From assembly GCA_963693055.1 (NCBI GenBank), contig OY843751.1, positions 1,792,001-1,856,000 on the forward strand: DNA of 64,000 bases, given 5' to 3'. This DNA comes from a bacterium. Its GTDB lineage: Bacteria > Zhuqueibacterota > Zhuqueibacteria > Residuimicrobiales > Krinioviventaceae. Shown in pieces: positions 1 to 64,000 of the stretch (position 1 is the stretch's first letter; each line of letters opens with the position of its first letter). The position numbers and the translations under genes are program-made. Below the pieces are notes generated by a model. It did no database searches, was not told where the DNA came from, and was given only the letters and a program-made list of their open reading frames with translations.

Positions 1-78
1 GTCAAAGTTATGGTTAGTATATTTGGACGTTCAACACCTGTTGAACTTGATTTTTTACAAATTGAACTGGAATCGTAG
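1..78 (+). CDS. nusG: Transcription termination/antitermination factor NusG, 3' end only (5' truncated by window)
   Basis: Frame 1 reads [25 protein letters not shown], the NusG C-terminal signature; directly upstream of rplK. Confidence 0.95.
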
Positions 79-89
79 GAAAAGTTATT

Positions 90-515
90 ATGGCAAAGAA
101 AGTAACAGGCTTGATTAAACTACAAATTCCTGCTGGTAGCGCCAATCCATCACCCCCTGTGGGTCCAGCTCTTGGTCAGCATGGCGTAAATATCATGGAA
201 TTTTGTAAAGCCTTTAATGCAAAAACCCAGGACCGTCAGGGATTGATTATTCCTGTTGTTATAACTGTATATGCAGATCATTCATTTACTTTTATTACAA
301 AGACTCCTCCAGCTGCGGTATTGTTGAAAAAAGCTGCAGGACTGGCTAAAGGTTCCGGTGTACCAAACAGAGATAAAGTTGGTAAAGTAACTAAAGATCA
401 GGTTAAAGAAATTGCTGAAACAAAGATGGAAGACCTGAACGCAAATGATGTTGAAATGGCCATGCGTATGATTGAAGGTACGGCCAGAAGTATGGGAATA
501 TTGGTTGAAGGATAA
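90..515 (+). CDS. rplK: 50S ribosomal protein L11
   Basis: [34 protein letters not shown] motif. Confidence 0.99.
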
Positions 516-560
516 GTAGATTGATCTATTTATCCAGTTTGAAACCGTTTTGGAGATAAA

Positions 561-1256
561 ATGAAACACAGTAAACGATTCAATGAAGCATTGTCCGGTA
601 TCGATCGTTCTGTACTCTACCCGTTAACTGAAGCTGTTGGAAAGCTAAAAAATGCTCCTTCTGCAAAGTTTGATGAGAGTGTTGAAATTAGTGTACGGTT
701 AGGTGTTGATCCTCGTAAGGCGGACCAGATGGTACGCGGTAGTGTAATGCTTCCGAGTGGAACAGGGAAAAATGTTCGCGTGCTGGTTTTGACAAAAGGT
801 GACAAAGAAAAAGAAGCACAAGAGGCAGGCGCTGACTATGTTGGTGCAGAAGACTTGATCGATAAGATACAGGGTGGTTGGTTCGATTTTGATGTTGTTA
901 TTGCGACACCTGATATTATGGGACAGGTTGGTAAGCTGGGTCGAGTTTTGGGACCACGCGGTTTAATGCCGAACCCAAAAATTGGTACCGTAACATTTGA
1001 AGTTGCCAAAGCCGTTGAAGATTCAAAGGCTGGTAAGGTTGATTTCAGGGTAGATAAATACGGTAATGTACATTCGCTGGTTGGTAAAAAATCCTTTAGT
1101 GATGGTCAATTGCTTGATAATATTCGTGCATTTATGGACACCATTCAAAGGATGAAACCTTCTACCGCAAAAGGCGTTTATATTAAAAATATCACCATAT
1201 CCAGTACAATGGGTCCCGGTGTTAAGGTTGACAAAAGCACATTAAATGAATCATAG
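561..1256 (+). CDS. rplA: 50S ribosomal protein L1
   Basis: [19 protein letters not shown] and SSTMGPG motifs; follows rplK. Confidence 0.99.
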
Positions 1257-1291
1257 AACAAGTATTTGATTCAAATAGGAAGTGAAATACA

Positions 1292-1810
1292 ATGCCACAG
1301 CCAGAAAAAATTTTAAAAGTTGAAGAGCTTAGCGAAACGCTTGGCAATGCAAAAAGCATTTTCATGACAGATTTCTCGGGACTTTCCGTTGAAGATATGA
1401 CTAAACTGAGACGGGAATTGAGAAAAGTTGATGTTAGCTTTATTGTTGTAAAGAATACATTGGCTAAACTGTCTGCTGAAAAAGTTGGTTTGGAAAAGAT
1501 GAATGATTTTCTTACCGGCCCAACTGGACTTGCAATTGCAAATGACGATCCTGTAGCACCGGTAAGAGTTATTTACAATTTTGCGAAAGACAAGAAAAAG
1601 CCAGAAATTAAAGCAGCTGTTCTTGAAGGTCAGTTTTTAGATCAAAAAGCTGCGGAAGAAGTTAGAAACATACCTACTCGTGAAGAGTTGTTGGCCAAGG
1701 TTGTTGGTGGAATTTCATCTCCACTTTACGGATTGGTTGGCGGTTTGAATTCAATGTTGAGCAAACTTGTTTATACGCTTGACGCAATTCGAGAAAAAAA
1801 AGAAGAATAG
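1292..1810 (+). CDS. rplJ: 50S ribosomal protein L10
   Basis: LRRELR..VVKNTL..LTGPT and IPTREELLAK motifs; synteny. Confidence 0.98.
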   Translation: MPQPEKILKVEELSETLGNAKSIFMTDFSGLSVEDMTKLRRELRKVDVSFIVVKNTLAKLSAEKVGLEKMNDFLTGPTGLAIANDDPVAPVRVIYNFAKDKKKPEIKAAVLEGQFLDQKAAEEVRNIPTREELLAKVVGGISSPLYGLVGGLNSMLSKLVYTLDAIREKKEE

Positions 1811-1847
1811 AATAGTATAATAGATTTAACCCTAACGGGAGGACAAA

Positions 1848-2285
1848 ATGCCCGAAAAAGAAGAAGCCACAGTTGATCAGGAAACTACTGCTGTAGTAAC
1901 AGATGAAAAAGTAGAAGAGATCATCAAAGCAATTGAGGAAATGAGCGTTCTTCAGTTGTCAAAACTTGTTAAAGCTCTTGAAGACAAATTTGGTGTAACT
2001 GCTGCAGCTCCTGTTGCTGTTGCTGCTGGCCCTGCTGCTGCTGGCCCTGCTGCTGACGCTCCTGCAGAAGAACAAACTGAATTTGATGTTGTACTTAAAT
2101 CAGCAGGCTCTAATAAAATCCAGGTAATCAAAGTAGTTCGCGGAATTACTAGCCTTGGTTTGAAAGAAGCTAAAGACCTTGTTGATGGTGCACCAAGCAA
2201 TGTAAAAGAACAGGTTTCCAAAGAAGAAGCAGATGATATAAAGGCCAAGTTGGAAGAAGTTGGCGCTGAAATTGAAATCAAGTAA
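1848..2285 (+). CDS. rplL: 50S ribosomal protein L7/L12 with an acidic N-terminal extension
   Basis: [10 protein letters not shown] hinge, [23 protein letters not shown]; SD GGGAGG at 1837-1842. Confidence 0.99.
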
Positions 2286-2307
2286 TTCTTCAAAATTGCC
2301 AAATATT

Positions 2308-2352
2308 AAAAAAAGCCGGGCTAAAGACGTACGTCCTTAGCTCGGTTTTTTT
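2308..2352 (+). terminator. Intrinsic terminator/attenuator hairpin between rplL and rpoB
   Basis: AAAAAAAGCCGGGCTAA-AGACGTACGTCC-TTAGCTCGGTTTTTTT inverted repeat followed by a T run. Confidence 0.8.
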
Positions 2353-2390
2353 AAGTATTAAAACATATATTTTTGAAAGGATGTGATTCT

Positions 2391-5300
2391 TTGGCCGTTC
2401 GTCCAAAAAGAGAAAGAAAGACATTTGCCCAAATCAAGCCGGTCTCAGAGTTACCGGACTTGTTGGATGTGCAATTGAAATCTTTTCGAGATTTCTTGCA
2501 GCATGATGTATCACCGGAACAACGCAAAGATCAGGGATTACAGGCTGTTTTTACAGGTATTTTTCCAATTGTGGACAGTCGTGAAAATTTTGAATTAGAA
2601 TTTATCGAATACTATATTGATCCCCCAAAATATAATGTTGATGAGTGTCAGGAGAGAGGTACAACTTTTTCTGTCGCTTTGAAAGCAAAACTGCGTTTAT
2701 CCATCAAAGATGAATATGATCAAAATAATCCTCTGGCTAATTCCATAGAGCAGGATGTTTATCTTGGTAATATTCCTGCTATGACCAATAGAGGTACGTT
2801 CATTATTAATGGTGCAGAACGAATCATTGTTAGTCAATTGCATCGTTCTCCCGGTGTGTTTTTTGATGAAATTATCCACCCCAATGGCACAAAGTTGTAT
2901 TCCGCGAGAATTATTCCACTGCGTGGATCCTGGATAGAGTTTACAACAGACATTTACGATCTGATGAATGTTTTTATTGATCGTAGAAAAAAATTCCTTG
3001 CCACAACCTTGTTACGTGCAATTGGTTATTCTTCTGATCGTGAAATTCTTGAAGCATTTGATTTAATACAGACACTTGAAATTGCTAAAATCACTGATGA
3101 CGATATTGTTGGTACCAAGGTTATTGACGATGTTATTGACGTAGAAACCGGCGAAGTCATTATTGATAAATATGGTGAAATTGAAGAAGATAAAATACAA
3201 TTGATTAAAGATCTTGGTATTAAATCTGTTGAAGTTTTAAAAACAGACAAGATTTTTGGTCAAGATATTGTTAGTAATACTTTGCAAAAAGATCCTACCA
3301 ACTCTCAAGCTGAGGCCCTGGATCTTATATACAGACAACTTCGTTCGGGTGAGCCACCTGATACTGATACTGCAAAAATGTTGATTGAACGTCTTTTCTT
3401 TAATCCTAAACGTTATGAATTGGGTGATGTAGGACGCCATCGTTTAAACCGCAAGTTGGGTATAGACATTGATGCAGATAATGTAGCTCTTACACGTGAA
3501 GATATTTTGGGTATTATTGGATACCTGTTGGATTTACGTTTGGGACGCAAAACAGCGGATGATATAGATCACTTGGGTAACCGTCGTGTTCGTACCGTAG
3601 GTGAACAGTTGTCTGCGCAAATGAGTGTTGGTCTTGCCAGAATGGCACGTACCATTAAAGAAAGAATGAATTTGCGTGAAAGTGAAAATCCAACTCCTCA
3701 GGACTTGGTAAATGCCAGAACTATTCTTTCAGTCATTAATACATTTTTCGGTACAAGTCAGTTGTCACAATTTATGGATCAAACCAATCCTCTTGCAGAA
3801 ATGACCCACAAACGTCGTCTTTCTGCGTTAGGACCTGGCGGTTTGACTCGTGAGCGTGCAGGCTTTGAAGTCCGTGACGTTCACTATACTCATTACGGCC
3901 GTTTGTGTCCTATTGAAACTCCTGAAGGTCCAAATATTGGTTTGATTTCATCGTTAACAACCTTTTCTCGTATCAACGATTTTGGTTTTCTTGAAGCGCC
4001 CTATCGTGTAGTTGAAGATGGTGTTGCTACAAACAAAATCGATTACTTGACAGCAGATGAAGAAGAGAAGCACATAATTGCCCAGGCAAATGCACCCTTG
4101 GATGAAAAAGGTGCCTTTGTTAATGACCGTGTAAAATGTCGTCATCGTGGTGAGTTTCCATTATCAGCTCCTGAAGAAATTAAATATATGGATGTATCAC
4201 CCAACCAGATAGTTTCTGCTGCTGCTGCGTTGATTCCTTTCCTTGAACATGATGATGCGAACCGTGCATTGATGGGATCAAACATGCAACGCCAGGCTGT
4301 ACCTTTGCTTGTGCCTGAGGCACCTATGGTAGGTACCGGAATGGAAGGCAAGGTTGCCAAAGATTCACGTGCTGTTATTTCATGTGATGTTGATGGTGTT
4401 GTTGAGTATGTTGATGCTAAAAGGATTGTTGTTCGCAAGACTATTAGTAAAGAACAGGTAAATGAATTAGATCAATTACTTGATTTTGATCAGTCTGATT
4501 TATATACTTATAAGCTAACAAAGTTCAAACGTACCAACCAGGATACATGTATAAATCAAAGGCCTATTGTTGATTTGGGTCAGGTTGTTAAAAAAGGTGA
4601 GATTATTGCTGATGGTGCTTCAACAGACCATGGTGAACTCGCTTTAGGACGCAATGTTTTGGTAGCATTTATGCCCTGGAGAGGTTACAACTTTGAGGAT
4701 GCTATCGTCATTTCAGAACGTGTTGTACGTGACGATGTTTATACATCCATTCACATTGAAGAGTTTGAACTTCAAGTACGTGATACAAAACGTGGTGAAG
4801 AAGAACTCACACGTGAAATTCCCAATGTAAGTGAAGAAGCTACCCGAGATCTTGATGAAAATGGTATTATCCGTGTTGGTGCTTCCGTGCAAGCAGGAGA
4901 TATCCTTGTTGGTAAAGTTACACCCAAGGGTGAAACTGACCCAACTCCTGAAGAAAAGCTGTTGAAAGCTATTTTCGGTGAAAAAGCTGGTGATGTTAAA
5001 GATGCTTCTTTGAAAGGTTCACCAGGATTAAAAGGTGTAGTAATAGACACTAACCTGTTCTCCAGAAAGAAAAAAGATTCCGCTACCAAAAAGAAAGATA
5101 AAGCTGATCTTGAAGCATTGGATGCATGGCTTGAAAAATCTAGAAACCAGGCTTATGCAATGCGGAATGAAAAACTTGCAGCAGTTTTAATGTCAAAAAC
5201 TGTAGACCAAATTCGTGATATTGAATCCGGTAAAGTTATAACAAAAGCAAATACCGTATTAAATGAACGAAATTTGGAGAAAATTGATTTTGATAAAGTT

Positions 5301-6215
5301 GATTATTCATTTACACTTACAACAGATGAAGAAACTAACTCTTTGATTAATCAAATTGTATCACGCTATAAAAAGAAACTCAAAGATATTGATAATGAAT
5401 ATGAACTAAACAAGTTCAAGGTTGTAGTGGGTGATGAATTACCTCCAGGTATCACTCAGCTTGCCAAGGTTTATGTTGCTAAGAAACGTAAACTTATGGT
5501 TGGTGATAAAATGGCTGGTCGCCATGGTAACAAGGGTGTTGTATCAAACATTGTTCCCATGGAAGATATGCCATACCTGCCAGATGGCACACCAGTAGAT
5601 ATTGTATTAAATCCACTTGGTGTACCTTCTCGTATGAACTTGGGACAGATATTGGAAACAAACCTTGGCTGGGCTGCTGAAAAGCTGGGTTGTAACTTTG
5701 CTACACCGGTATTTGATGGTGCTTCTCTTGAGCAGATTGAACAAAAGATGGTTGAAGCCGGATTACCTGCTCATGGTAAAACAAGGTTATATGACGGAAG
5801 ATCAGGTGAACCATTTGATGAAGAAGTAACAGTAGGAAAAATTTATATGCTGAAACTTTCTCACCTGGTTGAAGACAAAATCCATGCCCGTTCTATTGGA
5901 CCGTACTCTTTGATTACACAGCAACCTCTTGGTGGTAAGGCCCAATTTGGTGGTCAACGTTTTGGAGAAATGGAAGTCTGGGCGCTTGAAGCTTATGGTG
6001 CTGCGTACACATTGCAAGAAATCTTGACTGTCAAGAGTGATGATGTTCGCGGACGTTCCAAAACATATGAAGCCATTGTTAAAGGTGAAAATATTCCTGA
6101 ACCTGGTTTACCTGAATCATTTAATGTATTGATTCGAGAATTGCAGGGATTGGGATTGGATGTACAACTGCTTAATGAAAAACAAAAACCGAGAACAGTT
6201 GGTACACAATCATAA
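2391..6215 (+). CDS. rpoB: DNA-directed RNA polymerase subunit beta
   Basis: [42 protein letters not shown]; TTG at 2391 chosen because AAAGGA precedes it (ORF track starts 2373). Confidence 0.99.
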
Positions 6216-6283
6216 TAAAGTAGAAAATGCCGAATTGCCTGCAAAGGTATACCAGGCTCAACAATAGAGTTTGGAGGTGAATT

Positions 6284-9200
6284 TTGACATATTTGATCGG
6301 ACAAGAAACTCCGACTAAAAGTACAAAATTTAACGCAATTTATGTGGGATTATCGTCCCCAGACAAAATTCTGGAACGTTCTCATGGTGAAGTTACCAAA
6401 CCGGAAACTATAAATTATCGCTCATTCAAACCTGAAAAAGATGGTTTGTTTTGTGAAAAGATTTTTGGACCGGTTCGTGATTATGAATGTCATTGTGGTA
6501 AGTACAAACGAATTCGATATAAAGGTATCGTTTGTGACCGTTGTGGTGTTGAAGTTACAACAAAGAGTGTACGTCGTGAACGTATGGGACATATTCGTCT
6601 TGCAGTTCCGGTAGTACATATTTGGTACTGGAAGTCACTGCCGTCCAAGATTGGTTATGTACTTGGAATGAGCATGAAGAACCTGGAACGTGTGATTTAT
6701 TATGAATCATATGTTGTTATTAATCCGGGAACCAGTGGTCTTGCAGAAAAAGATTTGATCAATGAAGATGAGTACCTGAAAATTCTGGAACAGGTTCAGG
6801 AAACTGAGGCCGAATTGCCTGATGAAGAGCGTTTTCGCGCTGAAATGGGTGGCCAAGCCGTTCTTGAATTGTTGAAGCAGGTGAATGTTGATAAATTGTC
6901 CAAGGTATTGCGCCATGCGGTAAACAATGAAACCTCATTGCAGCGCAAAGCAGATGCTTTGAAGCGACTCAAAGTTGTTGAAGCTTTTAGACGTGCAAAT
7001 AGGGATCGTGAAAATCGTCCGGAATGGATGATTATGACTATAATTCCGGTAATACCACCAGAATTACGCCCACTTGTACCTCTAGAAGGCGGTCGTTTCG
7101 CAACTTCTGACCTGAATGATTTATATAGACGAGTTATTATTCGTAATAATCGTTTGAAAAAATTACTTGAAATCAAAGCACCCGAAGTTATTCTTCGTAA
7201 TGAGAAGAGAATGCTCCAGGAAGCTGTTGATTCCTTGTTTGATAATGGACGTAAATCTGCTGCAGTTCGCAGTGATGGTAACCGTGCATTAAAGAGTTTG
7301 TCTGACATGCTCCGCGGTAAACAGGGAAGATTTCGTCAGAACCTTTTGGGTAAACGTATTGATTATTCAGGCCGTTCAGTAATTGTTGTTGGTCCTGAAT
7401 TGAAACTACATCAATGTGGATTACCAAAAGAGATGGCACTGGAACTTTTCAAACCTTTTGTAATTCGTAAACTTGTAGAGCGCGGATTGGTAAAAACTGT
7501 CAAAAGTGCTAAAAAACAGGTTGAACGCAGAGGTGCAGAGGTTTGGGATATTCTTGAAGAGATCATTGATGATCATCCAATTATGTTGAACCGTGCTCCG
7601 ACCCTTCATAGATTAGGTATTCAGGCTTTTCAACCTGTACTGATTGAAGGTAAGGCTATTCAGTTGCATCCGTTGGTATGTTCTGCGTTTAACGCCGACT
7701 TTGATGGTGATCAGATGGCTGTTCATGTTCCATTATCATTTTTTGCACAGATTGAAACTAAAATTTTGATGCTTTCAAGCCATAATATTCTTTCTCCTGC
7801 TAATGGTAGACCGTTGGCTATTCCCAGTCAGGATATTGTGTTAGGTATCTATTATTTAACCAAACGTCGTAAAGGCGCTACCGGTGAAGATAAAGAATTT
7901 TCTTCACCAGAAGAAGTAATTATTGCCTATAATGACAAGCGTGTTGAACTGCATGCTAATATTAAGGTTAGAATAAATGGTACAATGATCAATACGACTG
8001 TTGGTCGGGTAATTTTGAATGATATTTTACCAAAAGATTTAAGATTTGTTAATGAGCTTTTGACTAAAAAAGCTACTGAAGCATTAATTGCCCGTGCTTA
8101 TACACAATTGGGTAACTATCATACAGCTGTATTGCTGGATGATATAAAAGAACTTGGTTTTACTTTTGCTATGAAATCTGGTTCAAGTATTGGTATTTTT
8201 GATGTTATTGTGCCTGATGAAAAAGATCAATTATTAGATAAAGCCTTTGGCAATGTTGAAGCTATTCAAAAACGATATGAGCGTGGTATCATCACAGATG
8301 GTGAACGTTACAACCAGATTATCGATATCTGGACACACACCACAAGTGATGTTGCTGAACGAATGTTTGTACGCCTGAGAAATGACCGTGAAGGATTTAA
8401 TCCTATTTATATGATGGCTGACTCTGGTGCTCGTGGTTCGAAAGAACAGATTCGTCAGCTTGCGGGTATGCGTGGTTTGATGGCTAAACCTCAGAAAAAG
8501 ATGACCGGTCAAATGGGTGAAATTATTGAAAGCCCAATTACTGCGAACTTTAGAGAGGGCTTGACAGTACTTGAATACTTTATCTCAACTCACGGTGCTC
8601 GTAAAGGTTTGGCGGATACTGCTCTTAAAACTGCTGATGCGGGTTATCTTACTCGTCGTCTTGTTGACGTTGCTCAGGATGTAATTATTACCATGGTTGA
8701 CTGTGGTACCATTTTGGGATTACGTGTGGGTGACTTGAAGGAAGGTGAAGAAATCATCGAAACTATGCAGGACCGTATTACCGGTCGTGTTGTTGCCGAA
8801 GATGTTTTTGATCCAGAGACGGGTGATGTTATTATTGAAGTAGGTAGTCTTATTACCGAAGCTGATGCAGAAAATATTGTAGAATCTGGTATTGAAAATG
8901 TAATGATTCGTTCAGTATTGACCTGTGAAGCTGACCGTGGTGTTTGTGGCAAGTGTTATGGCCGTAACCTTGCAAATGGCAAGATGGTTTCCATTGGTGA
9001 AACTGTAGGTGTTATGGCTGCACAATCCATTGGTGAGCCTGGTACACAGCTTACACTTCGTACCTTTCACATTGGTGGTACTGCATCACGTATTGCGGCA
9101 CAATCTCAAGTTGTAACTAAAACTGCCGGTACAGTTGAATGGGATGGTTTAAAAACTGTTCAGCGTGAAGATGGTGATTTGATCACTCTTGGACGTAATG

Positions 9201-10528
9201 GAAGAATCAAGATCATGGATGATGATAACCGCGTTCTTGAAAGACTTACGGTTCCATATGGAGCGACATTGCTTGTAAATAGTGGTGATAAGGTAGAAAA
9301 GGGAAGTGTGATCTTTAAATGGGATCCATATTCAGCTTCTATTTTAACCAACTATGCTGGTACAGTCAAATTTAAAGATTTACTTGAGAATGTTACATTC
9401 CGCGAAGAGCTGGATGAAACTACTGGAATGAAACAACGTGTTATTATTGAAACCCGAAGCCGTAATTTGAGTCCTACTGTTCTGGTTGTTGATGAAGACG
9501 GTGCAGAATTGTCATCATTTGTTATTCCTACAGGTTCATTTTTGCAGGTAGATAATGGTGATGTTGTGGATGCAGGTGACAGCTTGGTCAAGATACCACG
9601 TGAAATATCGAAAACACGAGATATTACTGGTGGTTTACCAAGAGTTGCTGAGTTGTTTGAAGCACGTAAACCCAAAGAACCTGCGGTTGTTAGTGAAATT
9701 GATGGTATTGTTCGCTTTGGCGACATGAAACGTGGTGTTCGTAAGGTTATTGTTACTTCTGAAGATGGGCATGAAGAAAAGATTTACCTCATTCCTTACG
9801 GAAAGCACGTGTTGGTTCATGATGGCGATTTTGTACATGCCGGTGAAAAATTATCAGAAGGTTCTATAGCACCTCACGATATTCTTGCAATTATGGGTTC
9901 AAACAAAGTACAAGAATATCTTGTGAATGAGATCCAGGAAGTTTATCGTTTGCAGGGTGTACGCATCAATGATAAACATATTGAGGTTATTGTACGCCAG
10001 ATGCTGCAAAAGGTTAAGGTTGAAGATTCTGGTGATACCATGTACCTCGAGGGAGATCAGGTTGATCGCCTGGTATTCCTGAAAACGAATGAATATATTC
10101 GTAACCATGTTGTAATCACTGAGCCTGGTGATTCAAAATTCTCTGAAGGAGAATTGGTTAAAGTTGATGAATTTAAAGATACGGTTACAAAGTTCCAGGC
10201 AGCGGAAAAGGCTATTCCACAGGCGCGTCCAACGCAACCTGCAACATTCCAGCCCTTGCTGTTAGGTATTACAAAGGCATCTTTGACTACCGAAAGCTTT
10301 ATTTCAGCAGCATCCTTCCAGGAAACAACCCGTGTACTCACGGATGCTTCAGTAGAAGGAAAGGTCGATAGTTTAAATGGACTGAAAGAGAATGTAGTTA
10401 TGGGTCATCTGATACCAGCAGGTACCGGTATTGATGAATTCCGCAACATTCGGGTAATTGGTCCTGAATTAGAACTTCCGGATTCATTAGATGTTATGGA
10501 ATTGGAAGAAAAAGTCTCTAATGAATAA
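6284..10528 (+). CDS. rpoC: DNA-directed RNA polymerase subunit beta'
   Basis: [12 protein letters not shown] catalytic motif, Zn-finger cysteines; TTG start with SD GGAGGTG. Confidence 0.99.
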
Positions 10529-10536
10529 AAAAAGAC

Positions 10537-10565
10537 TTGATTTTTGAAAATTAAATTACTATATT
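10537..10565 (+). promoter_or_regulatory. Putative sigma70-type promoter of the str operon
   Basis: TTGATT-17 nt-TATATT upstream of rpsL. Confidence 0.65.
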
Positions 10566-10596
10566 TTTTAGCTATGACGTTTTATAGGAGGTTTTT

Positions 10597-10968
10597 TTGC
10601 CAACTCTAAATCAACTGGTAAGAAACGGTAGAAAAAAGATCGTTAAAAAAGGTACTTCTCCTGCGTTGACAGGTTCGCCACAACGACGTGGAGTTTGTAC
10701 TCGTGTTTATACCACAACACCCAAGAAACCAAACTCTGCACTTCGTAAGGTTGCACGTGTTCGTTTGACAAATGGTTTCGAGGTAACCGCTTATATTCCT
10801 GGTGAAGGTCACAATTTGCAGGAACACTCTATTGTGATGATCCGCGGTGGACGTGTTAAGGATTTGCCAGGTGTAAGATATCATATAATTCGTGGAGTGC
10901 TGGATACCAGTGGTGTTCAGGATCGCAAGCAAAGTCGATCCAAATACGGTACAAAGGTTAAAAAGTAA
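10597..10968 (+). CDS. rpsL: 30S ribosomal protein S12
   Basis: [28 protein letters not shown]; TTG start with SD AGGAGG. Confidence 0.99.
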
Positions 10969-10987
10969 TTAAAATAGAGTTTGCTGA

Positions 10988-11458
10988 ATGTCTAGAAGAA
11001 AAAAAGCTGCAAAAAGAAAAGTTTTACCAGATCCAAAATTCAATAATATTCTTGTAACAAAGTTTATTAATGGATTGTTAAAAGGCGGTAAACGCAGTGT
11101 AGCAGAAAAGATTTTTTACAATGCGGTTGACATTGTTGCTGAAAAGAGCAATGCTGATGGTCTTGCTGTTTTTGAAAAAGCAGTTGAGAATGTAAAACCC
11201 ATACTTGAAGTCCGTTCACGCCGTGTAGGTGGTGCGACTTATCAGGTTCCTGTAGAAATTCGCGCTGACAGACGTCAAGCGCTTGCCATACGTTGGATAA
11301 TTAATTATTCAAACAGCCGTTCAGAAAAGACGATGGCTGAAAAGTTGGCTAATGAATTGTTTTTAGCTTATAAAGGTGAAGGTGCATCTATGAAAAAGCG
11401 TGAAGATACGCACAAGATGGCCGAAGCCAATAGAGCTTTTGCTCATTTTAAATGGTAG
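10988..11458 (+). CDS. rpsG: 30S ribosomal protein S7
   Basis: [23 protein letters not shown]. Confidence 0.99.
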
Positions 11459-11477
11459 TTTGATCGAGTATAGATTT

Positions 11478-11561
11478 GCCGGTCTTGCAGTCCAACTCCA
11501 ATCCAAGTGAAGTACGATTACGAAATTATCGAGGACTGGAAAGTAGTTGCGAAGACTTGGC
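11478..11561 (+). other. Long imperfect RNA stem-loop in the rpsG-fusA spacer (candidate cis-regulatory or processing element)
   Basis: Hand pairing: GCCGGUCUUGC with GCGAAGACUUGGC, CAACU/AGUUG, UCCA/UGGA, CGAU/AUCG; alternative CAGUCC/GGACUG. Confidence 0.55.
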
Positions 11562-11644
11562 GTAAGGTTGTTTTCCCTGTTCAGAATGTTACCACATTCT
11601 TTAAATTCAGGTGACAATTTGCTACGTCATGTTTTTGTTAGCTA

Positions 11645-11674
11645 TTGACATCTGAGGTTAGTTTAACCTATATT
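11645..11674 (+). promoter_or_regulatory. Putative internal promoter for fusA with a dyad in the spacer
   Basis: TTGACA-18 nt-TATATT; AGGTTA-GTT-TAACCT palindrome at 11655-11669. Confidence 0.5.
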
Positions 11675-11693
11675 TAAAGATTGTGGTTTTTTT

Positions 11694-13778
11694 ATGTCTA
11701 AAAGTAACACGCTAGAAAATTTCCGAAATATTGGCATTATGGCCCATATTGATGCAGGAAAAACCACAACCACCGAACGGATTTTATACTATACCGGCAA
11801 AGTTCATAGAATTGGTGAAGTTGATGATGGTGCTGCAACGATGGATTGGATGCAGCAGGAAAAAGAAAGAGGTATTACAATTACCTCGGCTGCTATTTCT
11901 TGTAGCTGGAAAAAACATCAAATTAACATTATTGACACACCAGGACATGTCGATTTTACTGCTGAAGTTGAACGTTCTTTGAGAGTGCTAGATGGTGCCG
12001 TCGCAATTTTTTGTGCTGTCGGTGGCGTCGAACCCCAATCAGAAGCTGTTTGGTTGCAGGCCAACAAGTACAAGATTCCTCGAATTGCTTATGTTAACAA
12101 AATGGATCGGATTGGTGCTGATTTTTTCAACGTTGTTGAGATGATGAAAAATAGATTATCAGCCGAACCTATTGTAATACAGTTGCCAATTGGTGCTGAA
12201 AGTGAATTTAAAGGTATTGTTGATCTTGTGCGAATGAAAGCAGTTGCATATGATGAAGCATCTTTTGGTTCCAGTTGGGAGGAAGTCGAAATTCCTTCTG
12301 AAATGATGGAAACTGCTGAAGAATTTCGTACTTACATGATTGAATCGTTAGCAGATCATGATGATAGTATCATGGAAAAATATTTATCTGGTGATGATGT
12401 TCAGGAAGGCGAGATTGTATCAGCTCTTCGAAAGATAACGTTGGGTTATAAAGGTGTTCCGGTACTGTGTGGTTCATCAGTCAAAAACAAAGGTGTGCAG
12501 CATTTGCTGGATGCAATTGTAAGCTTTTTGCCTAGCCCGCTGGATGTTCCAAGTATTGTTGGTATTAATCCTTATACTAATAAAGAAGAAAAGAGACATT
12601 CTGACGAAGAAGAGCCTTTTGCAGCGCTAGCATTTAAAGTTGCTACTGATCCATATGTTGGTCGATTAACTTTTATACGAGTTTATTCAGGAAGTATTGA
12701 AGCGGGTAAGGTTGCTTTAAATACAGAATCTGAAAAAAAGGAAAGAATTGGTCGTATTCTTGTAATGTCTTCCAATAAACGGCAAGATGTTAATAAGGTT
12801 TCCGCTGGTGAAATTGTCGCTATAGTAGGTTTGAGAGAAACTAAAACAGGTGACACACTTTGTGATATAAAGAATCCAATCTCTCTTGAAAGAATGAGTT
12901 TCCCTGTACCTGTTATTTCGGTTGCAATTGAGCCAAAATCTAAAGCTGATGAAGAAAAGTTGATAAATTCTTTAAATATGCTTGCTGAAGAAGATCCTAC
13001 TTTTGAATTTAAAACTGATCCTGAAACTGGTCAGATGGTAATTTCGGGAATGGGTGAGCTTCATCTCGAAATTTTGACTGATAGATTGTTTCGTGAATTT
13101 AAAGTCCAGGCTAATGTGGGAAAAACTCAGGTTGCTTATAGAGAGACTATAACGGAAACAGTTGTTAGTGAAATTAAATTTGCAAGACAAACCGGTGGTA
13201 AGGGACAGTTCGCTCATATTGTGGTTGAATTTGAGCCAACCGAACCGGGAGTTCATTTTCAATTTGAAAACAAAATTACCGGTGGTGATATACCAAAAGA
13301 ATTTATAAAGCCGGTTTCAGATGGGATAAAAGAATCAATGGTGAGTGGTATTATTGCAGGTTATCCTGTGATTGATATCAAAGCCTCGTTGATTGATGGT
13401 TCTTATCACGATGTAGATTCTTCAGAATTGTCATTCAAGATCGCCGGTTCAATGGCGCTTCAGGATGCGGTTCGGAAAGGCAAATCCATTTTAATGGAGC
13501 CCATGATGAGTCTCGAGGTTGTTACACCTGAAGAGTATTTCGGTACTATTTTGGGTGACCTTGGAGTGAGAAGAGCAAAGATTGAGGGACACGAGAAAAG
13601 ACACGGCGCACAAGTTATTGATTCAATTGTGCCTTTGGCGGAAATGTTTGGATACGCAACCGCGCTTCGGAATATGTCTCAAGGTCGTGCATATTTTACA
13701 ATGCAGTTTTCTAATTATATTAAAGTTAGTGAAGATGTTGCCAAAAAGCTTCTTGAGAAAATGGGGCTTGCGGCTTGA
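11694..13778 (+). CDS. fusA: Elongation factor G (diverged copy in the str operon)
   Basis: [44 protein letters not shown] motifs; 694 aa. Confidence 0.97.
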
Positions 13779-13826
13779 ATATAGAAAAAAGTTTATTTTA
13801 AAATACAAATTTAAGGAGAATTTGTC

Positions 13827-15017
13827 ATGGCAAAGGAAAAGTTTGAGCGAACAAAGCCTCATGTGAATATTGGTACAATTGGTCACGTAGATCATGGTAA
13901 GACCACTTTGACGGCAGCGATTACTCAGACATTGAGCCGTCAAGGACTGGCCCAGGCTAGATCTTATGATGAAATTGACAATGCGCCGGAAGAAAAGGCA
14001 CGTGGATTAACGATTAATGTGCACCATGCTGAATATGAGAGTAAAAATCGTCACTATGCCCACGTTGACTGTCCGGGTCACGCTGACTATGTAAAGAATA
14101 TGGTAACCGGTGCAGCGCAGATGGACGGAGCGATCCTGGTAGTAAGCGCGGCAGATGGCCCTATGCCTCAGACCCGCGAGCACGTATTGCTTGCCCGTCA
14201 GGTAAACGTACCTTATTTGGTAGTATTTTTGAACAAAGCAGATCAGGTAGATGATCCTGAATTGCTCGAACTGGTTGAGCTTGAAGTGCGTGAATTGTTG
14301 AGTCAGTACGAATTCCCAGGTGATGACATTCCAGTAATTACTGGTAGTGCATTGCAGGCTCTTGAAAATCCGGAAGATGATGCCAAGATCCAACCGATTC
14401 TTGATTTGATGGAAGCAGTTGATACTTATATTCCTGAACCGGAACGTGATATCGACAAGCCCTTCCTGATGCCGGTAGAAGATGTGTTCTCAATCACTGG
14501 TCGTGGTACTGTAGCAACCGGTCGTATTGAGCGCGGTATTGTCAAGGTACAGGAAGAAGTAGAGATCATTGGTCTTGGATTGAAGAAAAAGACAGTATGT
14601 ACCGGTGTAGAAATGTTCCGTAAGCTTTTGGATCAGGGTGAAGCCGGTGACAATGCAGGTCTGTTACTTCGTGGTGTTGACAAAGAAGAAATTGTTCGCG
14701 GAATGGTAATCGCGAAACCAGGTTCAATTACACCTCACAGAAAATTTCAGGGCGAGGTTTACGTATTGAGTAAAGAAGAAGGTGGACGTCATACACCATT
14801 CTTTAATGGATACCGTCCCCAGTTCTATTTCCGTACCACAGATGTAACTGGTGCAGTAGAGCTTCCTGAAGGAACTGAAATGGTAATGCCTGGCGATAAT
14901 GTAACAATTACCGGTGAATTGATCACTGATATCGCTATGGAAGAAGGATTGCGTTTTGCTATCCGTGAAGGTGGCCGCACAGTAGGTGCAGGTGTTGTAA
15001 CTAAAATTATTGAATAA
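13827..15017 (+). CDS. tuf: Elongation factor Tu
   Basis: [31 protein letters not shown]; SD AAGGAG. Confidence 0.99.
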
Positions 15018-15058
15018 TGAATAGTTATTTTGAAACTATGAGATTTGGAGATAAATAA

Positions 15059-15367
15059 ATGGCGGGTCAAAAAATTCGCATAAAATTAAAAGCATACGAT
15101 CATCGTTTGATTGACAAGTCTACAGAGAAAATTATCAAAACTGCAAAACAGACAGGTGCTATGATTTCTGGACCTATTCCACTGCCTACTTGTCGGTCAG
15201 TATATACTGTTTTGCGTTCACCTCATGTTGATAAAAAATCACGTGAGCAGTTTGAAACCCGTATCCATAAACGTCTGGTAGATATTTTAAATTCATCTCC
15301 CAAGACAGTGGATGCACTGATGAAGCTGGAGTTACCTGCCGGCGTAGATGTAGAAATTAAAGTGTGA
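15059..15367 (+). CDS. rpsJ: 30S ribosomal protein S10
   Basis: [25 protein letters not shown]. Confidence 0.99.
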
Positions 15368-15429
15368 TCAAATTAATCAACGTAAATTTGACCTGTAATT
15401 GAAAGCTTAACTATTATTTCGGAATATCC

Positions 15430-16050
15430 ATGCAAGCGATAATTGGTAAAAAAATCGGAATGACCCAATACTTTGATGAAAAAGGCAACTCAAGTGCTGC
15501 TACAGTAATTGAAGCGGGTCCCTGTTATGTAACACAGGTAAAAACCAAAGAAACCGACGGTTACAATTCTGTACAGTTGGGCTTTGGTGAGAAAAAAGAG
15601 AAAAATGTTACCAAACCGGTAAAAGGTCACTTTGCAAAAGCCGGTGTCAAACCTGCAAAGATCTTGAAAGAGATTAGAGACTTTTATAGTGAAGAACCTT
15701 TAAAACCGGGCGACGCTATTACAGTAGATACTTTCCAAGAAGGTGATGTAGTAGCTGTTACTGGTGTAAGTAAAGGTAAAGGTTTTGCCGGTGTTATGAA
15801 ACGCCACAATTTTGGTGGTGGTGAACAAACACACGGACAAAGTGATCGTTGGCGTGCTCCTGGTTCAATTGGCCAATCCTCTTATCCGTCAAAGGTATTC
15901 AAGGGTATACGAATGGCCGGTCGTATGGGTGGTAAGCAAGTTTCTACATTGGGTCTAACTGTATTAAAGGTAGATCTCGATAATAATTTGCTTATCGTTA
16001 AAGGAGCCGTTCCTGGTGCAAATAAGGGAATTGTATTAATTAGAAAGTAA
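15430..16050 (+). CDS. rplC: 50S ribosomal protein L3
   Basis: GKKIGMTQ, SKGKGFAGVMKRH, KGAVPGA. Confidence 0.99.
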   Translation: MQAIIGKKIGMTQYFDEKGNSSAATVIEAGPCYVTQVKTKETDGYNSVQLGFGEKKEKNVTKPVKGHFAKAGVKPAKILKEIRDFYSEEPLKPGDAITVDTFQEGDVVAVTGVSKGKGFAGVMKRHNFGGGEQTHGQSDRWRAPGSIGQSSYPSKVFKGIRMAGRMGGKQVSTLGLTVLKVDLDNNLLIVKGAVPGANKGIVLIRK

Positions 16051-16055
16051 AGATA

Positions 16056-16685
16056 ATGGAACTTGAAGTTTACACAAAAGACGGCAGTGCTACCGGCAGA
16101 AAAATTGAGGTTTCAGATAAAGTCTTTAATGCTGAAATTAACGATCATGCGGTTTATCTTGATGTTCAGTCTTATATGACGAACAATCGACAGGGTACGC
16201 ATGCTACCAAAACTCGCGGACTTGTTTCTGGTGGTGGTCGTAAACCTTGGAAGCAAAAAGGAAGAGGAACTGCACGTGCCGGTACGTCCCGTTCACCGAT
16301 TTGGCGTGGTGGTGGTACGGTTCATGGTCCTCAGCCACATCCTTATGTATTTCGTTTACCGCGTAAGGTAAAAAAACTTGCCAGAATATCAGTACTCTCA
16401 GGCAAGAACAGAGATGATCAGTTCCGCGTAATTGAAGATTTTAATCTTGATGTAGTAAAGACCAAAGAAATGTTTAAAGTTCTTACCGGTTTTGGTTTAG
16501 AGAGTACAAAAACTCTTGTTTTGTTGCCGGAATATAATTCCGACATTTTATTGGCAAGTCGTAATATCAAAAATCTTCGTGTTTTAACTGCCAAAGATGC
16601 ATCGACTTATGATTTATTGGATTGCAAAGCGTTACTTGTAATGGAAAGTGCAATCGAAAAACTGGAAGGTACGTTGTTATCATGA
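16056..16685 (+). CDS. rplD: 50S ribosomal protein L4
   Basis: RQGTHATKTRG..SGGGRKPWKQKG, SPIWRGGG. Confidence 0.99.
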   Translation: MELEVYTKDGSATGRKIEVSDKVFNAEINDHAVYLDVQSYMTNNRQGTHATKTRGLVSGGGRKPWKQKGRGTARAGTSRSPIWRGGGTVHGPQPHPYVFRLPRKVKKLARISVLSGKNRDDQFRVIEDFNLDVVKTKEMFKVLTGFGLESTKTLVLLPEYNSDILLASRNIKNLRVLTAKDASTYDLLDCKALLVMESAIEKLEGTLLS

Positions 16686-16990
16686 GAAAAGATCAAGAAA
16701 TTTTGATAAAGCCCATTTTAACAGAAAAAATGTTAAGGTTGCAAGAAGGCCAGGGCAAATATGCGTTTGTTGTTAACAGTAGCGCAAATAAAATTGAAAT
16801 TAAACAGGCAGTTCAGAAAAAGTTTGATGTAACAGTAGATTCAGTGTGTACAGTTTTTGTTAAAGGCAAATCCAAAAAAATGAATACACGTAGAGGAATT
16901 ACCAGAGGTAATCGCCCGAACTGGAAAAAGGCTATTGTTACTTTGCGGAGTGGTGACTCTATTGATTTCTTTGAAGGTACAACAAGCTGA
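16682..16990 (+). CDS. rplW: 50S ribosomal protein L23
   Basis: PILTEK, ANKIEIKQAV, WKKAIVTL; start moved to ATG 16682, which overlaps the rplD stop (ATGA). Confidence 0.97.
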   Translation: MRKDQEILIKPILTEKMLRLQEGQGKYAFVVNSSANKIEIKQAVQKKFDVTVDSVCTVFVKGKSKKMNTRRGITRGNRPNWKKAIVTLRSGDSIDFFEGTTS

Positions 16991-17015
16991 TTTGCTGAAT
17001 TGGGAGAGTATTTAA

Positions 17016-17837
17016 ATGGCTTTAAAAACATATAAACCTGTTACACCCGGACAGCGATTCAAAACGGTAAATTCATTTGATGAAATTACCAGCACTGAAA
17101 CTGTACGGTCGTTATTGGCCCCGGTTAAAAAAACCGGTGGACGTAACAATAACGGACGTGTAACATCAAGACGTCGTGGAGGCGGTCACAAGCGTCAATA
17201 TCGAATTATTGATTTCAAAAGAGATAAATTTGATATTCCGGCTAAAGTTGCTGCAATCCAATACGACCCAAACCGTAGTGCTTTTATAGCATTGTTAAAC
17301 TATGCAGATGGTGAGAAAAGATATATTCTTTCACCTGTTGGTTTAAAAGTTGATGACCAGATTATGTCTGGTGAAAATTCAGACATTCGTGTTGGTAACG
17401 CGATGCCACTTGCCAAGATACCAATGGGTACAACAATTCATAATATTGAATTGAAAAAAGGTAAAGGTGGTCAAATTGCTCGTGGCGCTGGCGCTTATGC
17501 TCAACTTGTAGCAAAAGAGGGTGATTACGCACTGTTAAAAATGCCCTCAAGTGAAGTAAGAATGGTTAGGCTGGAATGTATGGCAACCATCGGTCAGGTT
17601 GGCAATACTGATCATATGAATATCAGTATTGGTAAAGCTGGTCGTTCTCGTTGGATGGGAAAACGTCCCAAGGTTCGTGGTGTAGCAATGAACCCGGTAG
17701 ATCACCCAATGGGTGGTGGTGAAGGGCGTTCTTCTGGAGGTCGTCACCCGTGTACCCCATGGGGTAAGCCGACCAAAGGTTACAAAACCCGTAAAGCTAA
17801 ACAATCTGATAAATTTATAGTTAAACGACGTAAATAA
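17016..17837 (+). CDS. rplB: 50S ribosomal protein L2
   Basis: [31 protein letters not shown]. Confidence 0.99.
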
Positions 17838-17849
17838 CAGGAAATCCAG

Positions 17850-18131
17850 ATGGCACGTTCTCTAAAAAAAGGCCCTTACATAGACGAAAAACTTTTGATT
17901 AAAATCGAAGCAATGAATTCGTCTAATCAGAAAAAAGTAATCAAAACATGGGCAAGACGTTCAACAATTCCGCCGGAATTTATAGGACATACTCTTGCGG
18001 TTCATAACGGGAATAAATTTATTCCTGTATATATTTCCGAAAATATGGTAGGTCATAAATTGGGCGAATTTGCTCCGACCCGTACATATAGAGGACATGT
18101 AAATAAAAAAGCAGAAAAATCAAAGCATTAG
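17850..18131 (+). CDS. rpsS: 30S ribosomal protein S19
   Basis: [21 protein letters not shown]. Confidence 0.99.
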
Positions 18132-18163
18132 TCGTTAATACGTAAAGCTTTTGGAGATATTCA

Positions 18164-18505
18164 ATGGAAGCAAAGGCGATTGCGAAGTGGGTTCGCATGT
18201 CACCATTCAAGGTTCGGCGAGTAGCCAAATTGATCCGCGGAAAGGTTGTTAATGAAGCAATCAATATTCTGCATTTCAATGATACCGCCGCTTCAGAGCC
18301 GCTTGAAAAAGCAGTTCGATCAGCAGTGGCAAATCTGGTAAACAACCAGGATGCCAAAGTTTCGCCTGAAGATCTTTATATTAAAGAACTAAAGGTAGAT
18401 GGTGGTTTTCAGTTAAAACGTTTCCGCGCCGCATCAATGGGTCGCGCGTCACGTATCCGTAAGCGCACCAGTCATATTACAGTTGTTGTAGCCGAACAAG
18501 AATAA
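18164..18505 (+). CDS. rplV: 50S ribosomal protein L22
   Basis: [27 protein letters not shown]. Confidence 0.98.
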
Positions 18506-18531
18506 GTAAATTAAGAGATAAGGAGATACAT

Positions 18532-19170
18532 TTGGGACAAAAAACTAACCCAGTCGGTTTCAGACTTGGAGTTATCCGCACCTGGGATTCCAAGTGGTTC
18601 GATGAAAAGAATTTTGCCCACAAACTAAGTGAAGACTTGATGTTGCGACGCTACGTTCAAAACAGATTACAACGTGCAAGCGTATCCAAGATTGAAGTTG
18701 AACGTACGGCAAAGCAAATTACATTGACCATCCATACTGCACGTCCTGGTATTGTTATTGGACGTAAAGGTGCAGAAGTGGACAAGCTGAAAGAAGAATT
18801 ACAGCGTGTGACCGGTATGGATGTACAAATCAATATCAATGAAATTAAACGTCCTGAATTAGATGCTTATTTGGTGGCTACAAATATTGCAAATCAATTG
18901 GCCGGTAAAATATCATTTCGTCGTGCTATGAAAAAAGCCATCATGTCAGCAATGCGAATGGGTGCTGAAGGTATCCGTATTTGTTGTTCAGGTCGACTTG
19001 GTGGTGCAGAAATGGCACGTACCGAACAGTACAAAAACGGCCGTATTCCTTTGCACACTTTACGTGCAGATATAGACTTTGCACGTACAACCGCACATAC
19101 AACTTATGGCGCCATTGGTGTTAAAGTGTGGATATGCAAAGGTGAAGTAATTGGTGATGTATCCGAATGA
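18532..19170 (+). CDS. rpsC: 30S ribosomal protein S3
   Basis: [35 protein letters not shown]; TTG start. Confidence 0.99.
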
Positions 19171-19191
19171 TTTTAATGGAGCGATAATCCA

Positions 19192-19611
19192 ATGTTAATG
19201 CCAAAAAGAATCAAATATAGAAAAGTTCATCGCGGAAATCGTAAGGGTAAAGCTATCCGTGGTTCTCAGATTTCTTTCGGAAAATATGGTCTGAAAGCAA
19301 TGGAGCCACATTGGATTACAGCCCGTCAGATTGAAGCTGCTCGTATTGCGATGACACGTTATGTAAAACGTACTGGTAAAGTATGGATCCGTATTTTTCC
19401 GGACAAACCTATTACCAAAAAGCCCGCAGAAACTCGTATGGGTAAAGGTAAGGGTGCACCAGAATATTGGGTATCTAATGTAAAACCTGGACGTATTATG
19501 TTTGAGCTTGATGGTGTGTCTGAAGAACAGGCACGTGAAGCACTGCGTCTTGCAGCGCACAAGCTCCCCTTGAAGACAAAATTTGTCATGGTTGCAGAGA
19601 CTGGAGAATAA
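19192..19611 (+). CDS. rplP: 50S ribosomal protein L16
   Basis: [23 protein letters not shown]. Confidence 0.99.
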
Positions 19612-19615
19612 TGCA

Positions 19616-19807
19616 ATGAAAATTGATGAATTGCGGCAATTATCTGCTGAAGATTTAAAATTACAGCTGGAAGATGCGATGGAAGAAATGGAAAATCTCC
19701 GTTTTCAACATTCCACACATCAGCTTGATAATCCGCTGTTGATTAGATTTAAACGTAAAGAAATTGCACGTATAAAGACTTTAATTACTGAAAGTTCAAA
19801 TAATTAA
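19616..19807 (+). CDS. rpmC: 50S ribosomal protein L29
   Basis: [20 protein letters not shown]; ATG 19616 preferred to the ORF-track start. Confidence 0.95.
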
Positions 19808-19840
19808 GCCGTTAAAATAAATTTGGCTTGGAGAATTTAA

Positions 19841-20098
19841 GTGGAAGAAAGAAATTTTAGAAAGTCTATTGTTGGTGTTGTTGCCTCTGATAAGATGGAC
19901 AAAAGCCGGGTTATTGTTGTTGAGCGCAACATTATGCATCCACTTTACAAGAAATTTGTAAAGAAAACTTCTAAATTTATGGCACATGATGAAAACAATG
20001 AAAGCCATATTGGCGATACCGTCCGTTTGATGGAAACACGTCCTTTAAGCAAAAGAAAACGTTGGCGGTTAGTTGAAATCGTTGAACGTGCCAAATAA
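19841..20098 (+). CDS. rpsQ: 30S ribosomal protein S17
   Basis: [27 protein letters not shown]; GTG start. Confidence 0.99.
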
Positions 20099-20137
20099 TT
20101 GAATTTAAGCTAAACCGCGTAGAGAAGGATTGCAACA

Positions 20138-20506
20138 ATGATTCAAGAATATAGCAAACTCAATGTCGCAGACAATACTGGTGCTAAAAAAGTTATGTGC
20201 ATCAAGGTTTTAGGTGGCAGTAAAAGACGCTATGCAACAGTAGGCGATGTGATCATCGTATCTGTCAAACAGGCAATGCCTAACGGAACCGTAAAAAAAG
20301 GTGATAAAAGTAAAGCGGTTATTGTTCGTACAAAGAAAGAAAATCGCCGTAAAGATGGTTCCTATATCAGGTTTGATGAAAATGCAGCAGTATTGATCAA
20401 TGATGCTTTGGAACCCAGAGGTAGTCGTATCTTTGGACCGGTTGCTCGTGAATTGCGTGAAAAAGAATTCATGAAAATCGTATCGTTGGCACCAGAAGTA
20501 TTGTAA
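20138..20506 (+). CDS. rplN: 50S ribosomal protein L14
   Basis: [26 protein letters not shown]. Confidence 0.99.
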
Positions 20507-20539
20507 TTTGAATAATTTATCAAATAATCGGATAATATC

Positions 20540-20866
20540 ATGCGTGTAAGAAAAAACGATCAAGTATTGGTAATAGCTGGAGAGCAAAAAGGAACCAAAG
20601 GTAAAGTTCTTAAAGTGTATCCAGAGTCCAATAGAATAATTGTGGAAGGTGTAAATTTTATAAAGAGACATACAAGGCCTTCACAGCAGAACCCTCAGGG
20701 TGGCATTGTTGAAAAAGAAGCACCTATTCATGTATCAAATGTAATGGTTCTTTGCCCCAAAACCGGAGTACCAACCCGGTTGGGTTCAAATGAGATATTT
20801 GATGAGTCACGCAAAAAAAACAAGCGTGTACGCATTTGCAAAAAAAGTGGTGAAATGATCGTTTAG
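20540..20866 (+). CDS. rplX: 50S ribosomal protein L24
   Basis: KOW motif; [15 protein letters not shown]. Confidence 0.98.
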
Positions 20867-20890
20867 GTCAAAATTGGTGGAATAATAATA

Positions 20891-21451
20891 ATGGCAAAAC
20901 AAGATTACAAACCAAGGTTAATCGACGTCTATAAAAACCAAATTGCACCTCAGATGCAAAAAAAGTTCGAGTATGGCAACGTTATGGAAATTCCTAAACT
21001 TGAAAAAATAGTACTCAACATGGGTGTAGGCGAAGGTACCGAAAGTGCTAAAAATGTTGATACTGCAATGGAAGACATGATCAAAATTGCAGGACAAAAA
21101 CCAGTAATTCGTCGTGCCAAGAAATCCATATCAAATTTTAAATTACGCCAGGGCATGCCGGTAGGCTGTAGTGTAACACTGAGACGTAATCATATGTATG
21201 AATTCTTGGACCGTTTAATTTCTGTCGCTATTCCCCGTGTACGTGATTTTCGGGGATTGCCGGTAAAATTCGATGGACGCGGTAATTATAACATGTCAGT
21301 AAAGGAACAATTGGTGTTCCCTGAAATTGATTATGATAAAATTGATAAAATTCGCGGATTTAATATTACCATCGTTACAACGGCCAAAACAGATGAGGAA
21401 GCATTCGAACTGTTGAGTGCTTTTGGAATGCCGTTTGTTAAAAAGTCTTAA
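20891..21451 (+). CDS. rplE: 50S ribosomal protein L5
   Basis: [28 protein letters not shown]. Confidence 0.99.
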
Positions 21452-21467
21452 AAGGTGAGGAGTTATC

Positions 21468-21653
21468 TTGGCAAAGAAAGCATTGATCGTTAAGGCAAAT
21501 AAAGAGCCTAAATTTAAAGTCAGGAAATACAATCGCTGTTCCAGATGCGGTCGTCCTCGGGCATATTACCGCAAGTTTGGTGTATGTCGTTTATGTTTGC
21601 GCGATTTAGCCCTGGAAGGAAAGATTCCTGGCGTTATCAAAGCAAGTTGGTAA
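21468..21653 (+). CDS. rpsN: 30S ribosomal protein S14, short Zn-binding type
   Basis: 61 aa; CSRCGRPR...[13 protein letters not shown]; TTG start. Confidence 0.98.
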
Positions 21654-21711
21654 TTAATAATTAAATCCATTAGTAATTGTTTACGATTAAGGGTTGTTAG
21701 GGAGAACTTAA

Positions 21712-22110
21712 ATGTCTAAAACTGATCCCATCGCTGATTATCTGACAAGAATCAGAAATGCGAGTAGGGCTAAACATCGTAAAGTCGATATTCCGGCTTC
21801 GAGCTTGAAAAAACAAATAACAAAAATATTACAAGAAGAAGCCTATATAAAGAATCATTTGATTATTGAAGATGGTAAACAGTCCTTAATTCGCATTTAT
21901 TTGAGATATAATGAAAGCAATGAGCCCATTATCTCGGGTTTGAAGCGAATCAGTAAGCCTGGTTATAGAAGATATGTAGGTAAAGATAGAGTGCCACGTG
22001 TATTCAATAACCTGGGTGTAGCCATCATGACGACTTCTCATGGTGTAATGACCGGCCAGGAAGCCCGTAAAAAGGGTATTGGCGGTGAAATTTTATGTTA
22101 CGTTTGGTAA
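21712..22110 (+). CDS. rpsH: 30S ribosomal protein S8
   Basis: [33 protein letters not shown]. Confidence 0.99.
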
Positions 22111-22131
22111 AACGCTAATTAGGAGATTATT

Positions 22132-22674
22132 GTGTCACGAATTGGAAAACTTCCAATAATAGTTCCCGAAGATGTGAATGTTACGATCACGGGAAACGCT
22201 ATCACAGCAAAGGGCCCAAAGGGCGAGTTGTCTGTTGATGTCCATCCGGAAATGATAATTTCATTTGAAGACGGTCAAATTGCTGTCAAGCGTCCGTCCG
22301 ACGGAAAAATTCATCGCGAATTACATGGACTTTCACGCTCTTTGGTTAGTAATATTGTTGAAGGTGTGAAAACCGGTTTCGAAAAACGCCTGGAAATTGT
22401 TGGCGTAGGATACCGTGCAGAGATGAAAGGTATTAAACTTGTTCTTTCTCTTGGTTATTCTCACCAGATCATATTTGTACCCCCTGAAAGCATTGAAATT
22501 GCTGTTGAAGGAAAAGGAAACAATACGATTATTGTCAAAGGGATTAAGAAAGAACTGGTTGGCCAGGTTGCTGCAAAGATTCGGTCTTTCAGACCACCCG
22601 AACCATATAAAGGTAAAGGTGTAAGATATGCGAATGAAGTTGTACGTAAAAAAGCTGGAAAGACAGCAAAATAA
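22132..22674 (+). CDS. rplF: 50S ribosomal protein L6
   Basis: SRIGKLPI, RPPEPYKGKGVRY; GTG start. Confidence 0.99.
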   Translation: MSRIGKLPIIVPEDVNVTITGNAITAKGPKGELSVDVHPEMIISFEDGQIAVKRPSDGKIHRELHGLSRSLVSNIVEGVKTGFEKRLEIVGVGYRAEMKGIKLVLSLGYSHQIIFVPPESIEIAVEGKGNNTIIVKGIKKELVGQVAAKIRSFRPPEPYKGKGVRYANEVVRKKAGKTAK

Positions 22675-22714
22675 ACGTATAATAACCAGATAATTATTAA
22701 TCAGAGATAAGAAA

Positions 22715-23089
22715 ATGGCAAATAATACAAGTATAAAGAAATTGGCTCGTGAACGTCGCCGCAAACACATCCGCAAAGCATTAAGCGGAACACCTGAAAA
22801 ACCCAGACTGGTGGTTTTTCGTAGCAATAAGCAGATTTATGGTCAAATCATTGATGATGTAAACCGTAATACTTTGATATCTGCATCCAGTCAGACGAAA
22901 GAAATTGCTGCAGATGTTCAGAAAGCAAAAAGTAAAACTGAAGTTGCTCAAATTGTAGGTAAATATTTGGCTGAACAGGCAGTTCAGAAAAAACTGTCTA
23001 TTGTTGTTTTTGATCGTGCCGGATATATTTACCATGGCCGTGTTAAAGCTTTTGCAGATGGTGCAAGAGAAGGCGGATTGAAATTTTAA
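22715..23089 (+). CDS. rplR: 50S ribosomal protein L18
   Basis: [32 protein letters not shown]. Confidence 0.99.
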
Positions 23090-23113
23090 GATAATTGAAA
23101 TTCAAGGTGTAAA

Positions 23114-23662
23114 ATGAAAAATCGCGTGGAAAAAATAAATCCCAACGAATTGGATTTGACTGAAAAGGTTGTTCATGTTAACCGTGTTGCCAAAGTAGTC
23201 AAGGGTGGTCGACGCTTCAGTTTTAACGCTATTGTTGTTGTTGGTGATGGCAATGGACATGTAGGAATTGGTTTAGGTAAAGCCAACGAGGTAACCGACT
23301 GTATTTCTAAAGGTGTTGAAGCTGCTAAAAAGAACCTGAAATCAGTTCCCTTGATTAATGGAACTATAACACATGAGATTGAAGGCAAATACGGTGCAGG
23401 TAAAGTATTTTTAAAACCAGCTTCTCCTGGTACAGGTGTAATTGCTGGTGGCCCTGTACGTGCAATTATGGAAGCTGTTGGTGTTAAAGATGTTTTAACA
23501 AAAAGCCGTGGTTCTGCTAATCCACATAACGTTGTTAAAGCTACAATGAATGCCCTGGAATCACTGATGGATGTACAATCCATTGCAAGAAAACGCAATA
23601 TGACAGTTATGCGTGTTTTCAATACCGTACCTAAAGTACAGCCGGTTGAAGAGAGTGAATAA
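23114..23662 (+). CDS. rpsE: 30S ribosomal protein S5
   Basis: [26 protein letters not shown]. Confidence 0.99.
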
Positions 23663-23687
23663 GATTTAATTTTTGGGAAAAACCAAG

Positions 23688-23879
23688 ATGGCAAAAAAAA
23701 CAAAAAGAATTAAAATTACCTTGGTACGCAGTACCATTGGCCGACTGAAAAAGCAAAAAGATACAGCAATTGCACTTGGCTTAAATAAGGTAAATAAAAC
23801 TGTTGAACATGATGATTCACCTGTTATTCGTGGAATGGTGAACCGTATTTCGCATCTTGTTCAGGTAGATGAAGTTTAA
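23688..23879 (+). CDS. rpmD: 50S ribosomal protein L30
   Basis: IKITLVRSTIG, ALGL, IRGMV; between rpsE and rplO; start 23688 (ATG) or 23673 (TTG). Confidence 0.96.
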   Translation: MAKKTKRIKITLVRSTIGRLKKQKDTAIALGLNKVNKTVEHDDSPVIRGMVNRISHLVQVDEV

Positions 23880-23911
23880 ATTATCAATTTGTATAAAGGA
23901 CTAGCGCGAAA

Positions 23912-24343
23912 ATGGATTTATCAACTTTAACATATGCCCCGGGTTCAAGAAAAAATAGAAAACGCGTAGGCCGAGGTGGCGCTCACGGTAAAACTTCTTG
24001 TCGTGGTCATAATGGTCAGCGATCCCGTTCCGGCTCTAAAAGACGTTTATGGTTTGAAGGTGGTCAAATGCCTATCATGCGTCGTTTACCGAAACGTGGT
24101 TTTTACAGTTTTACCCGGAAAGATGTACAAATCGTTAATCTTGCTGATTTGATCAAGATTCAAGCTGAAGAAATCACTCCTGAAGTATTGTTGGAAAATG
24201 GATTGATTCGTAAAATTGATGTTCCTGTTAAAGTGTTAGGCGATGGTGAATTGACAGGCAAGATTTCTGTTACCGCCAACGCTTTTAGCAAATCTGCAAA
24301 GGAAAAAATTGAAGCTGCTGGCGGGAGGGCTACAGAATTATGA
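23912..24343 (+). CDS. rplO: 50S ribosomal protein L15
   Basis: RVGRG, FEGGQMP, RRLPKRGF, KIEAAGG. Confidence 0.99.
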   Translation: MDLSTLTYAPGSRKNRKRVGRGGAHGKTSCRGHNGQRSRSGSKRRLWFEGGQMPIMRRLPKRGFYSFTRKDVQIVNLADLIKIQAEEITPEVLLENGLIRKIDVPVKVLGDGELTGKISVTANAFSKSAKEKIEAAGGRATEL

Positions 24344-25674
24344 TGGAAAATGTTAAAAACATTTTCAAGATTCCGGAACTGCGCAAAAAGATCCTGTTTA
24401 CTGCCATTATCCTTGTAGTTTATCGTGTTGGTGGTCATATTCCGGTACCCGGTATCAATGCACCTGCATTGTTAGAATATTTTGAGCAGGCACAAAGAGG
24501 GCTCTTGGGTTTATACGATCTCTTTGCCGGCGGTGCATTCAAGCGCGCTACTATTTTCGCATTGGGTATTATGCCCTATATTTCCGCATCCATTATTATT
24601 CAATTATTGGGTGCCGTTGTTCCTTATTTTCAGAAATTGCAAAAAGAAGGTGAGCAGGGACGTAAAAAAATTACCCAGCTTACCCGCTATGGAACTGTTG
24701 CCATTTCTGCAATGCAGGGTTTCGGTGTAAGTGTTTTCCTCGAATCTATTGGTTATTCACCTGTTACCGGTCAATTAGTAGTTCCTATGCCAGGTTTTGG
24801 TTTCAGACTTTTAACCATGTTAACACTTGCAAGTGGTACTGTAATTATAATGTGGCTTGGTGAATTAATCACTGAACGTGGAATAGGAAATGGTATTTCT
24901 TTGATCATCTTTATTGGTATCATTGCTCGTTTCCCCAATTCTATTTTTAATGAAATTCAGTCGGTTGCAAGTGGAACTCGTCCCTTAATCACAGAACTTG
25001 TATTGTGGGCAATTTTTATCATTACTGTTTGGTGTACAGTTGCTTTGACGCAGGGTACTCGCAAGATACCTGTCCAATATGCCAAGCGTGTTGTTGGTCG
25101 TAAAGTATATGGTGGACAGCGTACCCATATTCCACTGCGTGTGAATACTGCAGGCGTTATGCCCATCATTTTTGCTCAATCAATTTTGTTTGTACCCCAA
25201 ACAATTATGCAGTTTTTTCCAAACAGTGACTTTGTAGCTTCTATGAATATGCTGTTTGATTATCAATCATGGACTTATTGGATTATTTATGGTTTGATGA
25301 TTGTATTCTTTACTTATTTTTATACTGCAATAGCTTTTAACCCAATTGATGTTGCAGACAATATGAAAAAACAGGGAGGATTCATTCCCGGTGTTAGACC
25401 TGGAAAAAAGACTTCTGAATATATTGATCATATTTTAACCAGAATCACCTTGCCCGGTTCTATTGCATTGGCATTGATTGCAATTTTACCTTCTATTGTA
25501 TCAAAGTTTGGCCATGTTAACTATGACTTTGCCAGCTTTTATGGTGGAACCTCATTACTCATTGTAGTTGGTGTTGCACTTGATACTCTGCAACAGATTG
25601 AATCACATCTGTTGATGCGTCATTATGACGGATTTATGAAAACCGGCAAGATTAAAGGTAGACGTAGATTCTAA
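24340..25674 (+). CDS. secY: Preprotein translocase subunit SecY
   Basis: ALGIMPYISASII, GIGNGISL, GGFIPGVRPG, GGTSLLIVVGV. Confidence 0.99.
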   Translation: MMENVKNIFKIPELRKKILFTAIILVVYRVGGHIPVPGINAPALLEYFEQAQRGLLGLYDLFAGGAFKRATIFALGIMPYISASIIIQLLGAVVPYFQKLQKEGEQGRKKITQLTRYGTVAISAMQGFGVSVFLESIGYSPVTGQLVVPMPGFGFRLLTMLTLASGTVIIMWLGELITERGIGNGISLIIFIGIIARFPNSIFNEIQSVASGTRPLITELVLWAIFIITVWCTVALTQGTRKIPVQYAKRVVGRKVYGGQRTHIPLRVNTAGVMPIIFAQSILFVPQTIMQFFPNSDFVASMNMLFDYQSWTYWIIYGLMIVFFTYFYTAIAFNPIDVADNMKKQGGFIPGVRPGKKTSEYIDHILTRITLPGSIALALIAILPSIVSKFGHVNYDFASFYGGTSLLIVVGVALDTLQQIESHLLMRHYDGFMKTGKIKGRRRF

Positions 25675-25684
25675 AAAACAGGAA

Positions 25685-26341
25685 ATGACTGGAATGAGAA
25701 CGATATTTTTAGGTGCACCCGGAACCGGTAAAGGAACCCAGGCATCTGTTTTAGCTGAAAAATTTTCTATACCCCAGATTTCTACAGGTGACATCTTGAG
25801 ACAAGCTGTTAAAGATGGTACTGAACTGGGTAAAAAAGCAAAATCGATTATGGAATCTGGTGGTCTTGTATCTGATGATATTATCATTGGATTAATTGAA
25901 GAACGTCTGGAACAAGATGATTGTAAGAATGGTTATATTTTGGACGGTTTTCCACGTACAATTGCACAGGCAGAAAGTCTTGATGCATTATTAACCGAAG
26001 CAAAGCCTATTGAAGCGGTTATTTATTTTGACGTACCGGAAGATGAAATCATTAAAAGATTAACCAGCCGTCGTACATGTAATAAATGTGGTTACAATTA
26101 TAACATGATCACTGATCCACCACCTGCTGACAATGTCTGCAAATTTTGTGGTGGCCCGGTAATACAACGTGATGATGATAAGGAAGATACTGTACGTAAT
26201 CGTCTGGTTGTATATCATGAAAAAACTGCTCCATTGAAAGCATATTATGAAGAGCAGGATAAATTAAAATCAGTAGATGCAAGTCAACAAGTTGAAAAAG
26301 TACGTGTTGAATTGGTTGACATTTACGAAAATTTGAGATAA
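25685..26341 (+). CDS. adk: Adenylate kinase with Zn-binding lid
   Basis: GAPGTGKGTQA P-loop, LDGFPRT, CNKC...CKFC lid. Confidence 0.98.
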   Translation: MTGMRTIFLGAPGTGKGTQASVLAEKFSIPQISTGDILRQAVKDGTELGKKAKSIMESGGLVSDDIIIGLIEERLEQDDCKNGYILDGFPRTIAQAESLDALLTEAKPIEAVIYFDVPEDEIIKRLTSRRTCNKCGYNYNMITDPPPADNVCKFCGGPVIQRDDDKEDTVRNRLVVYHEKTAPLKAYYEEQDKLKSVDASQQVEKVRVELVDIYENLR

Positions 26342-26344
26342 ATT

Positions 26345-27094
26345 ATGATTCATATACGGAGTACACGCGAAATAGATTTGTTAAGAGCCAGTGCCAGAAT
26401 TGTTGCAGAAGCTTTAAAAATGATTGAATCTCGTGTCGCTCCTGGTGTTTCAACAGAGGATCTGGACAAGGAAATTGAAGAATTTATTCGTTCTAAAAAT
26501 GCAAGACCTGCATTTAAAGGATTTAATGGTTTCCCTGCGAGCTCCTGTATCTCTATCGATGATCAAGTTGTACATGGAATACCTGGTAAGCGAGTTTTAA
26601 AAGAAGGTGAAATAATAAGCATTGATATTGGTGTTGAACTCAATGGTTATTATGGTGATGCTGCCAAAACATTTCCTGTAGGACTAATCGATGAAGAAAA
26701 ACAGCGGTTGTTAAAAGTAACTGAAGAGTCACTTTACATTGGTATTGAAGCCGCTAAAGAAGGTAATCGTCTTTCTGATATTGGTCATGCGATACAAGCT
26801 CATGTTGAAAACGCAGGTTACACTGTGGTTCGTGATCTTGTTGGACATGGAATAGGTACTGAAATGTGGGAAGAACCACAGATACCAAATTATGGTGAAC
26901 CTAATCAGGGACCGCGTTTAAAATCAGGAATGGTATTCGCTATTGAGCCGATGGTAAATATTGGTACTTATGATGTAAGAACCGAGGCGGATAACTGGAC
27001 GATTGTTACTCAAGATGGTAAACCATCGGCACATTTTGAACACGATATTGTGATTAATGATGGTAAAGCTGAAATATTGAGCGCCGATCTATAA
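26345..27094 (+). CDS. map: Methionine aminopeptidase type I
   Basis: VVHGIPG, DIGV..GYYGDAA, GHGIG, AIEPM, SAHFEH. Confidence 0.98.
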   Translation: MIHIRSTREIDLLRASARIVAEALKMIESRVAPGVSTEDLDKEIEEFIRSKNARPAFKGFNGFPASSCISIDDQVVHGIPGKRVLKEGEIISIDIGVELNGYYGDAAKTFPVGLIDEEKQRLLKVTEESLYIGIEAAKEGNRLSDIGHAIQAHVENAGYTVVRDLVGHGIGTEMWEEPQIPNYGEPNQGPRLKSGMVFAIEPMVNIGTYDVRTEADNWTIVTQDGKPSAHFEHDIVINDGKAEILSADL

Positions 27095-27106
27095 AGGTAA
27101 TTTTGT

Positions 27107-27325
27107 ATGGCTAAAGAATCAGCAATTAAAATTGATGGAACTATTTTAGAAACTTTGCCCAATGCTACGTTTAAGGTAGAATTGGAAAATGGGCACGTAG
27201 TTTTGGCCCATATCTCTGGTAAAATGAGAATGCATTTTATTAAAATTTTACCAGGCGATAAAGTTACCTGTGAACTATCGCCTTACGATTTGAGTCGTGG
27301 TAGAATTATTTATCGTTACAAATAA
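27107..27325 (+). CDS. infA: Translation initiation factor IF-1
   Basis: [30 protein letters not shown]. Confidence 0.99.
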
Positions 27326-27363
27326 TACGCTGGTAAATGGAATATACAAGTTAGGTGCAAACC

Positions 27364-27480
27364 ATGAAAGTAAGAGCTTCGGTAAAAAAAATTTGTGAAC
27401 ACTGTAAAATCATAAGACGTAAAGGTGTTGTACGTGTCATTTGTGACCGTAACCCGAAACATAAACAACGTCAAGGATAA
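27364..27480 (+). CDS. rpmJ: 50S ribosomal protein L36 (below ORF-track cutoff)
   Basis: Hand translation [38 protein letters not shown]. Confidence 0.98.
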
Positions 27481-27513
27481 TTTTTTTAATCAAGTATAAA
27501 AAAGGAGTGAGTC

Positions 27514-27879
27514 TTGTCTCGTATAGCTGGTATTGATTTACCCCGGGATAAACGAATTGAAGTAGCGCTGACCTATATTACGGGTATCGGATTAACAACA
27601 TCCCAAAAGTTGTTGGAAAAAACCGGTATCGATCCTAATATTCGTGTGCGTGATATAACCCCCGATCAGGTACAAAAAATTCGTGATGAAATTCAAAACA
27701 ATTACAAGGTCGAAGGTGCGCTGCGTAGTGAAATCCATATGAATATTAAACGACTGATGGATATAGGCTGTTATCGCGGTCTCAGACATCGTCGTAATTT
27801 GCCGGTTCGCGGACAACGAACACATACAAATGCCCGTACCCGTCGTAATAAGAGATCGGCAGTTGGTGGTAAAAAGTAA
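27514..27879 (+). CDS. rpsM: 30S ribosomal protein S13
   Basis: [30 protein letters not shown]; TTG start. Confidence 0.99.
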
Positions 27880-27913
27880 GTATAACCATTAAATGAATGT
27901 AAAGAGGTGTTAA

Positions 27914-28303
27914 TTGGCTAATCCAAGAAGAAGAACCACGAAAAAGAAAGAAAAAGTTGAAGCCAATGGTGTAGCTCATATCAAAGTGACATTTAACAAT
28001 ACAAATATCACATTGACAGACCAGTATGGCAATGTCATTTCGTGGGCAACAGCAGGTCGAGTTGGATTTAAAGGTTCACGTAAAAGTACTCCATTTGCGG
28101 CGCAGATGGCCGCAGAATCTGCTGCAAAAGAAGCGATGGATCTGGGTTTGAAACGGGTTGAAGTGTTAGTAAAAGGACCCGGTGCAGGCCGTGAAGCAGC
28201 TGTTCGTTCTTTGCAAGCTGCAGGATTAGAGATTACAGCTATTAAAGATTGTACTCCTATTCCTCACAATGGTTGTCGGCCCCCAAAACGTCGGCGTGTA
28301 TAA
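27914..28303 (+). CDS. rpsK: 30S ribosomal protein S11
   Basis: [27 protein letters not shown]; TTG start. Confidence 0.99.
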
Positions 28304-28368
28304 TTTTGAATTTGATTCTAAAGTGTACGGAACTCGTTTCCGTTTGATCTGTTAGGAGGTTTATATAA

Positions 28369-28998
28369 ATGGCTAGACATACAGGCGCTGTCTGTAAAAT
28401 TTGTCGTAGAGAAGGCATGAAGCTTTTTCTTAAAGGAAGCAAGTGCTCGTCTAATAAATGTACTTTTGATAAAAAAAGTTATGGTCCAGGACAGCATGGA
28501 CAAAGAAGAAGTTTTAAACAATCTGAATATTCTATTCAGCTACGTGAGAAACAAAAAATTAAAAGAATGTATGGATTGCTGGAACGTCAATTCCGTAATT
28601 ATTTTGAAAAAGCAGACCGTGCACAAGGTATTACCGGTGAAAATCTGTTACAGATGCTCGAATGTCGTTTAGACAATGTAGTACATAGATTAGGTTTAGC
28701 ACCATCAAGAATATCTGCACGTCAACTTGTTCGTCATAAACATATTTTGGTAAATGGACGCCGAGTTGATATTCCGTCTTTTCAATTGCAAACCGGAGAT
28801 GTAATAACTGTTGCAGAAAAAAGCCGCAAACTCGATATGATTCATGATTCCATGAAAAGAGTTCGCGATGGTAAATTGGTTCCATGGTTAACTTTGGATA
28901 AAGCCAAGATGGAAGGAACCGTTTTAGAGGCTCCAACACGTGATAGTATTCCGGTGAATGTGAATGAACAGTTGGTTGTAGAGTTGTATTCCAAATAA
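28369..28998 (+). CDS. rpsD: 30S ribosomal protein S4, Zn-binding type
   Basis: CKICRREG..C..C, QLREKQK, RLDNVV, LVVELYSK. Confidence 0.99.
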   Translation: MARHTGAVCKICRREGMKLFLKGSKCSSNKCTFDKKSYGPGQHGQRRSFKQSEYSIQLREKQKIKRMYGLLERQFRNYFEKADRAQGITGENLLQMLECRLDNVVHRLGLAPSRISARQLVRHKHILVNGRRVDIPSFQLQTGDVITVAEKSRKLDMIHDSMKRVRDGKLVPWLTLDKAKMEGTVLEAPTRDSIPVNVNEQLVVELYSK

Positions 28999-29040
28999 CG
29001 TTTTCAATAGAAAAGTAAAATTAACGAATGGAGTTCATTT

Positions 29041-30042
29041 ATGGCTTTACCAAGTTTTCAAATGCCCGAAAGCATTGAACTGGATGAGTCAACATATAGC
29101 AATACATACGGCCGATTTATTGTGCAACCACTGGAGCGGGGTTTTGGTACAACTATAGGAAATTCCCTGAGACGTGTATTACTATCCTCAATTCCAGGAA
29201 CAGCTATCACCAGTTTTCGAATCGATAATAATAATGGAGAATCCATTTTACACGAATTCAGCACTGTTGGTGGCGTTCAGGAAGATATTTCCGAGGTTGT
29301 TCTCAATTTAAAACAGGTAAAAATTAAATTGATTGAAAAACGACCAGAAAAAGTTGTTCTGGATGTTAAAGGCCCCGGTGAATTTACCGCTGCTGATATT
29401 CAGCAGGGATCACAGGAATTTGAAATTTTAAATCCTGACCTTCATATTGCTACTTTGAATGATGAAGCTGATTTCAAATTGGAATTGCGTATTGGACGCG
29501 GTAGAGGTTATGTTCCCTCTGAAGAAAATAAAATGCCCGATATGCCAATTGGTACTGTACCAATTGATTCAATTTTTACCCCGGTCACACAAGTGACTTA
29601 TCAAGTAGAAAATACTCGAGTTGGTCAAAAGACCGATTATGAAAAATTAATTCTTGAAATTAACACAGATGGCAGTATCACACCTGATGACGCCCTCAGT
29701 TATGCCGGTAAAATACTCAAGGACCACATTCAGCTATTTATCACTTTTGATGTTGACACTGAAGAAGAAGAAGTACCGGAAGTAGATGAAGAAGTCATCC
29801 GTATTCGCAGATTGTTGAACATGAGTGTTGATGAGCTTGAACTCTCTGTTCGTTCTCATAACTGCTTGATGGCTGCAAATATTAAAACCATTTCAGATTT
29901 AGTAAGACGTGATGAGCAGGAAATGCTCAAATTCAGAAATTTTGGTCGTAAATCTTTGACCGAATTAAACAAAATTCTGGAAGAAAAAGGTCTTCATTTT
30001 GGAATGGATATAGAAAAATATTTGAAAAAAGGTGAAGAATAG
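29041..30042 (+). CDS. rpoA: DNA-directed RNA polymerase subunit alpha
   Basis: PLERGFGTTIGNSLRRVLLSS, LELSVRSHNCL, NFGRKSL. Confidence 0.99.
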   Translation: MALPSFQMPESIELDESTYSNTYGRFIVQPLERGFGTTIGNSLRRVLLSSIPGTAITSFRIDNNNGESILHEFSTVGGVQEDISEVVLNLKQVKIKLIEKRPEKVVLDVKGPGEFTAADIQQGSQEFEILNPDLHIATLNDEADFKLELRIGRGRGYVPSEENKMPDMPIGTVPIDSIFTPVTQVTYQVENTRVGQKTDYEKLILEINTDGSITPDDALSYAGKILKDHIQLFITFDVDTEEEEVPEVDEEVIRIRRLLNMSVDELELSVRSHNCLMAANIKTISDLVRRDEQEMLKFRNFGRKSLTELNKILEEKGLHFGMDIEKYLKKGEE

Positions 30043-30080
30043 TATAGTTACTGAATATACTTAATTAGGGAAATGTATTC

Positions 30081-30539
30081 ATGAGACATTTAAAATCCGG
30101 AAGAAAATTAGGACGTACTACAAGTCATAGAAAAGCGACACTTGCTAATTTGGCTACTGCTTTATTGACCCATAAAAGTATTGTAACAACTACTCCAAAG
30201 GCTAAAGAAGCACGATCTACTGTTGAGCGCCTGGTTACTTTTGCGAAAAAAGGTGATCTTGCTGCAAGACGACAGGTGTTGCGTACCATTCGTGACAAAG
30301 CCCTGGTTAAAGAGCTCTTTGAAGAAATTGCACCCAAGTATGCTGAACGTAACGGTGGTTATACCCGGATCATAAAAATCGGCCGACGTAAAGGTGACAA
30401 TGCACCGCTTGCAATTTTTGAGCTTGTAGGATATGAATCTGCAAAAGCTGAAAAATTAGAGAAGCAACGGAAAAAACGTGAAGCTAAATCTGAAGATCAA
30501 GAAAAGAAAGCTGAAGAAGAAGTTTCCGGCGAAGAGTAA
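30081..30539 (+). CDS. rplQ: 50S ribosomal protein L17 with a charged C-terminal tail
   Basis: [30 protein letters not shown]. Confidence 0.99.
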
Positions 30540-30554
30540 GAAAAAATTATTTTT

Positions 30555-30588
30555 AAAAAGGGCAAGCATAGGCTTGCCCTTTTTTTTT
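30555..30588 (+). terminator. Intrinsic terminator ending the ribosomal superoperon
   Basis: AAAAAGGGCAAGC-ATAG-GCTTGCCCTTTTTTTTT. Confidence 0.92.
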
Positions 30589-30618
30589 GTATATTTATTC
30601 ATCCCTTTTGGTTTTCCA

Positions 30619-30647
30619 TTGGTTTTTTTCCTTCAAATGTTTATATT
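30619..30647 (+). promoter_or_regulatory. Putative sigma70-type promoter for the lipoprotein/barrel genes
   Basis: TTGGTT-17 nt-TATATT; same geometry as the other promoter candidates. Confidence 0.4.
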
Positions 30648-30770
30648 AGCTTTTTCCAGTCTTGCGTAACTTGTTGAGACTATATTTGAAAATTTGTGTT
30701 TGCTCGTAAGGAACTTATTTATACGAATTCAGTAAAAGAATACAAAAACAATCTTGTTATAGGAATCGGA

Positions 30771-32027
30771 ATGAAAAGACTATTAGCTTTATTATCACTT
30801 TCTTTTCTTTTATATTGTACTCACGACAAACCCCTGCCAAGCGGTTATGAATTGTTAAACCGTGAAAATAAGGGGGAAATCATTGTTAAAGAGTATCCAG
30901 CAACACGTACTGCAACGTATTGGAGCACTCCTCAAGCTGGTATACAAAATTCACTTATGCTTGGACAGTTGGGTGCATATAAATCCTTTATTGCTTTTCG
31001 TTTTGTGAATTTTTCTGCAATTGACACAACTACTGTTAATTCTGTTACCTTGAATCTTGAACAATTCTTTCATTATGGTGACGGTGGATCATTTCAGGTG
31101 ACCGCTTATCCTTTGACTGAACCCTGGATATCTACATATATTTATGAAAGTGACTGGGAATCTGCAGTTTGGGATGATATTCAAGGAAAGATAGATTACG
31201 GGAAACCTATTGGTTCATTTACTGCAGGACCAACAGATTCAGTTTCTACTATAAGTATTGATCTTGATACTGCCACTGTGAATAATTGGGTACGTCAATA
31301 TCAGCTATTATATAACGACGATGATACCGATAATATAGAAGAAAATTTTGGTTTTGTTTTAACACTGGAATCTGCTGATGTAATGTGTCAATATTATTCT
31401 GCTGAAGTAAGTGGAGCATGGCCTTTTCTTTCAATATCTTATGATCCCATTGATCAGGATGTTCAAGTTGAGACAGATACTGTTTACGGCTATATCGATG
31501 CAAGTATGATCCAGTACGATACTGATGTTTTGCCTGATCAGATAATTGAAAATCCTGATTATTTAAATATTGGAAATGCTTCCGGTTATAAAACTTTTTT
31601 ACAATTTCATACCGAAGATATACCCAAAGAAGCTACAATACATCATGCAATGATTACTATGAATGTAGTATCCGATGACGATACTACCAATTTAATACCT
31701 ATAAGTGTAATTCCGGTTTTTGGAGATTCACTTTGGGATCCTCAAGAAATGGTGTTGGATAGCTTGCACGAAGTTCCAACAGCATATGCTGCTTCTATAT
31801 ATGATGAATTCAATATGTCAAATTCTACAGCTACGTCAAACATGTCTACAATTGTACAGCATTGGGCGTGGAATCTTTATAAAAATTACGGCCTATTATT
31901 GTTTTCAGGTGACGAAGGATACAGTCTTTCAGAAATTAGTTTTTACTCTGGAAAGAATGATTCAACACTCGTACCAAAATTGCGCGTAACTTATTCATTG
32001 CCACCAGACCTTCGTTTCTCAGAATAG
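30771..32027 (+). CDS. Outer-membrane lipoprotein, DUF4270/BamH-like, with two DNRLRE-like beta-sandwich repeats
   Basis: MKRLLALLSLSFLLY-C lipoprotein signal from ATG 30771; L.LG..., SVTLNL, YPLTE, NYGLLL and PKLRVTYS patterns; family assignment is by eye. Confidence 0.6.
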   Translation: MKRLLALLSLSFLLYCTHDKPLPSGYELLNRENKGEIIVKEYPATRTATYWSTPQAGIQNSLMLGQLGAYKSFIAFRFVNFSAIDTTTVNSVTLNLEQFFHYGDGGSFQVTAYPLTEPWISTYIYESDWESAVWDDIQGKIDYGKPIGSFTAGPTDSVSTISIDLDTATVNNWVRQYQLLYNDDDTDNIEENFGFVLTLESADVMCQYYSAEVSGAWPFLSISYDPIDQDVQVETDTVYGYIDASMIQYDTDVLPDQIIENPDYLNIGNASGYKTFLQFHTEDIPKEATIHHAMITMNVVSDDDTTNLIPISVIPVFGDSLWDPQEMVLDSLHEVPTAYAASIYDEFNMSNSTATSNMSTIVQHWAWNLYKNYGLLLFSGDEGYSLSEISFYSGKNDSTLVPKLRVTYSLPPDLRFSE

Positions 32028-32056
32028 ATAAGCATTAAACAGTACAGGATATTTTT

Positions 32057-33259
32057 ATGAATCTGAAAAAATATATAGCATTTTTGACTTTGTTATTAAC
32101 AGGTTTGTTCTTTACCGGATCCGTTTACGGAGATTCATACTATTCTTCAATTGGAATGGGTATGCCGCATTATTTTGTTTCTCCCAAAGCTGTAGGTATG
32201 GGAGGCGCTGGCTTGGGTGTTATGGATAGATTTGCATTAAATTCAATGAATCCGGCAGCTGTTTTTGTTCAAGGTAAAACCTCAATTTCTATCGATTCTT
32301 ATATGGAAATGGTTGAAAGTGAATATCATGATCAAAGTTCTGTAACCCGTAATGGTAATCCATCAGGTTTTCATTTCTATGTACCATTACATAAAAGGGT
32401 TACTTTTTTAGCTGGTTTAAAAGCTTTAACCCGTGCAAAATATAATTTAGAAATTGATGGACAAACTGATTATGTTGAATACACCCGTTTTGTAAGAGGT
32501 TCTGGTGGAATAAGTGCGGGTGTTCTTGGTTTGCAATATTTAATAACAAAAAATTTGGTTTTAGGTGCAAATGCCAAATTTGATTTTGGTAGTTTTAATG
32601 AAGAGTGGAAAACTGAATTTAGTGAAGATGCTTATACAGATGCTGCAGATAAATTGACCAGTCATTTGTGGGGAGCTGGTTTTGAGTTGGGTATGTATTT
32701 ACTTCCGACAGATTGGTTTTCTTTGGGCATTATTTATCATAGTAAAAGTAAATTGAATGTTGAAGACAATATCACTTTGGGTAGCGCTTTGGTTACTGAT
32801 ATTGTAGAATCTACTGCAAATTATCCCCAGGCATTGGGTATTGGAACTTCGGTTTCAATGAAAAAGGTCCAATTTGCATTCGATGTATATACACAGTTCT
32901 GGGACCAATTTGAATTAGATGGAATTGTTGCAAAAGAATTTAATAATTTTACCCGCATTGGCGGTGGTATGGAATACAGAGATTCACGCAGCTATCTTGA
33001 CGCGTATCATAGACGAATTGCTTACAGATTGGGTGGTTATTTTAGTCAATTACCATATACAGATGTTGATGGCTCAACTGTGAACGAGTTGTTTGCAACG
33101 GCTGGTTTAGGATTTCCTTTTTTCGGTGGTACCGGTCAACTCGACTTTGCAATTGAATATGGTAAACGAAGCGGTAATAACGTAGGATATAGCGAAAATG
33201 TACTACGTTTTTCTGCAAGCTTTAGTGGTTCTGAACTGTGGTTCCAAAGACGTCGTTAA
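32057..33259 (+). CDS. FadL-like outer-membrane beta-barrel protein, BamG-like
   Basis: Signal peptide; SYYSSIGMG..GMGGAG..NSMNPAA plug-type N-terminus; alternating beta-strands; C-terminus ELWFQRRR. Confidence 0.7.
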   Translation: MNLKKYIAFLTLLLTGLFFTGSVYGDSYYSSIGMGMPHYFVSPKAVGMGGAGLGVMDRFALNSMNPAAVFVQGKTSISIDSYMEMVESEYHDQSSVTRNGNPSGFHFYVPLHKRVTFLAGLKALTRAKYNLEIDGQTDYVEYTRFVRGSGGISAGVLGLQYLITKNLVLGANAKFDFGSFNEEWKTEFSEDAYTDAADKLTSHLWGAGFELGMYLLPTDWFSLGIIYHSKSKLNVEDNITLGSALVTDIVESTANYPQALGIGTSVSMKKVQFAFDVYTQFWDQFELDGIVAKEFNNFTRIGGGMEYRDSRSYLDAYHRRIAYRLGGYFSQLPYTDVDGSTVNELFATAGLGFPFFGGTGQLDFAIEYGKRSGNNVGYSENVLRFSASFSGSELWFQRRR

Positions 33260-33285
33260 TTCCTCAATTTCAGTTAAAAAATGAC

Positions 33286-33314
33286 TTGATTTTTACTCTT
33301 GATTTGACTAAAAT
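33286..33314 (+). promoter_or_regulatory. Putative sigma70-type promoter for the TPR lipoprotein
   Basis: TTGATT-17 nt-TAAAAT. Confidence 0.55.
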
Positions 33315-33383
33315 TACATGATATTTTTGTGATTGAATTGCTAGTTATTGGTTTATATTTAAAATTTACGAGGAGGTACCACG

Positions 33384-34658
33384 GTGCTTGAAAAAGGCAA
33401 ACTTTATTATGGAATCAGTTTTGTGGCTTTGTTTCTCATGTTACTCATTGCTGCAGCATCCATGATGACAGGTTGTACACCTGCGCAACAGACTGTTCAA
33501 ATCAGCCCTGAAAGACAAAAAGCCATTCAAGATTCATTAGATAAAGCTTATCGCCATCAATTGGATTTGAATTTCAGTATTGGCCGCGAACATCAGAAAA
33601 ATGGAAATCATAAAGATTCTATCAAACCATACTGGAAAGTTGTAGAATTAGATACCATAGATCGCTTTCCTGATATTTACACCTTTTTGGGTGACTGTTA
33701 TATGAAGCTCGACAAACCGGATAGTGCATTGATTGTATTTAAAATGGGTACCGAGCGCGCTCCTCAAAAAATACACAATCATAGAATGACTGCTTATTTG
33801 AGTATTCCTTTGGGTGACAATGAAACTGCTATTCAGGAATATAATAAAACCATCGAGTTGGATCCTGATAATCTTTCTGATTATAAAGCTCTTGGAACAT
33901 TATTGTTACAGGAAAATATGTTAGAAGATGCTTTGGAAATTTATAACAAGATTCTTGAACTGTCACCTCAGGATGCTGAAGCTGCTGATACAAAAACCCG
34001 TATCATGTCTTCACTTGGATTTGATGATTATGATATTATAGATGCTAAAAAAGAAGCATTGGCTACAAATACTACAGATACACAGTTAATGAGTGAAATA
34101 GCAGACAAATATTTTAAACTGGCAGAATACCAGAATGCTTTGGAATATTATAATATGTACCTGGCAATTAAATCTGATGATGAACGCGTTCTGGAATATG
34201 CAGGAAGTTGTTATCAGAATATGACTCAGTACAAAGATGCAATTGATGTATATGAAAAAGTACTGGCAATAAATCCTGAGCATAAAAAAGTATTGTGTGA
34301 AATGGGTGTATGTTACAAAGAACTGAAACAGTTTGTTAAGGCTCGTGCTATGGCAAATAAGGCTGTTGCAGTAGATTCTGAATATGGTTTAGCATATATG
34401 GTCCGTGGATTAACCTATGAAGCATGTGCTGATGAATGTATTGGTAAACGTGAAAAACGCGTTTCCAAGATTGATGATAAATTAGTATATAAACTGGCTT
34501 ATGATGAATACCAAAAAGCTGCCAAAGATGTCATGTTTTCAGATCAGGCACGTAATCGCATGAACTATATTAAACCTGAAATTCCTTCTCAGGAAGATTT
34601 GTTCATGTACCCGAACAAAAAGAAAGCAGAACTTGACTGCTATAAATGGATATATTAA
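33384..34658 (+). CDS. Tetratricopeptide-repeat lipoprotein
   Basis: GTG start with SD GAGGAGG; hydrophobic segment then MTG-C lipobox; repeated TPR patterns (e.g. A..EYNKTIELDP, A..VYEKVLAINP). Confidence 0.9.
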   Translation: MLEKGKLYYGISFVALFLMLLIAAASMMTGCTPAQQTVQISPERQKAIQDSLDKAYRHQLDLNFSIGREHQKNGNHKDSIKPYWKVVELDTIDRFPDIYTFLGDCYMKLDKPDSALIVFKMGTERAPQKIHNHRMTAYLSIPLGDNETAIQEYNKTIELDPDNLSDYKALGTLLLQENMLEDALEIYNKILELSPQDAEAADTKTRIMSSLGFDDYDIIDAKKEALATNTTDTQLMSEIADKYFKLAEYQNALEYYNMYLAIKSDDERVLEYAGSCYQNMTQYKDAIDVYEKVLAINPEHKKVLCEMGVCYKELKQFVKARAMANKAVAVDSEYGLAYMVRGLTYEACADECIGKREKRVSKIDDKLVYKLAYDEYQKAAKDVMFSDQARNRMNYIKPEIPSQEDLFMYPNKKKAELDCYKWIY

Positions 34659-34680
34659 TATCAGATTGAGTTGATTTTAT

Positions 34681-34710
34681 CAGGAGGGCCAATGCCCTCC
34701 TGTTTTTTTT
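34681..34710 (+). terminator. Intrinsic terminator after the TPR gene
   Basis: CAGGAGGGC-CAAT-GCCCTCCTG-TTTTTTTT. Confidence 0.9.
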
Positions 34711-34730
34711 GGCAAGTAATGGAGATTTAC

Positions 34731-35171
34731 ATGACAATTGCTATCGGTTCGGATCACGCCGGTTTTGATCTCAAACAAGAAGTTATAAAATATTTACAAG
34801 AACTAGAGTTTAATGTAGAAGATTTTGGTACTTATTCTGCTGAACGTGTTGATTACCCTGATTATGCTATCAAAGTAGCACACAGTGTTACTTCTGGTGA
34901 AAATCAGTTTGGTATTCTGGTTTGCGGCTCGGGAATAGGTATTTCAATTACAGCAAACAAGGTTAGGGGAATCCGTGCAGCACTTTGTTGTTCGGAATAT
35001 ATGGCGGAAATGGCACGTAAACATAATAACGCCAATATACTTGCCATGGGTGGTCGTACGACTTCTCCCGAACTTGCAAAAAAAATTATTGATGTATTTT
35101 TCTCAACAGAGTTTGAGGGAGGTCGTCATTTAACGCGTGTTAATAAAATACATACATTAACCGGGAAATAA
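34731..35171 (+). CDS. rpiB: Ribose-5-phosphate isomerase B
   Basis: [36 protein letters not shown]; ATG 34731 with GGAG. Confidence 0.98.
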
Positions 35172-35175
35172 TATA

Positions 35176-36465
35176 ATGAACAGTTTAGATTTGTTGCAGT
35201 CCTTTGATCCTCAAGTTTATAATGCGATTAAAGATGAAACTGAACGACAGAATCAAAAACTTGAATTGATTGCGTCAGAAAATTTTGTAAGCGTGCAGGT
35301 AATGCAGGCTATGGGTCAGGTAATGACCAATAAATATGCGGAAGGATATCCCGCAAAACGATATTATGGTGGTTGTGAATATGTAGACGTGGTAGAAGAT
35401 CTGGCTCGTGAGCGAGCAATGAAATTGTTTAATGCAGAACATGTTAACGTACAACCGCATTCAGGCTCACAAGCAAATATCGCCGCGTATTTCACATTTT
35501 TGAAACCTGGTGATAAAGTAATGGGTATGGATTTATCTCATGGTGGTCATCTTACTCATGGCAGCCCCGCAAATTTTTCCGGTAAATTGTTTGATATAGT
35601 CAGTTATGGTGTAGATAAAAGCGGTTATATTGACATGGACCAGATGGAAAAAATTGCTTTAAAAGAAAAACCCAAAATGATCATAACAGGTGCAAGCGCG
35701 TATTCACGTGAAATTGATTATGCTGGCTTTCGTGCAATTGCAGACAAGGTTGGCGCTAAACTCATGTCAGATATTGCTCACCCGGCTGGATTGATAGCTG
35801 CCGGATTAATTAAAAGTCCTGTTCCTCATTGTCACATTGTTACTACTACCACCCATAAAACTCTTCGCGGACCCCGTGGTGGAATGATCCTTATTGGTAA
35901 AGATGAAGAAAATGATTTAGGATTAACCACATTAAAGGGTAGAGTTAAAAAAGTATCCGAAATTGTAGATTCAAACGTTTTCCCCGGTTTTCAGGGTGGT
36001 CCTTTGATGCATGTAATTGCAGCCAAAGCTGTTGCTTTTAAAGAAGCATTGCAGGATGATTTTGTTGAATATCAAAAACAAGTAATTAAAAATGCTCAGG
36101 CCTTAGCCAAAGCATTACAAGATAAAGATTATAATATTGTTTCAGGTGGTACAGATACACATGTAATGCTTATAGATCTTCGTAACCATAATCTTACAGG
36201 TAAAGTTGCGGAAAAAGTATTAGAAGATGCTGGTATTACCGTAAATAAAAACATGGTACCCTTTGATGACCAAAGTCCCTTTGTTACAAGTGGTATCAGG
36301 CTGGGCACACCGGCTTTGACAACGCGTGGCATGAAAGAGGATGCCATGGTCGAAATTGCAGGTATGATAGACACAGTATTACTTGATGTTGAAAACGAAT
36401 CAACTATGAGTAAAATTCGCAGCCAGGTGAATGATTTGTGTGATCGTTACCCCCTGTATTCGTAA
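35176..36465 (+). CDS. glyA: Serine hydroxymethyltransferase
   Basis: [34 protein letters not shown]. Confidence 0.99.
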
Positions 36466-36511
36466 TTATTCTCCCCATTGCGGGAACACCATAAAACGGG
36501 CCTAATGTGAC

Positions 36512-36958
36512 ATGAGATGTCCATTCTGTAATTATCATGATACAAAGGTAATAGATTCTCGTACCCGCGACGGAGGGCGATCTATTCGTCGTCGTCGTGA
36601 GTGCCTGAAATGTAGACGACGCTTTACTACCCGCGAACAAGTCGATGAAATTCCCTTATGGATCATAAAACAGGACGGACGCCGTGAAGAATTTGACCGT
36701 GCAAAAATTTTGCATGGACTTCAAGTAGCTTGCGCAAAGCGGCCTGTTTCAATATCTACAATTGAGCAACTGGTCAATAAAATTGAATATGATTTTAGAG
36801 ACCAGGGAGTTGAAGAAGTTGATTCTTCCGTAATTGGGCAATTGATTATGGATGCTTTAAAAGAACTCGATGAAGTTGCTTATGTTCGTTTTGCTTCGGT
36901 TTATAGAAATTTTCAGGCCAAAGAAGAATTTCTTGATGAATTGAAGCAGTTAAAATAA
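36512..36958 (+). CDS. nrdR: Transcriptional repressor NrdR
   Basis: MRCPFC..VIDSR..IRRRRECLKC Zn ribbon, ATP-cone, VAYVRFASVY. Confidence 0.98.
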   Translation: MRCPFCNYHDTKVIDSRTRDGGRSIRRRRECLKCRRRFTTREQVDEIPLWIIKQDGRREEFDRAKILHGLQVACAKRPVSISTIEQLVNKIEYDFRDQGVEEVDSSVIGQLIMDALKELDEVAYVRFASVYRNFQAKEEFLDELKQLK

Positions 36959-36990
36959 CTGGCCAGGTTTTTTAAAATAAAAATTTTGGA

Positions 36991-38331
36991 GTGATTTTGG
37001 GATTGTTTAATTCAAATTCTTTTTCCGGTGGCATTCATCCTCCCGAAAAAAAGAACACATCAAAAAAACAGATTGAAAAATGTCCCATTCCTAAAGAGGT
37101 TATTATCCCCGTTCAACAGCATATTGGTGCTCCGTCAAAACCTATTGTTGAAAAAGGAGATTCAGTTCTTGTAGGTCAACCTATTTCTGAAGCTGGCGGT
37201 TTTGTTTCTGTTCCGTCTCATGCTTCAATATCAGGTACAGTTAAAGCTGTAGAAGAACGGCCTCATCCATTGGGTACACCCGTATTGTCTGTAGTGATAG
37301 AGAGTGATGGCGAAGATAACTGGGAGCCGTCAATAGCTCCTCAGGAAAATTATCTGGAGCTCGATAAAAATGAAATGATAACCCGAATTCAATCTGCAGG
37401 TATTGCAGGTATGGGCGGTGCTACATTTCCTACGCATGTAAAGTTGAGCCCTCCACCAGACAAGCCCATTAATACTTTGATATTAAATGGTGTTGAATGT
37501 GAGCCATATTTAACTTCAGATCACCGGGTAATGCTTGAAGAACCCGAAAAAGTTTTAAAAGGTATTCAGATTTTAACCAAAATCCTTGGATGCAGCCGTA
37601 CGGTAATTGGAATTGAAAGCAATAAACCCGATGCTGTCAAACTGATGAAAAAAATGTCTGCAGATATGGGACTTGACTATGAAGTGATCTCGCTCCATGT
37701 TAAATATCCCCAGGGAGCTGAAAAGCAGTTGATTAAAGCGGTAACAGGCAAATTTGTACCTGCAGGCGGACTTCCTATGGATGTTGGTTGTGTGGTGCAA
37801 AATGTGGGTACAGCAGCAGCCGTGTATGATGCTGTTGCACTGAAAAAGCCGCTTGTTGAAAGGGTTGTTACTGTTACGGGAAACGGAATTTCTGAGGCTA
37901 AAAATATACTTGTACGCATTGGTACCCCCTATACTGATGTTTTTGAATATTGCGGTGGTATTAAAGAAAATGCCGGAAAATTAATTCTTGGTGGCCCCAT
38001 GATGGGTCTCGCACAGTCTTCTATGGATGCCCCAGTGATCAAGGGAACATCTGGTTTGTTAGTATTAGATGAAAAAGAAAGCAAACGTCGACAGGTTACT
38101 GCATGTATTTCCTGTGCTCGATGTGTTGATGTGTGCCCCATGGGTTTAATGCCCAAAACAATTGCCGGTTTTGTGAAAAACGACCGCTTTGATGATGCCA
38201 AAAAATATAATGTGATGGATTGTATAGAGTGCGGTTCTTGTGCATATGTATGCCCTGCTCATATTAACCTTGTGCATTTAATTAAATACGGAAAATCTCA
38301 GGTATTAAAACAAATTAAAAAAGCCGGTTAA
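36991..38331 (+). CDS. rnfC: Rnf electron transport complex subunit C
   Basis: GGIHPPE, QQHIGAP, GMGGATFPTHVK, ECEPYLTSD, YPQGAEKQL, two CxxCxxCxxxCP motifs. Confidence 0.97.
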   Translation: MILGLFNSNSFSGGIHPPEKKNTSKKQIEKCPIPKEVIIPVQQHIGAPSKPIVEKGDSVLVGQPISEAGGFVSVPSHASISGTVKAVEERPHPLGTPVLSVVIESDGEDNWEPSIAPQENYLELDKNEMITRIQSAGIAGMGGATFPTHVKLSPPPDKPINTLILNGVECEPYLTSDHRVMLEEPEKVLKGIQILTKILGCSRTVIGIESNKPDAVKLMKKMSADMGLDYEVISLHVKYPQGAEKQLIKAVTGKFVPAGGLPMDVGCVVQNVGTAAAVYDAVALKKPLVERVVTVTGNGISEAKNILVRIGTPYTDVFEYCGGIKENAGKLILGGPMMGLAQSSMDAPVIKGTSGLLVLDEKESKRRQVTACISCARCVDVCPMGLMPKTIAGFVKNDRFDDAKKYNVMDCIECGSCAYVCPAHINLVHLIKYGKSQVLKQIKKAG

Positions 38332-38369
38332 CTCTGAATTTTTTGCTAAAGGAAAGACGAGTCTTTTAG

Positions 38370-39404
38370 ATGGAAAAGAAATTTTTTGTATCAAGTTCTC
38401 CTCATGTATTTGACAAGGAATCTACATCCAAAATTATGTTTACAGTTAACCTGTCACTGGTGCCTGCTGGCATTGGTGCTGTTTACTTTTTTGGATTGCG
38501 CGCATTGTGTATTATTTTGATTGGTATTGCAACTGCCGTTGTGACCGAAGCATTAATGAACAAGATGATGAAAAAGCCGCAAACTATTTCTGATGGTAGT
38601 GCAATATTAACAGGTTTATTACTTGCTTATAATGTGTCTGCTCAGGTACCTTTATGGATGCCGGCAGTGGGCTCCTTTTTTGCCATTGCGGTAGGAAAGA
38701 TGGTATTTGGCGGTTTGGGATTTAATCCCATGAACCCGGCCCTACTGGGTCGTGCATTTTTGCTTGCGTCGTGGCCTACACATATGACCATTTTTGATAA
38801 AACTATACCCAAAGGTGGCACGGTTTCAGGTATTGATATGATGACCCAGGCAACCCCGTTAAATGTTTTAAAGCAATCCCGTCAGGTCTTGTTAAACGCT
38901 TCAGATTACCCCGTTGATAAATTTACCCAGGCGCATGATGCGATAAGCCAACTGTCAGATTCCATAGGGAATTTGTTCTTTGGACGAATTGGTGGCTGTT
39001 TGGGTGAGACTTCAGCTATTTTGTTATTAATTGGTGCTGCTATTCTGATGTATAAACGTTACATTGGTTGGAAAATTCCTTTCAGTTATATTGGTACAGT
39101 TGCCTTGTTGAGTTGGATTTTTGGCGGGACCGATGGCCTGTTTACAGGTAATGCATTGTTCCATGTAATGTCTGGCGGATTGATTCTTGGCGCCTTTTTT
39201 ATGGCAACTGATATGGTAACTTCTCCGGTTACATTTTGGGGACGTATTTATTTCGGAATTGGCTGTGGTGTAATTACGGTTTTAATTCGTCTTGTTGGCG
39301 GGTATCCCGAAGGTGTTTCTTATTCTATATTGTTAATGAACTTGATGACCCCACTGCTTGACCGCTGGACTCGACCCAAAGTTTTTGGAGGTGCAAAAGC
39401 ATGA
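38370..39404 (+). CDS. rnfD: Rnf complex subunit D
   Basis: SSSPH, FGGLGFNPMNPAL, ATPL FMN site, GCLGETS, FFMATDMVTSP. Confidence 0.97.
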   Translation: MEKKFFVSSSPHVFDKESTSKIMFTVNLSLVPAGIGAVYFFGLRALCIILIGIATAVVTEALMNKMMKKPQTISDGSAILTGLLLAYNVSAQVPLWMPAVGSFFAIAVGKMVFGGLGFNPMNPALLGRAFLLASWPTHMTIFDKTIPKGGTVSGIDMMTQATPLNVLKQSRQVLLNASDYPVDKFTQAHDAISQLSDSIGNLFFGRIGGCLGETSAILLLIGAAILMYKRYIGWKIPFSYIGTVALLSWIFGGTDGLFTGNALFHVMSGGLILGAFFMATDMVTSPVTFWGRIYFGIGCGVITVLIRLVGGYPEGVSYSILLMNLMTPLLDRWTRPKVFGGAKA

Positions 39405-39973
39405 ATGATATTCTAAAACTGGGCGGAATTTTAATGCTGTTTACTGCTATTTCCGCTTCCAGTCTTGCAGGTATATATTCTATTACCAAACCGCGAATTG
39501 AATTAAAAAAACAGCAGGAAATTGAAAACGCGCTGTCTCTCGCAATTCCTACTGCAGACAAAGATGTGATCAAACCTGTTTATGACGATGAGACCATAGT
39601 ATACTATACGGGTTATACCACACCCGATACATCAGAAATTGCCGGCTATGCTTTTGTTGCCTATGGACCCGGTTATTCAAGCACAATTGAAACCATGGTT
39701 GGTGTTGATCAAGCCGGTAAAATTATTGGGCTAAAAGTATTGTCACAAACCGAAACTCCCGGTCTGGGTACCAAAGTAGAAGAAATCAAGTACGGAGATG
39801 ATGATCCTTGGTTTTCAAGGCAGTTTATTGGTAAATCTGCCCAGTCTCTTGCAGTTGACAAGGATGGTGGTGAAATAAACAGTATCACCGGAGCTACCAT
39901 TTCTTCACGCGCGTTAACCAATTCCGTGGTCAGCGGATACGATGAATTTTTGAAAAAAATTCAAGCCAACTAG
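39401..39973 (+). CDS. rnfG: Rnf complex subunit G
   Basis: N-terminal membrane anchor, ETPGLG, ITGATISS FMN-binding motif. Confidence 0.95.
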   Translation: MNDILKLGGILMLFTAISASSLAGIYSITKPRIELKKQQEIENALSLAIPTADKDVIKPVYDDETIVYYTGYTTPDTSEIAGYAFVAYGPGYSSTIETMVGVDQAGKIIGLKVLSQTETPGLGTKVEEIKYGDDDPWFSRQFIGKSAQSLAVDKDGGEINSITGATISSRALTNSVVSGYDEFLKKIQAN

Positions 39974-40003
39974 ATCAGAAACAGGCGAGAAATAGAGGAA
40001 TAT

Positions 40004-40597
40004 ATGTCAGCATTAAAATCATTAACCAACGGATTGTATTCAGAAAATCCGGTATTCAAACAGGCTTTGGGACTTTGTCCCACTTTGGCGGTGAGCAGTT
40101 CCGTTTTGAATGGAATTGGTATGGGCGCTGCCGCAACTTTTGTTTTGATTTGTTCAAACATGATTATTTCCATGATCCGTAAAATTGTTCCCGCGAAAAT
40201 CAGAATCCCAATCTATATTGTAGTTATTGCTACATTTGTTACAATGATTGATCTGTCAATGGCCGGATTTTTACCGGACCTTCACAAATCATTAGGGATT
40301 TTTGTACCCCTGATTGTTGTAAACTGTATTATTTTGGGGCGTGCCGAAGCATATGCAAGTAAAAACAATGTCGGCAAATCCATTCTGGATGGTATCGGTA
40401 TGGGAGTTGGATTTACATTGGCTCTGGTACTTTTGGGCTCCATCCGTGAATTGTTGGGCAATGGCAGTCTTTTGGGTTTTCCTATAATGAGCGCTTCATT
40501 TGAACCGGTATTGATTTTTATTTTACCTCCGGGAGCTTTTTTGACTATTGGTTTTGTAATGGGATTTTTTAACTGGCTTGAAGGCCGCAAGGCATAA
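40004..40597 (+). CDS. rnfE: Rnf complex subunit E
   Basis: ENPVF..LGLCPTLAV, PLIVVNCIILGRAE, LPPGAF. Confidence 0.97.
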   Translation: MSALKSLTNGLYSENPVFKQALGLCPTLAVSSSVLNGIGMGAAATFVLICSNMIISMIRKIVPAKIRIPIYIVVIATFVTMIDLSMAGFLPDLHKSLGIFVPLIVVNCIILGRAEAYASKNNVGKSILDGIGMGVGFTLALVLLGSIRELLGNGSLLGFPIMSASFEPVLIFILPPGAFLTIGFVMGFFNWLEGRKA

Positions 40598-40606
40598 GAG
40601 GGTATA

Positions 40607-41236
40607 ATGGAACTCAGAATGTTATTTGTAATTGTTATTAGTGCAATATTTATTAACAATTTTATTTTTTCAAGATTTTTAGGGATCTGTCCTTATATTG
40701 GTGTATCAAAACAATTAGATTCTGCGGTAGGTATGGGTGCAGCTGTTACCTTTGTGATGTCTTTGGCTTCTATGGTAACCTGGTTAATCTTTCGTTATTT
40801 GCTTGCACCGGTTGAAACCAATGTGTTTTATCACATGTTTTCAATGGAACAGCCCCCAGATTTAACCTTTCTCAGAACTATTGCTTTTATTCTGGTCATT
40901 GCATCGCTTGTGCAATTTGTTGAAATGGTGATTCAAAAAACCAGCCCTGCTTTGTATAAATCTTTGGGTATTTTCTTACCTTTGATTACAACCAACTGTG
41001 CTATTCTGGGTGTAGCTCTGTTAAATATTGATGAAAATTATGGATTTATAGAAAGTGTAGTACATGGTATTGCTGCGGGTGTTGGTTTTACCCTGGCCCT
41101 GGTGTTGATGGCGGGAATACGTGAAAAGCTCGAACTGGCAGATATTCCCAAACCTTTACAGGGAATTCCTATTGCGTTTATTGTTGCAGGTTTAATGGCT
41201 ATAGCATTTTTAGGGTTCTCTGGTCTAAAATTGTAA
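40607..41236 (+). CDS. rnfA: Rnf complex subunit A
   Basis: [36 protein letters not shown]. Confidence 0.97.
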
Positions 41237-41255
41237 TTTTGTATGTTTTAAAAAC

Positions 41256-41284
41256 TTGATTTTGTAAACATTTTTCTCTAAGTT
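41256..41284 (+). promoter_or_regulatory. Putative sigma70-type promoter for tatC
   Basis: TTGATT-17 nt-TAAGTT. Confidence 0.55.
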
Positions 41285-41316
41285 AGCCTCTTGCGTTTTC
41301 AAGAGGCTTGTTTTTT
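41285..41316 (+). terminator. Intrinsic terminator after rnfA
   Basis: AGCCTCTTG-CGTTTT-CAAGAGGCT-TGTTTTTT. Confidence 0.85.
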
Positions 41317-41339
41317 ATTTACTAAAAGCGAATCAAAAG

Positions 41340-42467
41340 ATGACAGACGAAAAAAATAAAGACAAAAAAAATCAAAAAGAACAGGATAATACTGAAAATC
41401 AGAATACTGAAAATCAGAATACTGAAGATCAGAATACTGAAAATAGTAATGAACCTGATTCCGGAAAAGAAGAGAAAATCGATACAGACCGCGAGCAGGA
41501 TGCATTCAAAGAACCTGCCGGTTATGAAGATTATTATGATGCGGATGATGTTGATTATGATCCAATGACTGAATCACATACATCACGATCTGACCGACAT
41601 CCTGATGAAGAGCCCTTTGATGAGGAAGTTGATAAAGAAGGAAAACAGGTAGACGACAAGCAGGATGACTCTAAACCACCAACGTCAGATGATAACGATG
41701 ACGATGACTATGATGATGATGATGACGACGACGATGAAGATGGGGAAGGGAAAATGCCATTCCTTGATCATCTGGAAGAGTTGCGTTGGACAATTTTACG
41801 TAGTCTGGTTGCTGTCCTGGTTGGTGCTATTGTATGTTGGTTTTTCTCTGAACAAATCATCACATTGTTACGCAGACCCGGCCCCAAAGATATGGAATTG
41901 ATCTTTTTGTCACCTACAGAAGGTTTTATGACCTACATCAAAGTGGCAATATACGCGGGTATTGTTGTAGCTTTTCCCTATATCGCTTACCAATTCTGGA
42001 AATTTATTGTACCGGGCTTGTTGGAAAAAGAAAAAAAATTTGTACCACATATTGCATTCTTTACAACACTCTGTTTTATGGTTGGAGCCACCTTTGCCTA
42101 TATGGTAATTATTCCTTTCGGTCTTCGTTTCCTTTTGGGATTTGAAACCAGTTTTTTGCAAGCCAATATAACAATTGGTAAATATTTAGGTTTTGTAATT
42201 ACAATTATTCTTGTTTTTGGTGCTGTATTTGAACTTCCTGTCATGTCTTTCTTTTTAACTCATATTGGCATTATTACGCCTGATTTTTTGAGAAATAACA
42301 GAAGATATGGTATTGTGATTATATTTATTATGGCTGCAGTATTAACACCTCCTGATATTTTTACCCAGTTAATGCTTGCAGGCCCCTTGATTCTTTTATA
42401 TGAAATTAGCATTTGGGTATCTCGTTCTGTATATAAAAAGAAAGTCAAAGCTGAAGAAGCTGGTTGA
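41340..42467 (+). CDS. tatC: Twin-arginine translocase subunit TatC with a 138-aa acidic N-terminal extension
   Basis: MPFLDHLEELR begins at 41754; SPTEGF, FIVPGL, FELPV, TPPD, LYEISI. Confidence 0.95.
   Translation: MTDEKNKDKKNQKEQDNTENQNTENQNTEDQNTENSNEPDSGKEEKIDTDREQDAFKEPAGYEDYYDADDVDYDPMTESHTSRSDRHPDEEPFDEEVDKEGKQVDDKQDDSKPPTSDDNDDDDYDDDDDDDDEDGEGKMPFLDHLEELRWTILRSLVAVLVGAIVCWFFSEQIITLLRRPGPKDMELIFLSPTEGFMTYIKVAIYAGIVVAFPYIAYQFWKFIVPGLLEKEKKFVPHIAFFTTLCFMVGATFAYMVIIPFGLRFLLGFETSFLQANITIGKYLGFVITIILVFGAVFELPVMSFFLTHIGIITPDFLRNNRRYGIVIIFIMAAVLTPPDIFTQLMLAGPLILLYEISIWVSRSVYKKKVKAEEAG
41388..41447 (+). repeat. Four tandem copies of a 15-bp unit (AATACTGAAAATCAG, encoding NTENQ) in the tatC extension
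   Basis: Two exact copies, one with GAT for AAT, one ending AGT. Confidence 0.95.
41688..41741 (+). repeat. GAT/GAC-rich triplet run encoding a poly-Asp tract in the tatC extension
   Basis: Encodes DDNDDDDYDDDDDDDDED. Confidence 0.9.
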
Positions 42468-42476
42468 TAGACAAAT

Positions 42477-43292
42477 TTGAAGTATATTGATTTACATATT
42501 CATTCCACACATTCTGATGGAATTATGACTCCGGATGAAATTGTTCAGTTTGCTAAAAAAATTGAGCTTGAAGCAATTTCTATAACGGATCATGATTCTG
42601 TGGATGGTATTCAACCAGCGCTGGATGCTGGTGAAAAATATGGTATCAAGGTAATACCTGGAATTGAAATTAGTGCAAATCATTATGGCAAAGATTTACA
42701 CATTTTAGGTTACTTTTTTGATTATACTAATCCTGTTGTTCAGGATTATGGTAAGCGGATCCGATTATACCGTGAAAATCGTGCAAGGAATATTTTAAAA
42801 AAGTTAAAATCCTGTGGAATAGACATCCCTTACGAATTGGTTGAAATGAAATCCAATGGGGGGGTAATTGGTCGTCCGCATATTGCGGATATTTTAATTG
42901 AAGAAGGTCATGCGTATTCCTTTAGAGAAGCTTTTGATAAGTATTTAGGAGAAGCGGGAAAGGCATTTGAACCTAAAACGCTTGTAACTCCGCGAGAAGC
43001 TATTGATATGGTACACCAGGCGGGTGGTATTGCATGTATTGCGCATCCCGGTGTTGATGTGCCGGATGAAATTTTAATGCATCTAATAAAGATGGGTTTG
43101 GACGGAATAGAGGTATTTCATCCCAAACATATTGATGCAGAGATTAAACACTTTGAAAATTTTGCGAAACATCATAACCTTGTAATTACAGGCGGCTCCG
43201 ATTGTCATGGGCCCAGAACCTATGATGTGACTATAGGTGCATACAAGGTACCGGCTTTTTACCTCACAGAAATGGAAAAAGTTCTGGTTTGA
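42477..43292 (+). CDS. PHP-domain metal-dependent phosphoesterase (TrpH/YciV-like)
   Basis: IDLHIHSTHSDG, ITDHD, GIEIS, GRPHIA, AHPG, TGGSDCHG. Confidence 0.92.
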   Translation: MKYIDLHIHSTHSDGIMTPDEIVQFAKKIELEAISITDHDSVDGIQPALDAGEKYGIKVIPGIEISANHYGKDLHILGYFFDYTNPVVQDYGKRIRLYRENRARNILKKLKSCGIDIPYELVEMKSNGGVIGRPHIADILIEEGHAYSFREAFDKYLGEAGKAFEPKTLVTPREAIDMVHQAGGIACIAHPGVDVPDEILMHLIKMGLDGIEVFHPKHIDAEIKHFENFAKHHNLVITGGSDCHGPRTYDVTIGAYKVPAFYLTEMEKVLV

Positions 43293-43348
43293 TTTTTTAA
43301 TATTACCTGGAATATTGTTTGGGAATATTAATTAAAGTCCTTATGTTT

Positions 43349-43459
43349 AAGGTGAAAGTAATAAGCAACATATGGAGGTCGTTTCGTAGCCTCCCTCCTG
43401 CAACGACCTCTGTTGAATGGCAAGCTTGAAAGAGCTTGCCATTCTTACTTTTCCACCTT
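43349..43459 (+). ncRNA. Candidate small RNA: CCUCCCUC-loop hairpin plus GAAA-tetraloop terminator-like hairpin
   Basis: GAGGUCGUU/AACGACCUC stem with loop CCUCCCUC; 13-bp GAAUGGCAAGCUU-GAAA-GAGCUUGCCAUUC; possible closing stem AAGGUG..AAAGUAA / UUACUUU..CACCUU. Confidence 0.55.
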
Positions 43460-43493
43460 TTCCCACTGAAGAAATCTTGATATTGGAGTTATT

Positions 43494-44114
43494 GTGATAA
43501 TAGAGAATGTTTCCGTTGGCCCTTTGGATGTGAACTGTTATATTGTGGGCTGTGAATCAACACGACAGGCTGCAATTATTGATCCTGGTGAAGATGAAGA
43601 AAAGATACTTGAGCGTTTAAAAGCTCTTAATTTGAATGCAACACATATTGTACTTACCCATGGTCACGTAGATCACATAGGAGCTGTACCTGAAATTCAA
43701 CAAGCCACAAATGCTTTAATTCTTATGGGACAGAATGATCGTTTGTTGGTTGAAAATGCTGTTTTGCAGGCAGAGATGTTTAGTCTAAGGGTGCCAGGTT
43801 TGTTTAATGTAGATCAATATCTTGCGGATAATGATGAAATTGTTGTGGGATCATTTTCATTCAAAGTTATTACAACTCCGGGGCATTCGCCTGGAGGAAT
43901 TTGTTTGCTATATGAAAGGCATCTGTGGGCAGGAGATACACTGTTTTTTAATTCAGTTGGCAGAACCGATCTTCCGGGGGGATCAATGGAAGAACTTTAT
44001 AGTTCTATAAAAAATAAATTGTATTTACTGCACCCTGAGACCATTGTTTATCCGGGCCATGGAGATTATACGACAATTGGTCATGAAATGAAACACAATC
44101 CTTATATCTCTTGA
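43494..44114 (+). CDS. Metallo-beta-lactamase-fold hydrolase (glyoxalase II-like)
   Basis: LTHGHVDHIG, TPGHSPGG, AGDTLF, GRTDLPGG, YPGHG. Confidence 0.93.
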   Translation: MIIENVSVGPLDVNCYIVGCESTRQAAIIDPGEDEEKILERLKALNLNATHIVLTHGHVDHIGAVPEIQQATNALILMGQNDRLLVENAVLQAEMFSLRVPGLFNVDQYLADNDEIVVGSFSFKVITTPGHSPGGICLLYERHLWAGDTLFFNSVGRTDLPGGSMEELYSSIKNKLYLLHPETIVYPGHGDYTTIGHEMKHNPYIS

Positions 44115-44135
44115 AATAGTTGAGGGAAAATTTCC

Positions 44136-44164
44136 TTGCAAATGAGGGGATAATTGGTTATACT
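44136..44164 (+). promoter_or_regulatory. Putative sigma70-type promoter for the oxidoreductase operon
   Basis: TTGCAA-17 nt-TATACT. Confidence 0.55.
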
Positions 44165-44206
44165 GGTTGGTAAAAATTTTTGGTCTCACCAAACGTGAGG
44201 TGTGGT

Positions 44207-44455
44207 ATGGCAGAAGGCCTAAAGGAACCAATTGTCGTTATTCGTGAAGACGAATGTAAGGGGTGCGGGCTATGCATAAGTATTTGCCCGGAAAATGTAC
44301 TAATTGAGCAACACAAGTTAAACCGAATGGGATATCACCCGGCCGGTTACACAGGGGAAGGCTGTATAGGATGCGGCTTTTGTTTTTACCAATGCCCGGA
44401 ACCGGGTGCAATAACAGTCTACAAAAAAGGTTATGTGGAAGAGGAGGTTAGCTGA
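44207..44455 (+). CDS. 2[4Fe-4S] ferredoxin-like delta subunit of 2-oxoacid:ferredoxin oxidoreductase
   Basis: [12 protein letters not shown] and [12 protein letters not shown]; ATG 44207 with SD GAGGTG. Confidence 0.92.
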
Positions 44456-45495
44456 TGGCAAAACAACTCATCAAGGGAAATGAAGCCATTGTAAAAGGAG
44501 CCATATTGGCAGGTTGCCGATATTACTTTGGTTATCCAATTACCCCAGCCTCCGAAATTGCAGAAGCAGCCGCGTACTATTTGCCTCTCGTCGGAGGCAC
44601 TTTTTTGCAGGCAGAGAGTGAAGTCGCTTCTATTAACATGCTGTATGGTGCAGCTTCTGGTGGTATACGGGCAATGACCGCATCATCTAGTCCCGGTATC
44701 AGCTTGAAAATGGAAGGTCTGTCTTATTCGGCCGGTGCGGAATTACCAATGGTTATTATTGATGTGATGCGCGGCGGTCCGGGATTGGGCAATATTGCTC
44801 CGGCACAAGCTGATTATAACCAAATCATTAAAGGTGGCGGGCATGGTGGTTACAAGGTTATAGCACTTGCACCCAATTGTGCCCAGGAAATGAGTGATTT
44901 AACAATTCTGGCATTTGATCTTGCAGACAAGTACAGAATTCCTGCTGTAATTATGGCAGATGGATTTATTGGGCAGATGATGGAACCTGTCGAGTTCCCT
45001 GAACCTGTCAAAGAGATCCCTGCAAAAGATTGGGCAATACTTGCCAACAAAGATGATGAGCACAAGCTCATAAGCTCTATTGACCTTGAAGCAGAGGCCC
45101 TTGAAGAGCACAATATTCATCTCAACAAAAAGTACCAGGATATCCAGGAAACAGAAGTTCGTTATGAAGATTACAAGGTTGATGATGCTGAACTTGTATT
45201 AATTGGATATGGTGTGGTTTCTCGAGTGCTTCAAACTGTAGTAGATGAATTAAGAAATAAAAATGTAAAAATTGGAATGATGCGGCCAATCTCATTGTGG
45301 CCTTTTCCGGAAAAACATATCACAGAATTGGCAGAACAGGGAAAGAAATTCCTTGTTGTAGAACTGTCAAACGGACAGATGGTTGATGATGTTAGACTTG
45401 CAGTTAACGGACGTCAACCCGTTCATTTTTACAATCGTATGGGAGGTATTGTACCCTCTCCGGAAGAGATCATTGAATTTGTTGAGAAACTATGA
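44455..45495 (+). CDS. 2-oxoacid:ferredoxin oxidoreductase alpha subunit (VorB-like)
   Basis: [37 protein letters not shown]. Confidence 0.93.
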
Positions 45496-45504
45496 GGCAG
45501 GAAA

Positions 45505-46926
45505 ATGGCCAAAGTATTAAGAAAATCTGACAGTTTTTATGAACTTTATACACACAAAAGTGGTAATCAGGATGTAACTCATTATTGTCCCGGTTGTGGA
45601 CATGGTGTGTTGCATAAATTGATTGCAGAAGCGATTGACGATTTTGAAATTCGTGATCGTACAATTTTAATCAGCCCTGTTGGTTGTAGTGTGTTTGCAT
45701 ATTACTACTTTCGGGTTGGTAATATTCAGGCTGCACATGGACGCGCTCCGGCAGTTGCTACCGGTATTAAACGTGTGCATCCCAACAGTGTTGTTATCAG
45801 CTATCAAGGTGATGGTGACCTTGCAGCGATTGGTGGTAATAATATTCTACAGGCTGCAAACCGTGGCGAGAATATTACTGTATTCTTTGTTAATAACGCA
45901 ATATATGGAATGACCGGTGGACAGATGGCGCCAACAACTCTTATCGGTCAGAAAACAACAACTACTCCTTATGGACGAAATAGTGATAATGAAGGATTTC
46001 CGATTAAGGTTAGCGAGTTGATTAATTCTCTCGAGGCTCCCGTTTATATTGAACGTGTAGCATTGACAGATGCAAAGAATACATCCAAAGTTAGAAGAGC
46101 AGTACGAAAAGCACTGAAGAATCAAATTGAAAATAAGGGATTCTCTCTTGTTGAAGTATTGTCCGCTTGCCCGTCAGGCTGGAAGATGACCCCCAATCAA
46201 GCCAAAGAGTGGATAGAGGATCAGATGGTTAAGAATTTTCCTCTGGGTGTATTTCGAGACAAGAGTGAAGAAATTGAAAAAACTGATATCATTAAATCCG
46301 CATATTCCATAGATAAAATTCAGGAAAAACTCAACATTCCAACAGACGAGAAAAAGATTGATACAAGTGTGTCTGTAAAAAAAGAGTTTGTGAATCCCGG
46401 AATTAAAATGGCAGGATTTGGAGGACAAGGGATTTTGATGCTGGGTGTGGGACTAGCGCAAGCGGCAATGCAGGCAGGACACCAGGTATCATGGATACCT
46501 TCTTATGGTCCCGAGATGCGAGGGGGAACAGCAAACTGTCAGGTGAAATTTTCAGAATCCCGAATTGGATCTCCACTTGTGTCCAAGCCCACTGTACTGG
46601 TAACTATGAATTTGCCTTCTTTGGACAAGTTTGAAGATAGTGTGGTTTCAAACGGTTTGATTATTTATGATTCGTCGTTGATCAATCGGGCACCTGTTCG
46701 TTCTGATGTTCAGGTATTGGGAATACCTGCAACACAAATCGCTGATGAATTGGGGAATACTCGAATAGCGAATATGGTTATTTTAGGTGCTTTGATCCAG
46801 TATACCGGATTATTATCAAAAGATACGGTTTTTAATGCATTACCTCATGTCATCAAGCGGAAAAACCTCATTCCTCTTAATGAAAAAGCAATTGAAGCTG
46901 GCATCAAGTATGTAATTGAAAAATAG
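45505..46926 (+). CDS. 2-oxoacid:ferredoxin oxidoreductase, fused beta (TPP-binding) and gamma subunits
   Basis: YCPGCGHG, HGRAPA, GDGDLAAIG, YGMTGGQ in the N-part; AGFGGQG, PSYGPEMRGGTANC in the C-part. Confidence 0.93.
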   Translation: MAKVLRKSDSFYELYTHKSGNQDVTHYCPGCGHGVLHKLIAEAIDDFEIRDRTILISPVGCSVFAYYYFRVGNIQAAHGRAPAVATGIKRVHPNSVVISYQGDGDLAAIGGNNILQAANRGENITVFFVNNAIYGMTGGQMAPTTLIGQKTTTTPYGRNSDNEGFPIKVSELINSLEAPVYIERVALTDAKNTSKVRRAVRKALKNQIENKGFSLVEVLSACPSGWKMTPNQAKEWIEDQMVKNFPLGVFRDKSEEIEKTDIIKSAYSIDKIQEKLNIPTDEKKIDTSVSVKKEFVNPGIKMAGFGGQGILMLGVGLAQAAMQAGHQVSWIPSYGPEMRGGTANCQVKFSESRIGSPLVSKPTVLVTMNLPSLDKFEDSVVSNGLIIYDSSLINRAPVRSDVQVLGIPATQIADELGNTRIANMVILGALIQYTGLLSKDTVFNALPHVIKRKNLIPLNEKAIEAGIKYVIEK

Positions 46927-46972
46927 CAATTTGCTTTTTTGATTTTTTTTGTTAAATTATTAAAAATCTGTT

Positions 46973-47004
46973 AAAATCCCCGTTTTGTATTAAAACGGGG
47001 TTTT
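46973..47004 (+). terminator. Intrinsic, possibly bidirectional, terminator after the oxidoreductase operon
   Basis: AAAATCCCCGTTTT-GTATT-AAAACGGGGTTTT. Confidence 0.75.
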
Positions 47005-47016
47005 ATATATATTTAA

Positions 47017-47167
47017 CAAGTTTGGGGTATGTTGGCATACCTGAATTGTAGAGATTTCCATCTCCTATGATTGGTAGACTTCGCTGTTTAAAAAGATATT
47101 ATCGTTACATTTAATAACGACAAAGTATCTTACCTGTAAGGTTGTAGCGAGTTGCCAAGCATGGTCA
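47017..47167 (+). promoter_or_regulatory. Structured 5' leader of the RNase E/G gene (candidate)
   Basis: Hairpins GGTATG/CATACC and GAGAT/ATCTC plus a multibranch domain TTGGTAG/TTGCCAA, TCGCTG/TAGCGA, AAGATAT/GTATCTT, TCGTTA/TAACGA. Confidence 0.55.
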
Positions 47168-47190
47168 GTAAATTATGAAATTGAGGTTGT

Positions 47191-48729
47191 ATGAAAAAAA
47201 CAATAGTTATTAATGTTTCCATTGGAGAAACACGTATTGGTATTCTTGAGGGGAAAGATCTGGTAGAACTCTATTTTGAACTACCAGAGAATGAACGAAT
47301 GGTGGGGGATATTTATTTCGGACGTGTTGGTAAAATAGTTAATGGAATTCAAGCTGCATTTGTTAATATTGGGCACAAAAAAGATGCTTTTCTTCATTTT
47401 TCTGATATTAATAAAAACGTGCTTGAATTAACAGGTGTAAAACAGGAACCTGTTGCCAATCAGCCCAGAAGAAGGGGGCCACGACAGCGGAATCCGCACG
47501 GAAACCAGACATTAAAAAAGGGTCAAGATATTCTGGTACAGATTACCAAAGAGCCACTTTCAAACAAGGGTGCCAGAATTACAACAAATTTAACTTTGCC
47601 AGGTAGATTTCTGGTATTGTTACCCGGTGAAAAATCTATCGGTGTATCACGTAAAATTCAAAATCGACGTGAACGTTACAGATTGAAAAAATTGGGCCAG
47701 GCAATAAAGCCCAAAGACTTTGGTTTGGTAATAAGAACCGTATCAGAAAACAAGGATGAAAATCTGTTAAAAGCAGATTTAGACTCTTTGGTTAAAGACT
47801 GGGCAAAAATCCAGAAAAAGCTCAACAAAAACCATCCACCTTGTATCGTTCATAAAGATATGGGAATGCTTTCAAGTGTGATTCGAGATCTGTTTACAAC
47901 CGATATTGAAAAGCTGGTTGTTGACAATAATAAAATGCACAAGCAGATTGTAAAATATCTCAACGAGGTTGCCCCTCAACTTGCAGAGCGTGTAGAGTTG
48001 TTCAAAAACAAAGAACCCATCTTTGATCATTTTGATATAGAAAATCAGTTATCAAGAAGTTTGGCCCGCAAGATCTATATGAAAAGAGGCGGCTATATCT
48101 TTATTGAGCATACTGAAGCATTAACAGCTATTGATATTAATAGCGGCAGCTTTAGTGGAAAAGCAGATCATGATACCAATAGCTTGAAAATAAATCTGGA
48201 TGCTGGTAAAGAAATTGCCAGACAATTACGGTTGCGGGATATTGGTGGAATTATCATCATCGATTTTATCGACATGATAGATCCTAAAAATAAAAAGAAA
48301 CTGTACGACGAATTCTGTCGCGAAGTGAAAAAAGACAGGGCCCAGGTTTCTATCGCTCCAATTTCTGAATTCGGCCTGATAGAGATGACACGTGAACGTG
48401 TTCGTCCTACACTGCTGTATTCAATAAGCGAACCTTGTCCTGCATGTAGTGGAACAGGCAGAGTAATATCCAAGACAACCATTGTTGCCCGTATTGAAAG
48501 ATGGTTAAAACGTTACCGTACAGAAGGCGGTGACAGATCGCTGCAATTGTTTGTTCACCCTGAATTGGCCAAATTTTTATCTTCAGGATATCGCAGCCGT
48601 ATCCGCAGAATTGCTTGGAAATACTGGACCCGCGTCAAGGTACACCAGGATGAAAATATAAGCCTTGAGGAATTCAGGTTTGTTGACAAAACCGGTGAAA
48701 ACGATATAACAAGTAAATTTATGCCTTGA
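47191..48729 (+). CDS. Ribonuclease E/G family protein (Rne/Rng)
   Basis: S1 domain (GDIYFGRV..QAAFVNIG), TEALTAIDINSG, RQLRLRDIGGIIIIDFIDM, CPAC Zn-link; 512 aa, RNase G-sized. Confidence 0.95.
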   Translation: MKKTIVINVSIGETRIGILEGKDLVELYFELPENERMVGDIYFGRVGKIVNGIQAAFVNIGHKKDAFLHFSDINKNVLELTGVKQEPVANQPRRRGPRQRNPHGNQTLKKGQDILVQITKEPLSNKGARITTNLTLPGRFLVLLPGEKSIGVSRKIQNRRERYRLKKLGQAIKPKDFGLVIRTVSENKDENLLKADLDSLVKDWAKIQKKLNKNHPPCIVHKDMGMLSSVIRDLFTTDIEKLVVDNNKMHKQIVKYLNEVAPQLAERVELFKNKEPIFDHFDIENQLSRSLARKIYMKRGGYIFIEHTEALTAIDINSGSFSGKADHDTNSLKINLDAGKEIARQLRLRDIGGIIIIDFIDMIDPKNKKKLYDEFCREVKKDRAQVSIAPISEFGLIEMTRERVRPTLLYSISEPCPACSGTGRVISKTTIVARIERWLKRYRTEGGDRSLQLFVHPELAKFLSSGYRSRIRRIAWKYWTRVKVHQDENISLEEFRFVDKTGENDITSKFMP

Positions 48730-48754
48730 CATTTATAATTTAATTCTTTAAATT
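48726..48754 (+). promoter_or_regulatory. Putative sigma70-type promoter for rplU-rpmA
   Basis: TTGACA-17 nt-TAAATT. Confidence 0.65.
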
Positions 48755-48796
48755 TATTAGCTTTGTTGAAAAATAATAATTAATGGAGATATCTGA

Positions 48797-49108
48797 ATGT
48801 ATGCCATAGTACAGGTTGGCGGCCAGCAGTTTAAAGTAGCCAAAGATAAAAAAATTGTCACCAATCGTTTGTCTGGAAATATTGGTGATTCTGTGGACAT
48901 TGAAAATGTATTGTTACTTTCAGGTGATGATGGTGTTAAAGTAGGTGCACCTTATATTGAAGGTGCTAAAGTACAGGCTACCATTCTTGAACACGATAAA
49001 GGTAAAAAAGTAATTGTATTTAAAAAGAAACGCCGCAAAAATTACCGTGTTTTGAAAGGTCATCGCCAGGCGTTAACAACTATACAGATTAATGAAATTA
49101 CTGCTTAA
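48797..49108 (+). CDS. rplU: 50S ribosomal protein L21
   Basis: MYAIVQVGGQQFKV, KVIVFKKKRRK, GHRQ. Confidence 0.99.
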   Translation: MYAIVQVGGQQFKVAKDKKIVTNRLSGNIGDSVDIENVLLLSGDDGVKVGAPYIEGAKVQATILEHDKGKKVIVFKKKRRKNYRVLKGHRQALTTIQINEITA

Positions 49109-49134
49109 TTGTTTAGAACTAAAGGGAGATTGTA

Positions 49135-49386
49135 ATGGCTCATAAGAAAGGAATGGGAAGCTCCAAGAACGGTCGGGATAGTAACCCGCAAATGCTTGGT
49201 GTGAAAAGATTCGATGGTCAGGTAGTGACCGCAGGAAGTATTCTTGTGCGCCAACGTGGAACAAAATTTCATCCCGGTGCTAATGTAGGTATAGGTAGTG
49301 ACGATACCTTGTTTGCAAAAGTAGATGGTAAAGTGAAATTTGAAACACGCGGCAAGGATAAAAAATATATCAGTGTATTTTCCTGA
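49135..49386 (+). CDS. rpmA: 50S ribosomal protein L27
   Basis: [29 protein letters not shown]. Confidence 0.99.
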
Positions 49387-49416
49387 TTCTGTAACATACA
49401 TCAATTTTATTTTTTG

Positions 49417-49450
49417 AAACGCAACTATATTATTTAGTTGCGTTTTTTTT
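49417..49450 (+). terminator. Intrinsic terminator after rpmA
   Basis: AAACGCAACTA-TATTATT-TAGTTGCGTTTTTTTT. Confidence 0.88.
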
Positions 49451-49525
49451 ATTTATAGCAATAACTTTTTATATAAAATGAAAACGCGTGTCTACAAAAA
49501 TTATGCCATGTGAAAGAAAATTGAC

Positions 49526-49554
49526 TTGACTCTGACTGTGCTATATTATATATT
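49526..49554 (+). promoter_or_regulatory. Putative sigma70-type promoter for the gatC-kds-lpt cluster
   Basis: TTGACT-17 nt-TATATT. Confidence 0.6.
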
Positions 49555-49583
49555 TATTTCGTTTAAGAACATAGGAGATATTT

Positions 49584-49871
49584 ATGTCAGTTACATTACA
49601 GGAAGTAGAAAATATTGCCCGTCTTGCCAAACTCTCTTTTTCTGAAGAGGAAAAAGAAAAATTCACAGTTCAGTTTAACCAGATTCTGGGATATATAGAA
49701 AAATTGAACGAGTTGGATACTGATAACGTTGAACCAACAGATCATGTACTTGATTTATACAATGTATTCCGTGAGGATGAGGTTAAAACCTGGCTTACTC
49801 AGGAAGAAGCCTTGGCAAATGCACCAAACGCAAAACATGGTTTTTTCAGTGTGCCCAAGGTGATAGGGTAA
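49584..49871 (+). CDS. gatC: Asp/Glu-tRNA amidotransferase subunit C
   Basis: IARLAKL, LNELDT..VEPT, FRED, ALANAP, FSVPKV. Confidence 0.96.
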   Translation: MSVTLQEVENIARLAKLSFSEEEKEKFTVQFNQILGYIEKLNELDTDNVEPTDHVLDLYNVFREDEVKTWLTQEEALANAPNAKHGFFSVPKVIG

Positions 49872-49874
49872 TTC

Positions 49875-53108
<3,234 letters not shown>

Positions 53109-53111
53109 AGA

Positions 53112-53975
53112 ATGAAATATATTATTTTTTACATATTATATATTTTTTTATCAGTTAATCTGATATTTGCTCAAACTATAGAACCGGTTGTTTTGGCTGT
53201 TTCAGATTTTAAAAACAGTACCGGGATTTATAGTATGGGTACCTTTGAAAAAAGCTTGCCCGAAATGCTCAAGACCGAATTGTCGCAATCTCCTGAAATA
53301 ACAATTGTTGAGCGCTCCAAACTTGAGGCCGTTTTTAACGAACTTGCATTGGTTCAGGCGGGAGTGATCAATTCTGATCAGGCACGCCAGGTTGGAGAAT
53401 TGGTAGATGCAAAGTTTGTTTTAACCGGTGAGATCAGTAAAGTGGGTGATCGGTTTAGAATTGATACCCAGATTATTGATGTTGTTACCGGTAGAGTGTT
53501 TGGAGAAAAGGTGACTGGTCCTGATGCGGCGTCTATGGAAACCATGGTCAGGGTTTTAGCCCGTAATATTGTCTATAACCTCACCGGCAGTGGAAATGTG
53601 CAAACTGTTCAGTATGTAAATCAATATTATGCCCCCTGGGTACTTGCTGCAGGAACTGGTGCAGCAATTATTACCGGAATAATGCATTCACAATATAATG
53701 ATCATTGGAACAAGTACAAATCTGCTACCTTGTTGAGTGATTTTGATAAACATTATGATAAAGCAAACAGTGCTTACAAAACACGTAATATTATGTTAGG
53801 TGTAACTGCTGGCTTGTTGACAACCGGTGCTGTTTTGTGGTTTAAAAGTAAAAGTAACGGTAATAAAGTTATGGCACTATATTCTTTTGGAGATGAAACC
53901 CAAATCTCTATACAGCCGTATTACTGCCATCAAAGTAAGGCATTTGGAATTCAGTTGATGGTGTTATCGTTATGA
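53112..53975 (+). CDS. Exported CsgG/HfaB (TolB-N-like) domain protein with a C-terminal hydrophobic hairpin
   Basis: Signal peptide ending IFA-Q; LAVSDFKN, IVERSKLE..F.E, AKFVLTG, IIDVVTG pattern; two hydrophobic segments in the C-terminal third. Confidence 0.7.
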   Translation: MKYIIFYILYIFLSVNLIFAQTIEPVVLAVSDFKNSTGIYSMGTFEKSLPEMLKTELSQSPEITIVERSKLEAVFNELALVQAGVINSDQARQVGELVDAKFVLTGEISKVGDRFRIDTQIIDVVTGRVFGEKVTGPDAASMETMVRVLARNIVYNLTGSGNVQTVQYVNQYYAPWVLAAGTGAAIITGIMHSQYNDHWNKYKSATLLSDFDKHYDKANSAYKTRNIMLGVTAGLLTTGAVLWFKSKSNGNKVMALYSFGDETQISIQPYYCHQSKAFGIQLMVLSL

Positions 53976-54742
53976 GCAAATATGGTTACATTTTTTTGTG
54001 CAGTTTATTTTTTATAACTGTTGCATGTAGCGATCTCGATAGAACGAATCCTCTTGATCCCAGGAACCCCAACAGCAAAAGAGCTGAAACGGTTTTGATT
54101 GAATCTTTTGTGAATCAATCGGGTGGAGATGTTATAGCCAGCTCCATTGAAGCATTTGAAAGACTGTTAACAGAATATGGCAAAGAGTCGTTTATTTATC
54201 TGGAACACCATGTTGAAAAGACAAGCGGAACTGATCCATGGGCGCTTGATGCCAGTTTGAGCAGGTATTTGCTACTGGTGCCACAAACCGATGAACAGGC
54301 AATACCGGATGTGATGTTTAATGGGAGTAAGGCAAGAGTGCAAGGTGCATCGGATGCCGAAGCGGCTTATCAGCGTTACAAAGTTACGTTGGAAGCGGAA
54401 TTGGCTCGCGAGACGACTTTTACGATTGAGCAACAGGTTGCCATATCCGCTAATCAGATAAATGTCTCTGCTGATATTGCAAAATTGGGCAATACCAATT
54501 CATCAGATATTGTAGCCATTGTGGCTATTATTGAAATTCTGGACAATGGTATCCGGCAGATTGTACGCACATGGGAGTCTGTGAAATCTATTGGGACTTT
54601 GGTGCATGGCGAGATTGTCTCTGTTGATCGTAGTATAGATATTCAAAATGGTTGGAATACGAATCATTTAAAATGTGTAGTACTGGTTCAGGATGCTCAA
54701 AACTTGCAGGTTTTTCAATGTAACAGTGTTGAATTGAAATGA
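53972..54742 (+). CDS. Lipoprotein with an Omp28-related thioredoxin-like plus Ig-like domain
   Basis: TVA-C lipobox, RTNPLDP, VLIESF, YLEHH, IPDVMFNG, WNTNHLKCVVLVQD. Confidence 0.55.
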   Translation: MSKYGYIFLCSLFFITVACSDLDRTNPLDPRNPNSKRAETVLIESFVNQSGGDVIASSIEAFERLLTEYGKESFIYLEHHVEKTSGTDPWALDASLSRYLLLVPQTDEQAIPDVMFNGSKARVQGASDAEAAYQRYKVTLEAELARETTFTIEQQVAISANQINVSADIAKLGNTNSSDIVAIVAIIEILDNGIRQIVRTWESVKSIGTLVHGEIVSVDRSIDIQNGWNTNHLKCVVLVQDAQNLQVFQCNSVELK

Positions 54743-55392
54743 AAAGTTTGAAAATAAATATATTTTTGATTTCATTGATTGGGTTGTTGTTTTTGTCATG
54801 TGGTGTGGTTGAAAAGTTGGCAAACCGGGTACCGGTAATTAAAGATATTCAGGCAAGCAGATATACAATACTTGTTGGTGATACGGTAACCGTTCGTGTA
54901 ATTGCAGAAGACCCTGATGATGATGAATTGATATACAGTTGGAGCGCCAACAGCGGTACTTTTGATAAACGAAATCTGGCTTCAGTTGTTTGGAAAGCAC
55001 CATTGATTGAAGATATTTATAATATTCAGGTTATTGTTAAAGACAGTAACGAAGGCGAGGCAACAGAAAATATGGATATTACCGTTATATCCAATTCTGA
55101 GCCGAGTGTTAATATCACCAATCCTGTTAATGGTGAGTTTCTGGTTGCAACACAGAATGTAGAAATTCGTTCAGAAGCAACACCTGTAGCATATATAGAT
55201 AGAGTAGAATTTTTTATAAATGATCAATTAACAGCAACAGATACAACGCCACCATACTTGTATGTGTGGCAGCCGCGTGATTACATTGGCACAGTAGAAA
55301 TTAAATCCGTGGCTTTTCGTTCTATACCCAGCAATATTAAAGCTGCCGATTCAATTTCAGTTTCAATTCAAGGAGTAGTGCCAATCCCTTGA
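54739..55392 (+). CDS. Lipoprotein with two Ig-like (PKD/Big-type) domains
   Basis: FLS-C lipobox, NRVPVI, AEDPDDDELIYSW, WKAP, VNITNPVNG, IDRVEFFIND, DTTPPY. Confidence 0.7.
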   Translation: MKSLKINIFLISLIGLLFLSCGVVEKLANRVPVIKDIQASRYTILVGDTVTVRVIAEDPDDDELIYSWSANSGTFDKRNLASVVWKAPLIEDIYNIQVIVKDSNEGEATENMDITVISNSEPSVNITNPVNGEFLVATQNVEIRSEATPVAYIDRVEFFINDQLTATDTTPPYLYVWQPRDYIGTVEIKSVAFRSIPSNIKAADSISVSIQGVVPIP

Positions 55393-56396
55393 TGGAAAAG
55401 TTAGAGATGGAAAACGCTGAGAATATTGAAGATAAAATAATTCAGGATGCGAAACGTGTCCTGGAAATAGAATATCAGGCAATAAAAGATATGCGAGACC
55501 GAATAGGTCTTGAATTTGCTCAAGCAGTAAATTTAATTCTGCAATGCAAAGGGCGTGTTATTGTTACTGGAATTGGAAAATCCGGTATCATTGGTAAAAA
55601 AATTGCAGCTACACTCACAAGTACCGGAACATCGGCAATTTTTTTGCACCCTGCCGAAGGCGTGCATGGCGATCTTGGAATGGTTTTAAAAAATGATGTG
55701 GTTATTTGTATTTCCAAGAGCGGCAACACGGGTGAAATTAGCAGGTTGATACCAGTTTTTAAGACGATTGGCGTTCACATTATTACCATGACTGGAAACT
55801 TGCGTTCGGCAATAGCAGAACATAGTGATGTGGTGTTGAATACAAGTGTTCAGGAAGAAGCGTGTCCTAATGATTTGGCACCTACAGCTAGCACAACCGC
55901 AACACTGGCTATGGGAGATGCATTGTCTGTTGCTTTGTTGAAAGAAAGAAACTTTGGTAAAGAAGATTTTGCTTTTTTACATCCCGGAGGTGCTTTGGGA
56001 AGGCAATTGATCAAAACCAAAGAAATAATGTTTGCCAATGATAAAGTACCCAAAGTGGCATTAGACGCATCGTTAAAACAAATTATTTTGGAAATAACAT
56101 CCAAGCGTTTTGGTTGTACGTGTGTTGTTAAAGCCGATGGTAAATTGATCGGCATTATTACTGATGGCGATCTTCGCCGTTTAATGCAGCGAGATGAAGA
56201 ATTACAGCATTTGACAGCTCGTGATATAATGAACAATAATCCCAAGTTTGTTGATGTTGAATGTCTGGCATCCAAAGCACGTCAGCTAATGGAAATGCAT
56301 AATATTATGCAGATGGTTGTAGTCGATAGTGAACTAAAAGTTGTAGGAATGATGCACTTGCACGATTTACTGGAAGCGGGAATTGAAATAGCGTGA
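55392..56396 (+). CDS. kdsD: Arabinose-5-phosphate isomerase (KdsD/KpsF family, SIS plus CBS domains)
   Basis: TGIGKSG, HPAEGVHGDLG, EACPNDLAPTAST, HPGGALG, ITDGDLRR. Confidence 0.96.
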   Translation: MEKLEMENAENIEDKIIQDAKRVLEIEYQAIKDMRDRIGLEFAQAVNLILQCKGRVIVTGIGKSGIIGKKIAATLTSTGTSAIFLHPAEGVHGDLGMVLKNDVVICISKSGNTGEISRLIPVFKTIGVHIITMTGNLRSAIAEHSDVVLNTSVQEEACPNDLAPTASTTATLAMGDALSVALLKERNFGKEDFAFLHPGGALGRQLIKTKEIMFANDKVPKVALDASLKQIILEITSKRFGCTCVVKADGKLIGIITDGDLRRLMQRDEELQHLTARDIMNNNPKFVDVECLASKARQLMEMHNIMQMVVVDSELKVVGMMHLHDLLEAGIEIA

Positions 56397-57301
56397 TAAG
56401 TAAAAAGACAAGAAAAAAAATAAAGAATGATTTAATATATTTTCTAGTTGTTTTTTTCGTCAAACTGTTGCGGAGTATATCGCGAATGCAGGCTATGCGT
56501 TTGATGCGTGGAGCTGCAAGTTTGGGATTCCGTTTTGCAAAGAAAGAACGTGAAAAAACAATTAGGCATCTTTCGTGGGCATTTGAAAATAAAGTACCAG
56601 ATGAAATTGAAAAAATGGCAAAATCCGTGTTTTTGCATTTTGCCATGGCAGCTGTAGATGCTATTCGGATGCCGCTGATTCTAAAAGAGGGAATCAATAA
56701 CTATGTTTCATGTGATCGTCAGGATATTCTTGACCGTCATTTAAATGAAAACCGTGGTGCCATAATTCTTACCGGTCATATTGGAAATTGGGAAATGCTT
56801 GGAGCGTGGATGGCAAACAATGGTTATCCGCTCAAAGTTGTTGGGACCTCTGCTTATGATCCACGTTTGGATGAAATGATTGTAGGTGGTAGAAATATGG
56901 CGGGGTATACGAATATTGCGCGAGGCAAAGGAACGCGAGAGATTATTCGGCATTTACGTGATAAAGGATTTTTAGGTATTCTAATAGATCAGGACACCAA
57001 GGTTGAAGGTGTATTTGTTAATTTTTTTAATCGTCCTGCTCATACTGCTGTAGGGCCTGTAGTTTTGTCACAAAAAACCGGTGTACCTATTGTACCTGCA
57101 TTTGTATATATGACACCGGATTATAAATATAAAATTGATGTTGCGGAACCTTTACAATTGGTAGAAATGGACGATAAAGATAAAGAGATGATAAGGAATA
57201 CGCAAATCTGTTCTGATGAGTATCAGAGAATTATTTCCAGGTATCCTACCCAGTGGGTATGGATGCATGAACGATGGAAAAAACAACCCAAGGATGTATG
57301 A
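56393..57301 (+). CDS. Lipid A late acyltransferase (LpxL/HtrB family)
   Basis: TGHIGNWE, ILIDQD, FVNFF, PTQWVWMHERWK. Confidence 0.92.
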   Translation: MISKKTRKKIKNDLIYFLVVFFVKLLRSISRMQAMRLMRGAASLGFRFAKKEREKTIRHLSWAFENKVPDEIEKMAKSVFLHFAMAAVDAIRMPLILKEGINNYVSCDRQDILDRHLNENRGAIILTGHIGNWEMLGAWMANNGYPLKVVGTSAYDPRLDEMIVGGRNMAGYTNIARGKGTREIIRHLRDKGFLGILIDQDTKVEGVFVNFFNRPAHTAVGPVVLSQKTGVPIVPAFVYMTPDYKYKIDVAEPLQLVEMDDKDKEMIRNTQICSDEYQRIISRYPTQWVWMHERWKKQPKDV

Positions 57302-57969
57302 AACATTATTATATAAAAATTGCACTGATTTTACTTTTTATTTTCTTTTGGGCATGTGAAAAAAAAGATCCGGTAAATGCTGTTGCAAAAGAACAGCAAT
57401 CTATTCCTGATCAGGAGATGTGGAACTTTGAAGTCAAGGTAACCAACCGTGGATTACTGGAAGCGCATTTGCGTTCAGGCCATATGGTATTCTATAGCGA
57501 TGAGAAAAATCCTCAATCTATTTTAAACCAGGGTGTTCTGGTAGATTTTTATGACAAAAATGGAAAAAGGGCATCTACTTTAACCGCAGACAGTGGTATG
57601 TTTAATGAAAAGACCCAGGATGTTAAAGCGTTTAGAAATGTAATTGTAGAATCAGATAGTGGTGTAACCTTGTTTACCGAAGCAATTGAATACGACCAAA
57701 AACGGGAAAAGATTTTTACAGATCTTGATGTGCTAATCACTACGGATAATGGTGATAGTCTGTGGGGACATGGATTTGAGTCTGATCCGCAGATGAATCA
57801 CTGGCAGATTACAAAATTGCGAGGTGTTGCACACAAGGGTGTTGATATGTCCCAGGATTTTTCCAAACCCAGAAAAAAAGAAAAAACTGATTCTGTTCAA
57901 GTGGATTCAGTTGGTTTGGAACCACAATTTATTTCACCTGATAGTAGTGTTTTAAATGATGAATCTTGA
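57298..57969 (+). CDS. lptC: LPS export periplasmic protein LptC (lipoprotein-like N-terminus)
   Basis: VDFYDKNG..STLTADSG, NVIV..DSG.TLFTE, G.GFESD; precedes lptA-like and lptB; ATG 57298 overlaps the upstream stop. Confidence 0.8.
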   Translation: MKHYYIKIALILLFIFFWACEKKDPVNAVAKEQQSIPDQEMWNFEVKVTNRGLLEAHLRSGHMVFYSDEKNPQSILNQGVLVDFYDKNGKRASTLTADSGMFNEKTQDVKAFRNVIVESDSGVTLFTEAIEYDQKREKIFTDLDVLITTDNGDSLWGHGFESDPQMNHWQITKLRGVAHKGVDMSQDFSKPRKKEKTDSVQVDSVGLEPQFISPDSSVLNDES

Positions 57970-59143
57970 TAAATTATTGTTATATTGCTTAATATTGCTT
58001 TTGTTCTTTGTTAATGCTTTTACAGCGGAAGAAACAAATGCCCGTCCTGTGTTAGAAAATGCAGACAGAGGGTACGGAGACTTTGTTAATAATCAACAGG
58101 TATGGAATTTTATTGATAATGTTCGTTTTCGTCAGGATAGTGTTATTATGCTTTGTGACAGAGCTATACGTTATATGGATGAAGAACGAACACTGTTAAT
58201 TGGAAATGTGCAAATATATGATAGTACAAAAACCTTGTATGGTGATCAGGTTGATTATTATGAGCCTCAAAGATTAGCTCTTGTAAAGGGTAATGTTAAA
58301 TTTGTAGACACCACAAAAACTTTTACTTCAGATTTTCTGAAATATTTTCAGGATTCAGAAATTTTAATTGCAGATTCTAATGTTGTAATCTCGGATAATG
58401 TTGAAAACAGTTCTCTCACGGGTGATCATGTGGAATATCATCGTGAAGATGGATATGCCAAGTTGCTGGGTGACCCTGTTTTTACCCGAGTAGATACAGT
58501 TGAAGATACCGAATTGCTGATAGCTGGTGTTTTTATGGAGATGTTTAATGATGGAGACAGTATTCTGGTTAAGGAGAATGTTTCTATTCATCAGGGTGAA
58601 ATTTCTGCATTCGGAGATTCACTCAAATATCTCAATGACGCACAAAAAGTTGTATTGGAATCTTTCCCTTATGCCTTTGAAAATGAGGATAAATTAACAG
58701 GTGAAGCTATTCATTTGTATCTTGTTGAAAACAAGGTAAGACGTATTCATGTTATTGGAAACGCAATTGTTACAACTAAGGTAGATACACCTGTTGTTAC
58801 AACAATTCCATATAATTTGTTGACTGGAGATGAAATTTGGGTTAAATTAAAAGAGCAAAAAATTGATTCGGTCAATATTCTTGGTAAAGCCACAAGCTAT
58901 TATCACATTATTGAAGATAATGCGGAAAAGGGAATAAATAAAATATTATGTGACGAATTGTTGATCTTGTTTGCTGACAATATGGTAAATAAAGTTTATG
59001 GATCCAGCACGCCGGGAATGTCAACAGGGCAGTTTTCACCACCCGGAAACAAGAAAAAGCTGGAACAGGAATTGCGTGAAATGCTGCAAAAGCTGGAAAT
59101 GATAGAAAATAAAGAATCGGAATCGGATGGAACCAATCAGTAA
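57956..59143 (+). CDS. OstA/LptA-like beta-jellyroll LPS transport protein, extended
   Basis: Signal peptide; repeated GNV/DNV..D..Y jellyroll units; lies between lptC and lptB. Confidence 0.75.
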
Positions 59144-59150
59144 TCATAGC

Positions 59151-59879
59151 ATGGCAATTTTAAGATCAAAGGATCTTGTGAAAAATTATGGAAAGCGCCG
59201 TGTAGTTAACAAAGTCAGTATAGAAATCAAAGAAGGTGAAATTGTAGGATTGTTGGGTCCAAACGGGGCAGGCAAAACCACTACCTTTTATATGCTGGTG
59301 GGTATGATACGTCCGAACAGTGGTAATATATTTCTATCTGATAATGATATTACCAAACTACCCATGTATAAAAGGGCCAGGCGCGGTGTTTCTTATTTAC
59401 CACAAGAAGCATCAGTCTTCAGACGTTTGACTGTAGAACAAAATATAATGGCAATACTTCAATCGCTGCGCTTATCCCGGGCTGAACAGGTTCAGAGAGC
59501 ACAGTCTTTGATGAACGAATTACGAATATCTCACCTCAGGAACAACCTGGCATACACACTGTCAGGAGGTGAACGTAGAAGAGTAGAAATCAGCAGGGCG
59601 CTGGCAACGAATCCACGATTTATTTTGTTGGACGAGCCATTTGCAGGAGTGGATCCCATTGCTGTAGAAGATATACAGCAAATTGTTGCACAATTGAAAA
59701 GTAAAGGAATAGGTGTTTTGATTACTGATCACAATGTGCACGAGACACTGTCTATTACGGATCGCGCTTATCTCTTGTTTGAGGGCAATGTTCTAAAATC
59801 CGGTACGGCTGAATTTTTAGCCAACGATGAAGAAGCCCGAAAATTCTATCTTGGAGATAGTTTTAAATTAGATCGATAA
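59151..59879 (+). CDS. lptB: LPS export ABC transporter ATP-binding protein LptB
   Basis: [46 protein letters not shown]; start 59151 or 59127. Confidence 0.97.
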
Positions 59880-59952
59880 TTACTAAATAAATTGTTATTT
59901 TATAATGTTTATAAAAAGACATATCAAAAGAATGAGGAATTTATATTAAGGA

Positions 59953-61389
59953 ATGGTACGGTTAGGTCAACATCTTAGTTTGCAAATGAAGCAATCACCG
60001 CAACAGGTTCTGTTGTCATCCTTGCTTCAATTGCCAATCATCAGTCTTGAACAACGAATCACTACAGAGCTAGAGTTGAATCCTCTCTTGGAAATTGATG
60101 CAGAACAAGAGATGGAACAAGAACTGGATGAAATAGATCATGATACGGATAATGACAATGATGAAGAAGATGATGAACCTTTAAAAGAGGTCGAGGTGGA
60201 AAATGATAAAGATACTGAAGAAATTGATTGGGATGAGATCCTGAACGATGAAGACAGTTATGAAGTGCATTTTCCCAAAGAAAAGGATTCTGAAGAATTT
60301 GAGAGACCTGAGGTTTATCGTGAAACACTGACAGATCACTTGATTAGTCAGTTGAATATGTCAACTTTGGAACCAGCAGAGATTACTATTGGTGAATACA
60401 TTATATGGAATATCAATAATGTAGGGTATCTGACAATAGATGTTGAAACCATTGCAGAAAATTTAGAAGAGGATATTGATACAATTGATATCATTCTAAG
60501 TACTATTCAATCATTTGATCCACCGGGGATTGGTGCAAGAAATTTACAGGAATGTTTATTAATTCAATTATACCAACAAAGACCCCAACACGAGCTTGCT
60601 ATAATGGCAGTACGTGATAATTTTGATGATTTTAAAAACAAGCGCTATGAAAAATTAGCAAAAATGTTAGAGATTGATCTTGAAGAAGTCAAAGATATTA
60701 TAGATCATATTATTAAATTGAATCCCAAACCAGGCGAAGGTTACCTGACTTTTGAAAACCATTATATCGTTCCGGATTTGGAAGTAAAAAAAGAAGATGA
60801 TGAATTTAAAATATCAATGCATGACTGGAACATTCCCCATCTTCGTATTAATAATGAATATCGTAAAATGATGCTTGACCGTAAAAAGTCAAACAAGGAA
60901 ACACGCGATTTTATTAGACAGCGTTTAGAGTCTGCCCGCTGGTTGATTAATTCTATACACCAGCGACGTATGACTATAATACGTACTGTTGAAGCCATTA
61001 TTGAAAAACAGCATGATTTTTTTGAGTTTGGCCCCGAGTACTTGAAACCCATGATATTAAAGGATATTGCAGAAGAAATCAGTATGGATATTTCTACAAT
61101 CAGCCGTGTTACAAATGGAAAATATCTGCAAACAGAGTGGGGCGTATTTGAATTAAAATCCTTTTTCAGTGAAAAATATACCACTGATGATGGAGAAGAT
61201 GTTTCAAATAAAAAGATCAAAGCCTTTATTAAAAATATTGTGGAAAAAGAACCACCCAACAAGCCTTATAATGATCAAAAGATTTCAGAAATGCTTAAAA
61301 AAGAAGGCTTTCCGGTTGCCAGAAGAACTGTTGCTAAATACAGAGAACAGATGTCCATTCCTGTTTCTCGGTTACGCCGTAAAATTTAA
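59953..61389 (+). CDS. rpoN: RNA polymerase sigma-54 factor
   Basis: Gln/Leu-rich region I, STISRV HTH, RpoN box ARRTVAKYRE. Confidence 0.98.
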   Translation: MVRLGQHLSLQMKQSPQQVLLSSLLQLPIISLEQRITTELELNPLLEIDAEQEMEQELDEIDHDTDNDNDEEDDEPLKEVEVENDKDTEEIDWDEILNDEDSYEVHFPKEKDSEEFERPEVYRETLTDHLISQLNMSTLEPAEITIGEYIIWNINNVGYLTIDVETIAENLEEDIDTIDIILSTIQSFDPPGIGARNLQECLLIQLYQQRPQHELAIMAVRDNFDDFKNKRYEKLAKMLEIDLEEVKDIIDHIIKLNPKPGEGYLTFENHYIVPDLEVKKEDDEFKISMHDWNIPHLRINNEYRKMMLDRKKSNKETRDFIRQRLESARWLINSIHQRRMTIIRTVEAIIEKQHDFFEFGPEYLKPMILKDIAEEISMDISTISRVTNGKYLQTEWGVFELKSFFSEKYTTDDGEDVSNKKIKAFIKNIVEKEPPNKPYNDQKISEMLKKEGFPVARRTVAKYREQMSIPVSRLRRKI

Positions 61390-61401
61390 TTCAAGGAACC
61401 T

Positions 61402-61947
61402 ATGCATAATCCACAACAAATTTACGCAACAACAGTCATCGGGCTGATCCACAAAAATAAAGCCGTATTGGCGGGAGATGGACAGGTTACCTACGGTGAT
61501 CTGGTTTTAAAAGCCAATGCTCGCAAAGTGCGAAGACTGTACAATGATCAGATTTTGGCGGGTTTTGCCGGAGCCGCAGCAGATGCCTTTACCCTTTTCG
61601 AACGCTTTGAAGCGCGTCTTGAAGAGTATAATGGAAATCTTGGTCGTTCCGCTGTAGAACTTGCCAAAGATTGGCGTGCTGACAGATATTTACGTCGTCT
61701 CGATGCTCAGCTGGCTGTACTTGATAAAGAACGTATATTTTTAATCTCTGGTACTGGTGACGTGATTGAACCGGATGATAATATAATAGCAATTGGTTCT
61801 GGTGGACCTTTTGCTCTTGTTGCCGCAAGAGCTCTGCTTTCGCATTCCAAGCTTGATGCGGTACAAATTGCCAAAGAATCTATGGAACTTACCGCACAGG
61901 TTTGCATTTATACAAATAACAATCTCACCATCGAAGTGCTGGATTAA
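61402..61947 (+). CDS. hslV: ATP-dependent protease peptidase subunit HslV
   Basis: ATTV propeptide junction, AGDGQVT, AGFAG, AIGSGG, CIYTN. Confidence 0.97.
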
Positions 61948-61992
61948 TTATACGTTTCCATAACATTATTTGTATTCTTACGGGAAACTACA

Positions 61993-63336
61993 TTGCATAT
62001 GACTCCTAATGAAATTGTTAAAAAGCTTGATAAATATATTATTGGTCAGGATGATGCTAAAAAATCTGTCGCAATAGCGTTGAGAAATCGTTGGCGCAGA
62101 CAACAGGTACCTGAGGAATTGCGTGAAGAGATCATGCCCAATAATATTATCCTTATTGGACCTACAGGAGTAGGGAAAACCGAATTAGCCCGTCGTTTGG
62201 CCAAATTAGACAATGCTCCCTTTATCAAGGTAGAAGCCTCAAAATTTACCGAAGTGGGATATGTTGGCCGGGATGTTGAGTCTATCATTCGGGATCTGGT
62301 AGACCTTGCCGTCAGTATGGTAAAAAGTGAATATACTGAAAAAGTGCAAGACAAAGCCTATGAAATGGCTCTTGATAGAATGGTAGAAATTCTCTTACCC
62401 GCACCAGATGCTCTTGATTTAAATATTGATCTGGCAGATATTGATCCTGTTAAAGAAGATCTGGAAATGCAGGACAAGCTTTATAATCAGCTAATTAATG
62501 GTGAACTTGATGACAAGATTGTAGAGCTTGAAACACAAAGTGATACTTCACCCTTGATGCAGATTATTTCTCCCATTGGTATTGAAGAAATGGGATTAAA
62601 TATTCAAGACTTGTTGGGTCCTATGATGCCGCAAAAGACCCAAAAGCGTAAAGTTAAGGTTTATGAAGCTCTGGTGCATTTGCAGCAGGAAGAGGCAAGT
62701 AAACTGATTGATATGGAAGAAGTTATCCGGGATGCTATTTTCAGGGTGGAAGAAACAGGTATAGTATTCCTGGATGAAATTGATAAAATCGCCGAAGATG
62801 AAGAAGGTGGTCCTGATGTTTCACGAGAAGGTGTACAAAGAGATTTGCTTCCGGTTATTGAAGGCACAAATGTTATTACAAAATATGGTATGGTAAAATC
62901 GGATCATATTTTGTTTATCGCTTCTGGTGCGTTTCATGTTTCAAAACCTTCCGATCTGATACCCGAATTGCAGGGACGTTTTCCCATACGTGTTGAACTC
63001 AATAGTTTGACTGCTGAAGACTTTGAACGAATATTGACAGAGCCCAATAATGCTTTGATTAAACAATATACAGCATTGATTGCAACTGAAAATGTTAAAA
63101 TAAAATTTACCCGAGGTGCCATTAAGGAAATTGCCAGAATAGCTTATGAAGTCAATATGGATGCTGAGAATATTGGTGCACGCCGCTTACATACAATAAT
63201 GAGCTTGCTGTTGGAAGATTGCTTGTTTGACTTGCCCAACACTGAAATTGAACTCATTAATGTTGACAAGAAAATGGTACAGGGAAAACTTGAAAAAGTT
63301 ATTTTAAATGAAGATTTAAGCCAATACATTTTGTAA
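61993..63336 (+). CDS. hslU: ATP-dependent protease ATPase subunit HslU
   Basis: [47 protein letters not shown]; start TTG 61993 or ATG 61999. Confidence 0.98.
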
Positions 63337-63346
63337 GGGAACTGCC

Positions 63347-64000
63347 ATGAAAAAAGATTTTTTACTAATTACAGATCTTGTTACTGATGAGATTTATGAA
63401 CTGTTTGATCTTGCAAAAGAACTTAAAGCAAAGACCAAAGCGCGTCAGGAACATCACATTTTAAAGGGACAAACATTGGCAATGTTGTTCCAAAAACCTT
63501 CAACCCGTACCCGTGTTTCCTTTGAAGTGGGCATGTACCAGCTTGGCGGTCATGCATTGTATCTTAGTCCCGCTGAAGTTGGTTTGGGCAAGCGTGAATC
63601 TGTTGCAGATGTTGCACGTGTTTTGTCACGTTTTAACGATGGCATAATGGCGCGTGTATTTGGTCATGAAATTGTGGATGAGTTGGCTGAATATGCCAGT
63701 GTACCTGTAATTAATGGATTGTCTGACCTGGCACATCCCTGTCAAATATTGGGTGATATGTTGACCGTTATTGAACACAAGGGTAAAACAGAAAATTTGA
63801 AAATCGCTTATATAGGCGATGGCAATAATGTTACCAATTCATGGATTAATTTGGCTTCCAGAATTCCTATGCAATTGTATGTAGGTTGTCCCGAAGGTTA
63901 TGAACCTAATGCGGATTTAATAAAAGCAGCCGAAGCTGAGGGACTTAGTGAAATTGTGGTTACCAATGATCCGGTTAAAGCGGTTGAAAAAGCAGATGTA
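63347..64000 (+). CDS. argF: Ornithine carbamoyltransferase (3' truncated by window)
   Basis: Hand translation MKKDFLLITDL...FQKPSTRTRVSFEVG...INGLSDLAHPCQ...GDGNNV. Confidence 0.95.
   Translation, partial: MKKDFLLITDLVTDEIYELFDLAKELKAKTKARQEHHILKGQTLAMLFQKPSTRTRVSFEVGMYQLGGHALYLSPAEVGLGKRESVADVARVLSRFNDGIMARVFGHEIVDELAEYASVPVINGLSDLAHPCQILGDMLTVIEHKGKTENLKIAYIGDGNNVTNSWINLASRIPMQLYVGCPEGYEPNADLIKAAEAEGLSEIVVTNDPVKAVEKADV

Follow-up and report, generated by a model that had tools for sequence, protein, structure and literature searches.

The window analysed here is the whole 64,000-nt stretch of DNA, part of a complete genome (G000). Within it, a 201-nt spacer separates a PHP-domain gene, preceded by tatC, from the gene of a metallo-beta-lactamase-fold (MBL) hydrolase (Table 1). 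The spacer carries a GC-rich island: its core (43374-43444) contains 53.5% GC and the remainder of the spacer 26.9%. In the nearby TatC protein (window 41340-41760), the TatC domain begins only at residue 143; it is preceded by an N-terminal extension, acidic and repetitive, some 140 residues long.

Table 1. Features of the element and its flanks in the window.
Feature	Position	Strand	Basis
PHP-domain gene, upstream neighbour, after tatC (41340-42467)	42477..43292	+	Pfam PF02811; tatC PF00902
-35 element GGAAT of a predicted SigR/SigH-type (ECF) promoter	43322..43326	+	sequence; motif in homologs; spacing enrichment in G000
-10 element GTT, exactly 18 nt past the -35 element	43345..43347	+	sequence; motif in homologs
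A/U-rich 5' arm, variable in length and sequence among homologs	43353..43373	+	homologs without common sequence
Hairpin 1: covarying lower stem, small bulge, near-invariant GUAG/CUGC upper stem including a U-G pair	43374..43411	+	
Loop CCUCCCUC, invariant and single-stranded, predicted seed; complements an extended Shine-Dalgarno sequence	43390..43397	+	
Hairpin 2 and U-rich tail, predicted intrinsic terminator	43415..43454	+	terminator-like site; covariation; U-rich homolog tails
MBL hydrolase gene, downstream neighbour	43494..44114	+	Pfam PF00753

Structure of the element

The island folds into two hairpins, as a preliminary description of the region had proposed; all coordinates and pairings quoted there are present in the window sequence. 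In hairpin 1, the lower stem GAGGUCGUU/AACGACCUC (43375-43383/43402-43410) and the upper stem GUAG/CUGC (43386-43389/43398-43401) display the loop CCUCCCUC. Hairpin 2 is a 13-bp stem with a GAAA loop (43415-43444), followed by TTACTTTTCC. The stem GGCAAGC..GCTTGCC of hairpin 2 recurs in the rplQ terminator (window 30542-30590), and similar terminators are found in several genomes of the class. Hairpin 2 may also terminate the upstream tatC-PHP transcript.

Two further pairings from the same description hold in the window without extending to the family. The CAACA/UGUUG extension of hairpin 1 does pair here but finds no support as a family feature. The outer stem AAGGUG-AAAGUAA/UUACUUU..CACCUU belongs to the predicted fold and is possible in the same-genus genome G001, but was not seen in other homologs: the predicted three-way junction is genus-specific and no feature of the family. 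As its 5' arm starts 2 nt past the -10 element, the outer stem straddles the likely transcription start, which we place near 43352-43355. In copies with an exact promoter motif, the predicted distance from start to loop is 28-61 nt.

The plus strand of 43349-43459 folds with -49.0 kcal/mol (z -7.96), and none of 200 shuffles is equally stable. Opening the loop costs 0.0 kcal/mol, and opening the loop together with the upper stem 4.6 kcal/mol. Pairing can thus begin at 8 free bases and extend to 16. The minimum unpaired probability of the loop is at least 0.96 in 19 of 25 copies and 0.18-0.80 in the other six.

Distribution and covariation

At gathering thresholds, Rfam gives no match in the window, cuckoo/ar14, 6C, RsaE and CsrB/Rsm included. 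A local comparison of the element with Rfam returned chance-level snoRNA and miRNA matches only (E 3-9), and 14 homolog loci a single chance miRNA match. The cmscan check called for in the preliminary description thus places the element in no Rfam family. A literature search with little coverage of subscription papers found no earlier description of the RNA, although large supplementary tables of motif-discovery studies could contain such an RNA.

The related hairpins that the same description suggested looking for are absent from the window's own genome, where the element is single-copy by blastn and nhmmer, and present in relatives. There are seven other CCTCCCTCC sites in this genome. The three examined are coding and on the opposite strand; two of them presumably read as a sulfatase-like motif, and one lies deep within what we take to be an aminotransferase gene.

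A DNA search of 61 relatives, together with an exact-pattern search of 167 genomes of the phylum, yielded a seed set of 17 copies. From these we built a covariance model, R1, and ran it over the 125 genomes that belong to the class; the remaining 42 of the phylum were covered by the pattern search. R1 finds a single full-length match (56-96 bits) in each of 19/125 genomes. Seventeen of these match by construction; G002 and G022 are new. The carriers comprise 17 of the 19 genomes of the window's family, plus G020 and G022 from two other families. The two family members that lack the RNA, G008 and G015, are 96% and 90% complete, and the next-best score, 32 bits in G008, reflects the terminator only. 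At 25 syntenic loci of RNA-less genomes no diverged copy scores (at most 17.6 bits with filters off).

In a wider genome collection, 15 of 36 pattern matches score with R1; the 21 others, taken from genome contigs as possible distant homologs, fail to do so. All nine metagenome matches score 77-96 bits, six being new sequences and three repeats of genome copies. Viral contigs gave no match to the element. A combined pattern of promoter and loop returned 12 non-homologous rows, of which ten were folded, none with hairpin 1. At one locus of another family (L232; G147:C174:2686-2768, minus strand), GGAAT-N18-GTT is followed by GCCTCCCTCCAG directly 5' of a GC-rich terminator. This locus has no hairpin 1, its promoter lies within the upstream ORF and it does not score with the model; it is possibly a diverged or convergent 3'-end RNA.

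Compensatory changes are found in both hairpins across homologs, in keeping with the stems first proposed. In an alignment not fitted to the model (A2), 95.3% of cells are paired, against 32-61% in slid controls; the shuffle control disregards relatedness and yields no probability. RNAalifold returns the same structure. Both partners vary in 10 of 24 pairs. Such changes affect 4/9 pairs of the lower helix of hairpin 1 (5/9 in A3) and 5/11 pairs of hairpin 2. A3, the fitted alignment of 24 distinct rows, agrees with A2 but is biased to the model. The loop CCUCCCUC is invariant in A2 and is also kept in G002, G022 and all metagenome copies; the surrounding 16-17 nt, including the U-G pair, are near-invariant. 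U-rich tails follow hairpin 2 in the homologs. Over the 575 cells of A3, 58 are G-U and 18 mismatched, which together with the U-tail indicates that the plus strand is the RNA strand.

A predicted ECF-type promoter

The preliminary description was right about the hairpins but missed the most informative part of the element, an ECF-type promoter motif, GGAAT-N18-GTT, at 43322-43347. The same motif is the consensus of Streptomyces SigR, and an ECF-like motif stands at 182 mapped starts in Chlorobaculum, according to the available part of one study (10.1101/172254). GGAAT-N18-GTT occurs in exact form in 15 of 19 genome copies and in 9/9 metagenome copies, 60-93 nt before the loop, and is kept across flanks that otherwise cannot be aligned. 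Among the four remaining genomes, G004 has GGAAA-N19-GTT, G010 has GGAAC-N17-GTT further upstream, and the pattern finds none in G006 and G022. A sigma-70 scan found no promoter for the element.

We counted the motif in G000, using our own gene calls (5251 genes) and intergenic positions at most 200 nt from a start. With a spacing of 18 it precedes 52 genes, about 12 of which are expected by chance; spacings of 14-17 and 19-22 give 9-23 genes. GGAAC peaks at spacings 17-18, and the GGAAA control is flat. From the 52 genes we picked 15 by eye, a selection that allows no enrichment test, and Pfam names 14 of them: Fe/Mn superoxide dismutase (SOD), Redoxin/AhpC-TSA, GroES (Cpn10), Rrf2, G6PD, transhydrogenase alpha, PDH E1, an AAA ATPase, a PALP enzyme, pirin, MarR, the ribonucleotide reductase small chain, trehalose synthase/phosphatase and lipoyl ligase. 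In content, the set resembles a regulon for redox and protein quality. At 28329-28353, in the window's ribosomal protein operon, a GGAAC-N17-GTT whose end is 15 nt ahead of the rpsD start may be an internal ECF promoter.

G000 encodes 25 proteins with sigma-70 region 2, seven of which were scanned against families. For two, encoded at G000:C1:5302297-5302908 and 5766240-5766836, the best family is TIGR02947 (SigH_actino), at 200.6 and 205.6 bits; both scores are below the cut-off of 251.55, though they exceed the next family by more than 75 bits. The genes of these SigH/SigR-like factors adjoin photolyase and desulfoferrodoxin genes. One of the factors occurs in 43/43 genomes of the order, while the RNA occurs in 19. 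A search for RsrA (TIGR03988) gave five weak matches, none above cut-off. Among the weak RsrA matches is an orphan, Cys-rich protein of 79 residues with an HxxxCxxC motif (L414; G000:C1:2699834-2700073), a candidate anti-sigma factor for the SigH-like proteins.

Altogether, the element has its own promoter and terminator at the motif level, independent of the flanks, and a conserved, accessible single-stranded seed. Very probably it is transcribed independently from the ECF-type promoter.

Candidate targets

Against 600 start regions, the seed reaches a 5th-percentile hybrid energy of -16.2, below all 20 shuffled seeds; its mean is better than that of 18/20 shuffles and matched by 2/20. We ranked 5250 start regions by hybrid energy and 152 genes after correction for accessibility. 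Since kin are not independent, we put no P value on target conservation.

The complementarity to the secY ribosome-binding site reported in the preliminary description, GGGAGGGCTAC at 24323-24333, is real and ranks 4/5250 by hybrid energy alone, but it is not specific. The site consists of the last rplO codons. Its energy is -24 or better for ten of the 12 RNA-less genomes and -18 to -25 for 17 carriers (29 of 30 loci were readable), and with accessibility the site falls to rank 99/152. Being equally strong where the RNA is missing, it is no diagnostic target. One point speaks for secY: G008, the one RNA-less family member examined for it, has lost the match (-13.8). The rplL match noted in the same place proved unremarkable (rank 770/5250). 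The best raw energy belongs to hup, a site kept only in the same-genus G001 and rejected for that reason.

A cold-shock gene (csp, G000:C1:2651788) ranks 5/5250 by energy and 6/152 with accessibility. Among its syntenic orthologs, those of 10 of 14 carriers have GCAGGAGG and/or GGAGGG, an extension missing in the other four carriers and in all five RNA-less genomes. These five controls, however, come from a single family and retain CAGGAGG, and their range of energies (-13.4 to -16.9) lies inside that of the carriers (-10.0 to -21.0). Paralogs of csp have mostly weak sites. This csp gene is the best target candidate, albeit a weak one. In nine of 14 carriers, the 5' UTR of the csp ortholog shows by eye a long-range stem at its 5' end, TTTGTAG...CTACA(A/G)A (L249-L251, L253-L257, L259), a possible cis-regulatory structure; it is absent from the short UTR of G000.

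Next comes a hydrogenase operon of the Mbh type, whose first membrane subunit (G000:C1:2488685) is the second candidate. Five of the 12 operon genes are in the top 3%, a level reached by 14 of 500 permutations. Of 11 carriers readable at the subunit (three partial ones dropped), eight show CAGGAGGGA, versus none of four RNA-less genomes. With accessibility, the subunit ranks 68/152. For four other genes of the operon, carriers and non-carriers do not separate. The operon as a whole (L277; G000:C1:2483342-2495596) is of the Mbh-type group 4 hydrogenase/Mrp kind. Judging by gene names that are partly our own assumption, its two upstream subunits are presumably sulfhydrogenase-like. The membrane subunit is found in 18/125 genomes of the class, always in this order.

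Feedback of the RNA on the sigma gene was considered too. Among 30 loci, strong sites occur in five of the 14 from carriers and in one of the 16 from RNA-less genomes; G000 has none. The conserved SigH-like sigma gene (L102; G000:C1:5302297-5302908) starts with GTG in G000; a Shine-Dalgarno sequence is missing there and a -10-like motif lies a short way upstream, which suggests a short or absent leader; its orthologs in one clade have a strong G-rich site instead. Family-wide scans for GAGGGAGG or CAGGAGGG before ATG revealed, by eye, no gene recurring across most genera. The mRNA targets thus remain candidates, and none is conserved across all carriers.

Alternative readings

One alternative accepts the independent transcript and makes its loop a decoy: rather than repress mRNAs, it would bind a protein as an anti-SD mimic, or serve as a sponge for a single further RNA rich in G. 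Such a role would fit the lack of a target common to all carriers, the near-invariance of the segment around the loop and the resemblance of the loop's CCUCCUG to CCUCCUU, the tail of the genome's 16S rRNA. However, a seed that opens on pairing would likewise keep both strands of a weak stem invariant; G002 and G022 alter the upper stem yet retain CCUCCCUC; and, in the available text on a comparable system, C-rich loops pair with mRNAs (PMC6486639). We regard a decoy as unlikely. At the 16S 3' end of G000 (minus strand), helix 45 begins GUAGCC, like the upper stem of the RNA, a likeness that may be coincidence.

The neighbouring genes bear on whether the element is a separate unit at all. It could be the 5' leader or attenuator of the downstream gene, to which the ECF promoter would then belong; a leader switch for the MBL hydrolase was the other suggestion of the preliminary description. 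Promoter, hairpin and terminator do stand in leader order, and the downstream gene is co-directional in 19/19 genomes. Yet that gene varies: it encodes the MBL hydrolase in just five genomes, what we take to be an M24-type peptidase in 12 and other proteins in two, and its distance to the loop ranges from 79 to 404 nt. G006 and G010 have an additional gene between the RNA and the M24-type gene, which in these two genomes lacks the promoter motif. In RNA-less genomes, no GGAAT/GGAAC-type motif precedes the M24-type gene (0/17) or follows PHP (0/10); G008 and G015 have only a GGAAA-N19 match, at the start codon. Pairing of the loop with the 5' arm of the terminator, judged by eye, is possible only in some copies. 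Because neighbours are swapped while the RNA stays, and the promoter is missing where the RNA is missing, the element is no MBL leader, and we hold a leader function in general to be quite improbable.

Still less probable, in our view, is that the element merely forms the 3' end of the upstream mRNA, a terminator with a stabilising hairpin and no separate transcript. The RNA always stands close behind an upstream gene, and hairpin 2 resembles a terminator type common in the lineage, with the same stem as after rplQ. But a terminator of the PHP gene alone leaves the invariant loop and the exactly spaced promoter of 15/19 genomes unexplained, and the upstream gene itself varies: it is PHP in 15 genomes, a different gene, presumably RACo-like, in four, and of a third type in the copy L243. 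Promoter and RNA travel together and outlast both neighbours, which speaks against a leader and a mere terminator alike.

That the functional strand is the minus strand, as a CsrA-binding RNA with GGA loop motifs, or that the element encodes a short peptide, seems highly improbable: CsrA is encoded, the minus strand also folds well (z -5.98) and a 28-codon frame exists in G000 and G001 (other copies have no equivalent), but the G-U pairs, the U-tail and the promoter all indicate the plus strand, the ATG overlaps the -10 element with no common start in other copies, and indels break the frame in G006, G007 and G012.

The stand-alone small RNA with an exposed CU-rich anti-SD loop that the preliminary description had envisaged is thus supported: it is conserved, independent of its neighbours and equipped with a promoter motif and a terminator of its own. 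What we have is very probably an undescribed and conserved small-RNA gene, the founder of a new, narrowly distributed family within a known kind of sRNA.

Comparison with known small RNAs

The element does not belong to the CcsR/cuckoo, 6C or RsaE families. With CcsR of Rhodobacter sphaeroides, a cuckoo RNA with relatives in Rfam ar14, it shares a CU-rich anti-SD loop and, here by prediction, an alternative-sigma stress promoter and a link to oxidative stress (PMC8034643). In the available account, CcsR has two hairpins, each with CCUCCUCCC, and its tandem copies are processed from a DUF1127 mRNA under RpoHI/II in Alphaproteobacteria; here, one copy with a single seed hairpin carrying CCUCCCUC follows an ECF-type motif. 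No DUF1127 gene (the CIN1 context) lies beside the element: its neighbours are PHP and MBL by Pfam, and those of the homologs are other long ORFs.

The 6C RNA of Actinobacteria has C runs in more than one loop, whereas the present, non-actinobacterial RNA has a single CU loop. The 6C loops, named L2 and L3, pair with mRNAs without Hfq or ProQ, as far as the available text goes (PMC6486639), and neither chaperone was found here. In Corynebacterium, 6C is driven by SigA/SigB (PMC5014011, in the part available). RsaE/RoxS of Firmicutes is proposed to block ribosome loading via UCCC (PMC9266662, same restriction), a motif contained in the element's loop; it belongs to another phylum and has SrrAB as its regulator, and the element has no Rfam match.

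FoxI of Fusobacterium nucleatum is oxygen-induced and Hfq-independent, and binds across the Shine-Dalgarno sequence. Like the sigmaE-dependent MicA, RybB, VrrA and MicV, it is an ECF-controlled sRNA that forms a noncoding repressor arm, in the accessible portion of that work (PMC9546586); we propose the same role here. Those RNAs depend on sigmaE-type factors and act on envelope targets, whereas the present one is linked to SigR/SigH-like factors and a motif set that looks redox-related; a relationship in sequence or structure is not to be expected.

The promoter motif of the element has the same consensus as the SigR regulon of Streptomyces coelicolor (ECF12). SigR and SigH are both ECF12 members (PMC7826278), and the targets of SigR act in thiol redox balance, in proteolysis and in modulating the ribosome (PMC4921905), in the parts of these sources at hand. 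Those parts name tmRNA as a SigR-controlled RNA and no base-pairing sRNA. A further difference is that no RsrA gene is adjacent here.

Proposed mechanism and implications

We now propose that a SigR/SigH-like sigma factor transcribes the two-hairpin unit from GGAAT-N18-GTT as an RNA of roughly 100 nt. The inducer would be oxidative or thiol stress, as the genes in the motif set and the analogy with SigR suggest. Through its exposed CCUCCCUC loop, the RNA would base-pair with ribosome-binding sites rich in G and repress translation, forming the repressing arm of the sigma response. Pairing would begin at the free 8-nt loop and open the weak 4-bp upper stem, giving GCAGGAGGGAG-type duplexes presumably without a chaperone; searches of the window's complete genome found neither Hfq nor ProQ. 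Taken as a whole, from own promoter to repression at ribosome-binding sites under stress, this mechanism is the account that we think rather likely. More tentative, and open to considerable doubt, is its specific form: that in KSB1, an uncultured phylum, a chaperone-independent anti-SD RNA serves as the noncoding repressor arm of a SigR/SigH-type response to oxidative stress and, under oxygen or thiol stress, represses a cold-shock RNA-binding protein and an oxygen-sensitive membrane hydrogenase.

The RNA adds a compact sRNA family, supported by covariation, to KSB1, a phylum for which our literature search found no small-RNA paper, and connects it with a predicted stress regulon of the SigR kind, one legible from the genome itself. 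If the proposal is true, the design that couples a sigma factor with an sRNA reaches from sigmaE-type to ECF12-type regulons. If confirmed, an ECF12-type redox response would have a base-pairing repressor arm that works without Hfq.
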